Assembly (NCBI GenBank): GCA_951406725.2 | Contig: OX597836.1 | Span: 47,368,001-47,432,000 of the forward strand | DNA: 64,000 nt | Direction of reading: 5' to 3' | Source: Octopus vulgaris | Taxonomy: Eukaryota | Shown here: positions 1 to 64,000 of the stretch, in pieces | How positions within the stretch are numbered: position 1 is the stretch's first letter | Layout of the letters: the number at the start of each line of letters is the position of its first letter | Notes under the pieces: model-generated | Told to the model about the DNA's origin: nothing | The model's database searches: none | Seen by the model: the letters and a program-made list of their open reading frames with translations, nothing else | Program-made: the position numbers and the translations under genes

Positions 1-29
1 CACAAATGGCACATTTTCACAAGCATTAT

Positions 30-395
30 AGGCGCAGGAGTGGCTGTGGGGTAAGTAGCTTGTTTACCAACCACATGGTTCCGGGTTCAGTCCCACTGCG
101 TAGCCTATATAGCCTATATATATATATAGCCTATATACTATAGCCCGTCGTATATATGTATATATATATATATATGTATGTGTGTGTATATGTTTGTGTC
201 TGTCCCCCTAGCATTGCTTGACAACCGATGCTGCTGTGTTTATGTCCCCGTTACCTAGCGGTTCGGCAAAAGAGACCGATAGAATAAGTACTGGGCTTAC
301 ATAAGAATAAGTCCCGGGGTCGGTTTGCTCGATTAAAGGCGGTGCTCCAGCATGGCCGCAGTCAAATGACTGAAACAAGTAAAAGAGTAAGAGTA
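30..395 (+). mobile_element. tRNA-derived SINE, family A (internally deleted copy)
   Basis: Head GGCGCAGGAGTGGCTGTG..GGTAAG with A/B-box-like motifs (GGTTCAGTCCC), internal (TA)n(TG)n, tail GTCAAATGACTGAAACAAGTAAAAGAGTAAGAGT; about 20 copies in window. Confidence 0.85.
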
Positions 396-723
396 TTATA
401 GTGGCATCAACGTGTTCGTATTGGAGTTCAAAATTTAGGTTATATCAACCTGGAGGGTATTTCTCCACGTGGCACCTGTTTACAGAGACACACAACAATA
501 AGCTTCACGAAAACCAAGTGTTAGAGTAGGCGTTTAGAACAAAATACCTAATGGCAAAAGCTGTCATAACACTACATGTATGTATAAACTGTGTGGCGAT
601 AAACACGAGGTTTAAATCGTTATACGCAGAGGTCTCGTGTGTTTACAATAATACTTTGTAACATGGAGCGGATATTTGAAAGTATTCGATTTGTTGTCTA
701 TATACATACATACATATATATAG

Positions 724-777
<54 letters not shown>

Positions 778-804
778 TTATGTATGTATGTCTACATACG
801 TGTA

Positions 805-1188
805 TTTACTCTTTACTCTCTCTTTTACTTGTTTCAGTCATGCTGGAGCACCGCCTTTAGTCGAGCAAATCGACCCCGGGACTTATTCTTTGTAAGCCCA
901 GTAATTATTCTATCGGTCTTTCTTTTGCCGAACCGCTAAGTGACGGGGACGTAAACACACCAGCATCGGTTGTCAAGCAATGCTAGGGGGACAAACACAG
1001 ACACACGAAGACACACACACATACATATATATATATATACATATATACGACAGGCTTCTTTCAGTTTCCGTCTACCAAATCCACTCACAAGGCATTGGTC
1101 GGCCCGGGGCTATAGCAGAAGACACTTGCCCAAGGTGCCACGCAGTGGGACTGAACCCGGAACCATGTAGTTGGTTAGCAAGCTACTT
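805..1188 (-). mobile_element. SINE family A, split by LINE insertion (rest of head at 6630-6667)
   Basis: Sequence stops at GGTTAGCAAGCTACTT (1173-1188) and resumes with the same 16-mer at 6630-6645. Confidence 0.9.
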
Positions 1189-1416
1189 TATTTCATATAA
1201 TTTGCCATTTAGGCATTTATAAAGAGGGGACAAACAAGGACAGACAAATATAAAGGGTGAAGTAGCTTAACACAGTTACAATTTTCGAATGAAATTACGG
1301 ATAAGATTATAAACAATGAATTTTACGAAGGCAATGTTTAAAAATATTAATGATCATGTCGAAGGACGGACACCCAGCCATCCGGGTAGAACCTTTACTT
1401 TCTGATCCGGTCACAC

Positions 1417-4400
1417 TTACCTGGTGCCAAACATACCCATCTTGTATGCCACAGGCTTCCATCTTTTCACAAACATATCTCGTGACAGACACCTCTTCTC
1501 CAGCCTGATTTTGCTACTGAGGTGGTAACTAAAAAAGTTAATCAACCCCTGGCCGGAGACAAAGGTGCCTGTCACTATACCTTTCGTACGCGTCTTCCAT
1601 ACTGTTTCTTTCAGTATGGCTACTACACAGAAAAAACAAGCCTTTCTTTCCCTGTTAAGGAAAGGGGGCGGCACAATCTCGATGATAGACTCAGCTGATA
1701 GCTGTACTCTTCCCATCACTGACAACAGTTGTTCTACAAAAGCTATCAGTCCCGATAACTCCGGACACTCCACGAATGCGTGCAAGACGGTCTCCCTATC
1801 CTGCTCACATCGCGGGCATGTCGGCGAGACGGCACTACCGTGCCTTGACAGCTTGTCGCGAACAGGTAAAGCCGCACGGAAACACTGCCAGGCTAGGGAT
1901 TTCTGGTAATTATCCAGATACCCCGGCCCGAACGTCCTCCGGAACAGGTTGATCAACTGATTTTCATCGTAGCCCAGGGTCTCCCCCAAGGCGTCTTCGG
2001 ACTTAATCTCCACTAACCCGCTATAGAAATCCGTGGTGGAACTCCTGTTGCCGGCGTTGCCCACCCGAGATAGTAGCTGGAGCGCCTGACGGCACTCCAA
2101 ATGCCATTCACTCAGTTTAGGTCTCCGCTTGATCCATGCACCGATGTCCGTTAGGGATGTTAACTGGGGAAGGTAGAACCGGACGTGCGGCGACCACACC
2201 TGCTCTCCATCCAGGTAAAGCCAGAGGTGCCTCAACCTTAACGCGAGTTTTCGCATCCTCAGCCAAGGCATCCCTAGCCCACCCTTTAGCGGTTTCTGGC
2301 AGCAGACAGAGCGCTTTACAAGTGGCTTTCCTCCTTTCCACAAAAATCGGAAAAGGATTCTCTCCAACTTGTTCAGCCACAAATCGGGGCAAGGCACCAC
2401 GGTCAGACGGTAGGTGATTACTGATGCTATAAACATCTGCACCACCTCCGCCTTCCCTAGCAGGGATAACGCCCGCCCAGACCAGGTCTGGGTTAGAGCG
2501 GTCACCTTGTTGGCCACCTCACTCCAATTTTTCTCAATCTGGAGGTCTGGCCCGAACCAGACTCCGAGCAGCTTAACAGGACCTTCCGTCCAACGCCCTA
2601 CGACGTTATTGGACGGCATCGGCTTGCCCCTCCAGGTGCCGAGTTGCAAACCGACCGACTTGTCCTTGTTAACCTTTGCTCCTGTCACCGCCTCGTAGCT
2701 TTTTATGGCCTCTTCCACCACTGGAAGCTGGCCTTCGTCTGCCACGATGATGGAGGTGTCATCCGCATACGCCGTAGCTCCTCTTCCACACCATAGATCA
2801 TGCGGCGCGCCCCCTAGTGCCTCCATCTTCCGCAGCAAAGGCTCAAGAGCCAATACGTATAGGAGCGAGGACAGGGGACACCCTTGACGAACTGAACGCT
2901 CGATCCTGAACGGCTTCGAAAAGGAACCGTTCACCTTGACTACAGACTCGATGTCGCTATACAAAGCAGCGATCCAACCTCGAAAGGTCGGGCCTAGGCC
3001 AGCCTCTCCGAGGACCGCCGCCAGGTACCGATGGTCGACCCTATCAAATGCTTTGGACTGGTCTAAATGTACCAGTGCTCCCCCTGCGCCAGAAAGCTTC
3101 CCCACCCTCTCTAAGGAGTAGCGTATAAGGTGGAGATTGTCGTGGATCGTTCTGCCGGGGATAGCGCACGTTTGCGCTTCCCCGACAAGTTTGTCCACGA
3201 CCCGCGCCAACCTTTTTGCTAGCACCTTGGCCAGAATCTTTAACTCTGTGTTTAACAGAGTTATGGGCCTGAAGTTCCCTATCTCGTCCCCCTTGTTCGG
3301 GTCCTTCCTGATCAAGGTCACCGCCCCCCGGCTCGCAGACTTGGGAATTCTCCCATTCTGCTGCCAGTTGGCGTAGACGCTAGCCAGCAGGTGCCCGAAC
3401 AAGTTTGGCATACTTCTATAAAATTCATAGGGCAGACCATCGAGACCCGGCGACTTCTCCCCGGGGCACTTGCCCAACACCTCGATTACTTCCTCGGCTG
3501 TGATTGGCCCTTCACAGCACTCAGCCTCTCGTGTCGAGAGGCGCGGGCCACCAGACAGGAAGTCCCTAAGGGCCTCACCATGATCCAGCGTCCCGCACCT
3601 CCCGAACAACTCGGCGAAGTGCTTGTGGAGTGCCTCACACATCTCGTCCCGCTTCTTGATCGTGCATCCGTTTTCATCAACAAGAGACCCAATTGTGGCA
3701 TCGTTTCCACGCTGTGTTTCTATCGTACGGGCCCATCCGGCAACATTAATTCCCTCACGGCCCAATGCTCGTACTTTAGCCCGGACTCTACATCCCTCAT
3801 GTTTGGTTTTGAGGTGACGGTCTAATGCCGTTCTCGCCGCTAAAATGTGAGATGCAGAGCCCAACCTCAACGCCTCCTCTAAGTTCTTAACTAGTTGCCC
3901 TTCTATTCTAGCCCTATCTAGTCTTAGTTGTTTACTAAATCTAATGGACTCGAATCGAATGGCTCTTTTGAGGGTGAACCACCACCGGTTATTAACCACG
4001 GCTCCGGTTAACGCCCTCTGCACTAACACCTTAATCCGGCTACGGTATGCCTCGCGTGTCAAAATAGACTTGTTCAGCTTCCAGTAGCCGGTTCCTATCT
4101 TAAGTGTGCTATCTATGTCCAGTCTACACGTGACCATTCTATGGTCAGTATAGGGCACCTGGACGAGCTGTGGACAACTAAAACTAGACTTATCTCTAGT
4201 TCTTATCACTATCCTGTCTAGATAAGACTTGAACCTTCCGTCGCCACTCATCCAGGTCCACTCTGGGACGTTCGGATGGTCAAGTCTGTAACGATCTGCT
4301 AGCTGAAACCGCTTAAGCAGATCCACGAGACGTGAGTTCACTTTCCTATAGATCGAGCCAACGCTATCGATGTGTACGTCAACGATAGCATTAAAGTCCC

Positions 4401-4818
4401 CTAATATCACTAAAGTCTTCGACGTCACGAGAAAGCCCTCTAGGCGCCGATAAAAATCAGTTTGGAAACCTCTAGCACAAGGTGCATAGAGTCCGATCAA
4501 CCTGAAGGCCTTACTGCTGTATGTCACATCAAGGACGACCAGCCCACCTTCTGGGTCTACATAGACTGTACTTGTCTGTAGAGCCAAGTCTTTACGGATC
4601 AGTACCACTACGCCCCCTCGCCCTCCGGTCTGGCCAGGAGACATGATTTTCTCGTAGCCATTCAGGAGAGGCGAGAAGGTTTGTAGGCTGTCCAGCTTGG
4701 TCTCTGTAGCAACCATCACATGTATATCATGTGATCTGAGGTCGTCGAGGAAACAAGCCTGCTTCCACTTCGAACTCAGACCACGCACATTTAAACAACC
4801 AAGGTTAAGCGAAGCCAT
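1417..4818 (-). CDS. LINE ORF2: APE endonuclease + reverse transcriptase + C-terminal Cys/His domain (1133 aa, uninterrupted)
   Basis: APE motifs LNVRGL, ETKL, GDFN, YLDRI, TDH; RT motifs KSPGLDG, FRPITLLN, LDQSKAFDRV, VRQGCPLS, YADD; GGLG motif; CPRC..ETVLHAFVEC. Confidence 0.95.
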   Translation of the reverse strand: MASLNLGCLNVRGLSSKWKQACFLDDLRSHDIHVMVATETKLDSLQTFSPLLNGYEKIMSPGQTGGRGGVVVLIRKDLALQTSTVYVDPEGGLVVLDVTYSSKAFRLIGLYAPCARGFQTDFYRRLEGFLVTSKTLVILGDFNAIVDVHIDSVGSIYRKVNSRLVDLLKRFQLADRYRLDHPNVPEWTWMSGDGRFKSYLDRIVIRTRDKSSFSCPQLVQVPYTDHRMVTCRLDIDSTLKIGTGYWKLNKSILTREAYRSRIKVLVQRALTGAVVNNRWWFTLKRAIRFESIRFSKQLRLDRARIEGQLVKNLEEALRLGSASHILAARTALDRHLKTKHEGCRVRAKVRALGREGINVAGWARTIETQRGNDATIGSLVDENGCTIKKRDEMCEALHKHFAELFGRCGTLDHGEALRDFLSGGPRLSTREAECCEGPITAEEVIEVLGKCPGEKSPGLDGLPYEFYRSMPNLFGHLLASVYANWQQNGRIPKSASRGAVTLIRKDPNKGDEIGNFRPITLLNTELKILAKVLAKRLARVVDKLVGEAQTCAIPGRTIHDNLHLIRYSLERVGKLSGAGGALVHLDQSKAFDRVDHRYLAAVLGEAGLGPTFRGWIAALYSDIESVVKVNGSFSKPFRIERSVRQGCPLSSLLYVLALEPLLRKMEALGGAPHDLWCGRGATAYADDTSIIVADEGQLPVVEEAIKSYEAVTGAKVNKDKSVGLQLGTWRGKPMPSNNVVGRWTEGPVKLLGVWFGPDLQIEKNWSEVANKVTALTQTWSGRALSLLGKAEVVQMFIASVITYRLTVVPCPDLWLNKLERILFRFLWKGGKPLVKRSVCCQKPLKGGLGMPWLRMRKLALRLRHLWLYLDGEQVWSPHVRFYLPQLTSLTDIGAWIKRRPKLSEWHLECRQALQLLSRVGNAGNRSSTTDFYSGLVEIKSEDALGETLGYDENQLINLFRRTFGPGYLDNYQKSLAWQCFRAALPVRDKLSRHGSAVSPTCPRCEQDRETVLHAFVECPELSGLIAFVEQLLSVMGRVQLSAESIIEIVPPPFLNRERKACFFCVVAILKETVWKTRTKGIVTGTFVSGQGLINFFSYHLSSKIRLEKRCLSRDMFVKRWKPVAYKMGMFGTR

Positions 4819-5091
4819 TACAAAAGTAAAGGTTCTACTTACATTTCGTTGGAGAGGTGGGGGCCGACCTCACCACACGTTTGTGGGCCCCTTCTTTCTC
4901 CTCTTTCTTCAGATAGTCCGGCAAGTTCGCGATATGCCGGATGGCGTTTGGGTGTCTGTCTTTTAATTGTTTGAACGTTGTTTCCGCAATCCACGCGTGT
5001 CTATTTCGATCTTTGTATTTGTTGTACAGTCTTGCTGACTGATGCTGAACCACAATATCGTTTATGTATTTGTCTTGTGTGTCGAATTCAA

Positions 5092-6264
5092 TTAATATGA
5101 GTTCATTTTCTTTTTTGTCTTCTTTTTCTGGGCCAGTTGAGCGGGATTTTTTTTTTTCCGTGTCTGTGGTGTGTCTTTGTTTTTATTATTTTTTGTAGGG
5201 GATGTGGACGGGGATGCTGCACGAATTCTTTTACGAACTGGTGTAAATCCCCCCTCTGATACCTCCATGGTATCGTCTGTGGTAGCAATAGTTTGTTCGG
5301 TAGGCGCCGCAGTTTTTAGGGGGGTGGGAGGTTTTAATAGTGTAGGGGTTTGTGAGTGCGAGGGCTGGGTTTTTTCTTCAGTCTGTTTTGGGGTTAGCAC
5401 CGTAACAGCAGGAGTGGGATTTTTTGTTTTTGTAGGGGTAGGTGTGTTTGCAAGGGTAGGGACTTTTTTATTATATGAGGGGCCTGGTGTCTGCGGTTTC
5501 TTTTGCTTGTCTGGACAGTCTACACGAATGTGGCCCTTTTTGCTGCAGGCGTAACAGGTGGGTTTTCGGCCTTCGACCTGTACCCTGAGGGCTACGTTCT
5601 CGCCCACGAGCACCCTCTCAGGAAGGAGCTGCAGGTCCTCCGCTGTTCCTTGAATTAATATATTAATGTTACGCCCGAGCCAAAATCGAGGGGTAGAGCA
5701 TGTTACTTCTAGTATTTTTATTTTGTCCGCCCTTTTATATAACAGGGCGGCCACTACCTCTACCGGATCTACGTCCGGCGGGGCTTCTACAATCCTGACC
5801 CGGGACGACCTGCGTCCCCTATAGCTTGGAAAAAGTACCACCTCCTTGGTTTTTAGGGGGTTCACAGAATGCCCGCGGGCCATTTCTTCCCCCGAGAAGC
5901 GGACATCCACAGTGCCATATGCCCGTCCCCTGGCGACGTACACGATGTCCTTCCAAATCGGGGACAGGCATTTCTCGATGGTGCTTTTTTCAAAGTGTTT
6001 GAACCTTCTGCTTTGTGGACAGAAAGTTTTAAACACTACGGTCCGCTTCTCGGTCTCCACGATACTGGCGGAGGGTGATATTTTAACATCACCACCCTCC
6101 TCTTGCATTCTTTTAAATAGCTCGACGAGCTGGTTGACATCGATGTCAATCTTCTCGGTAGCCACTGCGGCTACCTCAGAAAATTTTTTAACATTGCTCT
6201 CCTCAAGAGCACTACTTTCGTGAATAATTTCAACAGACATTATTCTGTTGAAATTAGACAACAC
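5092..6264 (-). CDS. LINE ORF1 (gag-like, CCHC zinc knuckle); probably continues to 4835 past a frameshift
   Basis: CYACSKKGHIRVDC knuckle followed by a T/P/K-rich low-complexity region, upstream of ORF2 on the same strand. Confidence 0.85.
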   Translation of the reverse strand: MLSNFNRIMSVEIIHESSALEESNVKKFSEVAAVATEKIDIDVNQLVELFKRMQEEGGDVKISPSASIVETEKRTVVFKTFCPQSRRFKHFEKSTIEKCLSPIWKDIVYVARGRAYGTVDVRFSGEEMARGHSVNPLKTKEVVLFPSYRGRRSSRVRIVEAPPDVDPVEVVAALLYKRADKIKILEVTCSTPRFWLGRNINILIQGTAEDLQLLPERVLVGENVALRVQVEGRKPTCYACSKKGHIRVDCPDKQKKPQTPGPSYNKKVPTLANTPTPTKTKNPTPAVTVLTPKQTEEKTQPSHSQTPTLLKPPTPLKTAAPTEQTIATTDDTMEVSEGGFTPVRKRIRAASPSTSPTKNNKNKDTPQTRKKKNPAQLAQKKKTKKKMNSY

Positions 6265-6665
6265 AAAAATTACGAATATTGGTTTCCCACAAAACTGGGA
6301 AACCTATAGAAAGTTTTTCTTCCAAAGTAGTTCAAAAAAGCAGTTCAAAAATTCCAATTCCCACCCCCATTCGGGGGAGGGGCACGAAAATAGTCTGGCA
6401 GGACTATATATAGTCACGTAAATAAAAAGCCACAGTGGCTAACAGTTCAACGGTAAGAAATTATTCAATTATTTCCCGGTAAAACCGGAGAACAAGACAG
6501 TTCAGCAACGTTTAAAGGCAAATTTTCAGTAGTAGGAATTCAACAATTAACAACACAGCAAAACTCTTACCGGGAAGAAAACGCGTCCAAACCGTAGTAC
6601 GGTAGGCAAAGTCACTCTTCTGTCAGTGAGGTTAGCAAGCTACTTACCACACAGCCACTCCTGCG

Positions 6666-6723
<58 letters not shown>

Positions 6724-6988
6724 TACATACGTATAAGTATGTGTGTGTGTGTGTATGTTTATGTATATATAATGACAGTCATCAGCATAATTTAATGTTC
6801 CTTTTTTGCTTTTTCCATGCTGACATGGATTGGAGAGTTTGACAGAAACAGACGAACGAGAGAACTGCACAGAGCTTCTGTGTCAGCTTTAGCCTGGTTT
6901 CTACACCTGAATACCCTGACTAACGCCAATACCTTTACACAGTACATACGTACGTACGTATGTATGTATGTATGTATAGTGATTGCTC

Positions 6989-7427
6989 GGATCTTTTCGG
7001 TTTGACCGGCAGTTTTTTAAAATAATTTCCACGTAACTAAACACTTTCAAACTTCGTATACTGGTAGAATGTGTTTATAAAACATCTTTTTCTCTTGGTT
7101 TTATTGAGAAAATTCTATAGGTTGTTGTTGTTTAATTTGTTGTTGTTTTTTTCTTCAATTTCGGCAATTTCAATCAATCAATGACGTCTATTGAGGTAAA
7201 AAAAAACATTCTGTGCCGTATGAATATGTCCCTCGTTTAAGAAACAGATTGGGTTTATTTACATTTGTGAAGAAAAAAAGATACCCTTCCCCCCACCCCT
7301 AACCCTAACTCTAACCCTAACCCTAAAACAGATTGAAATGCAATAGATCGATACTAGGGTCATAATTATGGGTGACAATTTCATATGGCACCGCTAGAAA
7401 AAACTGTCGTTCAAACCGAAAAGATCC
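6989..7427. mobile_element. MITE with GGATCTTTTCGGTTTGA TIRs, 8-bp TSD, internal (CCCTAA)n
   Basis: TSD GATTGCTC at 6981-6988 and 7428-7435; GG termini plus 8-bp TSD suggest the Merlin superfamily (inference). Confidence 0.85.
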
Positions 7428-7449
7428 GATTGCTCCATCTTCACTGATG

Positions 7450-8800
7450 ATTGCAGTCTCTGGAGTACTTTTCCTTCTAAGAAAATTGGCCATAAGGATT
7501 GTTTATCTAGGTTAATTTCGAAGAATGCGGAACCGCTGGAAGATACGGTGACAGCCGCATTACAATCAGAAAAGGAAATTAAAAACGTTATGTGTAATGT
7601 GATTCAGGTGTTGCAAAGGACTGTACAAGATATAAAAAGTAAATCAGCGGAGGACAAATACATCATAAAAATGAAGGAGACCTTGAAAAACGAACAAAAG
7701 AGAAACACGAATGCGAACCGTTTATCACTCTTCGACGATGTATTAATGTACGCACAAAAGAATGGTAGTACCAACTGCACTGCAGAAACAGATATTACGT
7801 GTATTACGTGAATTTCATAGTGGAAACCCGGGGATGTCAAGAATGAAAGCTTTGATGGGGAGTTACCTCTATTGACCAACAATGGACTGGAACTTTGAAA
7901 ATTTGGTAAAATCATGTAGAAGTTTGCGCTAGCAGCCAAGACACCACTGGTGAAATGCCAATCATGGCCTGAGACGGATAGTCCGTGGTCCAGGGTACAT
8001 ATAGACTACGCTGAACCTGTGACTGGCACGTACTACTTGATCGTTGTTGATAGCTTTACCAAGTGGCCGGAAGTATGTAGGTGCAGTTAACCTACTTCGA
8101 AGGCAACAATTGAGTTCCTGCACGAATTTTTTGCTCGATACGGTGTTCTGAACACCATCAAGAAATTCTGCAAAATGCATGCAATCATGCACATGTTTAC
8201 CCCGTCCTATCACTCGACGTCAAATGGGTAAGCAGAACGATTCGTAGATACTTTGAAGTGAGCACTAAAAAAGGGCAAGGAACGAGTTAGGAAATGACGA
8301 AGCGCTAACTAAATTCTTAAGGGTCTACAGAATATCGCCCAATCCGAATACCCGTTCTGGTAAGTCATCTGCAGAGCTAATGTTCGTTCGAAAGATTAAA
8401 TCGATCTTCTACAATTTGTTGCCAAAGGAAAAAATGTATAGAGAAAATATCAAAAAAATCAACTAAACATTTTGATGTCGGAGACAAAGTCCATTTAAAA
8501 GTATACAAGAACGGTAAAGGGAGTTGGCAGGATGGTGCAGTAACTTATAAGAATTGGAAATATGATGTTTTTAATTAAAGGCCAACGATGGGAGCATAAA
8601 CAACGCCTAAATCAATGAAAAATCAGATATACAGAAGCAAGGAAGGAAACTCCAACGGAAGTGTTTTACGACATGTTCGATGTACCAGCAGGGAAAGAGA
8701 TTGAGCCTTGAAGGAGCAGTAACAGAAAACGTAAACAGACTGGACATTTAGAAATAATTCCTTAGCGGAAAAGGTACTCAACTTCCTAGGGAAGTAAAAT
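7450..8800 (+). pseudogene. Decayed Ty3/Gypsy pol (RNase H end, zinc-binding region, integrase core)
   Basis: Fragments translate to HSGNPGMSRMKALM, DSPWSRVHIDYA, YLIVVDSFTKWPEV, SNG*AERFVDTLK with stops and frameshifts. Confidence 0.85.
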
Positions 8801-8816
8801 TTCAAAAGGAGAGACG

Positions 8817-9100
8817 TGTTGGAAAGAAATTATGAATAAATAAATAAGTTTCGTTTCCTACAGAAGTCAAAATCACTATAAATCACTGAGCGAGAGACAG
8901 AGCAGGCGTTAATCGTAGAAACTTGGAAGGTGTCGTTTTGGTAGTTTGTCGGAATATCGTTTGTTTGATGGTGTGTAGTTCGTGGAGAGTTTGTTGGATT
9001 GTTACGCTGTTGTTACCCTGCTTCGTTATTTATTTTATTGTTACTACACTGTTATAGTGTAAAGAAAAGTATCATCATATATAATACTGGCAATACAACA
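8817..9100 (+). mobile_element. 3' LTR of the Gypsy remnant
   Basis: Polypurine tract AAAAGGAGAGACG directly before TGTT...; ends ...AACA. Confidence 0.65.
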
Positions 9101-9596
9101 CTCGATTACAGCGATTCCAGTAATACAGAAACATTAGGAAAGGAATCGATGTTTGGAGAGATCCATAGCATTGTTGATTTCATATTGAGGGTGCTATCGC
9201 ATCCGTTGAACATCTTGATATTTTTCTCTCCTTATCAACGGAAGCAACACGAAATATTTTCGGTATTTCCGCGAGTAATCATTAGGAACTGTCATTCGTC
9301 CTTACGGGTCTTACCTGATACTTCGTTCAGAATGGAAGCCAAAAAGTTAAGAAATTTATGTTTAGCGGCCTAGCTCCAGACGTTTCGAATGCCAGGGATT
9401 CTAAAACATTATTTATTTGCAATTGGTGATACTTGTTCACCTACGGACATAATAGCCAACACCTCCATAGCAGCATTTATTAAAGGCTTGGGTGAGAACG
9501 GAAAAATTAATGTGCCGTATAAGACATCTACCGCTTACTCAAGGACAAAAAATAAGTACATCGAGCCTCTAGCCATCATCCGTGAGTAATCCCACG

Positions 9597-9993
9597 ACTT
9601 ACTCTTTTACTTGTTTCAGTCATTTGACTGCGGCCATGCTGGAGCACCGCCTTTAGTCGAGCAAATCGACCCCAGGACTTATTCTTTGTAAGCCCAGTAC
9701 TTATTCTATCGGTCTCTTTTGCCGAACCGCTAAGTGACGGGGACGTAAACACACCAGCATCGGTTGTCAAACAATGCTAGGGGGACAAACACAGACACAC
9801 AAACATATACACACACACTTATATATATATACATATATACGACAGGCTTCTTTCAGTTTCCGTCTACCAAATCCACTCACAAGGCATTGGTCGGCCCGGG
9901 GCTATAGCAGAAGACATTTACCCAAGATGCCACGCAGTGGGACTGAACCCGGAACCATGTGGTTGGTTAGCAAGCTACTTACCACACAGTCAC
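9597..9993 (-). mobile_element. SINE family A
   Basis: Near-identical to other copies. Confidence 0.85.
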
Positions 9994-10802
9994 TTCTGAA
10001 TTTTTTTGTGGGGATGGGGGTGTTGCTAGGTTTGCTTTAGAATTAAATTTATCTCAGTATGTCGTGGCAAACATTCAATTAACGTGACAACCCATGAACT
10101 CAAAACATCTATTGTAAAAGTGTTGAAGAAGCGGAGCTCATCTGGACCAAGTAAGCCATCGATGTTGTCCACAAGCAAAACTTCAATTCGCCACCCACCT
10201 CCGTAAATTTTACACTCGCAGAAAATAAACGACACCATGAATATTTGTCTGGTTGATCGGAAACAGAATGAAAACTGTTTCGACTGTATGTTGTCCCAGA
10301 CTCTATGTATCGATCTAACTTGCTCAAGGCTAACAAGCCAAGCCCCCCACTCCACAATTGTAGAGCTTCACCAATCTCTTTATTGGAACTAGTCCAAACT
10401 GAAGAGGAGGTTATGTTCACAAAAGAGGAGCAGACGAAGACGGAACTCGGGAAATAGAGGGGATATTAAAAAAGAGAGTAGTTAAGTAAACTGGCCCCGA
10501 GTTGTTTTTAAGGTGCACTTCATCACCAGCTTCTGAAGCAAGTTTTACATGGGCTACAAGATTCAAAAACTTGCAAGTTGCTAAAAACTAAAAATGAGGA
10601 GCTAGTGTTAAGAATATACATTTTAGAATTTATAAATAATTCTTGAAAATTAAAAAGATTAGTGATGGCAGTTCAATTGAATCAATGTTTTGAAGTGATT
10701 GTGTTGTTTTACATCCTGAAGAGAAAGGTAGACACGAAAGTAAGATCAGAGATAAATGTTCCCAGAGAAAACCACACAGGAAGAGAAATTTACTAAAAAG
10801 AC

Positions 10803-11143
10803 CAGGAGTTCTCAACTATTTTTTTACCTCTAGACTTCTTTCATTACTATTTTATTCTGGTGGACCACCTGAGCCACTGGAAGTCTAGAAACTAATTTTA
10901 CAGATACAATTTTCAAAATTCCTATTTTGTTATTCACTCATTCACTTGTATAGGTTGAACTTTGTAGAACGTTTGCAAACGAAATCTAGCTGCTTCTTGT
11001 AATATATACACCTGAAGCAAAAGTTTATCATGGGCGCTTGATATACTACTGTGTATCCCCAATTTGCTATTTTGCTTCTGTGGACACCCAAAAATCTTAT
11101 ATGGACCCTCTGGGATCATATAGACCCCAGTTAAGAACTACTG
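10803..11143. mobile_element. hAT-like MITE (CAGGAGTTCTCAAC / GTTAAGAACTACTG), GGACCC subterminal repeats
   Basis: Imperfect TIRs; related pieces near 12085-12313, 56555-56638, 59540-60130; TSD not preserved. Confidence 0.5.
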
Positions 11144-11699
11144 ATCGAGAGATAATGTTGAGAACGATTCATTTGAAGACCGCTAGCATCAGTCATCACC
11201 GCGAAGACTCCATCCAGGCATCGTCGAGGCACCAAACATTTCAATTTAAGCCTGACTTCGACCGAGTGGTGTCGTCAGTGTCAAATATAAATAAAACGGG
11301 ACCAATGGAGTTATTTTGCTGAACTCTCAATCAAGAAAGTAAGCAAAGATATGAAGGTCCTCCGTAAGCCTGCCAAAAATTGCCTTTTTTTTCCAAGGAG
11401 TGGAGGATGACATCACGCCTTAAAACGTTCTCTTAGTTGAGAGTGAAACCGCCTCAGAGACATCAGATTGAACTCCCAAGAATGTCCCAGCGGCAAGAAC
11501 GGCTGATTCACACCTAAGTTAAGAAACCAACCCTTAGAAAGTGGAAATGGGCAGCATCTCCACTTTAGGCGATGAACGTTTACTTACAAACGGTCTGATG
11601 GTAGAAATTCGAAGTCATATTAAATAATAATGGATCTCGAACAGCACAGCTTCCTTCCTTAGCAGCGTCATTGTACAAATATTATGAATTTGGGTAATG

Positions 11700-11872
11700 C
11701 GACGAACTGGCAGAATCGTTAGCACGCCGGGTGAAATGCTTAGCGGCATTTCGACTTTGCCTTCCATCCTTTCGGGATCGATAAAAATAAGTATCAGTTG
11801 AGAACTGGAGTTGATATAATTGACTTACTTCCGCCACGAAATTGCTAGCATTGTGCCAGAATTTGAAACCAA
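11700..11872 (+). mobile_element. SINE family B, older tail type
   Basis: Head ..CTGGCAGAATCGTTAGCACGCCGG, core CCTTCCATCCTTTCGGGATCGATAAA, tail TTGTGCCAGAATTTGAAACC. Confidence 0.7.
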
Positions 11873-12497
11873 TATTCTGAATTTGGGTAGACAACTGTCA
11901 TAACATTCCTCTTGCTCCGATTCCACCCAATAAGCGATGGCCATTTCATTACGTAACCTGATATCTCTCTCTCTCTCTCTCTTGTTAAAATCAGTACAGA
12001 ATCTTCAAACCGATTTGTTGAGCATTTTCACTCACCAACAGTATCAAATTTCAATGGTCGTAATAGCTTGTTTAAGATACATCTATGGACCCTTTTGGTT
12101 CCTATTTTATTCTGGTGGACCCTCATAATTATTCAATGTTTAAAAAATGCGATTATATATTTTTATAACTAAATATTAAGAATTGTCTTTAAAAAATCGC
12201 TAAGATATTTTGTTTCTTGTAGAAGTATAACCAATTTATTGCAGATCAGTTTTAACAACAAAATCTTATATGGAACGCCAAGGGCCATATGGAACCCGGT
12301 TGAGAACCTCTGGTGTAAGCGAACGTAGCGGACTTGTTGCATGACCATATTTTTATGATGGTTTTCAACCAAGCTGAAATACAATTTTTGGTACATTTGT
12401 TTATCGCAAAGAGCTTCTGTTGGAACAGAGTAAAATCTACAACAGGAACAACGTTTTGGTATGTAAATGGAGTTGTCTAATTGTCGACCGATATTAT

Positions 12498-12913
12498 GGA
12501 TCTTTTCGGTTTGAACGGCAGTTTTTTTCTCGCGGTGTCATATGAAATTATCACCCATAATTATGACCCTAGTATCGATCTATTGCATTTCAATCTGTTT
12601 TAGGGTTATGGGTGGGGGGAAGGGTATCTTTTTTTTCTTCACAAATGTAAATAAACCCAATCTGTTTCTTAAACGAGGGACATATTCATACAGCACAGAA
12701 TGTTTTCACCTCAATATACGTCATTGATTGGTTGTTGAAATTGCAGAAATTGAAGAAAAGAAACAACAAATATCTTACAAACTATAGAATTTTCTCTAAA
12801 AAGCCAAGAGAAAAAGATGTTTTATAAACACATTCTATCAGTATGCGAAGTTTAAAAGTGTTTAGTTACGTGGAAATTATTTTAAAAAACTGCCGGTCAA
12901 ACCGAAAAGATTC
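12498..12913. mobile_element. MITE, GGATCTTTTCGG family
   Basis: Reverse-orientation copy of 6989-7427; TSD not recognisable. Confidence 0.8.
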
Positions 12914-13202
12914 TCCTGCTTTATCATGTTGATTTGTTCAGTAACTAACTTTATCGTCACTATGAGACAGTTGACTGTCGTGTTACCAACTTGGTTGACA
13001 CCTGCTATGGATTTGTAACAGTTAGTCCAATCCATGAACTGAATATGTTTTTTTGACTAAGCCTCGCACACAACCCACGCGTTTCTGATACCCTTGCAAT
13101 TTTGTCTCACGACTAGTTAGCTTTTTCTTGTTATCCAAAGGATCCGCTTGTGAATATTTGATTTCTTACATCGTGTGAAAAGCTGTGTTTGTATCCTCTA
13201 TT

Positions 13203-13567
13203 TTATTCTTTTTACTTGTTTCAGTCACTTGACTGCGGCCATGCTGGAGCACCGCCTTTAGTCGAGCAAATCGACCCCGGGACTTATTCTTTGTAAGCCC
13301 AGTACCCGCTAAGTGACGGGGACGTAAACACACCAGCATCGGTTGTCAAGCAATGCTAGGGGAACAAACACAGACACACAAACATACACGCACATACATA
13401 TATACGACGGGCTTCTTTCAGTTTCCGTCTACCAAATCCACTCACAAGGCATTGGTCGGCCCGGGGCTATAGCAGAAGACACTTGCCCAAGATGCCATGC
13501 AGTGGGACTGAACCCGGAACCATGTGGCTGATTAGCAAGCTACTTACCACAGAGCCACTCCTGCGCC
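13203..13567 (-). mobile_element. SINE family A
   Basis: Near-identical to other copies. Confidence 0.85.
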
Positions 13568-14340
13568 TATTCTAAATAAATTTCATTTATTAAAGTAAGC
13601 AATCTTCAGCTTACACTCAACACATTAAAAACTGAAATATCCATTAGTGTTTTAAAACCTATTGCTCAAAGCCAGGATTTTTCCACGACAACTCTCAGTG
13701 ACAATAGCCTTATTACTAGTCAAATATATTCCACGTATATTTGAACTGATCTAAAAATTAAGATGGTAAATAACAGGTGTATCATATCCATTTACATTAC
13801 AGACACAAAGAAACACCAACCATTCGATCCAAGAAGCCTGTTAAAACAGATGGCAAACAGACGATAGGAATCTCCGTCGCGAGAAACGTGACACGAGTGT
13901 TTCCAGCCACGTGCTGTTGTATCAGCAAGCTTGCCGTAAACTCCAAGCAGTGTGTCTCTCTAAGTCAGTAATTATAGCTGTCGTTATTTGAAACCATTAT
14001 TTGTAAAAGATCAACATAGTTAAACTCTCTGTGTAATAACAAAATCTTCTGTTAAATGTCGGGGGTCACCAGACCGCATACACAACAACACCTCACGCGA
14101 CATTGGTGACCCTCTGTACAATCGACATCCTTAAACCACAATTACCACCACGAGGAGAAAAGATAAACGCGGGTAAAAGTCGACATATATACAATCCTCA
14201 CCACCGCAACCCCTTCCTCTGCAGGCCATCACGTTGAGAACACCGTTAGCTTAGACGCATCTTTCCTCTTGCTTGAAATAGCAGTCAAATGTACCTGCCA
14301 ACACCGAGCAAATTCTCTTTTTCTCTCCAATATGATTCCG

Positions 14341-14779
14341 TGATCTTTTCGGTTTGAACGGCAGTTTTTTCTAGCGGTGTCATATGAAATTGTTACCCAT
14401 AATTATGACCCTAGTATCGACCTATTGCATTTCAATCTCTTTTAGGGTTAAGGTTAGTTAGGGTTAGGGTTAGAGTTAGGAGTGGGGGAAAGGGTATCTT
14501 TTTTTCTTCACAAATGTAAATAAACCCAATCTGTTTCTTAAACGAGGGACATATTCATACGGCACAGAATGCTTTTTTACCTCAATAGACGTCACTGATT
14601 GGTTGAAATTGCAGAAATTGAAGAAAAAAACAACAAATATCTTACAAACTATAGAATTTTCTCAATAAAGCCAAGAGAAAAAGATGTTTTATAAACACAT
14701 TCTACCAGTATACGAAGTTTAAAATTGTTTAGTTACCTAGAAATTATGTTAAAAACTGCCGTTCAAACCGAAAAGATCC
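14341..14779. mobile_element. MITE, GGATCTTTTCGG family
   Basis: TSD TGATTCCG on both sides; internal TTAGGG-like repeats ~14442-14480. Confidence 0.85.
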
Positions 14780-15318
14780 TGATTCCGGATTGAAGTTGAT
14801 CTTCAACTTCTCCAAGTTCGCTATAACAGTCAGTATTTAATCCTTACATATCCTTCATTTGCTTGGTTTCAACTAATTTCTGTTCAAATAGAATGGCAAC
14901 GTTTTATGGTATTAAGGATATTTCCTCCTCAAATACTATAAACATAGAAGCTTATCTTCTTACTTTCATTTCTTATATTTCCTTTGAACAGGCGAATTTT
15001 CGTGCAACGAATGGAGAGAGAATTCAGCCAATAACAGACACGTACAATGGTGATTTCCTCGTTGGTTTAGGCGCTCAACTTACTTGGCCGAAGTACTTCA
15101 CCAAATCGTCCATTCAACGCATTTAACTACATTCTTTTCACGTTAACTACTTCGATGCAGGAAACCAACAGCTTTCTTTCGTCAGCAAGTCACTTACGCC
15201 TATTCCTAGGAAGGAAAACACTTCACCGCGAATGCCATGCTCCAACTAATGAGCATCGTAGTATATTCCAACACAGATGAAAGCTAGGCAGCAAAACTCA
15301 GCAGACACCTTCATTATA

Positions 15319-15814
15319 CAGTGATCCCTCGTTTATCGCGATAGATTGGTTCCGAGGCCGACCGCGATAACTGAATTTCCGCGAAGTAGGGACACCATAT
15401 TTACAGTATTTATTTAACGTGTATTTTGACTTTTAAAACCCTCCCTGTACTGTTATCAACCCACCCATTACAGAAGTCTATTAATAACAAGGACAACTGT
15501 TGAGAAACAACACTTTAGATTTTTTAAAAATAAAGATTGTTACTGTTACAGGCCAGATTGCAAAATAGAAAGCTGTGATTCGTCGTCTCTCTCCATTGCA
15601 CCAATCACAGCCCGTCTTAAGTTCAAATACCCCTGTATATGCTTTTTTTGCTATTTTACACTTGTTTTGTTGTTCCTAGACTAGGAAATAATATTTATTA
15701 TTAATATTTTAATAGATTTAATGAAAAATGTTATCCTACATTAGAGATATATATTAAATCAGCGAAGTCGTGAATCCGCGATAGTTGAAACTGCGAAGTA
15801 GCGAGGGATCACTG
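15319..15814. mobile_element. pogo/Tigger-type Tc1/mariner MITE
   Basis: TA|CAGTGATCCCTCG ... CGAGGGATCACTG|TA, subterminal CGCGATA repeats. Confidence 0.85.
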
Positions 15815-17331
15815 TACTTCACAATTTACTATGAGCATACGGCATATCAAAAGCGCTGAAAAATTACTTCAGCTGAAATAGCGGCTGACATGGACCAAAC
15901 AGTCGTATTTCATGGTCCAGTAAAAACCGGCAACTCAACAACGAATTGCAACCAAGCTGTTTTGCACGCATGGCTTCGCAAAAGTGACTCCCGCAACTTT
16001 TTCTGTGCATATTTTTTATGTTTACTTTTCATTTCATTTTTATCTAAAAAAAATAAATATGAAAGACAAATTGCCCTGCCCTGCCAATGTCATTCGTTCA
16101 CAAACGCATATACAAACTTGCAACAGACATGTCCGAAGTTAACAAATTTCTCTGCAGACTTCAATTATGCCAAATCTGTAGGTGATAGGCAAAAACTAAA
16201 ACCATATTTCAAATCAGCAAAAAAAATTGTTCAGAACCACCTGTAAGAAGACAATCATCATTTACTTCATTTTAAAATGCCGACTTGTGTCATTGAACAC
16301 ACATACTCAATGTATGTGCTTTGCTTGTTCGCCGGTCGGCTGCGAAATAACGCGGTGAAGATGATTCTCTCAAAGCGCTGGGTGTTAAAACACCTGATGG
16401 ACATAGTCATAGAGAGGCGAGACAACTCACCGCCAATCCCATTCAGGAACGATGGATAGCGATGTTTCGTCATTTTTACGGCTTATCAACATCACATACC
16501 CGAAGCGAACCGGAAGCAAATTTAATTGCCGGTCCATTACTATATTTAAAATAATATTTTTAAAAAAAACATCTCGTATGTCCGAATGATGCATGTGTAG
16601 AAATAAATTCAAATATGAATATGAAGCAGTACGAGTGTTATAAATATTATCGAAAACATACACAATGTGCTTTGCTTGTGAGTCAAATCGCAGCGGTTGG
16701 GGGCGATTTGACACACTTGTAACGGATTGAAATTAATTAGTAAACAATTTTATATTGATGTTGGTGTCAGTATTTGTGACGGTACAAAGTTGTTGTTATG
16801 GTTGCATACTGTAAGATGTGGAAGATGAACAATGCATGAAGTTTTAAGGAAATATTTATTTACCGTTATGTTACAAATACTTTGCCTCGACGGGTAGGTT
16901 ATGATAAATCCAAAAGCATGCGAAGTAAAGTTTGTGTTTGTGTCTTCTTCATTGTTTAGTAGTAGTAATTACCGAGAGAGATAGAATGACGTTGTAAGAG
17001 AGAATTGCAGGGTGTTGTCTGACAGTTGCTGGTAGGAATTTTCATTTCTCTCGCTGACCATTATATTCTAGCAGTCCTTTCCTTAACTAATTGAGTCATC
17101 ACGAGCTGCCCCGTTCAGTTGTCGACAAGGGACTAACTGATTTTTGCTTGGTGTGTGCTTACTTATATAAAGATCCTGAAGGATAGATATATCATTGAGA
17201 ACAGTAGACTTAGTTGGTGGTCTTGTTATCTCTATTCTCACTTTTGGTGAAGTAGAAGTTATTTCGGCCTAGCTAAAGGCATCTGGACAATATCAAACTG
17301 CTGTCAGAGAAAAACCATTGTTCCACTATGG

Positions 17332-18114
17332 GGATCTTTTCGTTTTGAACGGCAGACAATTTCTAGTTAACTAAACACTTTTAAACTTCGTATACTGGTA
17401 GAATGTGTCAAAATAAAACATTTTTTTCTCTTGGCTTTCTTGAGAAAATTGTAATTTGTTTGTTTAACGTAGTTTAATTTTTCGAATTTTAACCAATCCT
17501 ATGCTCTCTTTTGAGCTAAAATCATTTGCTGCGTCTAAAACTGAGACAACATCCTGTAACTAACCCTAAATTTTTTTTTTCTTAATTGTTAAATTAATTT
17601 AATTGTTACGCGTGTAAAAAAAGCGAAAGCAATGGAAAATAATTTAAACAATTAACAAACAAAATAATTCTATAATTTTATACACACGCTTTCCGTAACA
17701 CACGCTTTCCGTATACGTACGGAAATCGTGTGTATAAAATTATAGAATTATTTTGTTTGTTAATTGTTTAAATTATTTCCCATTGCTTTAGGTTTTTTTA
17801 CACGCGTAACAATTAAATTAATTTAACAATTAAGAAAAAAAATTAGGGTTAGGGGGAAGTTTAGGCTTAGTGACAGGATGTTGTCTCAGTTTTAGACGCA
17901 GCAAATGATTTTAGCTCAATGGAGGTAATCGATTGGTTAAAATTGCCGAAATACTCGGATTTCCAGACGAAATATCTTACAAACTATAGAATTTTCTCAA
18001 TAAAACCAAGAGAAAATGATGTTTTATAAACACATTCTACCAGTATACGAAGTTTAAAACTTTTTAGTTACCTAGAAATTATGTTACAAACTGCCGTTCA
18101 AAAAGAAAAGATCC
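17332..18114. mobile_element. Long fold-back member of the GGATCTTTTC MITE family
   Basis: TSD CACTATGG (17324-17331, 18115-18122); internal ~285-bp palindrome bounded by CCCTAA/TTAGGG. Confidence 0.85.
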
Positions 18115-19013
18115 CACTATGGGAACAGTTCTGTTGCAAGATTCACTACACACTCACTTCAATGTATTTTTAATATAGTTAGTATTCGTTACTAAACACA
18201 ATATCGTCGTAAATACCGTTACATTTATATGGAGAGAAAAACTGAGCCCATCACATTCATATTATTGTCACCCTTTTGATGCAAACCAAACGATAGAAGT
18301 ATATTCTTAGTATATATATAACATGCGGTTATACAATTAATATTGTTACATACAAAAAATGAAAGTGAAGCGATGTAAGCCTACATTTAGATATACAACA
18401 CCAATGTAACCTTAGTATTACTCATGTGAAAGCAATGGGCATATGCCCCGCCAATTTGTTTCCTTGTAACATCCAGAAAAATGGATATTTTTTAATGAAA
18501 TTTTCTACAAATACGCTCTTGATGATGCAGAATCCAATTATATCAGAATTTGTTGTGAGAAATAATTTTCGGGGAAGTGGGGAAAAGAATTTCAGATAAT
18601 TCATACGAGTAGATTTTGTTTCCTTATAACTTTCGAGAAACTGAGTATTTTAAATGAAAATTTCTACAAATGTCGTTCAGAGCGTGGAAATTATGTTTAA
18701 ATCGGAATTTAATGTGAAAAGTGAAATTGTTGGGATAGCACATATACATACGGACACACATCATAATTTCTTCCTCAAAATATTTTTCCACGACAAATTT
18801 CAATACAAACAGAATCTACACCATCTAAAGCGTATTTTCAGAAAATTTGATAAAAAAGAATAAATTTTTCGAAAAGTTATGATAAAAGAAATTCTTTGGG
18901 GGGACACATGTACAGGCATACCTCCCGCAGCGCTCATACCAGTTACTGTATATCACTGTGCATGTGCTACTGGAAGTCCATAGTAAACATGTATTTTTTT
19001 TAAAGGATATCAA

Positions 19014-19128
19014 TATAAACAAGGCTTTCTCCATGTCAACGAAAACCAGGTACAGAGGTTTATCTTTGGCTAGGTATTTCTCCTGCAGCTGTCTTACCAG
19101 AAATATGGCATCAGTGGTGCTTTTCCCT
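19014..19128 (-). pseudogene. RTE-clade RT fragment
   Basis: GKSTTDAIFLVRQLQEKYLAKDKPLYLVFVDMEKA. Confidence 0.75.
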
Positions 19129-19132
19129 GTAT

Positions 19133-19172
<40 letters not shown>

Positions 19173-19276
19173 TTAATTATATCAAAGGTGAATGGAATTT
19201 AATTAAATTTAAAATATTCAATCAAATTTACATTTCCAGTGGTCTAACGTGCAAAAAAAATTAGTCAAGAAGACTA

Positions 19277-19540
19277 ATATAGTGCATATTTATACACATA
19301 AGGAATCCACTTAGCGTGAGATTCAACACATTAGAGAGAACAGCTAGGTTCTATAAACCACAAAAATAAAGGACAAAATTCGACAGGTTTAAATTTGGAT
19401 GGTAAATGTTTTTCATTTCCAAATTTATTCCTGTCGAATTTTGTCCCTTATTTTTGTGGTTTATAGAACCTAGCTGTTCTCTCTAATGTTTTGAATCTCA
19501 CGCTAAGTGGATTCCTTATGTGTATAAATATGCACTATAT
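19277..19540. repeat. Inverted repeat (~120-bp arms) between (TA)n tracts
   Basis: ATATAGTGCATATTTATACAC... / ...GTGTATAAATATGCACTATAT. Confidence 0.85.
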
Positions 19541-19781
19541 CGTATAACTAATATATATATATATATTTTTGTGTGTGTGTTTTTGTGTCTGTGTTTGTCA
19601 CCCCACCACCACTTGCCAACTGGTGTTGGTGAGTTTACATCCCCATAACTTAGCAGTTCAGCAAAAGAGACCTATAGAATAGATACTAAGCTTTAAAAAA
19701 GGAAGTCCTGGAGTCTGATGACTGAAACAAGTAAAAGATAAAAGAGACGTTCGTTGTGTGGATTTCATTGAAAAGACTTAC

Positions 19782-19919
19782 CCTTCATATGAGATATAGG
19801 CGATGATGGAAAAGCGCTTTCTGATTTCTTCAGTGTTGCTTTCTTCATCCTTTGGAGCTTTTTCAATGCTGGGGTCTGAAGGGTCCTCAATATATCCAAA
19901 GTTATCGCCCATCACTGCA
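19782..19919 (-). CDS. Candidate isolated exon (MGDNFGYIEDPSDPSIEKAPKDEESNTEEIRKRFSIIAYISYEG), unassigned
   Basis: Non-repetitive open frame with AG acceptor and GG|GTAAGT donor; no family recognised. Confidence 0.3.
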
Positions 19920-20185
19920 CTAGTTGAAATTTTTAAAAAAATGAAATTTTAGAAAACATTGACATGAAAACTAATTGGATTTTATCAATATTTTTTAAGG
20001 AAATGTTCTGAGAATCAAACAAAGATTATCATTAGAAAGGGAAAATTAGTAAAGGTTTGTGTTAGCATGAACCAATTTGGAACTATAATTAAATGATGAA
20101 GGGATTGCACCTAGAAAGTTCCCCTCAGAGGCACAAGTCTGTGCAAGATTGTTTAGTGGAAGACCAACAGTCATCCATGCATACC

Positions 20186-20368
20186 TATTTCTTTACGGAT
20201 TAAGTCGATTACATCGACCCCAGTGCGTAACTGGCACTTAATTTATCGACCCCGAAAGGATAAAAGGCAAAGTCGACCTCGGCGGAATTTGAACTCACAA
20301 CATAACGGCAGCCGAAATACCGCAAAGCATTTCGCCCGACATGCTAACGATTCTGCTAGCTCGCCGCC
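20186..20368 (-). mobile_element. SINE family B (Tx1-type end, tail middle deleted)
   Basis: TSD ATGCATACC (20177-20185, 20373-20381); ends ..TAAAGAAATA. Confidence 0.85.
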
Positions 20369-20847
20369 TTCTATGCATACCAGTTTCCCATTTCCATGCC
20401 ACAGATGTTGTTTGAGGGAAAGGCAAAGGGGCCGATACAGCTTGGCACCTGTGACGTCGCAACTCATTTCTACAGCTGAGTGAAGTGGAGCCTCATGAAA
20501 TGAAGTGTCTTGTTCAAGAACACAACACACAGTCTGGTCCAGGAATCGAACTCACTACCTCATGATTGTAAATCCAATGCTCTAATCAACGAGCCATGTG
20601 CCTTCACTATAAGCAAAAGTGGAATAAATCACCTGTGAGTTACGATGAATGACTAGCAGGATTCTTAGAGCTTGAGACAAAGAGTCTCACAGTATTTAGT
20701 TCTGACTCATTACATTTTAGTTCAAGACCCATCAAGATCAATTCTGCCTTCTATCCAACTGGGGTTGACTTAATCAACTGGTATTAATGTCTCCAAAGCT
20801 CCTTTGAGCAAAAGACTGAGAATCCAAAATATATACTTATAGCATTG

Positions 20848-21258
20848 CTCTTTTACTCTTTTACTTGTTTCAGTCATTTGACTGCGGCCATGCTGGAGCA
20901 CCGCCTTTAGTCGAACAAATCGACCCCAGGACTTATTCTTTGTAAGCCCAGTACTTATTCTATCGGTCTCTTTTGCCAAACCGCTAAGTGACGGGGATGT
21001 AAACACACCAGCATCGGTTGTCAAGCGATGCTAGAGGAACAAACACAAACACACAAACACACACACACATACATATACATATATATACATATATACAACA
21101 GGCTTCTTTCAGTTTCCGTCTACCAAATCCACTCACAAGGCATTGGTCGGCCCGGGGCTGTAGCAGAAGACACTTGCCCAAGGTGCCACGCAGTGGGACT
21201 GAACCCGGAACCATGTGGTTGGTTAGCAAGCTACTTACCACACAGCCACTCCTGCGCC
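20848..21258 (-). mobile_element. SINE family A
   Basis: Full-length copy. Confidence 0.85.
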
Positions 21259-21799
21259 TGTATACAATAATTTCATTATATTATATTAGTTGAGTTGACG
21301 TTTCATTGACGTTTTAAATGCAAAAATGTTTATATGACTAACAACCACATATTATCATTACTTCAAATGACAGTAAAGGTATTTACACACAGTTTATATG
21401 AGATGAAACTGCAGTTGAGAATGACAGTAGTAATGTTGTTGAAAGCTGGGGCTGTAGTGTTCTTTCCTTTAGATCACAAATTGTAAAGGCCGTGCTGCTG
21501 TGTCATTGTCGATGTTCATTGTTTTGACTACTATGCATACTGCTGGCTAATGGCCAAAATGCACTAAATGCCTATGTCCTTATCAGAATAAACGTGCCAT
21601 AGATGAGATTGTTTAATTAGATCCTGTTCTTACAAGATATCTGAGTAGTCATTTTTTTTTTTTTGCATTCATCTTTTGTTGTTTTGTTTTGTTTTTACAT
21701 CAGATAGTGATCCAGGTTCAATTTCTAGGTGTTCTTGAACTGCTAAATATTCCTGCAATAAGATGATCTTGCATAGTGAAACAATATTTATTAAGCTAA

Positions 21800-21930
21800 T
21801 ACAGTTCTATATTTAAGTACTTTGATGTCATTTCTGGGCACATGCTAATCACATCTGTGATGTCTTTCACAGGAATATTGCATAATCTACATTTTTGGTT
21901 GCATCTTGGAATTGCAAGGACTTTACTGTT
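21800..21930 (-). pseudogene. Possible zinc-knuckle remnant of an RLE-type (R4-like) non-LTR element
   Basis: KCRLCNIPVKDITDVISMCPEMTSKY resembles CRLC...ETIxHIxSxC. Confidence 0.4.
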
Positions 21931-22129
21931 TCTTTTGTTTATTCGATATTTAGGCATATGTTTGTATGTGTATGTGTGAGTGTGCACGTGTATATGTATG
22001 CACAAATGTATATACACTACATACTATGCGTATTGAAGTTTGAATTTAGTAGATCACCCACTATCACACAATGCTGGAGTGATTGGACTATGTTCTCACA
22101 AGATCTAGAGAACAACAATCAGTTGTAAA

Positions 22130-22370
22130 AGATGATTGCACATGCTGAAGGCGGAAGTGCAAATATTGCTTTGGAGAACCACATAATCAAGTTCAACAAG
22201 AAACTATGTATGCAAATTCAAGGAGCAGCCAACGGTATCAGTGTGGATGGGGACATGGCTAGCCTCTTCATGATCTGGTGGGAGAAAAAACTTAGGCAAC
22301 CTCTAGATGAACACTCTATAGCCGTTATATTATACTGTAGGCGTGTTGATGATATTAATGTTCGAGTGAG
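22130..22370 (+). pseudogene. Penelope-like RT fragment (motifs B-C)
   Basis: FNKKLCMQIQGAANG..MASLFM..WE..YCRRVDD resembles PLE FxxxxYxQxxGxAMG..LFM..YxRYVDD. Confidence 0.6.
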
Positions 22371-22992
22371 GACAAAGAAATGCATGTGCACACACACCCC
22401 GGCTCACAGCCAACCACCCCCTAGCTATTCATACTGCATGTGCTGATACAGGCATATCCTTTATTTCCCACTAGATCATCCTGCCAGGGCTTTACTTTCA
22501 TACGGCACAACAGTTGTGGGCTGAAGGAAGCCTTGTGACAGGCCCTGCACCAGATGGCTGGACGGAGTTGGAGAAAATCTCCCGAGGGTCAATGTCACCT
22601 TAGATGATGCAGAGGGGTTAGCACAGGACTACCAGTAATGGAGAGCAGTGGGTAGGGGTGCTGGTCTGCTCTATGCATAGTGATGTCTCTGGGACCACTT
22701 ACCACTTCAAGTAAGAACATGAAGCAAGAAGCATTTAGGGCAACCCCATTTGTTGGTGTCAAGGATGCCAAGAAGGGTACAATACAGAGCATTCAGCAGA
22801 TAGCCAACACCATTCATTTGAGTATAATAGACTCCCTGTTCTTGATAGCAAACTTTGGTTAGAAACTACAAACAACAAAGTTCATCTCCTCCATTCCTAT
22901 TACAAGAAACCTATGGCTTCCAAATATGTTATTCACAAGAAGTCTGCTTTATCACACAATGTAAAAGATTAACATACTAACAGCGGACTTAG

Positions 22993-23042
<50 letters not shown>

Positions 23043-23792
23043 TGCACAGACACATACACACACACAATCACATGCACACTTACTGCACAGATACATGTGC
23101 ACAAATACGAATGCCAACGCACACACATATACACACACAAGCATACGCACAGATGCTCACCTATTCGAAAACAAAAAGTGCCACACCACACACACAAGCA
23201 AATATGCCAACACACACGCACTGGAATAGACTCATATAAGAAAACACTAACACATTCACACACACACACACATACATACGAACATGTACACTCACTCACA
23301 GAGTTGACTCAAGTGCACCAACATGCACACTAGATCACACACCCATAATTTTTCAGCAGATCTGAGACCGAAGTGACCTAGAACACAAGGCTGAACCCTT
23401 AAAAAGGTCACTGATTGTTAGTGCACACACCGCCACAAACACATGCAAGGGGTCACACGGGTGTACATACCAAGACAAAGACTGGGAATAATTTGGTATA
23501 TTTCTAATTGCATGTTTCATTACAAAATAGGGGTCACATTTACATGTAGAAAAAGATACAGAACCTCCTGTCTGTAATTCTTCAGGCAAAGGTTTTAAAA
23601 TAATCCAAATTTACAATGGATGGCGATGCAATTTATAGTATAAAGTATTAATTGGGAGAATGAGAAGGAAAAAAGGAAAAAGGAAAATTAATAATATTAA
23701 GGGAGTAAGTGAGAGAGAGAGAGAAAAAAAAATACATACATATACATATATATGTATATATATTTCATGTATAAGCATGTATATATATATAT

Positions 23793-24088
23793 ATCACGTG
23801 ATCACGTGACCGACCAGACCATCAGATGTTGCTACACATCGCTGGTCACAATGCGTTTCGCATTGTTTTAGCCTTCAAATGACACCACCCCGCTGGCTAA
23901 GCGAGCAGGCCAACAGAAGAAAGAGTGGGAAAAAGTTGTGGCGAAAGAGTACAGCAGGGGTCACCACCATCCCCTGCCGGAGCCTCGTGGGGCTTCAGGT
24001 GTTTTCGCTCAATAAACACTCACAACGCCCGGTCTGGAAATCGAAACCGCGAGTCCGCTGCCCTAACCACTGGGCCATTGTGCCTCCA
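23793..24088 (-). mobile_element. tRNA-derived SINE family C (tail type 1)
   Basis: Head GGAGGCACAATGGCCCAGTGGTTAGGGCAGCGGACTCGCGG; same tail as 48305-48615. Confidence 0.8.
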
Positions 24089-24137
24089 CACACACACACA
24101 CACACACACACACATCTATATGTATATATATATATAT

Positions 24138-24201
<64 letters not shown>

Positions 24202-24217
24202 ATGTATATATATATAC

Positions 24218-24302
<85 letters not shown>

Positions 24303-24656
24303 GATGTATATATATGTATAAAATTTAGAGGAATGACGATCTTGCAAATGTTTGAGTATCCATATACGTAAATATTAACAAGTGAAACTAATTAATATGT
24401 AGGTAATTTTTTATTTCGTATATTTTCATTTGTCTTGCTTATTTTTAAACTTTGGTTTTTTGCTGAATTTTTTCTTGAGAACACATTCTTCGTGGTAAAT
24501 GGCGAGTTTGACGTCTATTTCTAGCATACAGGCTGTCCACTATTATTGGTCAGTCCTCTAAATTTTGTTTGTATAAAATTTTCAATCTTTGGATTTTTTA
24601 AAAATATGCTAGGCCACTGATTTTAATTGATTAATATCAATTTCTACCCTTATTTA

Positions 24657-24702
<46 letters not shown>

Positions 24703-24788
24703 AGAATTCACAAAAAAACAAATGACGAAGACAGGTGGTGTAGAAAACAAGCAGATGTATTAGTATAACGCTCGGGAAGTGAAAAACT

Positions 24789-24824
24789 CTTTAACGTTTC
24801 GAGCCTATGCTCTTCTACAGAAAG
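24789..24824 (-). ncRNA. Minimal hammerhead ribozyme-like motif (core variant CUGUAGA)
   Basis: CUUU CUGUAGA A GAGC-AUAG-GCUC GAAA CG UU AAAG. Confidence 0.5.
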
Positions 24825-25819
24825 GAACACAGAAAGAAACAAGGAGAGAAAATAAAAAATGTTTAGTGGCTGGCAATTTCTGTCCGTCTGTCTGTTACCA
24901 ACTTAGTGGCTAAACTAGCTTACCAATATTCACGAAACTTTGCATACATGTGACACTAACATTCAATTCAGTAATAGGCTTAATTTGATTTCAATAAAAA
25001 AAAATCTATAATGTGCCCCACCCTGGGGGAGGGAGTGTTGGGCGAATTATTTGATAAAATGAGGAGGTTGCAAAAAGTATAAGTCTCAGGTAGTAACATA
25101 GAGCAGGTGAGTCATATCAGTGAAGGCGAGAACAGCAGTGAGAATGGGATGGGAAAGTTTATAAAGCTGTCATAAACACGTGACGCTGCATACATTCTTT
25201 CATAAATACATAGATACAACACACACAGAAAGGTGGGTGTGAGGAATACGTAGCTTTAAGGAGAGAGGGGATAGGTGGCTTTTCTGCTGTCCATCGCAAA
25301 GAAACACTCACACATAGACACACATAACATACATACATACATACATACATACATACATACATACATACATACATACATACATACATACATACATACATAC
25401 ACACATACATGCATACATATGTCTTCTATACACCAGTTTAAACTCGTGATTACCTGTGTGTACATTTGTAGATGTGTGTGGGACGTCCTATGACTCTCTG
25501 ACTCTCCACTTTTGTAGGGTCTTCCCTGTTTCAGACACATATTGTGAGATTTTTAAATTACGTCAAATTTTTCAAATCTGGTGTTTTGAACTAATTTTCC
25601 GCGTTAAATCCAATTTTGTTATTAATTTGTTCCTAACATCCAGCTGAATTAACGGAGAATTGGATTTCAATAAAAATCTATGATGGGCCCCGCTCCTTAG
25701 TGAGTGGAGCTGTAATACATGGGGACAAACCAACTACGATAAGCTACTACAAGCGACAACACCAGCTACAATACGCGGACTATTTGTCAATGTATTTGTA
25801 AATCTGTCTTTATCTAATT

Positions 25820-26151
25820 TACTCTTTTACTCTTTTATTTGTTTCAGTCTTTTGACTGCGGCCATGCTGGAGCACCGCCTTTAGTCGAGCAACTCGACCC
25901 CGGGACTTATTCTTTTTGTAAGCCCAGTACTTATTCTATCGGTCTCTTTTTGCCGAACCGCTAAGTGACGGGGACGTAAACACACCAGCATCGGTTGTCG
26001 AGCAATGCTAGAGGAACAAACACAGACACATACACACACACATACATATATATATATATACATATATACAACAGGCTTCTTTCAGTTTCCGTCTACCAAA
26101 TCCACTCACAAGGCATTGGTAGGCCCGGGGCTATAGCAGAAGACACTTGTC
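25820..26151 (-). mobile_element. SINE family A, 5'-truncated
   Basis: Matches family consensus. Confidence 0.8.
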
Positions 26152-26929
26152 CACTCTAATGCATAATTGTTTGTTAAAGTAATATGGGACATTCGTTATT
26201 CATCCACTAATCGTATTAGTAGTTTGTAATACCAATTTTTAGCAATAAACTATTACCATAAAGGGTAATAAAACATTTAATGGCTGAATTACATCTAACT
26301 GATTCTAAAATTTATATACTGACAGGATTGGGGATAGGAATGGGGGTGGAACTAAAACGGGAACTGAACAGTGTGATAGGAATGGAAACTGGGATTAACC
26401 CCTGCTTTGTCGGGTATTACCAGGTAATTCATCTAGTATATGTGCTCATATATTATGGACTCACCTGTCGAACAACCACATAGATGAATTTGTTTATAGT
26501 GATCAAATGTTTGTATTCACATAAGCCCACTCCTTCCATCAAATCGACATTACCTGTACAGGTGCACAAGTGTTCCACATGTCAGATAACGAAATGAGAG
26601 CAGAGCAACGTGAAATGACGTGCGTCGTCTCAAAAACAGCACAACGCCCGGTCAGAAAATTGAACCCACGATCTCACAATCGTGAGTGCAACACCCTAAT
26701 CACTAAGCCACGCGCTTTCACACACACGCACACACATACACATACACACGAGCTGTCCACAAGACTTAGTGGATACGAAACCTTGGGTAACTCTGTGTCC
26801 AAGATATAAAATATGTATGGCAGAGCATTTGGTTGTAAATCCTTCCTTAGTTTGGCATGTCTGAGTTCCTGGATGTTGAATTGTAGAGCACGATGAAAGC
26901 CTATATCAATTAGCGATAGTGGGTAGTTC

Positions 26930-27235
26930 CTGCTGATGAGTGTATCCTTTAGCTCATGTAGTCATGTGTCCCTGGTGCTTGTATCAGATACTATAATACA
27001 AATCCTTTTTGCCAGGTTGTAAAGGATATTCATTTTAGTGAGTCTGGGTTGGCAAGAGTTGAATGGCAGATATTGCTGCGAGTCCTTGGGCTTATAATAG
27101 ATGTCAGTTTCTATTTTGTTTTTGGATTTCTTGATGAGGATTTTGACGAATGGTCGTTGTTGGTGGCTATATTCCATAGTAAATTGAATGTTTATGTCAA
27201 GTCCATTCAGAAGGGCTTGAAATTCTTTAAACTCT
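26930..27235 (-). pseudogene. Penelope-like RT C-terminal (thumb) fragment
   Basis: LNGLDINIQFTME..PF..ILI..IETDIYYKPKDSQQYLPFNSCQP..K.NI.YNLAKRI. Confidence 0.8.
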
Positions 27236-27253
27236 CTCTCTCTCCCTCTCTCC

Positions 27254-27288
<35 letters not shown>

Positions 27289-27479
27289 GATATATATATG
27301 CAATGGACCATACACAGCTTTTAGGGATTTGTAGAAGCCCTTATAGTTGGTAGATCTATGCTAAGCTGAGTTCTTTTTGGTGAAGTTTATCCACTACTCA
27401 TTTTTGATCTCTTAAAGTTTACACGGAAGGCTGCTTTCTTCACAAAGCGATATCAGTTACCAAGGTAATCCTGGTGGGG

Positions 27480-27860
27480 CAGAGATCTCTTCTATGCTAG
27501 TAGTTTTTGGATTTCTTGGTTATTTTCATCAAACCAGTCCTTCTTTTTTTTTGTAGAGAAGCTCAATACTCCTTCAGAGGTTTGCAGAATGGCTGTTTTC
27601 AGGAGTTCCCAAATCACTTCAAGGGAGGGATCTGAAAGTCAAGCAGGATACTCTTACTCTCTTTTAACTTCTTTCAGTCATTTGACTGCAGCCATGCTGG
27701 AGCACTGCCTTTAGTCGAGCAAATTGACCCCAAGACTTATTGTTTGTAAGCCTAGTACTTATTCTGTCAGTCTCTTTTGCCGAACCGCTAAGTTACAGGG
27801 ACGTAAACACACCAGCATCGGTTGTCAAGCGATGTTGGGGGGACAAACACAGACACACAA

Positions 27861-27949
<89 letters not shown>

Positions 27950-28430
27950 CATATATACAACGGGTTTCTTTCAGTTTCCATTTACCAAATCCACTCACAA
28001 GGCATTGGTCAGCCTGTGGTTATAGTAGAAGACACTTGCCCAAAGTACCATGCAGTGGGACTGAACCCAGAACCATGTGATTGGTAAGGAAGCTACTTAC
28101 CACACAGCCACTCCTGCGCCTATCTTCAAGTTTTTATTAGAAATCCACCTGGAATTAACTTTCAGTTCAGCTGACTGCAGGATGCTCACCTGGAGCCCCC
28201 TCCTCTGAGCACCCCACCTCTTTTGGCCTTGAGTTTGAAGTGGAGGCTGAGTTTACAGTGGGCGAGATAATGATCTGAGTAGCATCCTGCACAAGACATC
28301 ACTCTAGTTTGACGAATGTCATTTTGGTTTTTCTTACACACCTGTTGGTAATCTATGAGGTGCCAATATTTGGACTGCAGATGCATCCAGGTAGTCATCA
28401 AACTGTCTTTTTGCTGGATGTTGTTGCTGT
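27480..28430 (-). pseudogene. RTE-clade endonuclease remnant interrupted by SINE A (27652-28120)
   Basis: TTWMHLQSKYWHLIDY..DIRQTRVM....YSDHYL. Confidence 0.7.
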
Positions 28431-28831
28431 TGAAGTTGGGAGAATTGGAAACATAGTCAGGTGACAAGTACATTTTTTTCAAGAAATTTATCCTCAAATT
28501 TGACCTGATTGTATTTGAGGTTGCTAATAAAATATCTGGGAAATGTTCTTTTCTCCTTTGGATCTCAAGTCAATTTTTTGATCCACATTAATAACTAATT
28601 TGATCATTTTCAATTTTCAACAAATGACGTCCAAACTGGCGCAAAATGAGTAATGGCTAATTAATTTCAATAATTTCTTCTCTTTAACAGCATGGTGCCG
28701 AGATATATCAGAGCCACTCCAGCAGATTGTGGAAAAGCTATAGAGAAGAATTTATGCTGACTTTAGATTTGTGTTTTGTTAACTTCATACCTCATACCAC
28801 TTTTCCATAATTCTCTCTCCTTTGCCCTAAG

Positions 28832-29635
28832 TACTCTTTTACTTGTTTCAGTCATTTGACTGTGGCCATGCTGGAGCACCGCCTTTAGTCGAGCAAATCG
28901 ACCCCGGGATTTTTGGATGCCTAGTACTTATTCTATCGGTCTCTTTTGCTGAACTGTTAAGTTACAGGGACATAAACACACCAGCATCGGTTGTCAAGCG
29001 ATGTTGGAGGAACAAACAGACACACAAACATACACACACACACATACACACACACACACACACAGACACACAATTATATATACACACACACACACACACA
29101 CATACATATATATATCCATGCTGGTGGCACGTAAAAAGCACCATCCGACCGTGGCTATTTGCCAGCCTCGTCTGGCACGTAAAAAGCACCCACTACACTC
29201 ACGGAGTGGTTGGCATTATGAAGGGCATCCAGCCGTAGAAACATTGCCAGATCAGACTGGGCCTGGTGCAGCCTTCTGGCTTCTCAGACCCCAGTTGAAC
29301 TGTCCAACCCATGCCAGTATGGAAAGCGGACACTAAACGATGATGATGATATATATATCTGTAAATTAACATGTTCCCATTATTCAATGGCCAAGATAAA
29401 ACTCTGAGTTTCGGATGCCGAAGTGGAAATCCACAACACCATCTCTTCGGTTATCTGGCCATCTGAAAAACGCTATGGGCTTCTTTCAGTTTCTGTCTAC
29501 CAAATCCACTCACAAGTTTTTGGTCGGCCTAAGGCTATAGTAGAAAACACTTGCCCAAGGTGCCACGCAGTGGGACTGAACCCGGAACCATGTGGTTCAT
29601 AAGTAAGCTACTTACTACACAGCCACTCCTACGCC
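28832..29635 (-). mobile_element. SINE A interrupted in its microsatellite by an RTE-tailed repeat (29117-29349) and a hammerhead-bearing element
   Basis: SINE halves at 28832-29115 and 29477-29635; inserts between them. Confidence 0.75.
29389..29460 (-). ncRNA. Minimal hammerhead ribozyme-like motif (core CCGAAGA)
   Basis: GGCCAGAUAA CCGAAGA GAUG..CAUC C GAAA CUCAGAG UU UUAUCUUGGCC. Confidence 0.55.
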
Positions 29636-29924
29636 TATATTTTAAATTTTTGTCGTATTTCTTATCTTTCTGATGTCTAAGGATAGATATTGATGTGTAT
29701 GAGTCTTTTCTCAAATGTAGTTCAGGAGAATTGAAGTAGCAACTCTACCTTATTTTATCTTACCCATTTTGTCCCAACTAAATTTGTTTTTCATTTGCCC
29801 AAAGAGAAGAGAAAACTTTCTGAAATAGTGTTCTGTATATATTTTAGTGTTTTTTATGCTTTTAGAGAAGGTCATTTGCTCCTATATTTTGTTAGGCAGT
29901 GAATATTTGTAAAATGTTCACCAT

Positions 29925-30096
29925 AGGCGCAGGAGTGGCTGTGTGGTAAGTAGCTTGCTAACCAACCACATGGCTCCGGGTTCAGTCCCACTGCGTGGCA
30001 TCTTGGGCAAGTGTCTTCTGCTATGGCCCCGGGCCGACCAATGCCTTGTGAGTGGATTTGGTAGACGGAAACTGAAAGAAGCCTGTCATATATATG

Positions 30097-30165
<69 letters not shown>

Positions 30166-30375
30166 CTGTGTTTGTCTCCCTAGCATTGCTTGACAACCGA
30201 TGCTGGTGTGTTTACGTCCCCATCACTTAGCGGTTCGGCAAAAGAGACCGATAGAATAAGTACTGGGCTTACAAAGAATAAGTCCCGGGGTTGATTTGCT
30301 CGACTAAAGGCGGTGCTCCAGCATGGCCGCATTCAAATGACTGAAACAAGTAAAAGAGTAAAAGAGTAAGAGTAA
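29925..30375 (+). mobile_element. SINE family A
   Basis: Full-length with (AAAAGAGT)n tail. Confidence 0.85.
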
Positions 30376-30502
30376 ATGATGGACTGCATAAAAAAAGAAT
30401 CTATATAAATGGAGAGAGGGAGGGAGAGAGAGAGAGGGAGAGTAAATTAACGATTATATATAATGCCTACCTTTATAGTATTACAGTAATTCCTTTACTG
30501 TA

Positions 30503-30806
30503 TGGAGGCGCAATGGCCCAGTAGTTAGGGCAGCAGACTTGCGGTCAGAGGATTGCGGTTTCAATTCCCAGACCAGATGTTGTGTGTGTTTATTGAGCGA
30601 AAACACCTAAAAATCCACGAGGCTCCGGCAGGGGGTGGTGGCGACCCCTGTTGTACTCTTTCGCTCCAACTTTCTCTCACTCTTTTTTCTTGTTTCTTGA
30701 GTAATGATGCGATGGACTGACGTCCCGTCCAGCTGTGGGGAAAACAGAAACCAGGAAGCCGGGCCCATGAGCCTGGCTAGGCTTGAAAAGGGCACAGAAA
30801 TAAAAT
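30503..30806 (+). mobile_element. SINE family C (tail type 2)
   Basis: TSD TAATTCCTTTACT; empty paralogous site at ~31915. Confidence 0.8.
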
Positions 30807-31069
30807 AATTCCTTTACTACCTGCAATTATATCTGGTGTGTTGTGTTCTTGAAAGTCTCCCTCAGTATCTCTGCTGAGCGGTTCAGATGCCAATGCAGAT
30901 TGCATTAAACCCAATACTTCATCATTATTGTTTTCTTAATGACCATCCCCCTCATCACAGACAGTATCCAACTGACCCTACTATACTGTGTAGTTGACAA
31001 AATCAAAAATAAACGAGGCACATGCACAAAATTAAAAATATAAAATAGCGACAATTTACCCATCACTCC

Positions 31070-31168
<99 letters not shown>

Positions 31169-31268
31169 GTTAATCCAAACATGAAAGCACAAAAAAAAAC
31201 ACAACAACGCGAGGACGTGGAACAAATATAGTATTATTGGACGCTCAGGAAAGAAGGAAAGAAGGAGG

Positions 31269-31303
31269 GTTTAACGTTTCGAGCGGAGCTCTTCGTCGGA
31301 AAC
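31269..31303 (-). ncRNA. Minimal hammerhead ribozyme-like motif (core CCGACGA)
   Basis: GUUU CCGACGA A GAGC-UCC-GCUC GAAA CG UU AAAC, next to a long (TA)n. Confidence 0.55.
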
Positions 31304-32587
31304 ATAGGAGAAGGAAAGATCCAGAGAAGGGAAGACAGAGGGGAAAAAATCACCAACGGTACACACAAGGTCACATTTATATATATAAACATGTGTGTGT
31401 GTGTGTGTGTGTGTATGGTTAGGATATTTGGCTCATGATCATAAGGTTGTAGGTTCGATTCCTGGCTGCACGTCATGTCTTTGATCAAGACACTTTGTTT
31501 CCCGTTGCTCCAGTCCACCCAGCTGGCAAAAGGGAGTTGTGCTTGTATTTCAAAGGGCCAGCCTTGTCACATCCAGTTCTTGACTAAAATGTCAGCACTC
31601 CACCTTCTCTCCTAAGAACTGGTTAGAATACATTTAGGGGTATATGTGTAAGAATCTGCTAAGAACTAGGTTAGGGGTACATTTAGGGGTACATGTGTAT
31701 TCGGAGTGCTCAGCTAATTGTATGTTAATTTCACGAGCCAGCCGTTCCATTGATTGAAACAACTGGGACCCTCATCATTTTAAATGATGGACTGCACAAA
31801 AGAAGAATTTATATATAGGGAGAGAAGTAGAGAGAGAGAGAGGGAGAGAGGGAGAGAGAGAGAGAGAGAATAAACTAACACTTATATATAAGGCCTACCT
31901 TGAATGTATAACAGTAATTCCTTCACTGCCTGCAATTCTGTCTGGTGTGTTGTGTTCTTGGGAGTGTCCCTCAGTGTCTCTCAGCTGAACTGTTCAGTCG
32001 CCAATGCACGTTGCGTTAAACCCAATACTTCATCATCATCATCATTATTGTTTTCTTAATGATCATCCCCCTCATCATCACCATCAGCATCATTGATATT
32101 AATGTAAGGCGGCAGAGTGTTGCATTGGGTTCAAGGTGGAAATATTTCAACTGATTCTTTGGAAGGTTCTGATATTAATGGTGAAGAGTCTTCTTTGTTA
32201 ATTATCAAAACTTAGTTGTGTGTGGGTGCGTATGCGTATGTGTTGTGTCTCTTTGAGCTTTTGTGTGTTCTTTGTGTCTATGTGTCTCTCTGTCTGCACG
32301 TGTGTGTTTCTGAATTTCTTCGTGGTGTTTCTATGCGTGTTTGTGTGCTGAGAGTGTGTATGTGTGTATGAGTTGTTTTGGCTATATTTGTGTGTGCTGT
32401 TGTGTCTGTGGATGTTTATGAGTAGTGATGATGTCTCCCTGCCCCTGCCTGAGTCCCTGCTTCTCACAGGATGTTGATCTCTTCTTCGTGACGAATCAAA
32501 CTAAAAATGTTAGCAGTTGTTGCTGCTTATTTTGATATACTATGGCAGAAGTCGTCTCTTAGTACACACTGCACCTTTTCTGATAAA

Positions 32588-33098
32588 CATCACCACCACT
32601 ATCACCACCACCACCATCACCACCATCACCACCACCACCACCACAACCACCACCACCACCACAACCACCACTACCACCACCACCACCACCACCACCACCA
32701 CAACTACCACCACCACCACCACCACCACCACCACAACCACCACCACCACAACTACCACCACCATCACCACCACCACAACTACCACCACCACCACCACAAC
32801 CACCACCACACCACCACCACCACCACCACCACCACCACCACAACCAACACCACCACCACCACCACCACAACTACCACCACTACCACCATCACCACCACCA
32901 CCACCACAACCACCACCACAACTACCACCACAACCACCACAACCACCACCATCACCACCACCACAACTACCACCACCACCACCACAACCACCACCATCAC
33001 CACCACCACCACCACCACCACAACCACCACAACTACCACCATCACCACCACCACCACCACCACCATCACCACCACTACCAACTGCCACAACAACAACA
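32588..33098 (+). repeat. Long imperfect (CAC)n trinucleotide tract
   Basis: ~510 bp of CAC with CAA/CAT/TAC interruptions. Confidence 0.95.
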
Positions 33099-34200
33099 CT
33101 TACACTATGAGACTCACATTAGTTCTGCTTCATTGATAAAACTAATTACAGCCAAACTGATAACAAAAATTCATTAAAACAAAACAAGTTCATGGTTCCA
33201 TGAGGAGAGAAAGGTGGAGGGCTGACATTTTAGTGAAGAACCTTTTCCAAAGAAGTGTTTCGTCACAAAAATATTGTAGCTTCATTAATGGACAGTCACG
33301 GCGAGAGATTGCTTTATCTGAGGTTGGTCTGTGATAATCCATAAATCTTAAGTAAATGATTCACACCAAATAATTTATACCCAGTTTAAACTGGTATCCC
33401 CTCCTCCTTCTTTTCTTTCTTTCTTCCTTTTAAAAAGGGAACAGCTGCACAAACCATAAGATTCAGGTCCAACTGGAAGCCAAGCTAATTTGGGACATGT
33501 GAACACCTTTCATCACAGGTCTGCTTGATCAGGACTGACTCGGGGCTAAAAAGCAGCAACAACAACAACAACAACAACAATAGCAACAACCACAGCTACA
33601 TTATCAGCTGCATTGGCAACAACAACAACAAAAGTGGAAGCACAATGGCCCAGTAGTTAGGACAGCGGACTGGCGGTCGTAAGAACGCGGTTTCGATTCC
33701 TAGACCGGGCATTGTGAGTGTTTATTGAGCAAAAACACCTAAGCTCCACAAGGCTCCAGCGGGGGGTGATAGTGAACCCCACTGTACTCTTTCACCACAA
33801 CTTTCTCTCACTCTTTCTTCCTACTTCTGCCACAAAGCAGAGAAACCATGGTGTAACCCACTTTGGTGTGGTAAACTTTCAAACCCTAGTCTAGATTGCG
33901 AATCCTCTGTACCCCAGGATGGTTCAGCTCTCCACCCGTTAAAAGCCATCGTTTATGGAATGAGGATAACAACGTAGCTTTGGCACCCGTGCAACGGCCA
34001 GTCTGTCGCGTGTGGTGGGTGGATCTTCAAGTTGCCACACGCACTCTTAGTAGCTTAGAGTAGGCTCGAATTAGAGATTATTCTTTGTGGTTAATGGCGT
34101 GAATCCGGACTGGAAGAAGAAGAAGTAGAAGAAGAAGAAGAAGAAGAAGAAGAAGAAGAAGAAGAAGAAGAAGAAGAAGACGACGACGACAGCAACGAGT

Positions 34201-34555
34201 GGAGGCGCAATGGCCCAATGGTTAGGGCAGCCGACTCGCTGTCGGAGGATTGTGGTTTCGATTCCCAGACCGGGTGTTGTGTGTGTTTATTGAGCGAAAA
34301 CACCTAAAGCTCCACGAGGCTCAGGCAGAGGATGGTGGCGACCCCTGTTGTACTCTTTCGCCCCAACTTTCTCTCGCTCTTTCTTCCTGTTTCTTGTCCC
34401 CGACTTCCTACGCAACCGCTGAGCCTGGATGCGCATTCATCCATCCGTCGATGCTCTCGGTGTTGGGGGTTGACCTGCTTTCTCTTCTGCGGGTCTTACG
34501 AATAGTAAAGGACCACGTTTTGGACTTCTCCCACTCTGTGACAAAGACCACTACA
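34201..34555 (+). mobile_element. SINE family C (tail type 3), preceded by (GAA)n
   Basis: Family head and core, divergent 3' part. Confidence 0.7.
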
Positions 34556-34644
34556 CTCAACACACACACAGCAACAACAGATTCATACCCTAGACTGGAG
34601 CTCATTTGTGAAGCAGTCGTTAATTAATTAATTAGACAGGCTAA

Positions 34645-35090
34645 AGCAGTGAATGAGCAGAGTTGTGAGCATGCTGGGCAAAGTGCTCAGTGGCATTTCA
34701 TCTGTCTTCATGTTCTGAGTTCAAATTCTTCCAAGGTCAACTTTACCTTCCATCCTTTCACAATCAATAACATAAGTACCAGTTGAACAATGGGTTCGAT
34801 GTAATCAACTTGCCCCCTCTCCCAAAACTGCCGGCCTTGTGCCAAAATTTGAAATCATTTAATTGGGACAGGCTAAGGCAGCAAGCTGGCAGAATCATTA
34901 GCATGCCGGGCAAAATGCTTAGCATCAATTCATTCGTCTTTAAGTTCTGAGTTCAAACTACACCAAGGTCAACTGTGTCGCTTATCTTTTCAGAGTTGAT
35001 AAAATAAGTACCAGATGAACAATGGGGGTCAGTGTGATCAACTTAACCCTTCCCCAAAACTGCTGGCTTTGTGCCAAAATTTGAAACCAA
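34645..35090 (+). mobile_element. Two degenerate SINE B copies, older tail type
   Basis: TTCTGAGTTCAAA, GGTCAAC, TAAGTACCAG, TTGTGCCAAAATTTGAAA. Confidence 0.65.
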
Positions 35091-35190
35091 TGAATTAGAC
35101 AGGCAGCCAAAATCTCCTTCAAACCAAACCATACCCTTTAAAAACTGAAAGACATTGGATAATGTTGCATTGCATCAGTGATGGTTTATT

Positions 35191-35480
35191 CATCATCATC
35201 ATCATCATCGTTTAGCGTCCGCTTTCCATACTAGCATGGGTTGGACGGTTCAACTGGGGTCTGGGAAGCCAGAAGGCTGCATCAGGCCCAGTCTGATCTG
35301 GCAGTGTTTCTACGGCTGGATGCCCTTCCTAATGCCAACCACTCCGTGAGTGTAGTGGGTACTTTTTACGTGCCACTGGCACAGGTGCCAGGGGAGGCTG
35401 GCAGCGGCCACGATTGGTTGGTGTTTTTTACGTGCCACCGGCACGGGGGCCAGGCGAGGCTGGCAACGGCCATGATCAGA
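35191..35480 (-). mobile_element. RTE-type 3' end / SINE ending in (GAT)n
   Basis: Same as 29117-29349 and 47880-48303; ..GGAAAGCGGACG(C/T)TAAA(C/T)GATGATGAT. Confidence 0.7.
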
Positions 35481-36785
35481 TGGTCGGGGGAGGGGACAGG
35501 GTGTTGCACTCACACATGTACAATTATTGAAATTGTAATTTCTTTCAACAGTCCAGTTATCAGGAGATCACCTACATCTATATTCATATCCTCAGATACA
35601 TGTAGATGTTCTAATACATCTCTACATGCATATTCTTAGTCTTTGCGTTGCTTCCTCGTGTCCCACCTTGTCCATATCTAAGTGCTGTCGTAAACCTTCT
35701 CTCTGCAAGGCCCCTGTCTCCAGTCCTCTATCAGGTTTTAAAGATCTGCTTCAACACCAGTCAGTCATCCCATCTGGCACAGAACAATCCTGTTAGCTCT
35801 GTTCCCTACAAAAATGCTCAGTCATATTCCCCTTATCTGTTTGAAGAAGCTAATTAATAAACATTTTTGCATGTGTGTGTGTGTGTGTGTGTGTGTGTAT
35901 TTTGTCTTTTACTTGTTTCATTCATTAGACTGTGGCCATGCTGGGGCACTGCCTTAAAAGTTTTTTTAGCTGAATGAATAAACCACACTACTTTTATTTT
36001 AAAGCCTGGTATTTATTCTATTGGTTACTTTTGCCAAACTGCTAAGTTACAAGAACGTAAACACATCAACACAAGTTGTCAAGCAATGATGGAGACAAAA
36101 ACACAGACACACACACACAGATATGTGACAGGCTTCTTTCAGTTTCTGTCTAGAAAATTTACTCACAAGGCTTTGTTTGGCCTGAAGCTATTGCAGAGGA
36201 CACTTGCCCAAAGAACCATGCGTTGAGACTGAACCAGAAACCATGTGATTGAGAAGCAAGTTTTTTCCCACACAGCCACACTTGTACCAGGCAAAAGAGA
36301 CTCTTGGAATAAGAACAAGATTAAAAAAAAAAGAAGTAAGAACTGGTATTGATTCATTTGACTAAAATTCATCATGGCAAAAGAAAACACAATATCGTGT
36401 ATCTTGAGAGGGTCATTGTGCCAATTATAATAAACACACACACTGATTCAGTATCACTTCTTTATTGTTAGCGAATTGGTTAAATATCTAACCAATTAAC
36501 TAATTGATCATTTGTTTAATGTGTTGGTTAAACAATCAATCAGTTGTTTGTTCGTCAGAGTCCTTTCGTTGCTATTCATGACCTCATCATCGAGGACCCG
36601 CCCTCTCTCTTCGGGGTGGGTCTATCTTGAGTCTGTCTTGAGAATTGGTCTTATGCCTGTGTGTATGTAGATGTGGGGTTGCTTACAAGAGAAGGAAAGG
36701 GTGAGAGTAAATGAAAAGTATGTCTGTGTATATGTGTGTGCATGTGGTTATGTATGTACACTCACGAGCCTGCTTGTATGTGTTT

Positions 36786-36839
<54 letters not shown>

Positions 36840-37399
36840 CTTGGCCATCTGTAACTTCTTTAAGGGTTTGGCCTCTTTATTCAAGATCAGTTCAGTCTCA
36901 GACCCACTGGGGTTTATTTATTTTATTTTTTATTTTTATTTTTTCTAGTTTCAGCTCACGAGCTGTGGCCATGCTGGGGCACTGCCATTTAGAAGCTGAG
37001 CTGCCGTAACCAGGATTCGAACTTGGGTTATCACGGCCACAGCCTGGGCTCCTAACCAATAGACGATCACAGCCAACAGATCCGCTGTTTGCTTGTTATC
37101 TTGTAAAGATTTATGGGTGTAGTTCATTATGTGAAGAGGTAAGGAGAGGAGTGGAGGACGGGGGAGGGGACAGGGTGTTGCACATACACATGTACATGCA
37201 TGTGTGTGTGTGCCTGCAAGTGTACTGCAAGAGTACTGTGTAGTGTCAGTGTTTGTCTGTGCATGAGTGCAGAAACTAGTGTGCTTGTTTGTATGGTTGA
37301 GTCAATTTGGTAAGTGGGTATATATATTCGCTCCTTTGCACCACATGGGCTCAACTCTCCTCCCCTTGCCTTTCTCACACACATACATACACACTATCT

Positions 37400-37600
37400 A
37401 TCTGTCCGCTCAGTCGAAGTCGACTCTCGGTCACTCGTTGGATCAGTGTCCTCCAGTCAGTTCTATCCTGGGCCGCTTCTTTCAGATTGGCCATGTCCAT
37501 TCCGGTATCACTCTTGATGGTGTCAAGCCAGTGGGTTCTTGGTCGGCCTCTTCCTCTCTTGCCACTGACCATTCCGAGCATGATGTCCTTCTCCAGGGAT
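37400..37600 (-). pseudogene. RTE/BovB-like LINE 3' end
   Basis: MLGMVSGKRGRGRPRTHWLDTIKSDTG..AQDRTDWR. Confidence 0.8.
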
Positions 37601-37916
37601 TATGTTATTTCTTGCAGTGAACGCTCGCAAATTTACAGCTCAAATCCAATTTTCTATTGTGTAATTTGTGTTTATGATGAGCATATTTAAAAACCTGATC
37701 TTCAATATAAACTTAAAAGGAGATTTTACCAGAAATTCTGTCCTTTACTACTTCTTTCTAGCATCTCCGAGGTGACATTTCTGCTCCTCCTCCTGGTTCC
37801 GATGTTTGCAATACAGGAAATTAGGAATTCACCCACAAAACACTTCATCAATATTTTAATTTTCTCCCTCTCCACACCAAATTCATTTTTTATTTTTTTC
37901 AAATTTCTTTTCGATA

Positions 37917-38328
37917 AGCGCAGGAGTGGCTGTGTGGTAAGTAGCTTGCTAACCAACCACATGGTTCCGGGTTCAGTCCCACTGCATGGCATCTTGGGCA
38001 AGTGTCTTCTGCTATAGCCCTGGGCCGACCAATGCCTTGTGAGTGGATTTGGTAGACGGAAACTGAAAAGAAGCCTGTCGTATATATATATATATACATA
38101 TATGTGTGTGTGTGTGTTTGTGTTTCTGTGTTCGTGCTCCTAGCATTGCTTGACAACCGATGCTGGTGTGTTTACGTCCCCGTAACTTAGCGGTTCGGCA
38201 AAAGAGACCGATAGAATAAGTACTGGGCTTACAAAGAATAAGTCCCGGGGTCGATTTGCTCGACTAAAGGCGGTGCTCCAGCATGGCCGCAGTCAAATGA
38301 CTGAAACAAGTAAAAGAGTAAAAGAGTA
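37917..38328 (+). mobile_element. SINE family A
   Basis: Full-length copy. Confidence 0.85.
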
Positions 38329-39411
38329 ATTCATGGAGAAAAATCAGAGAGTGTAAACCTTTAAGAATTAAACCCATCACCTCACCACTTACAAAAAGTT
38401 ACACACTCCCAATGTTTTACTTTTAGCTTTTTGGAAAGCAAGGAAGTTTCTTCAGAAATAATGTCATTTACCTGTTGTTTCTAGCATGTCAGGTTTTCTG
38501 GTGGTGGTCTGTATTTTTTTACATCTGCTACTTCAGTAGAATTCTATGCATGCAGGAAACATTAAACAAAAGTGAAAGATTGGGAGATTTTAGCAGGTAG
38601 GTGATGGGTGGGTGAGGTTGGGAAAGGGAGAGTGACTGTATCTTTAAGAAAAATTTAACTATAAAAAGATATATATATTTCCCAGATTCATAATCTCTGT
38701 ATTTTTCTTTACATAGATGAAAAAAAAAAATTGAAAAATTTACAAATCAAGAAATTGTGGTAGGGGATGGGGAGAAATTAAAATTTTGAAAATGTAATTT
38801 CTAAACAAAATCATATCAACCCCCTTTTATACAATGAAACAATACATAATTTGTGATCCTTCTTAAGAACAGAAAGTACTTCTATGCAAACCCATGCAAA
38901 TTGTACCACCCCTTTTCACTATTAAACAAATAATAACTTCCATTGTGCCATTAACTATATATCAGCTGTGCCAGTTCTGCCCGTAAGAAAGGAGCAAATA
39001 ATACGATGTGGCTGTAGGTCATAACACCCTGGCAACACCGGGATGCATTACAAGTGTGTGTGTGTGTATATATATATATCTCATTTATAACTACATATTG
39101 ACCTATCAAACATGGCTAATATGAGCAAAATGAGACACCCATATCTGCATGGCCGAAACAGCTGTACGATGTAGTTTATATTTATATTTATTTATATTCT
39201 CTCATACATACTGTACTTATTGTATCATATTTCTCCTTCATGTACACTGTTTTGTTCTATATTATTTTGTTTGACCTTAATGTTCATATGTAGTGGTTTA
39301 ATAAATTATGTGATTGGGTAGTTGATAATTAATTTAGATGTATTTCTCCATTTTCTTATTTTGTATTATATATATATATATATATATACATACATATATA
39401 TATATATATAT

Positions 39412-39724
39412 ATTGATAGAAATGGTAAGACAACAAAAGAACGAAAGAGACCTCGATATTATGTAAATAGAGGAATTTATCTGTAAATATAATATGTGAC
39501 AATTATTTGGTAGCCATGATAAAACTCCGAGTTTCAGATGTCGGTACGGAAACCCACGTCGCCATCTCTTCAGTTATCCGGCCATCAAAAAATGCTATGA
39601 TTTTTTCATACCATTCTTTTGATGGCCGGATAACAGAAGAGATGGCAGCGTGGGTTTCCGTACCGACATCTGAAACTCGGAGTTTTATCATGGCTACCAA
39701 ATAATTGTCACATATTATATTTAC

Positions 39725-39729
<5 letters not shown>
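39412..39729. mobile_element. Fold-back element in (TA)n with hammerhead motif in both arms
   Basis: Arms ~39478-39600 / 39606-39729; minus-strand GAUAA CUGAAGA GAUG..CAUC U GAAA CUCGGAG UU UUAUC at 39518-39578. Confidence 0.75.
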
Positions 39730-39766
<37 letters not shown>

Positions 39767-40471
39767 GGGAGGCTTCTTTCAGTTTCTGTCTACCAAATTC
39801 ACTGACAAGGCTTTGGTTGGCTCAAGACTATAATAGCAGACATTAGCCCAAGGTGCCATGCAGTGAAATCGAACCAGAACCATGTGGTTGGGAAGCAAGC
39901 TTCTTACCACAGAGCCACAGAGTGTTTTTAATGCAGTGCACCCATCTCTGCTTTACAACTAATTTGATTTTGAGTGTGTGTGTGTGTTTTGGTTAATACA
40001 ATTTTTAAAAGGTCAATGGTGTACTGTTATACTTTATTCGGTGAGCTATGAATTGAAAACAGTTGTAAATTATGGCAATAAAATAGTGTCAAAAAAGACA
40101 ATTAAGGTGGTTTTTTAGAGTCAGATCATGGCTGCTATTTTTAGCATGGTGGTATCTCATAGATACCCTAATTTATAATTTTAATAATTATTACCTTTGA
40201 AGGTTATTTTTTCCATGCTGACCACTTGATAAAATCGTTATTTTATTTTAAATTAACGATCTTATCCTTATTTATATAAATTTACAGTTTTTTCTGTAGA
40301 TTTTTACTTGATGGCACATGTGGATTGGCAGGGGAAGATGATGAACCTCATTCGAATATTTTTGAATTCGGTGGTACTGGATGTTGAAGATAGTCTGTCT
40401 AATTCTGTTGGCAGGAAAGGTACATTCGATTCTTCCAGTGACTCCGGATTTGATATATTATATTGTGAAGT

Positions 40472-40552
40472 CCTATGCTGACGAGGAAAGTGTTTGGGTA
40501 AAGTAAATTCTATATTCTTTATACCGAACTAACTCTGAAACGCGTACATGGG
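40472..40552 (+). ncRNA. Type I hammerhead ribozyme with canonical core and palindromic minimal stem III
   Basis: CCUAUG CUGACGA G..(long stem II)..CU GAAA CGCG UA CAUGGG. Confidence 0.7.
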
Positions 40553-40816
40553 TAATCAAATATCAATTGATTTTTGTTATTCTTCATCTCTGCCTGCGTG
40601 GATTGTTTTCGAGTACCTTGTTTTTGTCCAGGAATCCCTAAGGTTCTCTGGCTGCTATTTCTAAACTCCAGTATGTGGTAAAGCAAATCTTTGCTGAGCC
40701 CTATTATAAAATATTACTTAAATTTACCGAGATACAGTCCCTTTTCATGCCGAATTCTACTTGATGAAATTATTGATTACTAGTTAATTAATTAATTTTA
40801 CCCTTTGTTATCATTG

Positions 40817-40849
<33 letters not shown>

Positions 40850-40853
<4 letters not shown>

Positions 40854-41060
40854 TGGTAAAAACGGTAAGACAACAAAAGAATGAAAGAGACCTCAATATT
40901 ATGTAAATAGAGGAATTTATCTGTAAAATAATATGTGACAATTATTCAATAGCCAAGATAAAACTCCGAGTTTCGGATGCCGAGGTGGAAATCCACAACC
41001 TCGGCATCAGAAACTCAGAGTTTTATCTTGGCTACCAATAATTGTCACATATTATTTTAC

Positions 41061-41065
<5 letters not shown>
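40850..41065. mobile_element. Fold-back element, same family as 39412-39729
   Basis: Shared leader GGTAAGACAACAAAAGAA; arms meet inside the ribozyme stem II; flanked by (TA)n. Confidence 0.75.
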
Positions 41066-41094
<29 letters not shown>

Positions 41095-41095
<1 letters not shown>

Positions 41096-41465
41096 CGGAG
41101 ATGTACTTGCATAGCAAGTGATTTGATCTGAGATCGTGTGCTGAAACGAAAACAATTGCAGCGTGGAAGGTGTTTGTAAGCCATTTAAGAAACACACAAA
41201 AGCCGTTCGATTCACTTCAACATTTAAATTTAATTTGTCAAAAAGCGACGAAAATATTTTGACAAATCAAACTTAAATGTTGAAGTGAATCGAACATCCA
41301 GGCGCAGAAGTGGCTGTGTGGTAAGTAGCTTGCTTACCAACCACATGGTTCCGGGTTCAGCCCCATTGCGTGGCATCTTGGGCAAGTGTCTTCTGCTATT
41401 GCCTCGGGCCGACCAATGCCTTGTGAGTGGATTTGGTAGACAGAAACTGAAAGAAGCCTGTCGTA

Positions 41466-41512
<47 letters not shown>

Positions 41513-41766
41513 CTGTGTTTGTCCCTCTAGCATTGCTTGACAACCGATGCTGGTGTGTTTACGTCCCCGTCACTTAGCGGTTCGGCAAAAGAGACCGATA
41601 GAATAAGTACTGGGCTTACAAAGAATAAGTCCCGGGGTCGATTTGCTCGACTAAAGGCGGTGCTCTAGCATGGCCGCAGTCAAATGACTGAAACAAGTAA
41701 AAGAGTAAAAGAGAACAGCTTTTGTGTGTTTCTTAAATGGCTTACAAACACCTTCCACGCTGCAAT

Positions 41767-41772
<6 letters not shown>
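41095..41772. mobile_element. Fold-back element in (TA)n interrupted by SINE A (41300-41712)
   Basis: AAAACAATTGCAGCGTGGAAGG.. / ..CCTTCCACGCTGCAATTGTTTT; GAACA duplicated around the SINE. Confidence 0.7.
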
Positions 41773-41819
<47 letters not shown>

Positions 41820-42294
41820 GTACATATCAGATAGTTATCCATAAGTTAAAAAGAAAAAAAAACACAGTCTAAAAGAGAAACTGAGCAATTATTCTTTTAG
41901 ATTGTTGAGTAGTATATATCTGGTTATGGAATCTAGCTGGTCAAAAAGTTATAGGGTTTTGCGTCTGCTACCACACTTGGCAGTAAGGACTTTTCAGGCA
42001 TGCTGGAGTTGGCTGTGTGTAGGATTTTTGCTTCTTCTCCCAATCACCATTATTTTACCTTGGAAGTGAATATACATTTGTGGTTCGCTTCGTTTCGATA
42101 AAAGGTTGAACGAAATGAAAAAGGTGATAAAATGTTAAAATATTTTCCGAGATGTAAAGCAGAGTTACTTCCCATTACACCATTTCATTTGTGACCGAAG
42201 CGTTTTAACGTAGGAATCCGATAAACTTTTTTTTTAAATGCTTCCTGGTCACAGCTGAAATCGTACCATGGCTGGAAGCCCAAGTTCCTGAGTT

Positions 42295-42440
42295 CTTTTA
42301 CAGGGCTTAGAAAAACTGATGGACCACTGCAATAAGTGTGTGAGGCTGAGAGGGGAATATGTTGCATGAAAACATAGTTAATTGACCCCCCCCCCTGTAT
42401 TTTCTTATTCTCAAAGCCAGGAACTTTTCAGTGGCCCCTC
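42295..42440 (+). mobile_element. mariner remnant (transposase C-terminus + TIR)
   Basis: QGLEKLMDHCNKCVRLRGEYV; TIR AAAGCCAGGAACTTTTCAGTGGCCCCTC. Confidence 0.65.
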
Positions 42441-43379
42441 AAAAAGATCACAGTCTTTCTTTATGTAAACACCATACCCGAAACTTTCTCTATGCTGGAT
42501 CTGAGACTGCATCCTAGGGTGCATGGGTATATATTCTTAGGTCCACGTATATCTGTATGTATGTGTATAATGATGTGTATATTCTGGTCTCTGTTCTGTC
42601 TTTTGGAAAACGGAAAGACAACAGCGTAAAAACTAATTTTCTATCATTCTGCTTTTTTTAGTTCAGACAAGAGAATAGGTGGACCCTCTTCAGACATGAA
42701 TGAGCATGGGATTGCACCCACAAAGTCCAAGCAAAAAAAAAAAAAAAACATCTTTTCAAATTTCAGCTGAAAAAAAAAATTCTGTTGTGCGTGTTGGGGG
42801 TAACTGTGCGTCAGGTCCGCCGGAGAGGCGGGGTGAAATTTGAAAAGTTTAAAATTTGTGGCAAGGAAAGGTTAAGGTGAACATTTTAAATTTGCAAAAG
42901 GTGGTTTTTAAAAAAATTTCGAAACAAATTAAAAATTTTTAATTGGGGGCGGCGGAAGAGTGGAGCTGAAATTTGGGATCTTTTAGAAAAGATCCGAAAT
43001 TTGTAAAGGTGTTTTTTTGGGGGGGAGGGGTTCTATATTTGTAATCTCCAACGTAGGAAACCGAAAATGTTTTTTTTTTTAAATACTTTCTGGTCACAGC
43101 TGAAATCGTACCATGGGAGGTAACTCTTACTTCCCCGGCCTGAAAATATTTTTCTTTTTCAGCAGCACCAAATAAACCAAGATTTTATATTCACCTCTAA
43201 CGAAAAAAAGGGGCCATGGACTTCCGGTCAGCATATCTGAAGAATTGTCATTATTGCCAAATGCAACAATAGGCACGAAGCCAGTGGCAACAGTTTGGCC
43301 AGCTATCTGCCATAACCAAGAGTATACTACTCAACACCATGTGCGAGTATATGTGTGTGTGTATATATATATTTTTTTT

Positions 43380-43741
43380 CTTTTACTTGTTTCAGTAATT
43401 TGACTGCGGCCATGCTGGAGCACCGCCTTTAGTCGAGCAAATCGACCCCGGGACTTATTCTTTGTAAGCCCAGTACTTATTCTATCGGTCTCTTTTGCCG
43501 AACCACTAATGACGGGGACGTAAAACTCACCAGCATCAGTTGCCAAGCAATGCTAGGGGGACAAACACAGACACACAAACACACACACATATATATATAC
43601 ATATATACGACAGGCTTCTTTCAGTTTCCGTCTACCAAATCCACTCACAAGGCATAGCAGAAGACACTTGCCCAAGATGCCACGCAGTGGGATTGAACCC
43701 AGAACCATGTGGTTGGTTAGCAAGCTACTTACCACACAGCC
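43380..43741 (-). mobile_element. SINE family A
   Basis: Matches consensus with a small deletion. Confidence 0.8.
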
Positions 43742-43781
43742 ATATATATATATATATACACACACACACATATACATATAC

Positions 43782-44218
43782 AACTTATAAACAAGGGCAA
43801 AAGAAAAATTTTCTAATGCCAAATATGCTGAAATAGACTTAATCGTCAATAACCATATAATTTATCACTATAAGCACGTATTTCGAAGAAAACCGTCAGA
43901 AATTTCTAAAAAATTCCGTTATTAACATATCAGACCTGATTTCAGAGTTGGTTTGTAAGAACCTTCCCTTCGTCAGTGATAAATGCGGCAAAGGAATAAA
44001 TGAAATACTTACTCATACCCATAGAAGAAGCAAATACTAAGCCACGAGCACAATTAAATCGGGTCCGATATGGTAATAATGGAATTTTTTAGAAATTTCT
44101 GTCGGTTTTCTTAGAAATACGTGCTTATAGTGATAAATTATATGGTTATTGATGATTAAGTCTATTTCGGCATATTTGGCATTAGAACATTTTTCTTTTG
44201 CCCTTGTTTATAAGTTGT
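43782..44218. mobile_element. Fold-back element (~160-bp arms) with hammerhead motif at 43928-43981 (-)
   Basis: UAUCA CUGACGA AGGG..CUCU GAAA UCAG GUC UGAUA. Confidence 0.7.
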
Positions 44219-44311
44219 TTATAAATTTAACCGTTAAAGGTATTTTTTTAATATGCTGGCCATTGATAAAATTTTTTCGAAAAAAATTTTATCCTACATT
44301 AGATATATATA

Positions 44312-44478
44312 TACCGGAGTAAACACATAAATGTGAAACAAGGTGGAAAAAGAGTACTCAAATACCAGTGGTAGAGTAATATGGTTTATTTAAAGCAGCA
44401 GAAAATTCAACAAACCTGTTACTCTGAGTTTCTCAGAGTAACAGGTTTTGTTGAATTTTCTGCTGCTTTAAATAAAGC

Positions 44479-44482
<4 letters not shown>
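44312..44482. mobile_element. Short fold-back element in (TA)n, same family as 48641-48865
   Basis: Shared leader ACCGGAGTAAACACATAAAT; arms meet at ACTCTGAG TTT CTCAGAGT. Confidence 0.75.
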
Positions 44483-44522
<40 letters not shown>

Positions 44523-45143
44523 AAGGGATAGATTATCCAGGCAGCTACTGTGATAACTGTCAGGTATATTCTAGGTTACAACTAACCACATTGAGTAGTA
44601 ATAAACCTCAATAATCGCTTAGTATTAGGAATTGCCCTGTAAATCTTTTGATGCGTAACTCCAAGTTCGCTTCTCTGGGTTACGAATATTTTCAGGAGTG
44701 TAAATTCAAACAAATACAAAGAACACAGAGACGGCTACATCATCAGACTCTAACCATAATTTTAACCAACCAATTATACTGTAAGACGAACAGTAAAATT
44801 AAAAGAAAAAATTGCTGTTGTATCAGTCTCCATATTCTTTGTAATTGTTTGAAATATATTTGAGATATATATTTGTAGGATTCATTTGAAACAAGGTATT
44901 TTAATATTAAGGAGACCAAGCAGTGGGGTTGATATAGACACATCTGTGTATATATACCCATGCATATACAGACATGTTCATACACTTATACATGCGTGTA
45001 CATGAACACATCATTATACACATACATACAGATATACATGGACCTAAGAATATATATCCATGCACCCTGGGATGCAGTCTCAGATCCAGCATAGAGAAAG
45101 TTTCGGGTATGGTGTTTACATAAAGAAAGAATGTAATCTTTGT

Positions 45144-45499
45144 CAGGGGTCACTGAAAAGTTCCTGGCTTTGAGAATAAGAAAATACAAGAGGGTCAATT
45201 AATTATGATTTCATGCAACATATTCCCCTCTCAGATTCACATACTTATTACAATGGTCCTTCAGTTTTTCTAAGCCCTATAAAAGAACTCAGGAACTTGG
45301 GCTTCCAGCCATGGTACGATTTCAGCTGTGACCAGGAAGCATTTTTTTAAAAAAATTTTTTCGGATTCCTACGTTTTAGATGTCGGAGATTACAAATATC
45401 AAAAAAAAAAAAAAAACCCCAAAAAAACACCTTTTCAAATTTCAGCTCCACTCTTCTCCCACCCCCTCTTAAAGCCAGGAAGTTTTCAACAGCCCCTCA
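45144..45499 (-). mobile_element. mariner-derived non-autonomous element
   Basis: TIRs AGGGGTCACTGAAAAGTTCCTGGCTTT / AAAGCCAGGAAGTTTTCAACAGCCCCT. Confidence 0.6.
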
Positions 45500-45526
45500 C
45501 ATATGTGTGTGTGTATGTTTAATGTA

Positions 45527-45557
<31 letters not shown>

Positions 45558-45589
45558 GTATATATATATATATATATATATAAACATTT

Positions 45590-46380
45590 GAAGGCCATAG
45601 CAGGTGGGTAAATGCATTCCATATATTTCCCAGCTCAAAGAGGCAAGCCCCATCCTATGCTTGAGTCAAGGTGTAGAAAGCACCTCTTGATATCAGCAGC
45701 GGGGCTCAACAGCATATGCTGGTTTACCCCCGCTGCATCATGTATCCCTTTCAGCAACATCAAATTCACTCATCCATCCACAAACACTCTCCAAACGTAC
45801 CCATCATTTATAAACTCTCTTGCCTCTCTCACTCCAACACCTCTGACCACCAAAGCTTTCCTCCATCCGTCCATCCACCCACACAAACCGAGGTCTGCTT
45901 CTGGTTCTGCTGCCTACCACTTCTGCCTTCATCACCCTCCTTACTATCTGCTCCTCATCCATCCTCTCCATGTGGCCAAACCACCTCAATATTTGTCTAC
46001 CCGTTCTGGTACATAGATTTTCTCATTCCTGCTCGCCTTAGCACCTCCTCATTCTCACCCTGTCCATCTGTGTCATGCCAACCATAGCCCTCAAATATCT
46101 CATCTCAAACACATCTAGTCACCTCCTTTCTGCCCCTCTGACCCCACATCTCTGCACCATTGTCAACCCAATCACACCCTCAGACACACCTCCTTTCACT
46201 TTCATACTCAACCTTTTATCTCTCAGCAAACCTTTCACAACTCCAAGGATCTTACTCCCCTCCCTCACACCCTATATTCCACCTCCTCAGTCAACACCCC
46301 ATCCCCCATCACGTGCGCCTCCTCTAACATCTCACCACTTACACTCACATTCATCCTACCAGCCATTCCATCTCTCAAAC
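45590..46380 (-). pseudogene. Decayed RTE-type LINE 3' portion
   Basis: RWFGHMERMDEEQIVRRVMKAEVVGSRTRSRPRFVWVD. Confidence 0.75.
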
Positions 46381-46418
46381 ATATATGTATGTATGTATGT
46401 GTGTATGTGTGTACCTTG

Positions 46419-46612
46419 TTGATGAGAAGATTACATTTACCAAAGTGTTCCCTGAAATCACAACCGTTCTGAGAAAAAAAAAATCTCACAGAAAGTTGCA
46501 AAATAGCATGTTCATATTTTCATGCTATTTTGCAACTTTCTGTGAGATTTTTTTTTTCTCAGAACGGTTGTGATTTCAGGGAACACTTTGGTAAATGTAA
46601 TCTTCTCATCAA
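46419..46612. repeat. Near-perfect inverted repeat (~92-bp arms, 10-nt spacer)
   Basis: TTGATGAGAAGATTACATTTACC.. / ..GGTAAATGTAATCTTCTCATCAA. Confidence 0.85.
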
Positions 46613-46941
46613 TCAATGTATTTTTTTGGAAGATTCTTGATGTGAAATTGCGTGTTGAAACAGATATTGTTATACTTGGGGAAAGTTTATATTTTACCAG
46701 TTAAACATGCGCACTACATATTTGGCATCAGTTCAGTCTTATGAGTATTATTATTATTACAGTTTCTTTATCAAAGCTCTTTTGTCACTCATTCTGTAAC
46801 GTCTTCAATGACTCCCTACCCACATATCTCCTATTGATCTTCTTATCCCATTTGAAACAAGAGGAGACGTGTGGGGTAGAGAGTACTCAATAGGTCACAG
46901 GATGTGTAACAAAAGAACTTTGACAAAGGAACTAAGCTAAT

Positions 46942-47105
46942 AGGCGCAGGAGTGGCTGTGTGGTAAGTAGCTTGCTTACCAACAATATGGTTCCGGGTTC
47001 AGTCCCACTGTGTGGCATCTTGGGCAAGTGTCTTCTGCTATAGCCTTGGGTCGACCAATGCCTTGTGAGTGGATTTGGTAGACGGAAACTGAAAGAAGCC
47101 CGTCG

Positions 47106-47144
<39 letters not shown>

Positions 47145-47360
47145 ATACTTGTTTGTGTGTGTGTGTTTGTCCCCCTAGCATTGCTTGACAACCGATGCTG
47201 GTGTGTTTACGTCCCCGTCACTTAGCGGTTCGGCAAAAGAGACCGATAGAGTAAGTACTAGGCTTACAAAGAATAAGTCCCGGGGTCGAGTTGCTCGACT
47301 AAAGGCGGTGCTCCAGCATGGCCGCAGTCAAATGACTGAAACAAGTATAAGAGTAAGAGT
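46942..47360 (+). mobile_element. SINE family A
   Basis: Full-length copy. Confidence 0.85.
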
Positions 47361-47459
47361 AATAATAATAATAAAGCTGAAGTGAAGACCAAATACATGG
47401 TGCATGTGTTGAACTGCCAAAATGTGACCATCCCCAAGTAGAGCAATATACAAGTGCCA

Positions 47460-47501
<42 letters not shown>

Positions 47502-47779
47502 TGGAGTCTCCTGCCGAAGGCGACATAGGAGTGTTCGGTTTTTTGAGAAACGACCTGCACAGATGATTTGTTTATAGGGATCAAATGTATATGCCATGCA
47601 TTAGCTCATTCTTTCCATCAATTTCACAATGTCTGGACAGGTGCACAGGTGTACCATGCATCAGGTGTGATCACAGAGCAACATGAAATGAAGTGTTTTG
47701 GTCAAGAACACAACACACTACCCAGTCTAGGAATTGAAACCACAATCTCATGCAACACCCTAACCACGAAACCATGCAC

Positions 47780-47818
<39 letters not shown>

Positions 47819-47879
47819 TTCAAAATCAAATTAAATCAAATCAAAATAGATGAACATCTTGTGAAGACCTGTTGAGGCA

Positions 47880-48303
47880 AGTGAAAATCAAAATAGATGA
47901 ACATCAATGGAATTTGTATCTTTGTGGTACCAGTGCCGGTGGCATGCAAGAAAACCATCCGAACGTGGCCGTAGCCAGTACCGCATCGACTGGCCTCCGT
48001 GCTGTGGGCACGTAACAAACACCATCCAATCGTGGCCGTTCGCCAGCCTCATCTGGCACCTGTGTCGGTGGCACATAAAAACACCATCCGAGCGTGGCCG
48101 TCTGCCAGCCTCGTCTGGCACCTGTGTCGGTGGCACATAAAATCACCCACTACACTCTCGGAGTGGTTGGCGTTAGGAAGGGCATCCAGCTGTAGAAACA
48201 CTGCCAGATCTGACTGGCCTGGTGCAGCCTTCGGGCTCCCCAGACCCCAGTTGAACCGTCCAACCCATGCTAGCATGGAAAGCGGACGTTAAATGATGAT
48301 GAT
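47880..48303 (+). mobile_element. RTE-type 3' end / SINE with internal ~65-bp tandem units
   Basis: Repeated GGCAC(A/G)TAA..ACCATCC..CGTGGCCG; (GAT)n end. Confidence 0.7.
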
Positions 48304-48304
48304 A

Positions 48305-48615
48305 TCACTGTGATCACTCTGACCGACCAGGCTATCAGATGTTGCTACACATCGCTGGTCACAATGCGCTTCGCATTGCTTTAGCCTTCAAATGACGCCA
48401 CCCTACTGGCTAAACGAGCAGGCCAACAGAAGAAAGAGAGAGAGCAAGTTGTGGCGAAAGAGTACAGCAGGGATCGCCACCACCCCCTGCCGGAGCCGCG
48501 TGGAGCTTTAGGTGTTTTCGCTCAATAAACACTCACAACGCCCGGTCTGGGAATCGAAACCACGATCCTACAACCGCGAGTCCGCTGCCCTAACCACTGG
48601 GCCATTGCGCCTCCA
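48305..48615 (-). mobile_element. SINE family C (tail type 1)
   Basis: Matches 23793-24088. Confidence 0.8.
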
Positions 48616-48640
48616 CCCACACACACATATATATATATAT

Positions 48641-48863
48641 ACCGGAGTAAACACATAAATCTGAAACAAGGTGGAAAAAAAGAGTACTCAAATACCAGTG
48701 GTAGAGTAATATGCTTTATTTAAAGCAGCAGAAAATTCAACAAAACCTGTTACTCTGAGTTTCACGTTGCCGTTCGTCGGACACTAGCAAAAACTGTCCG
48801 ACGAACAGCAATGGGAAACTCAGAGTAACAGGTTTTGTTGAATTTTCTGCTGCTTTAAATAAA

Positions 48864-48865
<2 letters not shown>
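48641..48865. mobile_element. Fold-back element in (TA)n with hammerhead motif in both arms
   Basis: 48748-48783 (-): UGU CCGACGA ACG-GCAA-CGU GAAA CUCAGAG UA ACA; degenerate copy 48794-48831 (+). Confidence 0.75.
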
Positions 48866-48894
<29 letters not shown>

Positions 48895-49848
48895 AGTATC
48901 ATACATACATATAAAAGAAAAGAAGGCTTCAGTATTAATTTTTTTGTTTATTAAATGATTTTCTTTTTCTTTTTTTTTTCTTTTTCATATTGTTGGGCTT
49001 GGGGGAGTCAGCTGAAACGGAGAACATTCCTGACTTTTCCAGATCAGGCTGACCAAAAACAATCAAGTATAACTGAAAACAGTGGGGATGGCAGAGAGGA
49101 GGGAAAATAAATAACAAAACACCAGTTTCAAAAGGGGAGGTAACTACCTACCATTTGAAGCTCTCCTGGTTGCCTTGAAGTGGAGGGGAAAAGGGAAGGA
49201 TTTTTGTCCTTTTTTTTTTCCATTTTTATGGAAAATGATTCCAGAGACACAAAAAAAAAAAAGGTGAAACAAAACAGAGGAAAAACAAAAAAAAAGAAAC
49301 ATGAAGAGAACAAATATATATATATATTTTTTGTCTTTTTCAAGCATCAAGAAGTTAACAATATCCAAAAAAAATATGGACTGAATTAACCAAATACTAA
49401 GGAAGGAAGGAAGGAAAAAAGAGCTTCGGGGGGGGGGGGAAATGAAACAGGGTGGTTGAAGTGGGGGAGAAGGGGAAGGTGATTGTAGTGGTGGGGGTGG
49501 GGGGGAGGAAACAACAACAACAACAAAACAAAAAAAAAAAACAAATCAAGAAACAACAGGAAGCAAAGTCAGAGTGATGTGAGTAGCAGGCAGAGGCTTG
49601 CTGTGTCCTTTCTTTTGTTTGGTGGGGGGAGAGGCGATGGGGGGAGAGGGGGAGGGTGGAAGGAGGGATCATGGAGGAGGATGGAGGGTAGGGTGGAAAG
49701 ACGGGGTGAGGGGTGGGGGTTTTGGGCTTTATCACTTGTTAATCTCCATCAGAGAAAATTGCTGAAAGCTACAACAAGGCTTTTCTTGTCAGTTTGTTTT
49801 CACCTTGACAAATTACACCTTGCAGTGTATTGTCTAGGCATAGGTAGG

Positions 49849-49911
<63 letters not shown>

Positions 49912-50632
49912 ACCTGCTTAGATATGCTTATGTGTCGGCACATTTTCTTCCATCTGTATGCAATCAGAATGCGTGGGTATGTGTATGGATGTCATTTAAC
50001 TGTACCTGTGTATGTATATGTATGAATAAATATACTTAAACGTATGTGTGTGCAAGCATTTCACCATGTTTTGTGTGTGTGTGTCTTTCTATTTGATTTA
50101 TCTTTATGTATTTTTGATGTGTGTTTTTTCCGTTTAGGACTGGATTAAATAATTACACATATTTTTGTAAAAAAAAAGTATCTGGTGATTATTTCATTGT
50201 TTCATTGTATAGCTGTGTGTGTGTGTGTGTGTGCATCTATGTAAACTAAAGAACTGGAAAAGTCTCTCGTGTAGCAGTCAGCAAATAAGACTAAAAAAAC
50301 ATCAGTGTTCAGATGAAATATCCACCTGAAGGTATTGGATGCCAAGCACCAAATCTGTAGCAATCACCATGGAGACATAAATGAAGAGTACACACAATGT
50401 ACTCTTTGCAAATAGCAGTCTGTCTTCTTTTAAATAACATGTGAATTAAAATTTCAAGAGAAGTTTCTCTGTTTATAACTTTCAATTTTTCTTCTTCTTC
50501 CATTTTTTTCAAAAGGAAACGTTTGTTTTGTATATTGGTTGCAGATGTGTAAGAGTACAAAGGTATGAGCCAATAAATTAGTTGTATACATACATGTATT
50601 TGTATGTGAGCATGTGTATATATGTATGTGTA

Positions 50633-50666
<34 letters not shown>

Positions 50667-50999
50667 TTGTTTGTGTGTTAGAGCGTGGTTTCAAATGTGT
50701 ACATGTATGTCAATTCTTGGTACACCAATGTTATCTTCTATGTGTATGCAAGTGGAATACCTGTTGTAGCAACTAAGTCACAATGCTGACACACAAAGAA
50801 TCAACTACTTTGCAAGTGGAAACTGTCCAGCCCAGTTTTTCTTCATCACAGCCACGTGCTCCACGCGGTTCGTTGTCAACAAGTTTGAGTTGCTGTGTGT
50901 TGCCAGCAGATTTGTCGGTGCCCTCAACACAGGCAGCGCTCCTGGAGACAATGTAAGTCTTTTGTTTTTTAGGAAATTGCAACTAATTTACTATGGATG

Positions 51000-51126
51000 C
51001 TATCGCTTGGATAACAGGCGTCGATATTCTGACATAATGTAATCGAAAATCTGCAGGAAGTAGTCACAATTCTTCCAAGACATCACGATAACAAATATTA
51101 ACAATGTGGTACTTAATATTCGGGCT
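51000..51126 (-). CDS. TMCC: TMCC-family gene, last coding exon (second TM helix, stop)
   Basis: tttgtttcag|A GCC..: (R)ARILSTTLLIFVIVMSWKNCDYFLQIFDYIMSEYRRLLSKR*; phase 2 matches the upstream donor. Confidence 0.85.
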
Positions 51127-51649
51127 CTGAAACAAAGAAATTGAAAATCAATCAATAAATAAACATATATGAGGGAGATAGATAAATTAGGTAAAAACAG
51201 AGGAGATCCATGACAGAATGGATGACAAATCAAAGTATTACAACTAGCACTAGCAAGCTACATGTACTAAACTGAGAGGAACTTGCCCCGACCCCCACTA
51301 GAAAGACTGAAGAAGGAGGAGGATAATCTGCTACCAAGGACAGTTCACATGGCCAATCAATTGGGACAACGATATAAGGATTATGAGGTTGGGTATAGCA
51401 AGACAGGAAGGTAATACCCAAAGGAGATGTAACGTCTGTGGTGGAATATTGAAAAGCAACATGCAACATGAAGATTCATTAAGGCAAATCAAAATGTCAG
51501 TAGTAACTACAGCAATGCAATGTACCTGATTCTACTCAGGGATCTATTTCTAAAGGTATTGGAACAGCTTGTCAGTTGGAGGAGGACTATGGCTAGGAGC
51601 AAAGCACAATACCCAGGATCGTTTAGTTCAACTTGCTCATAGCACACGA

Positions 51650-53030
51650 AGAGTGGGTGAATCTAAAAGCTTCGACGGTTTCAAGAGGAAATATCTTTTG
51701 GTTCTTCAGTGTCGGAAAATTAACATGTCTACCTGCCAATCAGTGCATTGGCATGAATTTGCAACCAGCATCAGCAGATGGGCTCAGTTAGATGAGGATC
51801 TAAGCATCATCTTGAGTAGTAATACGACAGGAGAAGCAAGCAGAAAGATGAGGACGATTGTGTAAATTGTATGCCAGGCATGCCAAGATACCTTTGACAT
51901 GAAGGAGGGAAAACTGGGAAGTTACCTTGTCCCCACAGAAGGTGGCATCAGATCACAGAACTGAAGAATGAGCTAAAACAGCTGAAGAAAAGATGGAAAG
52001 AAGCAGATGAAGATGGTAGTATAAAACCAGCTGAGCTCAGAATTATGGGGGAAATTGCAGCAGTTTTGCAGGACAATGATAAAAGGGAAAAGCCAGAGAA
52101 AGCAGAGGGAGGTCTTTTTTAACAACTAATTCTGATTCACAGTTGATCTCCTTGGAAAGCTGGTCTGTTCTAAAGAAGAGTTGAAGAGCAGAGTGGCAGT
52201 GGTCTATGGTGACTCCAAGAGAGACATTCCACTGGCTAACTGTCCTTTCCAATCGCCAAAGCTCAAGCCACATGTCCCTTTCAACATGGCAGACTTCACA
52301 TTCTATGAAGTAAGTGCTATAGTGGCAATAGCTTGGGCATGAGCTGCTCTAGGGTCATCTGGTATATTGTACAAGATCTACAAAATCTTCCTGTCGCTAC
52401 TGCGGAGGTTAGTAAAATGGGCAATCTGGAAGAAAACACAGGAATAAGCCCTGGACAGTTCAGAATGGATGTTTTGGTATGGGAGAAAATAACTCAGCAA
52501 GACTTCAAGATATCTTTCTGTCAGATGTCAAAGAGTTCTTTTGGTCTTTCAATGTCAAAAGATTAACCTATCTACTTGCCAATGAGTACAATGAAATGAG
52601 TGTCCTGAAAGGAGAAGTACTAAGGTACTCTGAGTGCTTTAAACATAAATCAACAATCAGCCAGAATATAAAGAAAACAATGAGGCACAACATCACACTC
52701 TCACTAGTATAGTTAGATCTTGCCAAAGACCACCTAAATGTGCCCCACCAGCTAATCTCAAGTGCATCAAAGTACTATCAAGTACCAATAGCAGTAGTCA
52801 AGAATTCACAGAAGGTGAGGTTCATTATGGGAAATTTCACAACCACATGACGGAAACTTTCAAAAGGCATTATGGCAGAGAACATAATACCTGGTCCTGT
52901 TTTGGGCTCTTGAGATCCTTCAACAAAAAGAGGGAGGAAAGCAGCCCAAAGACCAGAAATAAGGACTAATGACAATACAAGGCATCCAGTTTGTAGGGCA
53001 TTCGTGGACGATGTAACAGTTATAACACCT
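51650..53030 (+). pseudogene. Highly decayed RLE-type (HERO/NeSL-like) non-LTR RT in TMCC intron
   Basis: Remnants SVLKGEVLRYSECFKH, LDLAKDHLNVPHQLI, KGIMA, RAFVDDVTV. Confidence 0.55.
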
Positions 53031-53606
53031 TTGCATCTAAGTAGCTTTGATATTTATTTCACCTGTTGTTTGCTGGGTGGTGTCATTGCTAATTACACGA
53101 CAGAGCACCTGCTATTCCACCTCCTCAAATAGCTTAGTCTACATTACTCTGTAAAAAGCATAGGGCTGATTTCCCAGTTTCTCTGATGTATATATTCCTC
53201 CCTGGACAGAACAATCTTTCAATCAGGAGTCCAACACCCTAACCACTATATCATGTGCCCCTCAAATTAGCTATTACAAATTGCCTCTAATTTTTACTTT
53301 ACTATTATATTTCAATAAGATAAGTCATCAGTCACTTAACGCAAAGAGCGATAGGCTGTTCTACCAATGCTACCAATAAATGACTGATGACAATGCAGTC
53401 AAAACAACAGATAAAAGTTTATGGTACCTAAATTCAGTTCTAAACTTAATGCAAGAAAGAATCCAATGAAATTAAATTTTCATAACATTTACATTAAACA
53501 GCAGTGGAGTCATAATTCTTCTCATGATATTTCAACTATAGCAATTAAAATTCCTACATTTTTAATCAAAAGTTGTAAGTTACTATGGTGACACCATCCA
53601 TCCATC

Positions 53607-55020
53607 CAATGGGCCGAGAGGAAACTGTCCCTAAAAGGTCGGGCGGAGGTGGCGAACGCGTACATCGCGTCTGTCATCTACTACCGCCTGACCGTCGTGC
53701 CTTGTCCCGACCCTACCATCACCAAACTAGAACGCATTCTCTTTCGCTTCCTGTGGAAAGGATGCGTCCCGATGGTCAGGCGATCCATTTGCTGTCAACA
53801 CCCGTTAAAAGGAGGACTGGGCATGCCGTGGTTGATGATGCGCAGACACGCACTGAAACTGCGACATCTCAGGCTCTTTGTAGATGATGGTGAACAGGTG
53901 TGGTCGCCGTTTGTGAGGCACACTTTCCCACAACTCGTCTCCGTGACTGAACTGCAGTCATGGATCAAAAAGAGACCGAGGAAGGGTGAATGGCACTGAG
54001 AGTGTAGCGTTGCTCTCAAGCAACTATGCCATCCCGGGTCGACGTTGAGTGACTGCAACACAACCAAAGCATTCTATAGGGAATTAGTGGAGGGGAGGTA
54101 CAACGACGAGCTCAGGGCGAACCTGGACGTCGACGAGGAATACCTGACCCGCCTGTTCAGGACGACTTTCGGGCCAGGGCCCATGGACAACTTCCAGAGA
54201 TCCTTGGCCTGGCAGTGCTACTAAGAAGCGCTACCCGTTCAGGATAAGCTCTACAGACACGGCTCGAGAAACACGGGGCCAATCTGCCTGAGAAGCAGTC
54301 AGAGTGATGAAACCGCTCTGCACGCAATCGTGCAGTGTCCAACAATTTCCAACCTGTGAGCTTATGTCGAACGACTGCTGTCACGTGTGCGATGAGTCAG
54401 TTTATCAGCCGAGTCTATCGTCAATATTGTCACGCCTCCTTCCTTCAAACGGGAAGGAAGAAAGAGCTAGTTTCATCATCCTTGTGGCTATGGCGAAAGA
54501 ATGTATCTGGTGAACGCGTCTGAAAGGATTGGAGACAAAGACTCTCCTCTCTGGTCAATCTCTCATCAACTTCTTCAAGTACCACTTGAAAAGGTAAGTG
54601 AGAGTAGAGAGGCAAGTTTTGTCTAGCGAATGTTTCAAAAAAAGATGGGTGAATGTAGCAAGGATGGCACATATGAATGATGAAGCCACCTTGAGCATCA
54701 TCCTATGAACCCGGAAAATTTAAAACAGAGGGTTACCCACTTGCAAACAAATGTGGTAACATATAACAATATTGACCAAGGTTACCGTGGTCTTTTCTGT
54801 AGGCTTTTCTTTCCACGGATAAACCTTATCTGCTTCCCCCTTTACACCATGACATTTCTGTGATACACAATCCCTATTGATCGCTTTTTTTCCCCCCTTT
54901 TATGATCCCTTTTGATCGAAAACCTACCCCACTTTTTTTTTATTCTCTCCAAAAAGGAAAGTTCTACTTTGTAATCTGTCCCGTCTGTGTGCAGCCCTGT
55001 GTGGCTAATAAAGTAACATA
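53607..55020 (+). mobile_element. 5'-truncated, decayed Tx1-clade LINE (sister family of 1189-6629), antisense in TMCC intron
   Basis: YIASVIYYRLTVVPCPD..KLERILFRFLWKG..KGGLGMPWL aligns to the ORF2 C-terminus; stops and frameshifts; 3'UTR 54710-55020. Confidence 0.9.
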
Positions 55021-55243
55021 TTAGTCAGTCTGTCTATCTATCTATCTTTCACACACACACACTCTCTCTCTCTCTTTCTTTCTCTCTCCCTCTCTCACTG
55101 TATTTTTCTCTCAACAACAACTTTTTCTCCTCCCCTTCTTCCCTCACTCTAATACATGTTGTGACGAACAGACAGACAGATAGAGATCAGCTTCTCTTTT
55201 ATAATAGGAGAGGAAAGTGTCAATGGCTTGAAAGGCAAAGTAC

Positions 55244-55425
55244 CTTGTTGTAAGGAATGGAGCCACTAGATTAGCTGCTGTTGACACAAACACCAAAATC
55301 ACAGCCAAGATTGCGAGGACAACATTGATTAGTTTCGTAAGCAATGTGCGGAATGTTACATTTTCCACCATCTCCATGGAGATCAGCTGTTGCTGTTGTT
55401 GTTGTTGAACCTCCATTTTGGAAAT
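55244..55425 (-). CDS. TMCC: TMCC-family gene, penultimate coding exon (poly-Q, first TM helix)
   Basis: ttccag|ISKMEVQQQQQQQLISMEMVENVTFRTLLTKLINVVLAILAVILVFVSTAANLVAPFLTT(R)|gtac; closely resembles the TMCC1-3 C-terminus as recalled. Confidence 0.9.
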
Positions 55426-56139
55426 CTGGAAAAAAAAGAAAAAAAAAAGAAGATTATTTCATTCATTAGCAAACAACAACACAAAAAAAGCAAATGTTTA
55501 AAAACAAATTTTCACTAGAATTTGTAGCAATCTAAAAGTAGCCTACTTTTCAATGAAATTAATTTGGAAAGACAAAAGAGTTCTTTTAGACTCAAAAAAA
55601 GGTCCTGATTCAGCAGACCTATGATCAAAAGCACTCCAATTCTGACCATCCAATCTCTTTTTCTAGAAACAGTGTATCTAGAACGATATTATCCAATGTG
55701 TCTCCCTCTCTTTTAAGATAGCAGAGTGGATTCGGCTGCAATTTCTAGCATGTAAAATGACCACAAAGAGGTCCAGTCATATAACCCTCTAGCTGTGATG
55801 TTTTTGTTTATTTTAAGATTGGTCATATTGAGTAGACATGGTCAAAGACTTTCCATCCATGGCCATTATAACTCTTTAGATGTGTCCACATTATCTAATT
55901 CTTTCTTACCCGTTTTTAAAGAAGGTTGTGACTTAAGGGAGATTTGGCTGCTATTTTTAGCAGAATGAGTTCTCCACCATCTTTTGCCAGTGAACTCCTT
56001 TGATTTCTATTTCACTCCACTGTACCCTCATAGCCATTTGATGTTTAAAAAAAACCCTATTATATTTTTATAATTAAATATTATTGGGAATTGTATTTAA
56101 AAAATCATTAAATTATTGTATGTATTGTATAACTGTTTA

Positions 56140-56534
56140 TCTTTATATATAAAAGAAAAGTTGTGTGCTGTCTCCTATGATTTAGATTCCTAACTACTCC
56201 CACATTTTGCAGTGCAGTTTAACCAAAAGCGGGTATCTTATAGTCGTGATTCATATCGAGCCCTTCTGGGTATTAGCGCGCGTCTACGATGAGTCTATGA
56301 TTTTAAAAATAATTTACCATCATTTTTTCCCATTTTTAATGCATTTTTTTTGCTATTATATAAGGGAAGTAACTCTCTAAAAATGTACTATTAAATCTCA
56401 GAACGTAAAAAGCAACAGTAACACCCTCCTTTGTGGTTAGCCATATTGAGATGGCTATTATACTTTACATCTCTAAAAATGCTTATATAGTTATTTCCCT
56501 TACAAACCCGAGCAACGCCGGGCAATACTGCTAG
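56140..56534 (+). mobile_element. Non-autonomous Helitron
   Basis: A|TCTTTATATATAAAA 5' end; 3' hairpin CCCGAGCAACGCCGGG then CTAG|T; no TSD. Confidence 0.75.
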
Positions 56535-57025
56535 TCTTAACTAAAAAAAACTTATATGGACCCTCAAGGTTGACATGAGACCCCCAAGGGTCATATTTGA
56601 CCTCTAACAATTATATGGGACCCGGTTGAGAACCCCTGATAGAGAGGCTAATTCACTGTTGCTGCAAGACTCATGTTTCTAGTGAGAGGGATGGGATGAA
56701 AGCCCCTTTATCTCCTGACACATGCCATATAAACCGTATTTCTGTGTGAGACCTGCACTATAATATTATTCTCACATCTGGGTCAGTGCTGCTCTATACA
56801 CAAACACCCTAGACTCAAAGCTAAAAAAAAGCCATCCAGCTGATGAACATGATGTGACTCCCACAGATGTGCTTGCTCCTCACTCAGCCCTTTTCTACTA
56901 TAACTTCAAAGACCTTGACTGGAACTCTATCGGTTATGATGGTGATGCGGGTTCCAGTCAATCTGGTCAATGAGCCAGCCTGCTCATGAAATCAATGTGC
57001 TTCCCTGGCTGAGCAATGTGCAAGT

Positions 57026-57402
57026 GGAGGCGCAATGGCCCAGTGGTTAGGGCAGCAGACTCGTGGTCGTAGGATCGCAGTTTCGATTCCCAGACCAGGT
57101 GTTGTGAGTGTTTATTGAGCGAAAACACTTAAAGCTCCACGAGGCTCCGGCAGGGGATGGTGGTGATTCCTGCTGTACTCTTTCACCACAACTTTCTCTC
57201 ACTCTTACTTCCTGTTTCTGTTGTACCTGTATTTCAAAGGGCCGGCCTTGTCACTCTCTGTGTTACGCTGAATATCCCCGAGAACTACGTTAAGGGTACA
57301 CGTGTCTGTGGAGTGCTCAGCCACTTACACGTTAATTTCACGAGCAGGCTGTTCCGTTGATCGGATCAACCGGAACCCTCATCGTCGTAACCGACGGAGT
57401 GC
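57026..57402 (+). mobile_element. SINE family C (tail type 4)
   Basis: Near-identical to 58860-59237; flanking duplication TTCCC(T/C)GGCTGAGCAAT. Confidence 0.8.
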
Positions 57403-57710
57403 TTCCCCGGCTGAGCAATCTACAGACATGTCTACGCTCAATGTAGTTCTTAAAGAGAGTCAGCATGACACAAGATATAATAAGGCAGGTCCTTTGAAAT
57501 ACAGGTACTACTCATTTTTGCCACATGAGTAGTACTGGAGCAATGTGAAATAAAGTGTCTTGCTCAAGGACACAATGTATCACAGGGAATTGAACTCGTG
57601 ACCATATGATTGTGAGCCAAATGCCCTAACCACTAAGCCACATGTTTTCACTCAAAGACCGATCTGCAGACCACCTCCACTTATTACAGCTCACCCAACA
57701 CACTTATACC

Positions 57711-58190
57711 TATTTCCTTACTACCAACAAGGGGCTAAACACAGAGGAGACAAATAAGGACAGACAAACGGATTAAGTCGATTATATCGACCCCAGTGCG
57801 TAACTGGTACTTACTTTATCGACCCCGAAAGGATGAAAGGCAAAGTCGACCTCGGCGGAATTTGAACTCAGAACGTAGCGGCAGACGAAATACAGCTACG
57901 CATTTCGCCCGGCGTGCTAACGTTTCTGTCAGCTCACCGTACCCAACACACTTATACCTATTTCCTTACTACCCACAAGGGGCTAAACATAGAGGGGACA
58001 AACAAGGACAGACATAGGTATTAAGTCGATTACATCAACCCCAGTGTGTAACTGGTACTTAATTTATCGACCCCGAAAGGATGAAAGGCAAAGTCGACCT
58101 CGGCGGAATTTGAACCCACAACGTAACGACAGACGAAATACGGCTACGCATTTCGCCCGGCGTGCTAACATTTCTGCCAGCTCGCCGCCT
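57711..58190 (-). mobile_element. Two SINE B copies (Tx1-type tail) inserted at the same site
   Basis: Target ACACACTTATACC present three times (ending 57710, 57958, 58213). Confidence 0.85.
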
Positions 58191-58577
58191 TATTCCATAT
58201 ACACACTTATACCATATACCTCCCTCCCAGGTGCTGTACATTAGCTGATAATTCCTCCACAAGGTGAGTACTTTGGAATTAATTCCTTACTCAGAGTACC
58301 ATGCTCCTGGAATTTCGCACTCAATGCAGCATAAATATGAAATCCGATCATCAGAGTTCTTTACCACTGGAAATCTCTTCTCAGAAATGCCAGATTTAAA
58401 AAATTCCCTCTCTGCTTTCGTTATTCTTGCAGCTGTCTATGACACCTTACAGGTGTGCAAGAATATCAATTGCAAAAACCTCATCGTTTTTTGAGAGGTA
58501 CACATTGTCAAAGGTGCAAACACTTCCTTCCAATTAAACCAGTGGTACTCAAACAGGGTCCATATTCTTTTGTTCTT

Positions 58578-59535
58578 TTATTTGTTTCAGTCAATTTATT
58601 GAGGCCATGCTGGAGCACCACCTTAAAGGGCTTTTAGTTGAAAAAATTGACCCCAGAACTTACTCTTTGTAAGCCGAGTACTTATTACTCTTTGCCAAAC
58701 AGTTAAGTGATGGGTGTTGTAAACATACCAACATTGTTTGTTAAGCGATGGTTGTGGTAGGGGGACAAACACACAAACATACGATGGGTTTCTTTCAGTT
58801 TCTGTCTACCAAATCCACTCACAATGCTTTGGTCAGCCCAAGGCTATAGTGGAAGACGTGGAGGTGCAATGGCCCAGTAGTTAGGGTAGCGGACTCGCGG
58901 TTATAGGATCGCGGTTTCGATTCCCAGACCGGGCGTTGTGAGTGTTTATTGAGCGAAAACACCTAAAAGCTCCACGAGGCTCCGGCAGGGATGGTGGTGA
59001 TCCCTGTTGTACTCTTTCACCACAACTTTCTCTCACTCTTACTTTCTGTTTCTGTTGTACCTGTATTTCAAAGGGCCGTCCTTGTCACTCTCTGTGTCAC
59101 GCTGAATATCCCCGAGATCTACGTTAAGGGTACACGTGTCTGTGGAGTGCTCAGCCACTTACACATTAATTTCACGAGCAGGCTGTTCCGTTGATCGGAT
59201 CAACCGGAACCCTTGTCGTCGTAACCGTCGGAGTGCTTCCTATAGTGGAAGACACTTGCCCAAGGTGCCATGCAGTGGGACTGAACGTAAAACTATGTGG
59301 TTGCGAAGCAAGCTTCCTATTTCTTTATTGCCCACAAGGGGCTAAACATAGAGGGGACAAACAAGGACAGACAAAGGGATTAAGTCGATTACATCGACCT
59401 CAGTGCGCAACTGGTACTTAATTTATCGACCCCGAAAGGATGAAAGGTAAAGTTGACCCCGGTGGAATTTGAACTTAGAACGTAGCGACAGACGAAATAC
59501 CGCTTGCTGCCTTCTTACCACACAGCCACGCTTGT
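58578..59535 (-). mobile_element. Old SINE A hosting a SINE C (58860-59237) and a SINE B (59318-59505)
   Basis: TSD CTATAGTGGAAGAC around SINE C; SINE B sits in the tRNA head. Confidence 0.75.
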
Positions 59536-60216
59536 GCCATTGGAGGTCCATGTAAGATTATGTTGTTAAAATTTATCTGCAATAAATTGGTTATACTAAT
59601 TAAAATATCTTGTGTATTGTAATACACAAGATTTTTTTTTTTTTAGACAGTTCCTCATAGTAATTTATTCTTTTACTTGTTTCAGACTGTGGCCATGTTG
59701 GAGCAACAATTTGAAGGATTTTAATTGAACAAATCAACCCCAGGACTTATATTTTAAGCCTAGTACTTATTCTACTAGTCCCCCTTTTGCGAACTGCTAA
59801 GTTACAAGGACACAAGAACACCAACACTGGTTGTCAAGCAGTGATGGGAAGACAAATAGACACACACGCACACACACACACACATATACATACAAAGGGC
59901 TTCTTTCAGTTTCCATCTACCAAATCCATTCACCAAGCTTTGGTCAGCCTGAGGCTATAGTAGAAGACACATGCCCAAGGTGCCACACAGTCAGACTGAA
60001 CCCAGAACCATGTGGTTGAGAGACAACCTTCTTACCCCACAGTAGGACTTTTCTATATACATCAAATGGCTACGAGGGTCCACCTAAGTAAAATAGGAAA
60101 CAAAGGGGTCCATAGATAAAATATGGTTGAGATAAACAAAAAAAAAAGCATTTGTAACAAAATCTAACAACAATTAAAGGACAACCACAAGCCTCAGCCC
60201 AGAGAAAATTAAACAA

Positions 60217-60612
60217 GGCGCAGGAGTGGCTGTGTGGTAAGTAGCTTGTCTACCAACCACATGGTTCCGGATTCAGTCCCACTGCGTGGCATCTTGGGCA
60301 AGTGTCTTCTGCTATAGCCCCGGGCCGACCAATGCCTTGTGAGTGGATTTGGTAGACGGAAACTGAAAGAAGCCTGTCGTATATATGTATATATATGTGC
60401 GTGTTTGTGTGTCTGTGTTTGTCCCCTTAGCATTGCTTGACAACCGATGCTGGTGTGTTTACGTCCCCGTCACTTAGCGGTTCGGCAAAAAAGAGACCGA
60501 TAGAATAAGTACTGGGCTTACAAAAGAATAAGTCCCGGGGTCGGTTTGCTCGACTAAAGGCAGTGCTCCAGCATGGCTGCAGTCAAATGACTGAAACAAG
60601 TAAAAGAGAGAA
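60217..60612 (+). mobile_element. SINE family A
   Basis: Full-length copy. Confidence 0.85.
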
Positions 60613-60818
60613 GTGGTATTGCTTAGAATTTCAGTGAAACCAAAACGTACACAATTTTTTGATAACTCAGCTTGTCAAACCTGCAAGTTATTCACAGTTT
60701 ATACAGAATTAATAAAAAATATTTCATCTCATGAACATTTGTACAGAAGCCAAGGAAGGACTCACAGTATTTTCGTGGTTACTGTGTTGAGATTAATAAA
60801 GAAAAGAAGTGAACTTAC

Positions 60819-60908
60819 TCTAGTTTGGCAGTTGTCTAGCAAGTCATGTAAGTCACGGGTACGTTCTTCCAGCTGATATTCTAACTTTTCTTCCATGCTA
60901 CTGATTTC
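60819..60908 (-). CDS. TMCC: TMCC-family gene, coiled-coil exon (90 nt)
   Basis: ttttag|EISSMEEKLEYQLEERTRDLHDLLDNCQTR|gtaagt; joins in phase 0 to ISKME. Confidence 0.88.
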
Positions 60909-62253
60909 CTAAAAGTGCAATTCAGAAAATAATATTGAAAATACAGCATACAAGTAATGTAAGGGATTTAGGGAAGGGAAACTCAAAAAAAAGCAAGTGT
61001 CCTTGTCATAGTTTTTATGTTCCCTTTTCCATCCAAGCCTGCAGGCTTGGATGGAATTTATTGGAACAGATTTTCAACAGCTGGATGCCCTTCCAGACAC
61101 CAACCTTCCTGTTTGCAAGCAAGCTAATATTACCTCATGGCCAGACATGTTTGTGCAGAATACTGGAAATGAATGACACTGCTTGTATAACAGTGACATT
61201 TGTTTACAACTGCCACACAATGTCAGGACAAAGTGACATAATCATATATACATTCACATTCAAACACACACATAAACTTGTACACACACACGCGCACACA
61301 TACACATATGATAGTTTTCTATTAGTTTCTGTCTGCCAAATCCACTCATAAGGCTTTGGTTGGTCCACAGCAATGGTAGAAAACATTTATCCAAGGTGCC
61401 ACACAGTAGGGCTGAACCTGAAACCATGTGGTTGGGAAGCAAGCTTCTTATCCACAGAGCCATGCCTGTGCCCAACACAAATTTGATATTTAACCCTTAA
61501 GTGTTCGCATTATTCTGCCAAAATTAATCCTTTTTCATCCACATTGTTTTGAACTAATCGTGCATTAATCTTGTAGCTATGAGATTTTGATGAAGTAGCT
61601 GTTAATTTTTAAAACGATATTGTAGGGTTGGTGTGAGAGACCAGATCTGGCCATTTTGAACATAGAACATGTAGAATACTTTTGGCCGGATATAGCCGGT
61701 TTAAATGCTAAAGGGTTAAGAGTGGACTTTTGTATTAAAAAATGGGACAATATTTGGTTACTAAAATGATAATTCTTACAAAGACTAGCCATATTTTCTT
61801 CTCTTTGGAAATTGCTTGATGAGTCTTGTAAGATCCACAATTTTAATATTACGATGATGCTGATACACACACACACACACACACAGCTAGTGTGACTGTG
61901 TGAATATGGTGTTCATTTTGTGAAGATAGTCTCAAGTTCTATCTAACAGCATGACACTTTGGGCAAATGGTTTCTGCTCTAGCCTCAGACCAACCAATGC
62001 CTTGAGAGTGGATTTGATAGAAAGAAACTGTATATGAGCTTGTCATATGTGTGGAAGTTTATCTTTCTGCATTTTACACAGAAATCATTGAGTTAAAAAC
62101 AGTGACATCTGTTGACATTCCCTGTCAATAAATCATCCAACAGCTCTGTGCTTTTCAAGGTGAATGCTTTATAAATTCCTGTATTTTAAAAACACAGGTC
62201 ATGTTTAGGAACAGGAAGGGCATCTGACTCTAAGACAATGCTCCAATAATACC

Positions 62254-63033
62254 TATTTCTTTACTACCCACAAGGGGCTAAACACAGAGGGAACAAACAA
62301 GGACAGACATAGGTATTAAGTCGATTACATCGACCCCCAGTGCATAACTGGTACTTAATTTATCGACCCCGAAAGGATGAAAGGTAAAGTCGACCTCAAT
62401 GGAATTTGAACTCAGAATGTAACGGCAGACGAAATACCTATTTCTTTACTACCCACAAGGGGCTAAACACAGAGGGGACAAACAAGGACAGACATAGGTA
62501 TTAAGTCGATTACATCGACCCCCAGTGCGTAACTGGTACTTAATTTATCGACCCCGAAAGGATGAAAGGTAAAGTCGACCTCGACGGAATTTGAACTCAG
62601 AATGTAACGGCAGACGAAATACCTATTTCTTTACTACCCACAAGGGGCTAAACACAGAGGGGACAAACAAGGACAGACATAGGTATTAAGTCGATTACAT
62701 CGACCCCCAGTGCGTAACTGGTACTTAATTTATCGACCCCGAAAGGATGAAAGGTAAAGTCGACCTCGACGGAATTTGAACTCAGAATGTAACGGCAGAC
62801 GAAATACCTATTTCTTTATTACCCACAAGGGGCTAAACACAGAGGGGACAAACAAGGACAGACATAGTTATTAAGTCGATTACATCGACCCCAGTGTGTA
62901 ACTGGTACTTAATTTATCGACCCCGAAAGGATGAAAGGCAAAGTCGACCTCGGCAGAATTTGAACTCAGAACGTAACGGCAGACGAAATACCTCTAAGCA
63001 TTTCGCCCGACGTGCTAACATTCCTGCCAGCTC
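62254..63033 (-). repeat. Head-to-tail array of four SINE B units (185-bp period)
   Basis: Units start 62254, 62439, 62624, 62809; TSD GCTCCA(A/G)TAATACC around the whole array. Confidence 0.9.
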
Positions 63034-63438
63034 CAGTAATACCTTCATCTGACCTATATTAACACAGAAAAACAAATACACACACACACAACACCAACAG
63101 CAATTAAGACATATATATTAAACAGCCACTGGTTCCTATGGTAAAAACTATATATGCTGATGGGGTAGAATGTAACTTCACCACCAATAATGGAGTCAGC
63201 ATTACTGATGAGCATTAAATTTCATGCGAAATTGGCATGCCAATCTAATGCCTCTCAATTGCAGGGAGGAGGTTGTCTCCCCTATCAGTAAATAGAAAAT
63301 GTGCTTTCTGTGGCTATGTGGCTAAGGAGTCCTTTGACTCTTATTTCTAGCAATGCTGGTACTCACTGCACCCTTTGTCACACTTTGGTGATGGTGAATT
63401 ATTTCTGTTATGGTTTTGAATTGCATCTAGCCACCTTA

Positions 63439-63479
<41 letters not shown>

Positions 63480-63489
<10 letters not shown>

Positions 63490-64000
63490 ATAAGGGTAGG
63501 AATTGATATTAATCAATTAAAACCAGTGGCCTAGCATATTTTTTAAAAAGTCCGAAGATTAAAATTTAGAGGTCTGACCACTAAAAGTAGACAGCCTATA
63601 TGCTAGATATAGATGTCAAAATCGTCATTTTCCACAAAGAATATGTTCTCAAGAAAAAATGTTCTCTAACCGGTAAATTGACTGCTGTAGTTTATTAACT
63701 GCAGAGTAATTTCCGATCTCAGCGAGCCAAAGTGAAGGGATTTGAAAGATACACATGAATATAATTTGTAGAACTTTATACATACTGGATTTCGGTTGGG
63801 TGTTCTGTATCTAGTTCTGGAAATTATGTTTTGTAAACAACAGACTATGCTGAGGATCTTGGAGATTTTTGCGTATCCATATACGTAAATATTAACAAGT
63901 GAAACTAATTAGTACATAGGTAATTGTTTTTCTTTTTCGTATATTTTCATTTGTCTTTCTTATTTTTACACTTTGGTTTTTTGCTGAAATTTTTTCTTGA
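63480..64000. mobile_element. (TA)n-anchored element with inverted copy, same family as 24325-24662; runs off the window end
   Basis: 63480-63655 is the reverse complement of ~24470-24662; 63860-64000 is a direct match to ~24340-24480. Confidence 0.65.

Follow-up and report, generated by a model that had tools for sequence, protein, structure and literature searches.

In DNA of Octopus vulgaris, a short non-coding repeat termed SINE B carries the same 3′ tail as a lineage of L1/Tx1-group LINEs, and this sharing is confirmed here as real and family-level. The SINE B tail is in all likelihood homologous to Tx1-group 3′ ends, and mobilisation of SINE B by a Tx1-group ORF2 is quite probable. More specifically, the enzyme that copies SINE B with its Tx1-like tail is likely the ORF2 of a Tx1-like family that is itself probably sister to the LINE named Tx1a below; this ORF2 would recognise the tail and not poly(A). 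The best-known members of the L1 group recognise poly(A). What would a tail-specific partnership then mean in such a group? If true, it would be rare among L1-type elements, would bear on how L1-type enzymes passed from a specific RNA tail to any poly(A), and would name the driver for one abundant SINE of this genome. The evidence comes from a window of 64,000 nucleotides (the whole stretch analysed), an AT-rich piece of animal DNA in which microsatellites and short repeats abound, the repeats resembling octopus SINEs, and from contigs of public sequencing runs.

Tx1a and its surroundings comprise the following features, all on the minus strand:

1189..6629, minus strand: Tx1a, a full-length L1/Tx1-group LINE with two long ORFs and a 16-bp target duplication at both sides
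1417..4818, minus strand: Tx1a ORF2, 1133 aa (ATG at 4818), open, with AP endonuclease, reverse transcriptase and zf-RVT
5092..6240, minus strand: Tx1a ORF1, with a CCHC knuckle and RRM-like look-alikes; stop at 5092
1189..1416, minus strand: Tx1a 3′ UTR, ending in GAAATA without poly(A)
1223..1248, minus strand: 26-nt pyrimidine/U-rich block common to the Tx1a 3′ UTR and SINE B
1203..1215, minus strand: 4-bp hairpin UGCC-UAAAU-GGCA of Tx1a, in the same register as GCCC-CUUGU-GGG(U/C) of SINE B
1173..1188, minus strand: target duplication of Tx1a, 3′ copy (AAGTAGCTTGCTAACC), within a SINE A head
6630..6645, minus strand: target duplication of Tx1a, 5′ copy; the SINE A head runs on to about 6667
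795..1188, minus strand: host SINE A, 3′ part, 96% like an uninterrupted copy (352/367)

Tx1a belongs to the L1 superfamily (L1 plus Tx1), as is shown by its two ORFs, its 16-bp duplication (the class limit being about 20 bp) and its set of AP endonuclease, reverse transcriptase and C-terminal zinc motif. The closest solved relative of its ORF2 is human L1 ORF2p (E 8e-67, against 2e-20 for R2). Within the superfamily, the make-up of ORF1 makes the Tx1 clade its likely place: zf-CCHC is found at the Pfam cut-off, Transposase_22 was not found in the Pfam search of ORF1, and look-alikes with RRM/ZCCHC3-type domains come at 0.90-0.93 (a lead only). Such a type I ORF1 (RRM plus CCHC, without Transposase_22) fits the Tx1 clade, its RRM part standing as a lead, and an ORF1 of the RRM plus CCHC type is tied to Tx1 in non-mammalian animals in the accessible text of one study (PMC5203782). 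The preliminary description had called the element intact, which is borne out for ORF2 and fails for ORF1: a 115-aa frame (5182-4835) crosses an 11-A run (5147-5157) and ends just short of ORF2, and ORF1 is probably frameshifted at this run, either really or through assembly. Both target duplications are perfect, the insertion site being the head of SINE A. The 3′ junction reads GAAATA/AAGTAG, so that at most two extra A's could be a vestigial A-tail and not target duplication.

The 26-nt block was said beforehand to be identical at 59350-59375 and nearly identical elsewhere. Both statements hold, with six further copies of one or two mismatches each at 57743, 57991, 62286, 62471, 62656 and 62841; it is thus present in seven of the eight SINE B units with 0-2 mismatches (24-26/26 kept), all seven on the minus strand, as in Tx1a. 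A chance match was considered and is ruled out by shuffling: 100 dinucleotide shuffles of the window gave no block match, and local alignments of the Tx1a 3′ UTR with three SINE B copies score 49-52, where shuffled sequences reach at most 28-30 (0/1000 each). The block, the hairpin and the 3′ end are equally spaced in LINE and SINE, within 2 nt. No match to the block occurs in viral, metagenome and prokaryote contigs, and at 80 metagenome loci encoding remote ORF2 relatives (23-44% identity), neither the LINE UTRs nor SINE B found a match at E < 0.06; judged from these searches, the Tx1/SINE B tail would be either lineage-restricted or too diverged to match at such loci.

A segment in the middle of SINE A (60404-60427, and in other copies), lying directly behind a (TA)n(GT)n microsatellite, agrees with the block at 21/24 positions (score 33, against a shuffled maximum of 29). 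The block motif is therefore not unique to the Tx1a/SINE B pair; the look-alike is either an old Tx1 tail remnant or a product of low-complexity chance.

Does the block belong to the LINE family, or only to the copy at hand? Tx1a is present in 20 of the 24 public runs listed, from two organisms, with no RNA run among the listed runs that contain it. Contigs from four of these 20 runs (X1, X12, X15 and X16) were aligned to 1140-1740, the rows examined being 30 of about 64,000 pieces and 24 of about 727 loose ends, the latter dominated by SINE A. One X12 contig runs from the block into ORF2 (1221-1488) with 0 differences at a depth of 1298, the six other X12 contigs listed having 12-31; an X16 contig (1233-1486) has a depth of 402, its seven neighbours 4-10; and in X1 one contig covers 1227-1480. 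Contigs joining block and ORF2 are 40-110 times deeper than neighbouring contigs, depth being here a rough sign of many copies and no copy number. Capture of the block by this one Tx1a copy is ruled out by these multi-copy contigs, and the block clearly belongs to a multi-copy LINE family. Absence of the block from other Tx1 copies, the outcome named in advance as adverse, is not what was seen, since multi-copy contigs and diverged relatives alike keep it. Among the latter, a contig found in X12 and X15 has an ORF2 end about 85% alike, followed by 149 unrelated letters, and rejoins at 1248 with the SINE A flank present, 25 gap positions of this contig lying somewhere in 1144-1248; and more joints lead from ORF2 to 1244-1268 (among 15 of 26 joints). 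A second Tx1a-family copy, about 88% alike (20 differences in about 208), matches as far as 1188, one A past GAAATA, and then departs, which fixes the LINE 3′ end there and argues against poly(A). An X1 contig (1166-1267, 10 differences) is a probable second LINE copy in SINE A. The flanks of other copies at the LINE 3′ end are known for a few contigs only; the SINE A flank is seen in the window Tx1a and in two contig types and is missing from one contig, hinting at a SINE-targeting Tx1 lineage. In the Tx1 clade, insertion into a particular repeat or RNA gene is frequent without being universal.

Position 1220 is C on the plus strand in about 90% of the depth in X12 and X16, in all of X1 and in 36% of X15. 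As C is also the state of SINE B and Tx1b, and the majority, the window Tx1a may carry a minority base beside the block.

SINE B is dispersed and is represented in the window by eight units at five insertions, 86-100% alike:

59318..59511, minus strand: SINE B with an internal head deletion, in a SINE A head within 4 nt of the Tx1a site
57711..57935, minus strand: SINE B with an 18-bp target duplication starting GGTAT
57959..58189, minus strand: SINE B sharing the site of the copy at 57711..57935, with a 13-bp duplication starting GGTAT
62254..63033, minus strand: four SINE B units in an array of period 185, with a flanking 14-bp duplication (1 mismatch) starting GGTAT
20186..20368, minus strand: SINE B without about 48 nt of tail (block and hairpin), its last 10 nt kept, with a duplication of about 12 bp starting GGTAT

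Its head shows, by eye only, box-like motifs and pairing ends; ARAGORN returned 0 tRNA genes on SINE B, Rfam searched over 57000-63100 gave no tRNA match on it, and a T4 run is missing from seven of the eight units. SINE B may resemble the V-domain SINE superfamily, whose mark is a central V domain.

The insertion marks fit an L1/Tx1-group enzyme. The GAAATA ends without poly(A) that had been described for LINE and SINE are found in Tx1a and in all eight SINE B units; no poly(A) stands at any LINE/SINE B junction examined. Duplications of 12-18 bp starting GGTAT accompany four of the five SINE B insertions, and for the fifth (59318) the script found no target duplication, a 4-9-bp reading being possible. 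GGTAT, which has a frequency of 0.0007 per site in the window, follows at five of six SINE B junction types, the array's inner junctions included (GAAATA/GGTAT at 20181, 57706, 57954, 62249, 62434, 62619 and 62804). One insertion in five falls within 4 nt of the Tx1a site in a SINE A head, with a chance of about 0.006 by hand estimate over 18 SINE A heads. The target of Tx1a itself starts AAGTAG, unlike the GGTAT of SINE B; this difference suggests either that SINE B depends on another, related enzyme or that priming involves base-pairing of read-through RNA. Could a LINE of another clade (RTE, CR1, L2 or R4) mobilise SINE B, its Tx1-like tail being a relic or convergent? Octopus vulgaris has these clades in abundance and with recent activity (accessible text of PMC13282606), and the mollusc SINE partners given so far in the accessible text of PMC11481361 are CR1, CR1-Zenon, L2 and Nimb; but none of the eight units bears a short tandem-repeat tail, and the SINE B tail matches only two LINEs, both of the L1/Tx1 group and the sole LINEs searched for in the window. 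Such a driver is very improbable.

Several features of the copies may be recorded alongside. The head of SINE B itself contains a GGTAT motif, a possible reason for the self-insertion and the tandem arrays. The copies at 57711 and 57959 stand in tandem around one duplication. In the array at 62254-63033 the three inner units are 98-100% alike and 94-96% like the outer unit, suggesting local amplification after one self-insertion. The copy at 59318 lacks about 30 nt of head at 59505-59511, joined at an AGC microhomology. A third SINE family (57025-57406, 58859-59240 and five shorter copies) has its copy at 58859 nested in the SINE A that also contains SINE B 59318, making a three-layer nest.

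The direction in which the tail travelled is indicated by three sister SINEs that combine the SINE B head and body with another tail:

11704..11880, plus strand: sister SINE, SINE B head and body; other tail at 11828-11880
34664..34864, plus strand: sister SINE; other tail at 34815-34864
34884..35100, plus strand: sister SINE; other tail at 35047-35100

All three match SINE B up to GACTTA/AACTTA and then differ, the switch lying about 6 nt before the block. The SINE B tail, about 58 nt long, is therefore an acquired module; and as tail exchange is a known route by which SINEs change LINE partner (accessible texts of PMC5786205, PMC4824008 and PMC11481361), a transfer from LINE to SINE is the most likely course.

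Further evidence on its origin comes from a second LINE:

53610..55018, plus strand: Tx1b, a decayed, 5′-truncated L1/Tx1-group LINE, 59% aa identical to Tx1a ORF2

No target duplication of Tx1b was recognised by eye, and it ends in GTAACA, not GAAATA. Its 3′ end and the final 40 nt of SINE B agree at 33/40 positions (0/1000 shuffles as good for two copies, 2/1000 for a third). The SINE B tail is a mosaic, Tx1a-like in its block (24-26/26, against 13-15/26 with Tx1b) and Tx1b-like at its end: past the block, over the last 32 nt without gaps, 12-14/32 are alike with Tx1a and 22-25/32 with Tx1b. The UTRs of Tx1a and Tx1b show no mutual match above chance (252/1000 shuffles as good), and no LINE with the complete SINE B tail was found within the window. 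Given the mosaic tail and this lack of a match between the two UTRs, the simplest donor is a third, sister family. The converse origin, in which an ancestor of the Tx1a lineage took the block from SINE B or from the SINE A look-alike, would leave the identity silent on the mobiliser. It would agree with a read depth of SINE B far above that of the LINE, with the mosaic itself, and with the 21/24 look-alike in SINE A, in which Tx1a sits. It is improbable nonetheless: single-copy capture is excluded by the contigs, the last 40 nt are independently common to Tx1b, the part that was swapped is the SINE's tail, and the spacing of block, hairpin and end is equal within 2 nt.

A tail moving from a sister family to SINE B thus stands as the preferred origin, and that family is a likelier driver than Tx1a itself, because the loops (UAAAU in Tx1a, CUUGU in SINE B) and the targets (AAGTAG, GGTAT) differ and the last 32 nt of SINE B are closer to Tx1b. 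The preliminary description had left the choice between the element at hand and a sister family; the second branch is favoured, and Tx1a as the main driver of SINE B is unlikely. The expected partner family would carry the block, a CUUGU-type loop and AATAAAGAAATA, and would insert at GGTAT.

What would such an enzyme recognise? The hairpins described earlier for Tx1a, SINE B and Tx1b (AGCC-CUGUGU-GGCU, about 54990) do read as given, and a hairpin in the LINE and SINE tails is plausible as a predicted structure. Comparison of Tx1a with SINE B shows two of its four stem pairs replaced at both positions (18/500 shuffles as high; slid controls 0-1), in a count over eight related sequences; a single sequence accounts for the two changes, each of them a single event. 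LINE variants near the hairpin, among 40 of 140 variants, fall in the loop (1209, 1210) and none in the stem. Against this, five folded tails compared with shuffles give z of -1.72, -1.61, -1.01, -0.02 and +0.18; stem pairing probability among SINE B copies ranges from 0.04 to 0.98 depending on context; the Tx1b hairpin forms only when its register is shifted; and the predicted Tx1a fold leaves most of the block, the most conserved part, unpaired. A longer consensus helix from RNAalifold had a covariation term of -0.02 and was dropped. The loops of Tx1a and SINE B are moreover unrelated, and it is the loop that sets specificity in zebrafish L2 pairs (accessible text of PMC4176376). That the recognised feature is the hairpin is accordingly rather doubtful. 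Of the earlier proposal that a Tx1-clade ORF2 mobilises the SINE via a structured tail, the family-level, swapped-in tail and the L1/Tx1-type insertion marks stand, while recognition of a structure stays a conjecture, the folds being no better than shuffles and the block being predicted unpaired in Tx1a.

A strict requirement for the tail is evenly balanced. The Tx1-derived tail might now be a passenger, a relaxed enzyme needing only the last 10 nt or so, or pairing between RNA end and target. This would suit the weak folds, the constant GAAATA/GGTAT junctions, which fit priming by pairing, and the copy at 20186-20368, which has a normal duplication without block and hairpin; that 48-nt deletion, however, shows a 2-nt microhomology and may be later than the insertion. 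The block, moreover, is kept at 24-26/26 though the SINE copies are 86-96% alike overall, and diverged LINE relatives with an unrelated upstream UTR keep it too, so that a passenger tail is fairly improbable. Under recognition of the tail by a Tx1-like ORF2, an ancestral tRNA-type SINE would have gained a Tx1 3′ end by template switch; ORF2 would bind the U/C-rich block, the small hairpin or both in the SINE RNA; reverse transcription, primed by the target, would begin at the fixed point GAAAUA; and the GGTAT bias would come from the partner's endonuclease or else from read-through RNA pairing with the nicked target.

Taken at its broadest, and as a tentative proposal somewhat short of even chances, this would be the first animal L1/Tx1-group LINE with a tail-sharing SINE: a Tx1 radiation recognising a poly(A)-less tail, with a fixed start nucleotide and SINE-head targets, driving a very abundant, tail-acquiring SINE, and implying that stringent recognition is likely ancestral in animal L1/Tx1 too. 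A swap system for the tail and target specificity of an L1-like ORF2 is thereby on offer: the Tx1-like family is young and multi-copy and its ORF2 is open, its sister families differ in loop and target, and the SINE, with its tail of 58 nt, is abundant.

How does this pair compare with known systems? No Tx1-SINE shared-tail pair was found in the open literature; Repbase, Dfam and SINEBase, outside the search, may list one. The accessible texts of PMC4758252, PMC13295347, PMC5753468, PMC8967140 and PMC11203168 hold no pairing information. In an annotation of Octopus vulgaris, 13 L1-Tx1 families count as recently active and most SINEs are unclassified; no LINE-SINE pairing was found in the accessible parts of the article and its supplement (PMC13282606). 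The closest case by clade is SINEU of crocodilians, assigned to Tx1-Mar by target only and having snRNA heads and poly(A) tails; for SINEU-1, no LINE was found sharing its 3′ end (Kojima, 2015; PMC4494074, accessible text). SINEU/Tx1-Mar and SINE B have in common an attribution to the Tx1 clade, probable for SINE B, and a preference, apparent for SINE B, for a site within another mobile element, and SINEU-3, like SINE B, shows tandem insertions around a target duplication (same text of PMC4494074). Unlike SINEU, SINE B is linked to its LINE by a shared tail without poly(A), and its head is putatively tRNA-like.

By shared tail, the nearest systems are ZmSINE2 and ZmSINE3 with LINE1-1_ZM, and SINEX-3_CR with L1-1_CR, of the L1 clade (Ohshima, 2012, PMC3472496; Ohshima, 2013, PMC3747384). 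In the accessible parts of these two articles, SINEs with L1 tails number three among 58 pairs, all plant (monocot) or green-algal, their tails are interpreted as stringent recognition, and no Tx1 pair is named. Insofar as these texts show, the tail-sharing pairs of the L1 superfamily are plant or algal, to which one Tx1-assigned SINE class without a shared tail may be added. These pairs resemble SINE B and its LINE in joining an L1-superfamily LINE to a SINE, of tRNA type there and putatively so here, through a short common 3′ end with a variable-stem hairpin, which in SINE B and Tx1a is a predicted one; SINE B differs in being animal and Tx1-like, in lacking a terminal repeat and in its target bias.

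In the stringent L2 pairs (UnaL2/UnaSINE, ZfL2-1/-2), binding of the common tail stem-loop by ORF2 is assay-shown, whereas for SINE B it is a proposal (Hayashi, 2014; PMC4176376, accessible text). These pairs need loop identity and their tails end in tandem repeats, while the loops of SINE B and Tx1a differ (same text of PMC4176376). Finally, the conserved-body SINEs of molluscs are like SINE B in combining one head and body with different LINE-derived tails (accessible texts of Nishihara, 2016, PMC4824008; Martelossi, 2024, PMC11481361; Kojima, 2018, PMC5786205). The term Tx1 does not occur in the accessible text of PMC4824008 or PMC5786205; the partners of these SINEs, as far as the same three texts go, are CR1, CR1-Zenon, L2, Nimb, RTE and Vingi, whereas that of SINE B is Tx1-like.
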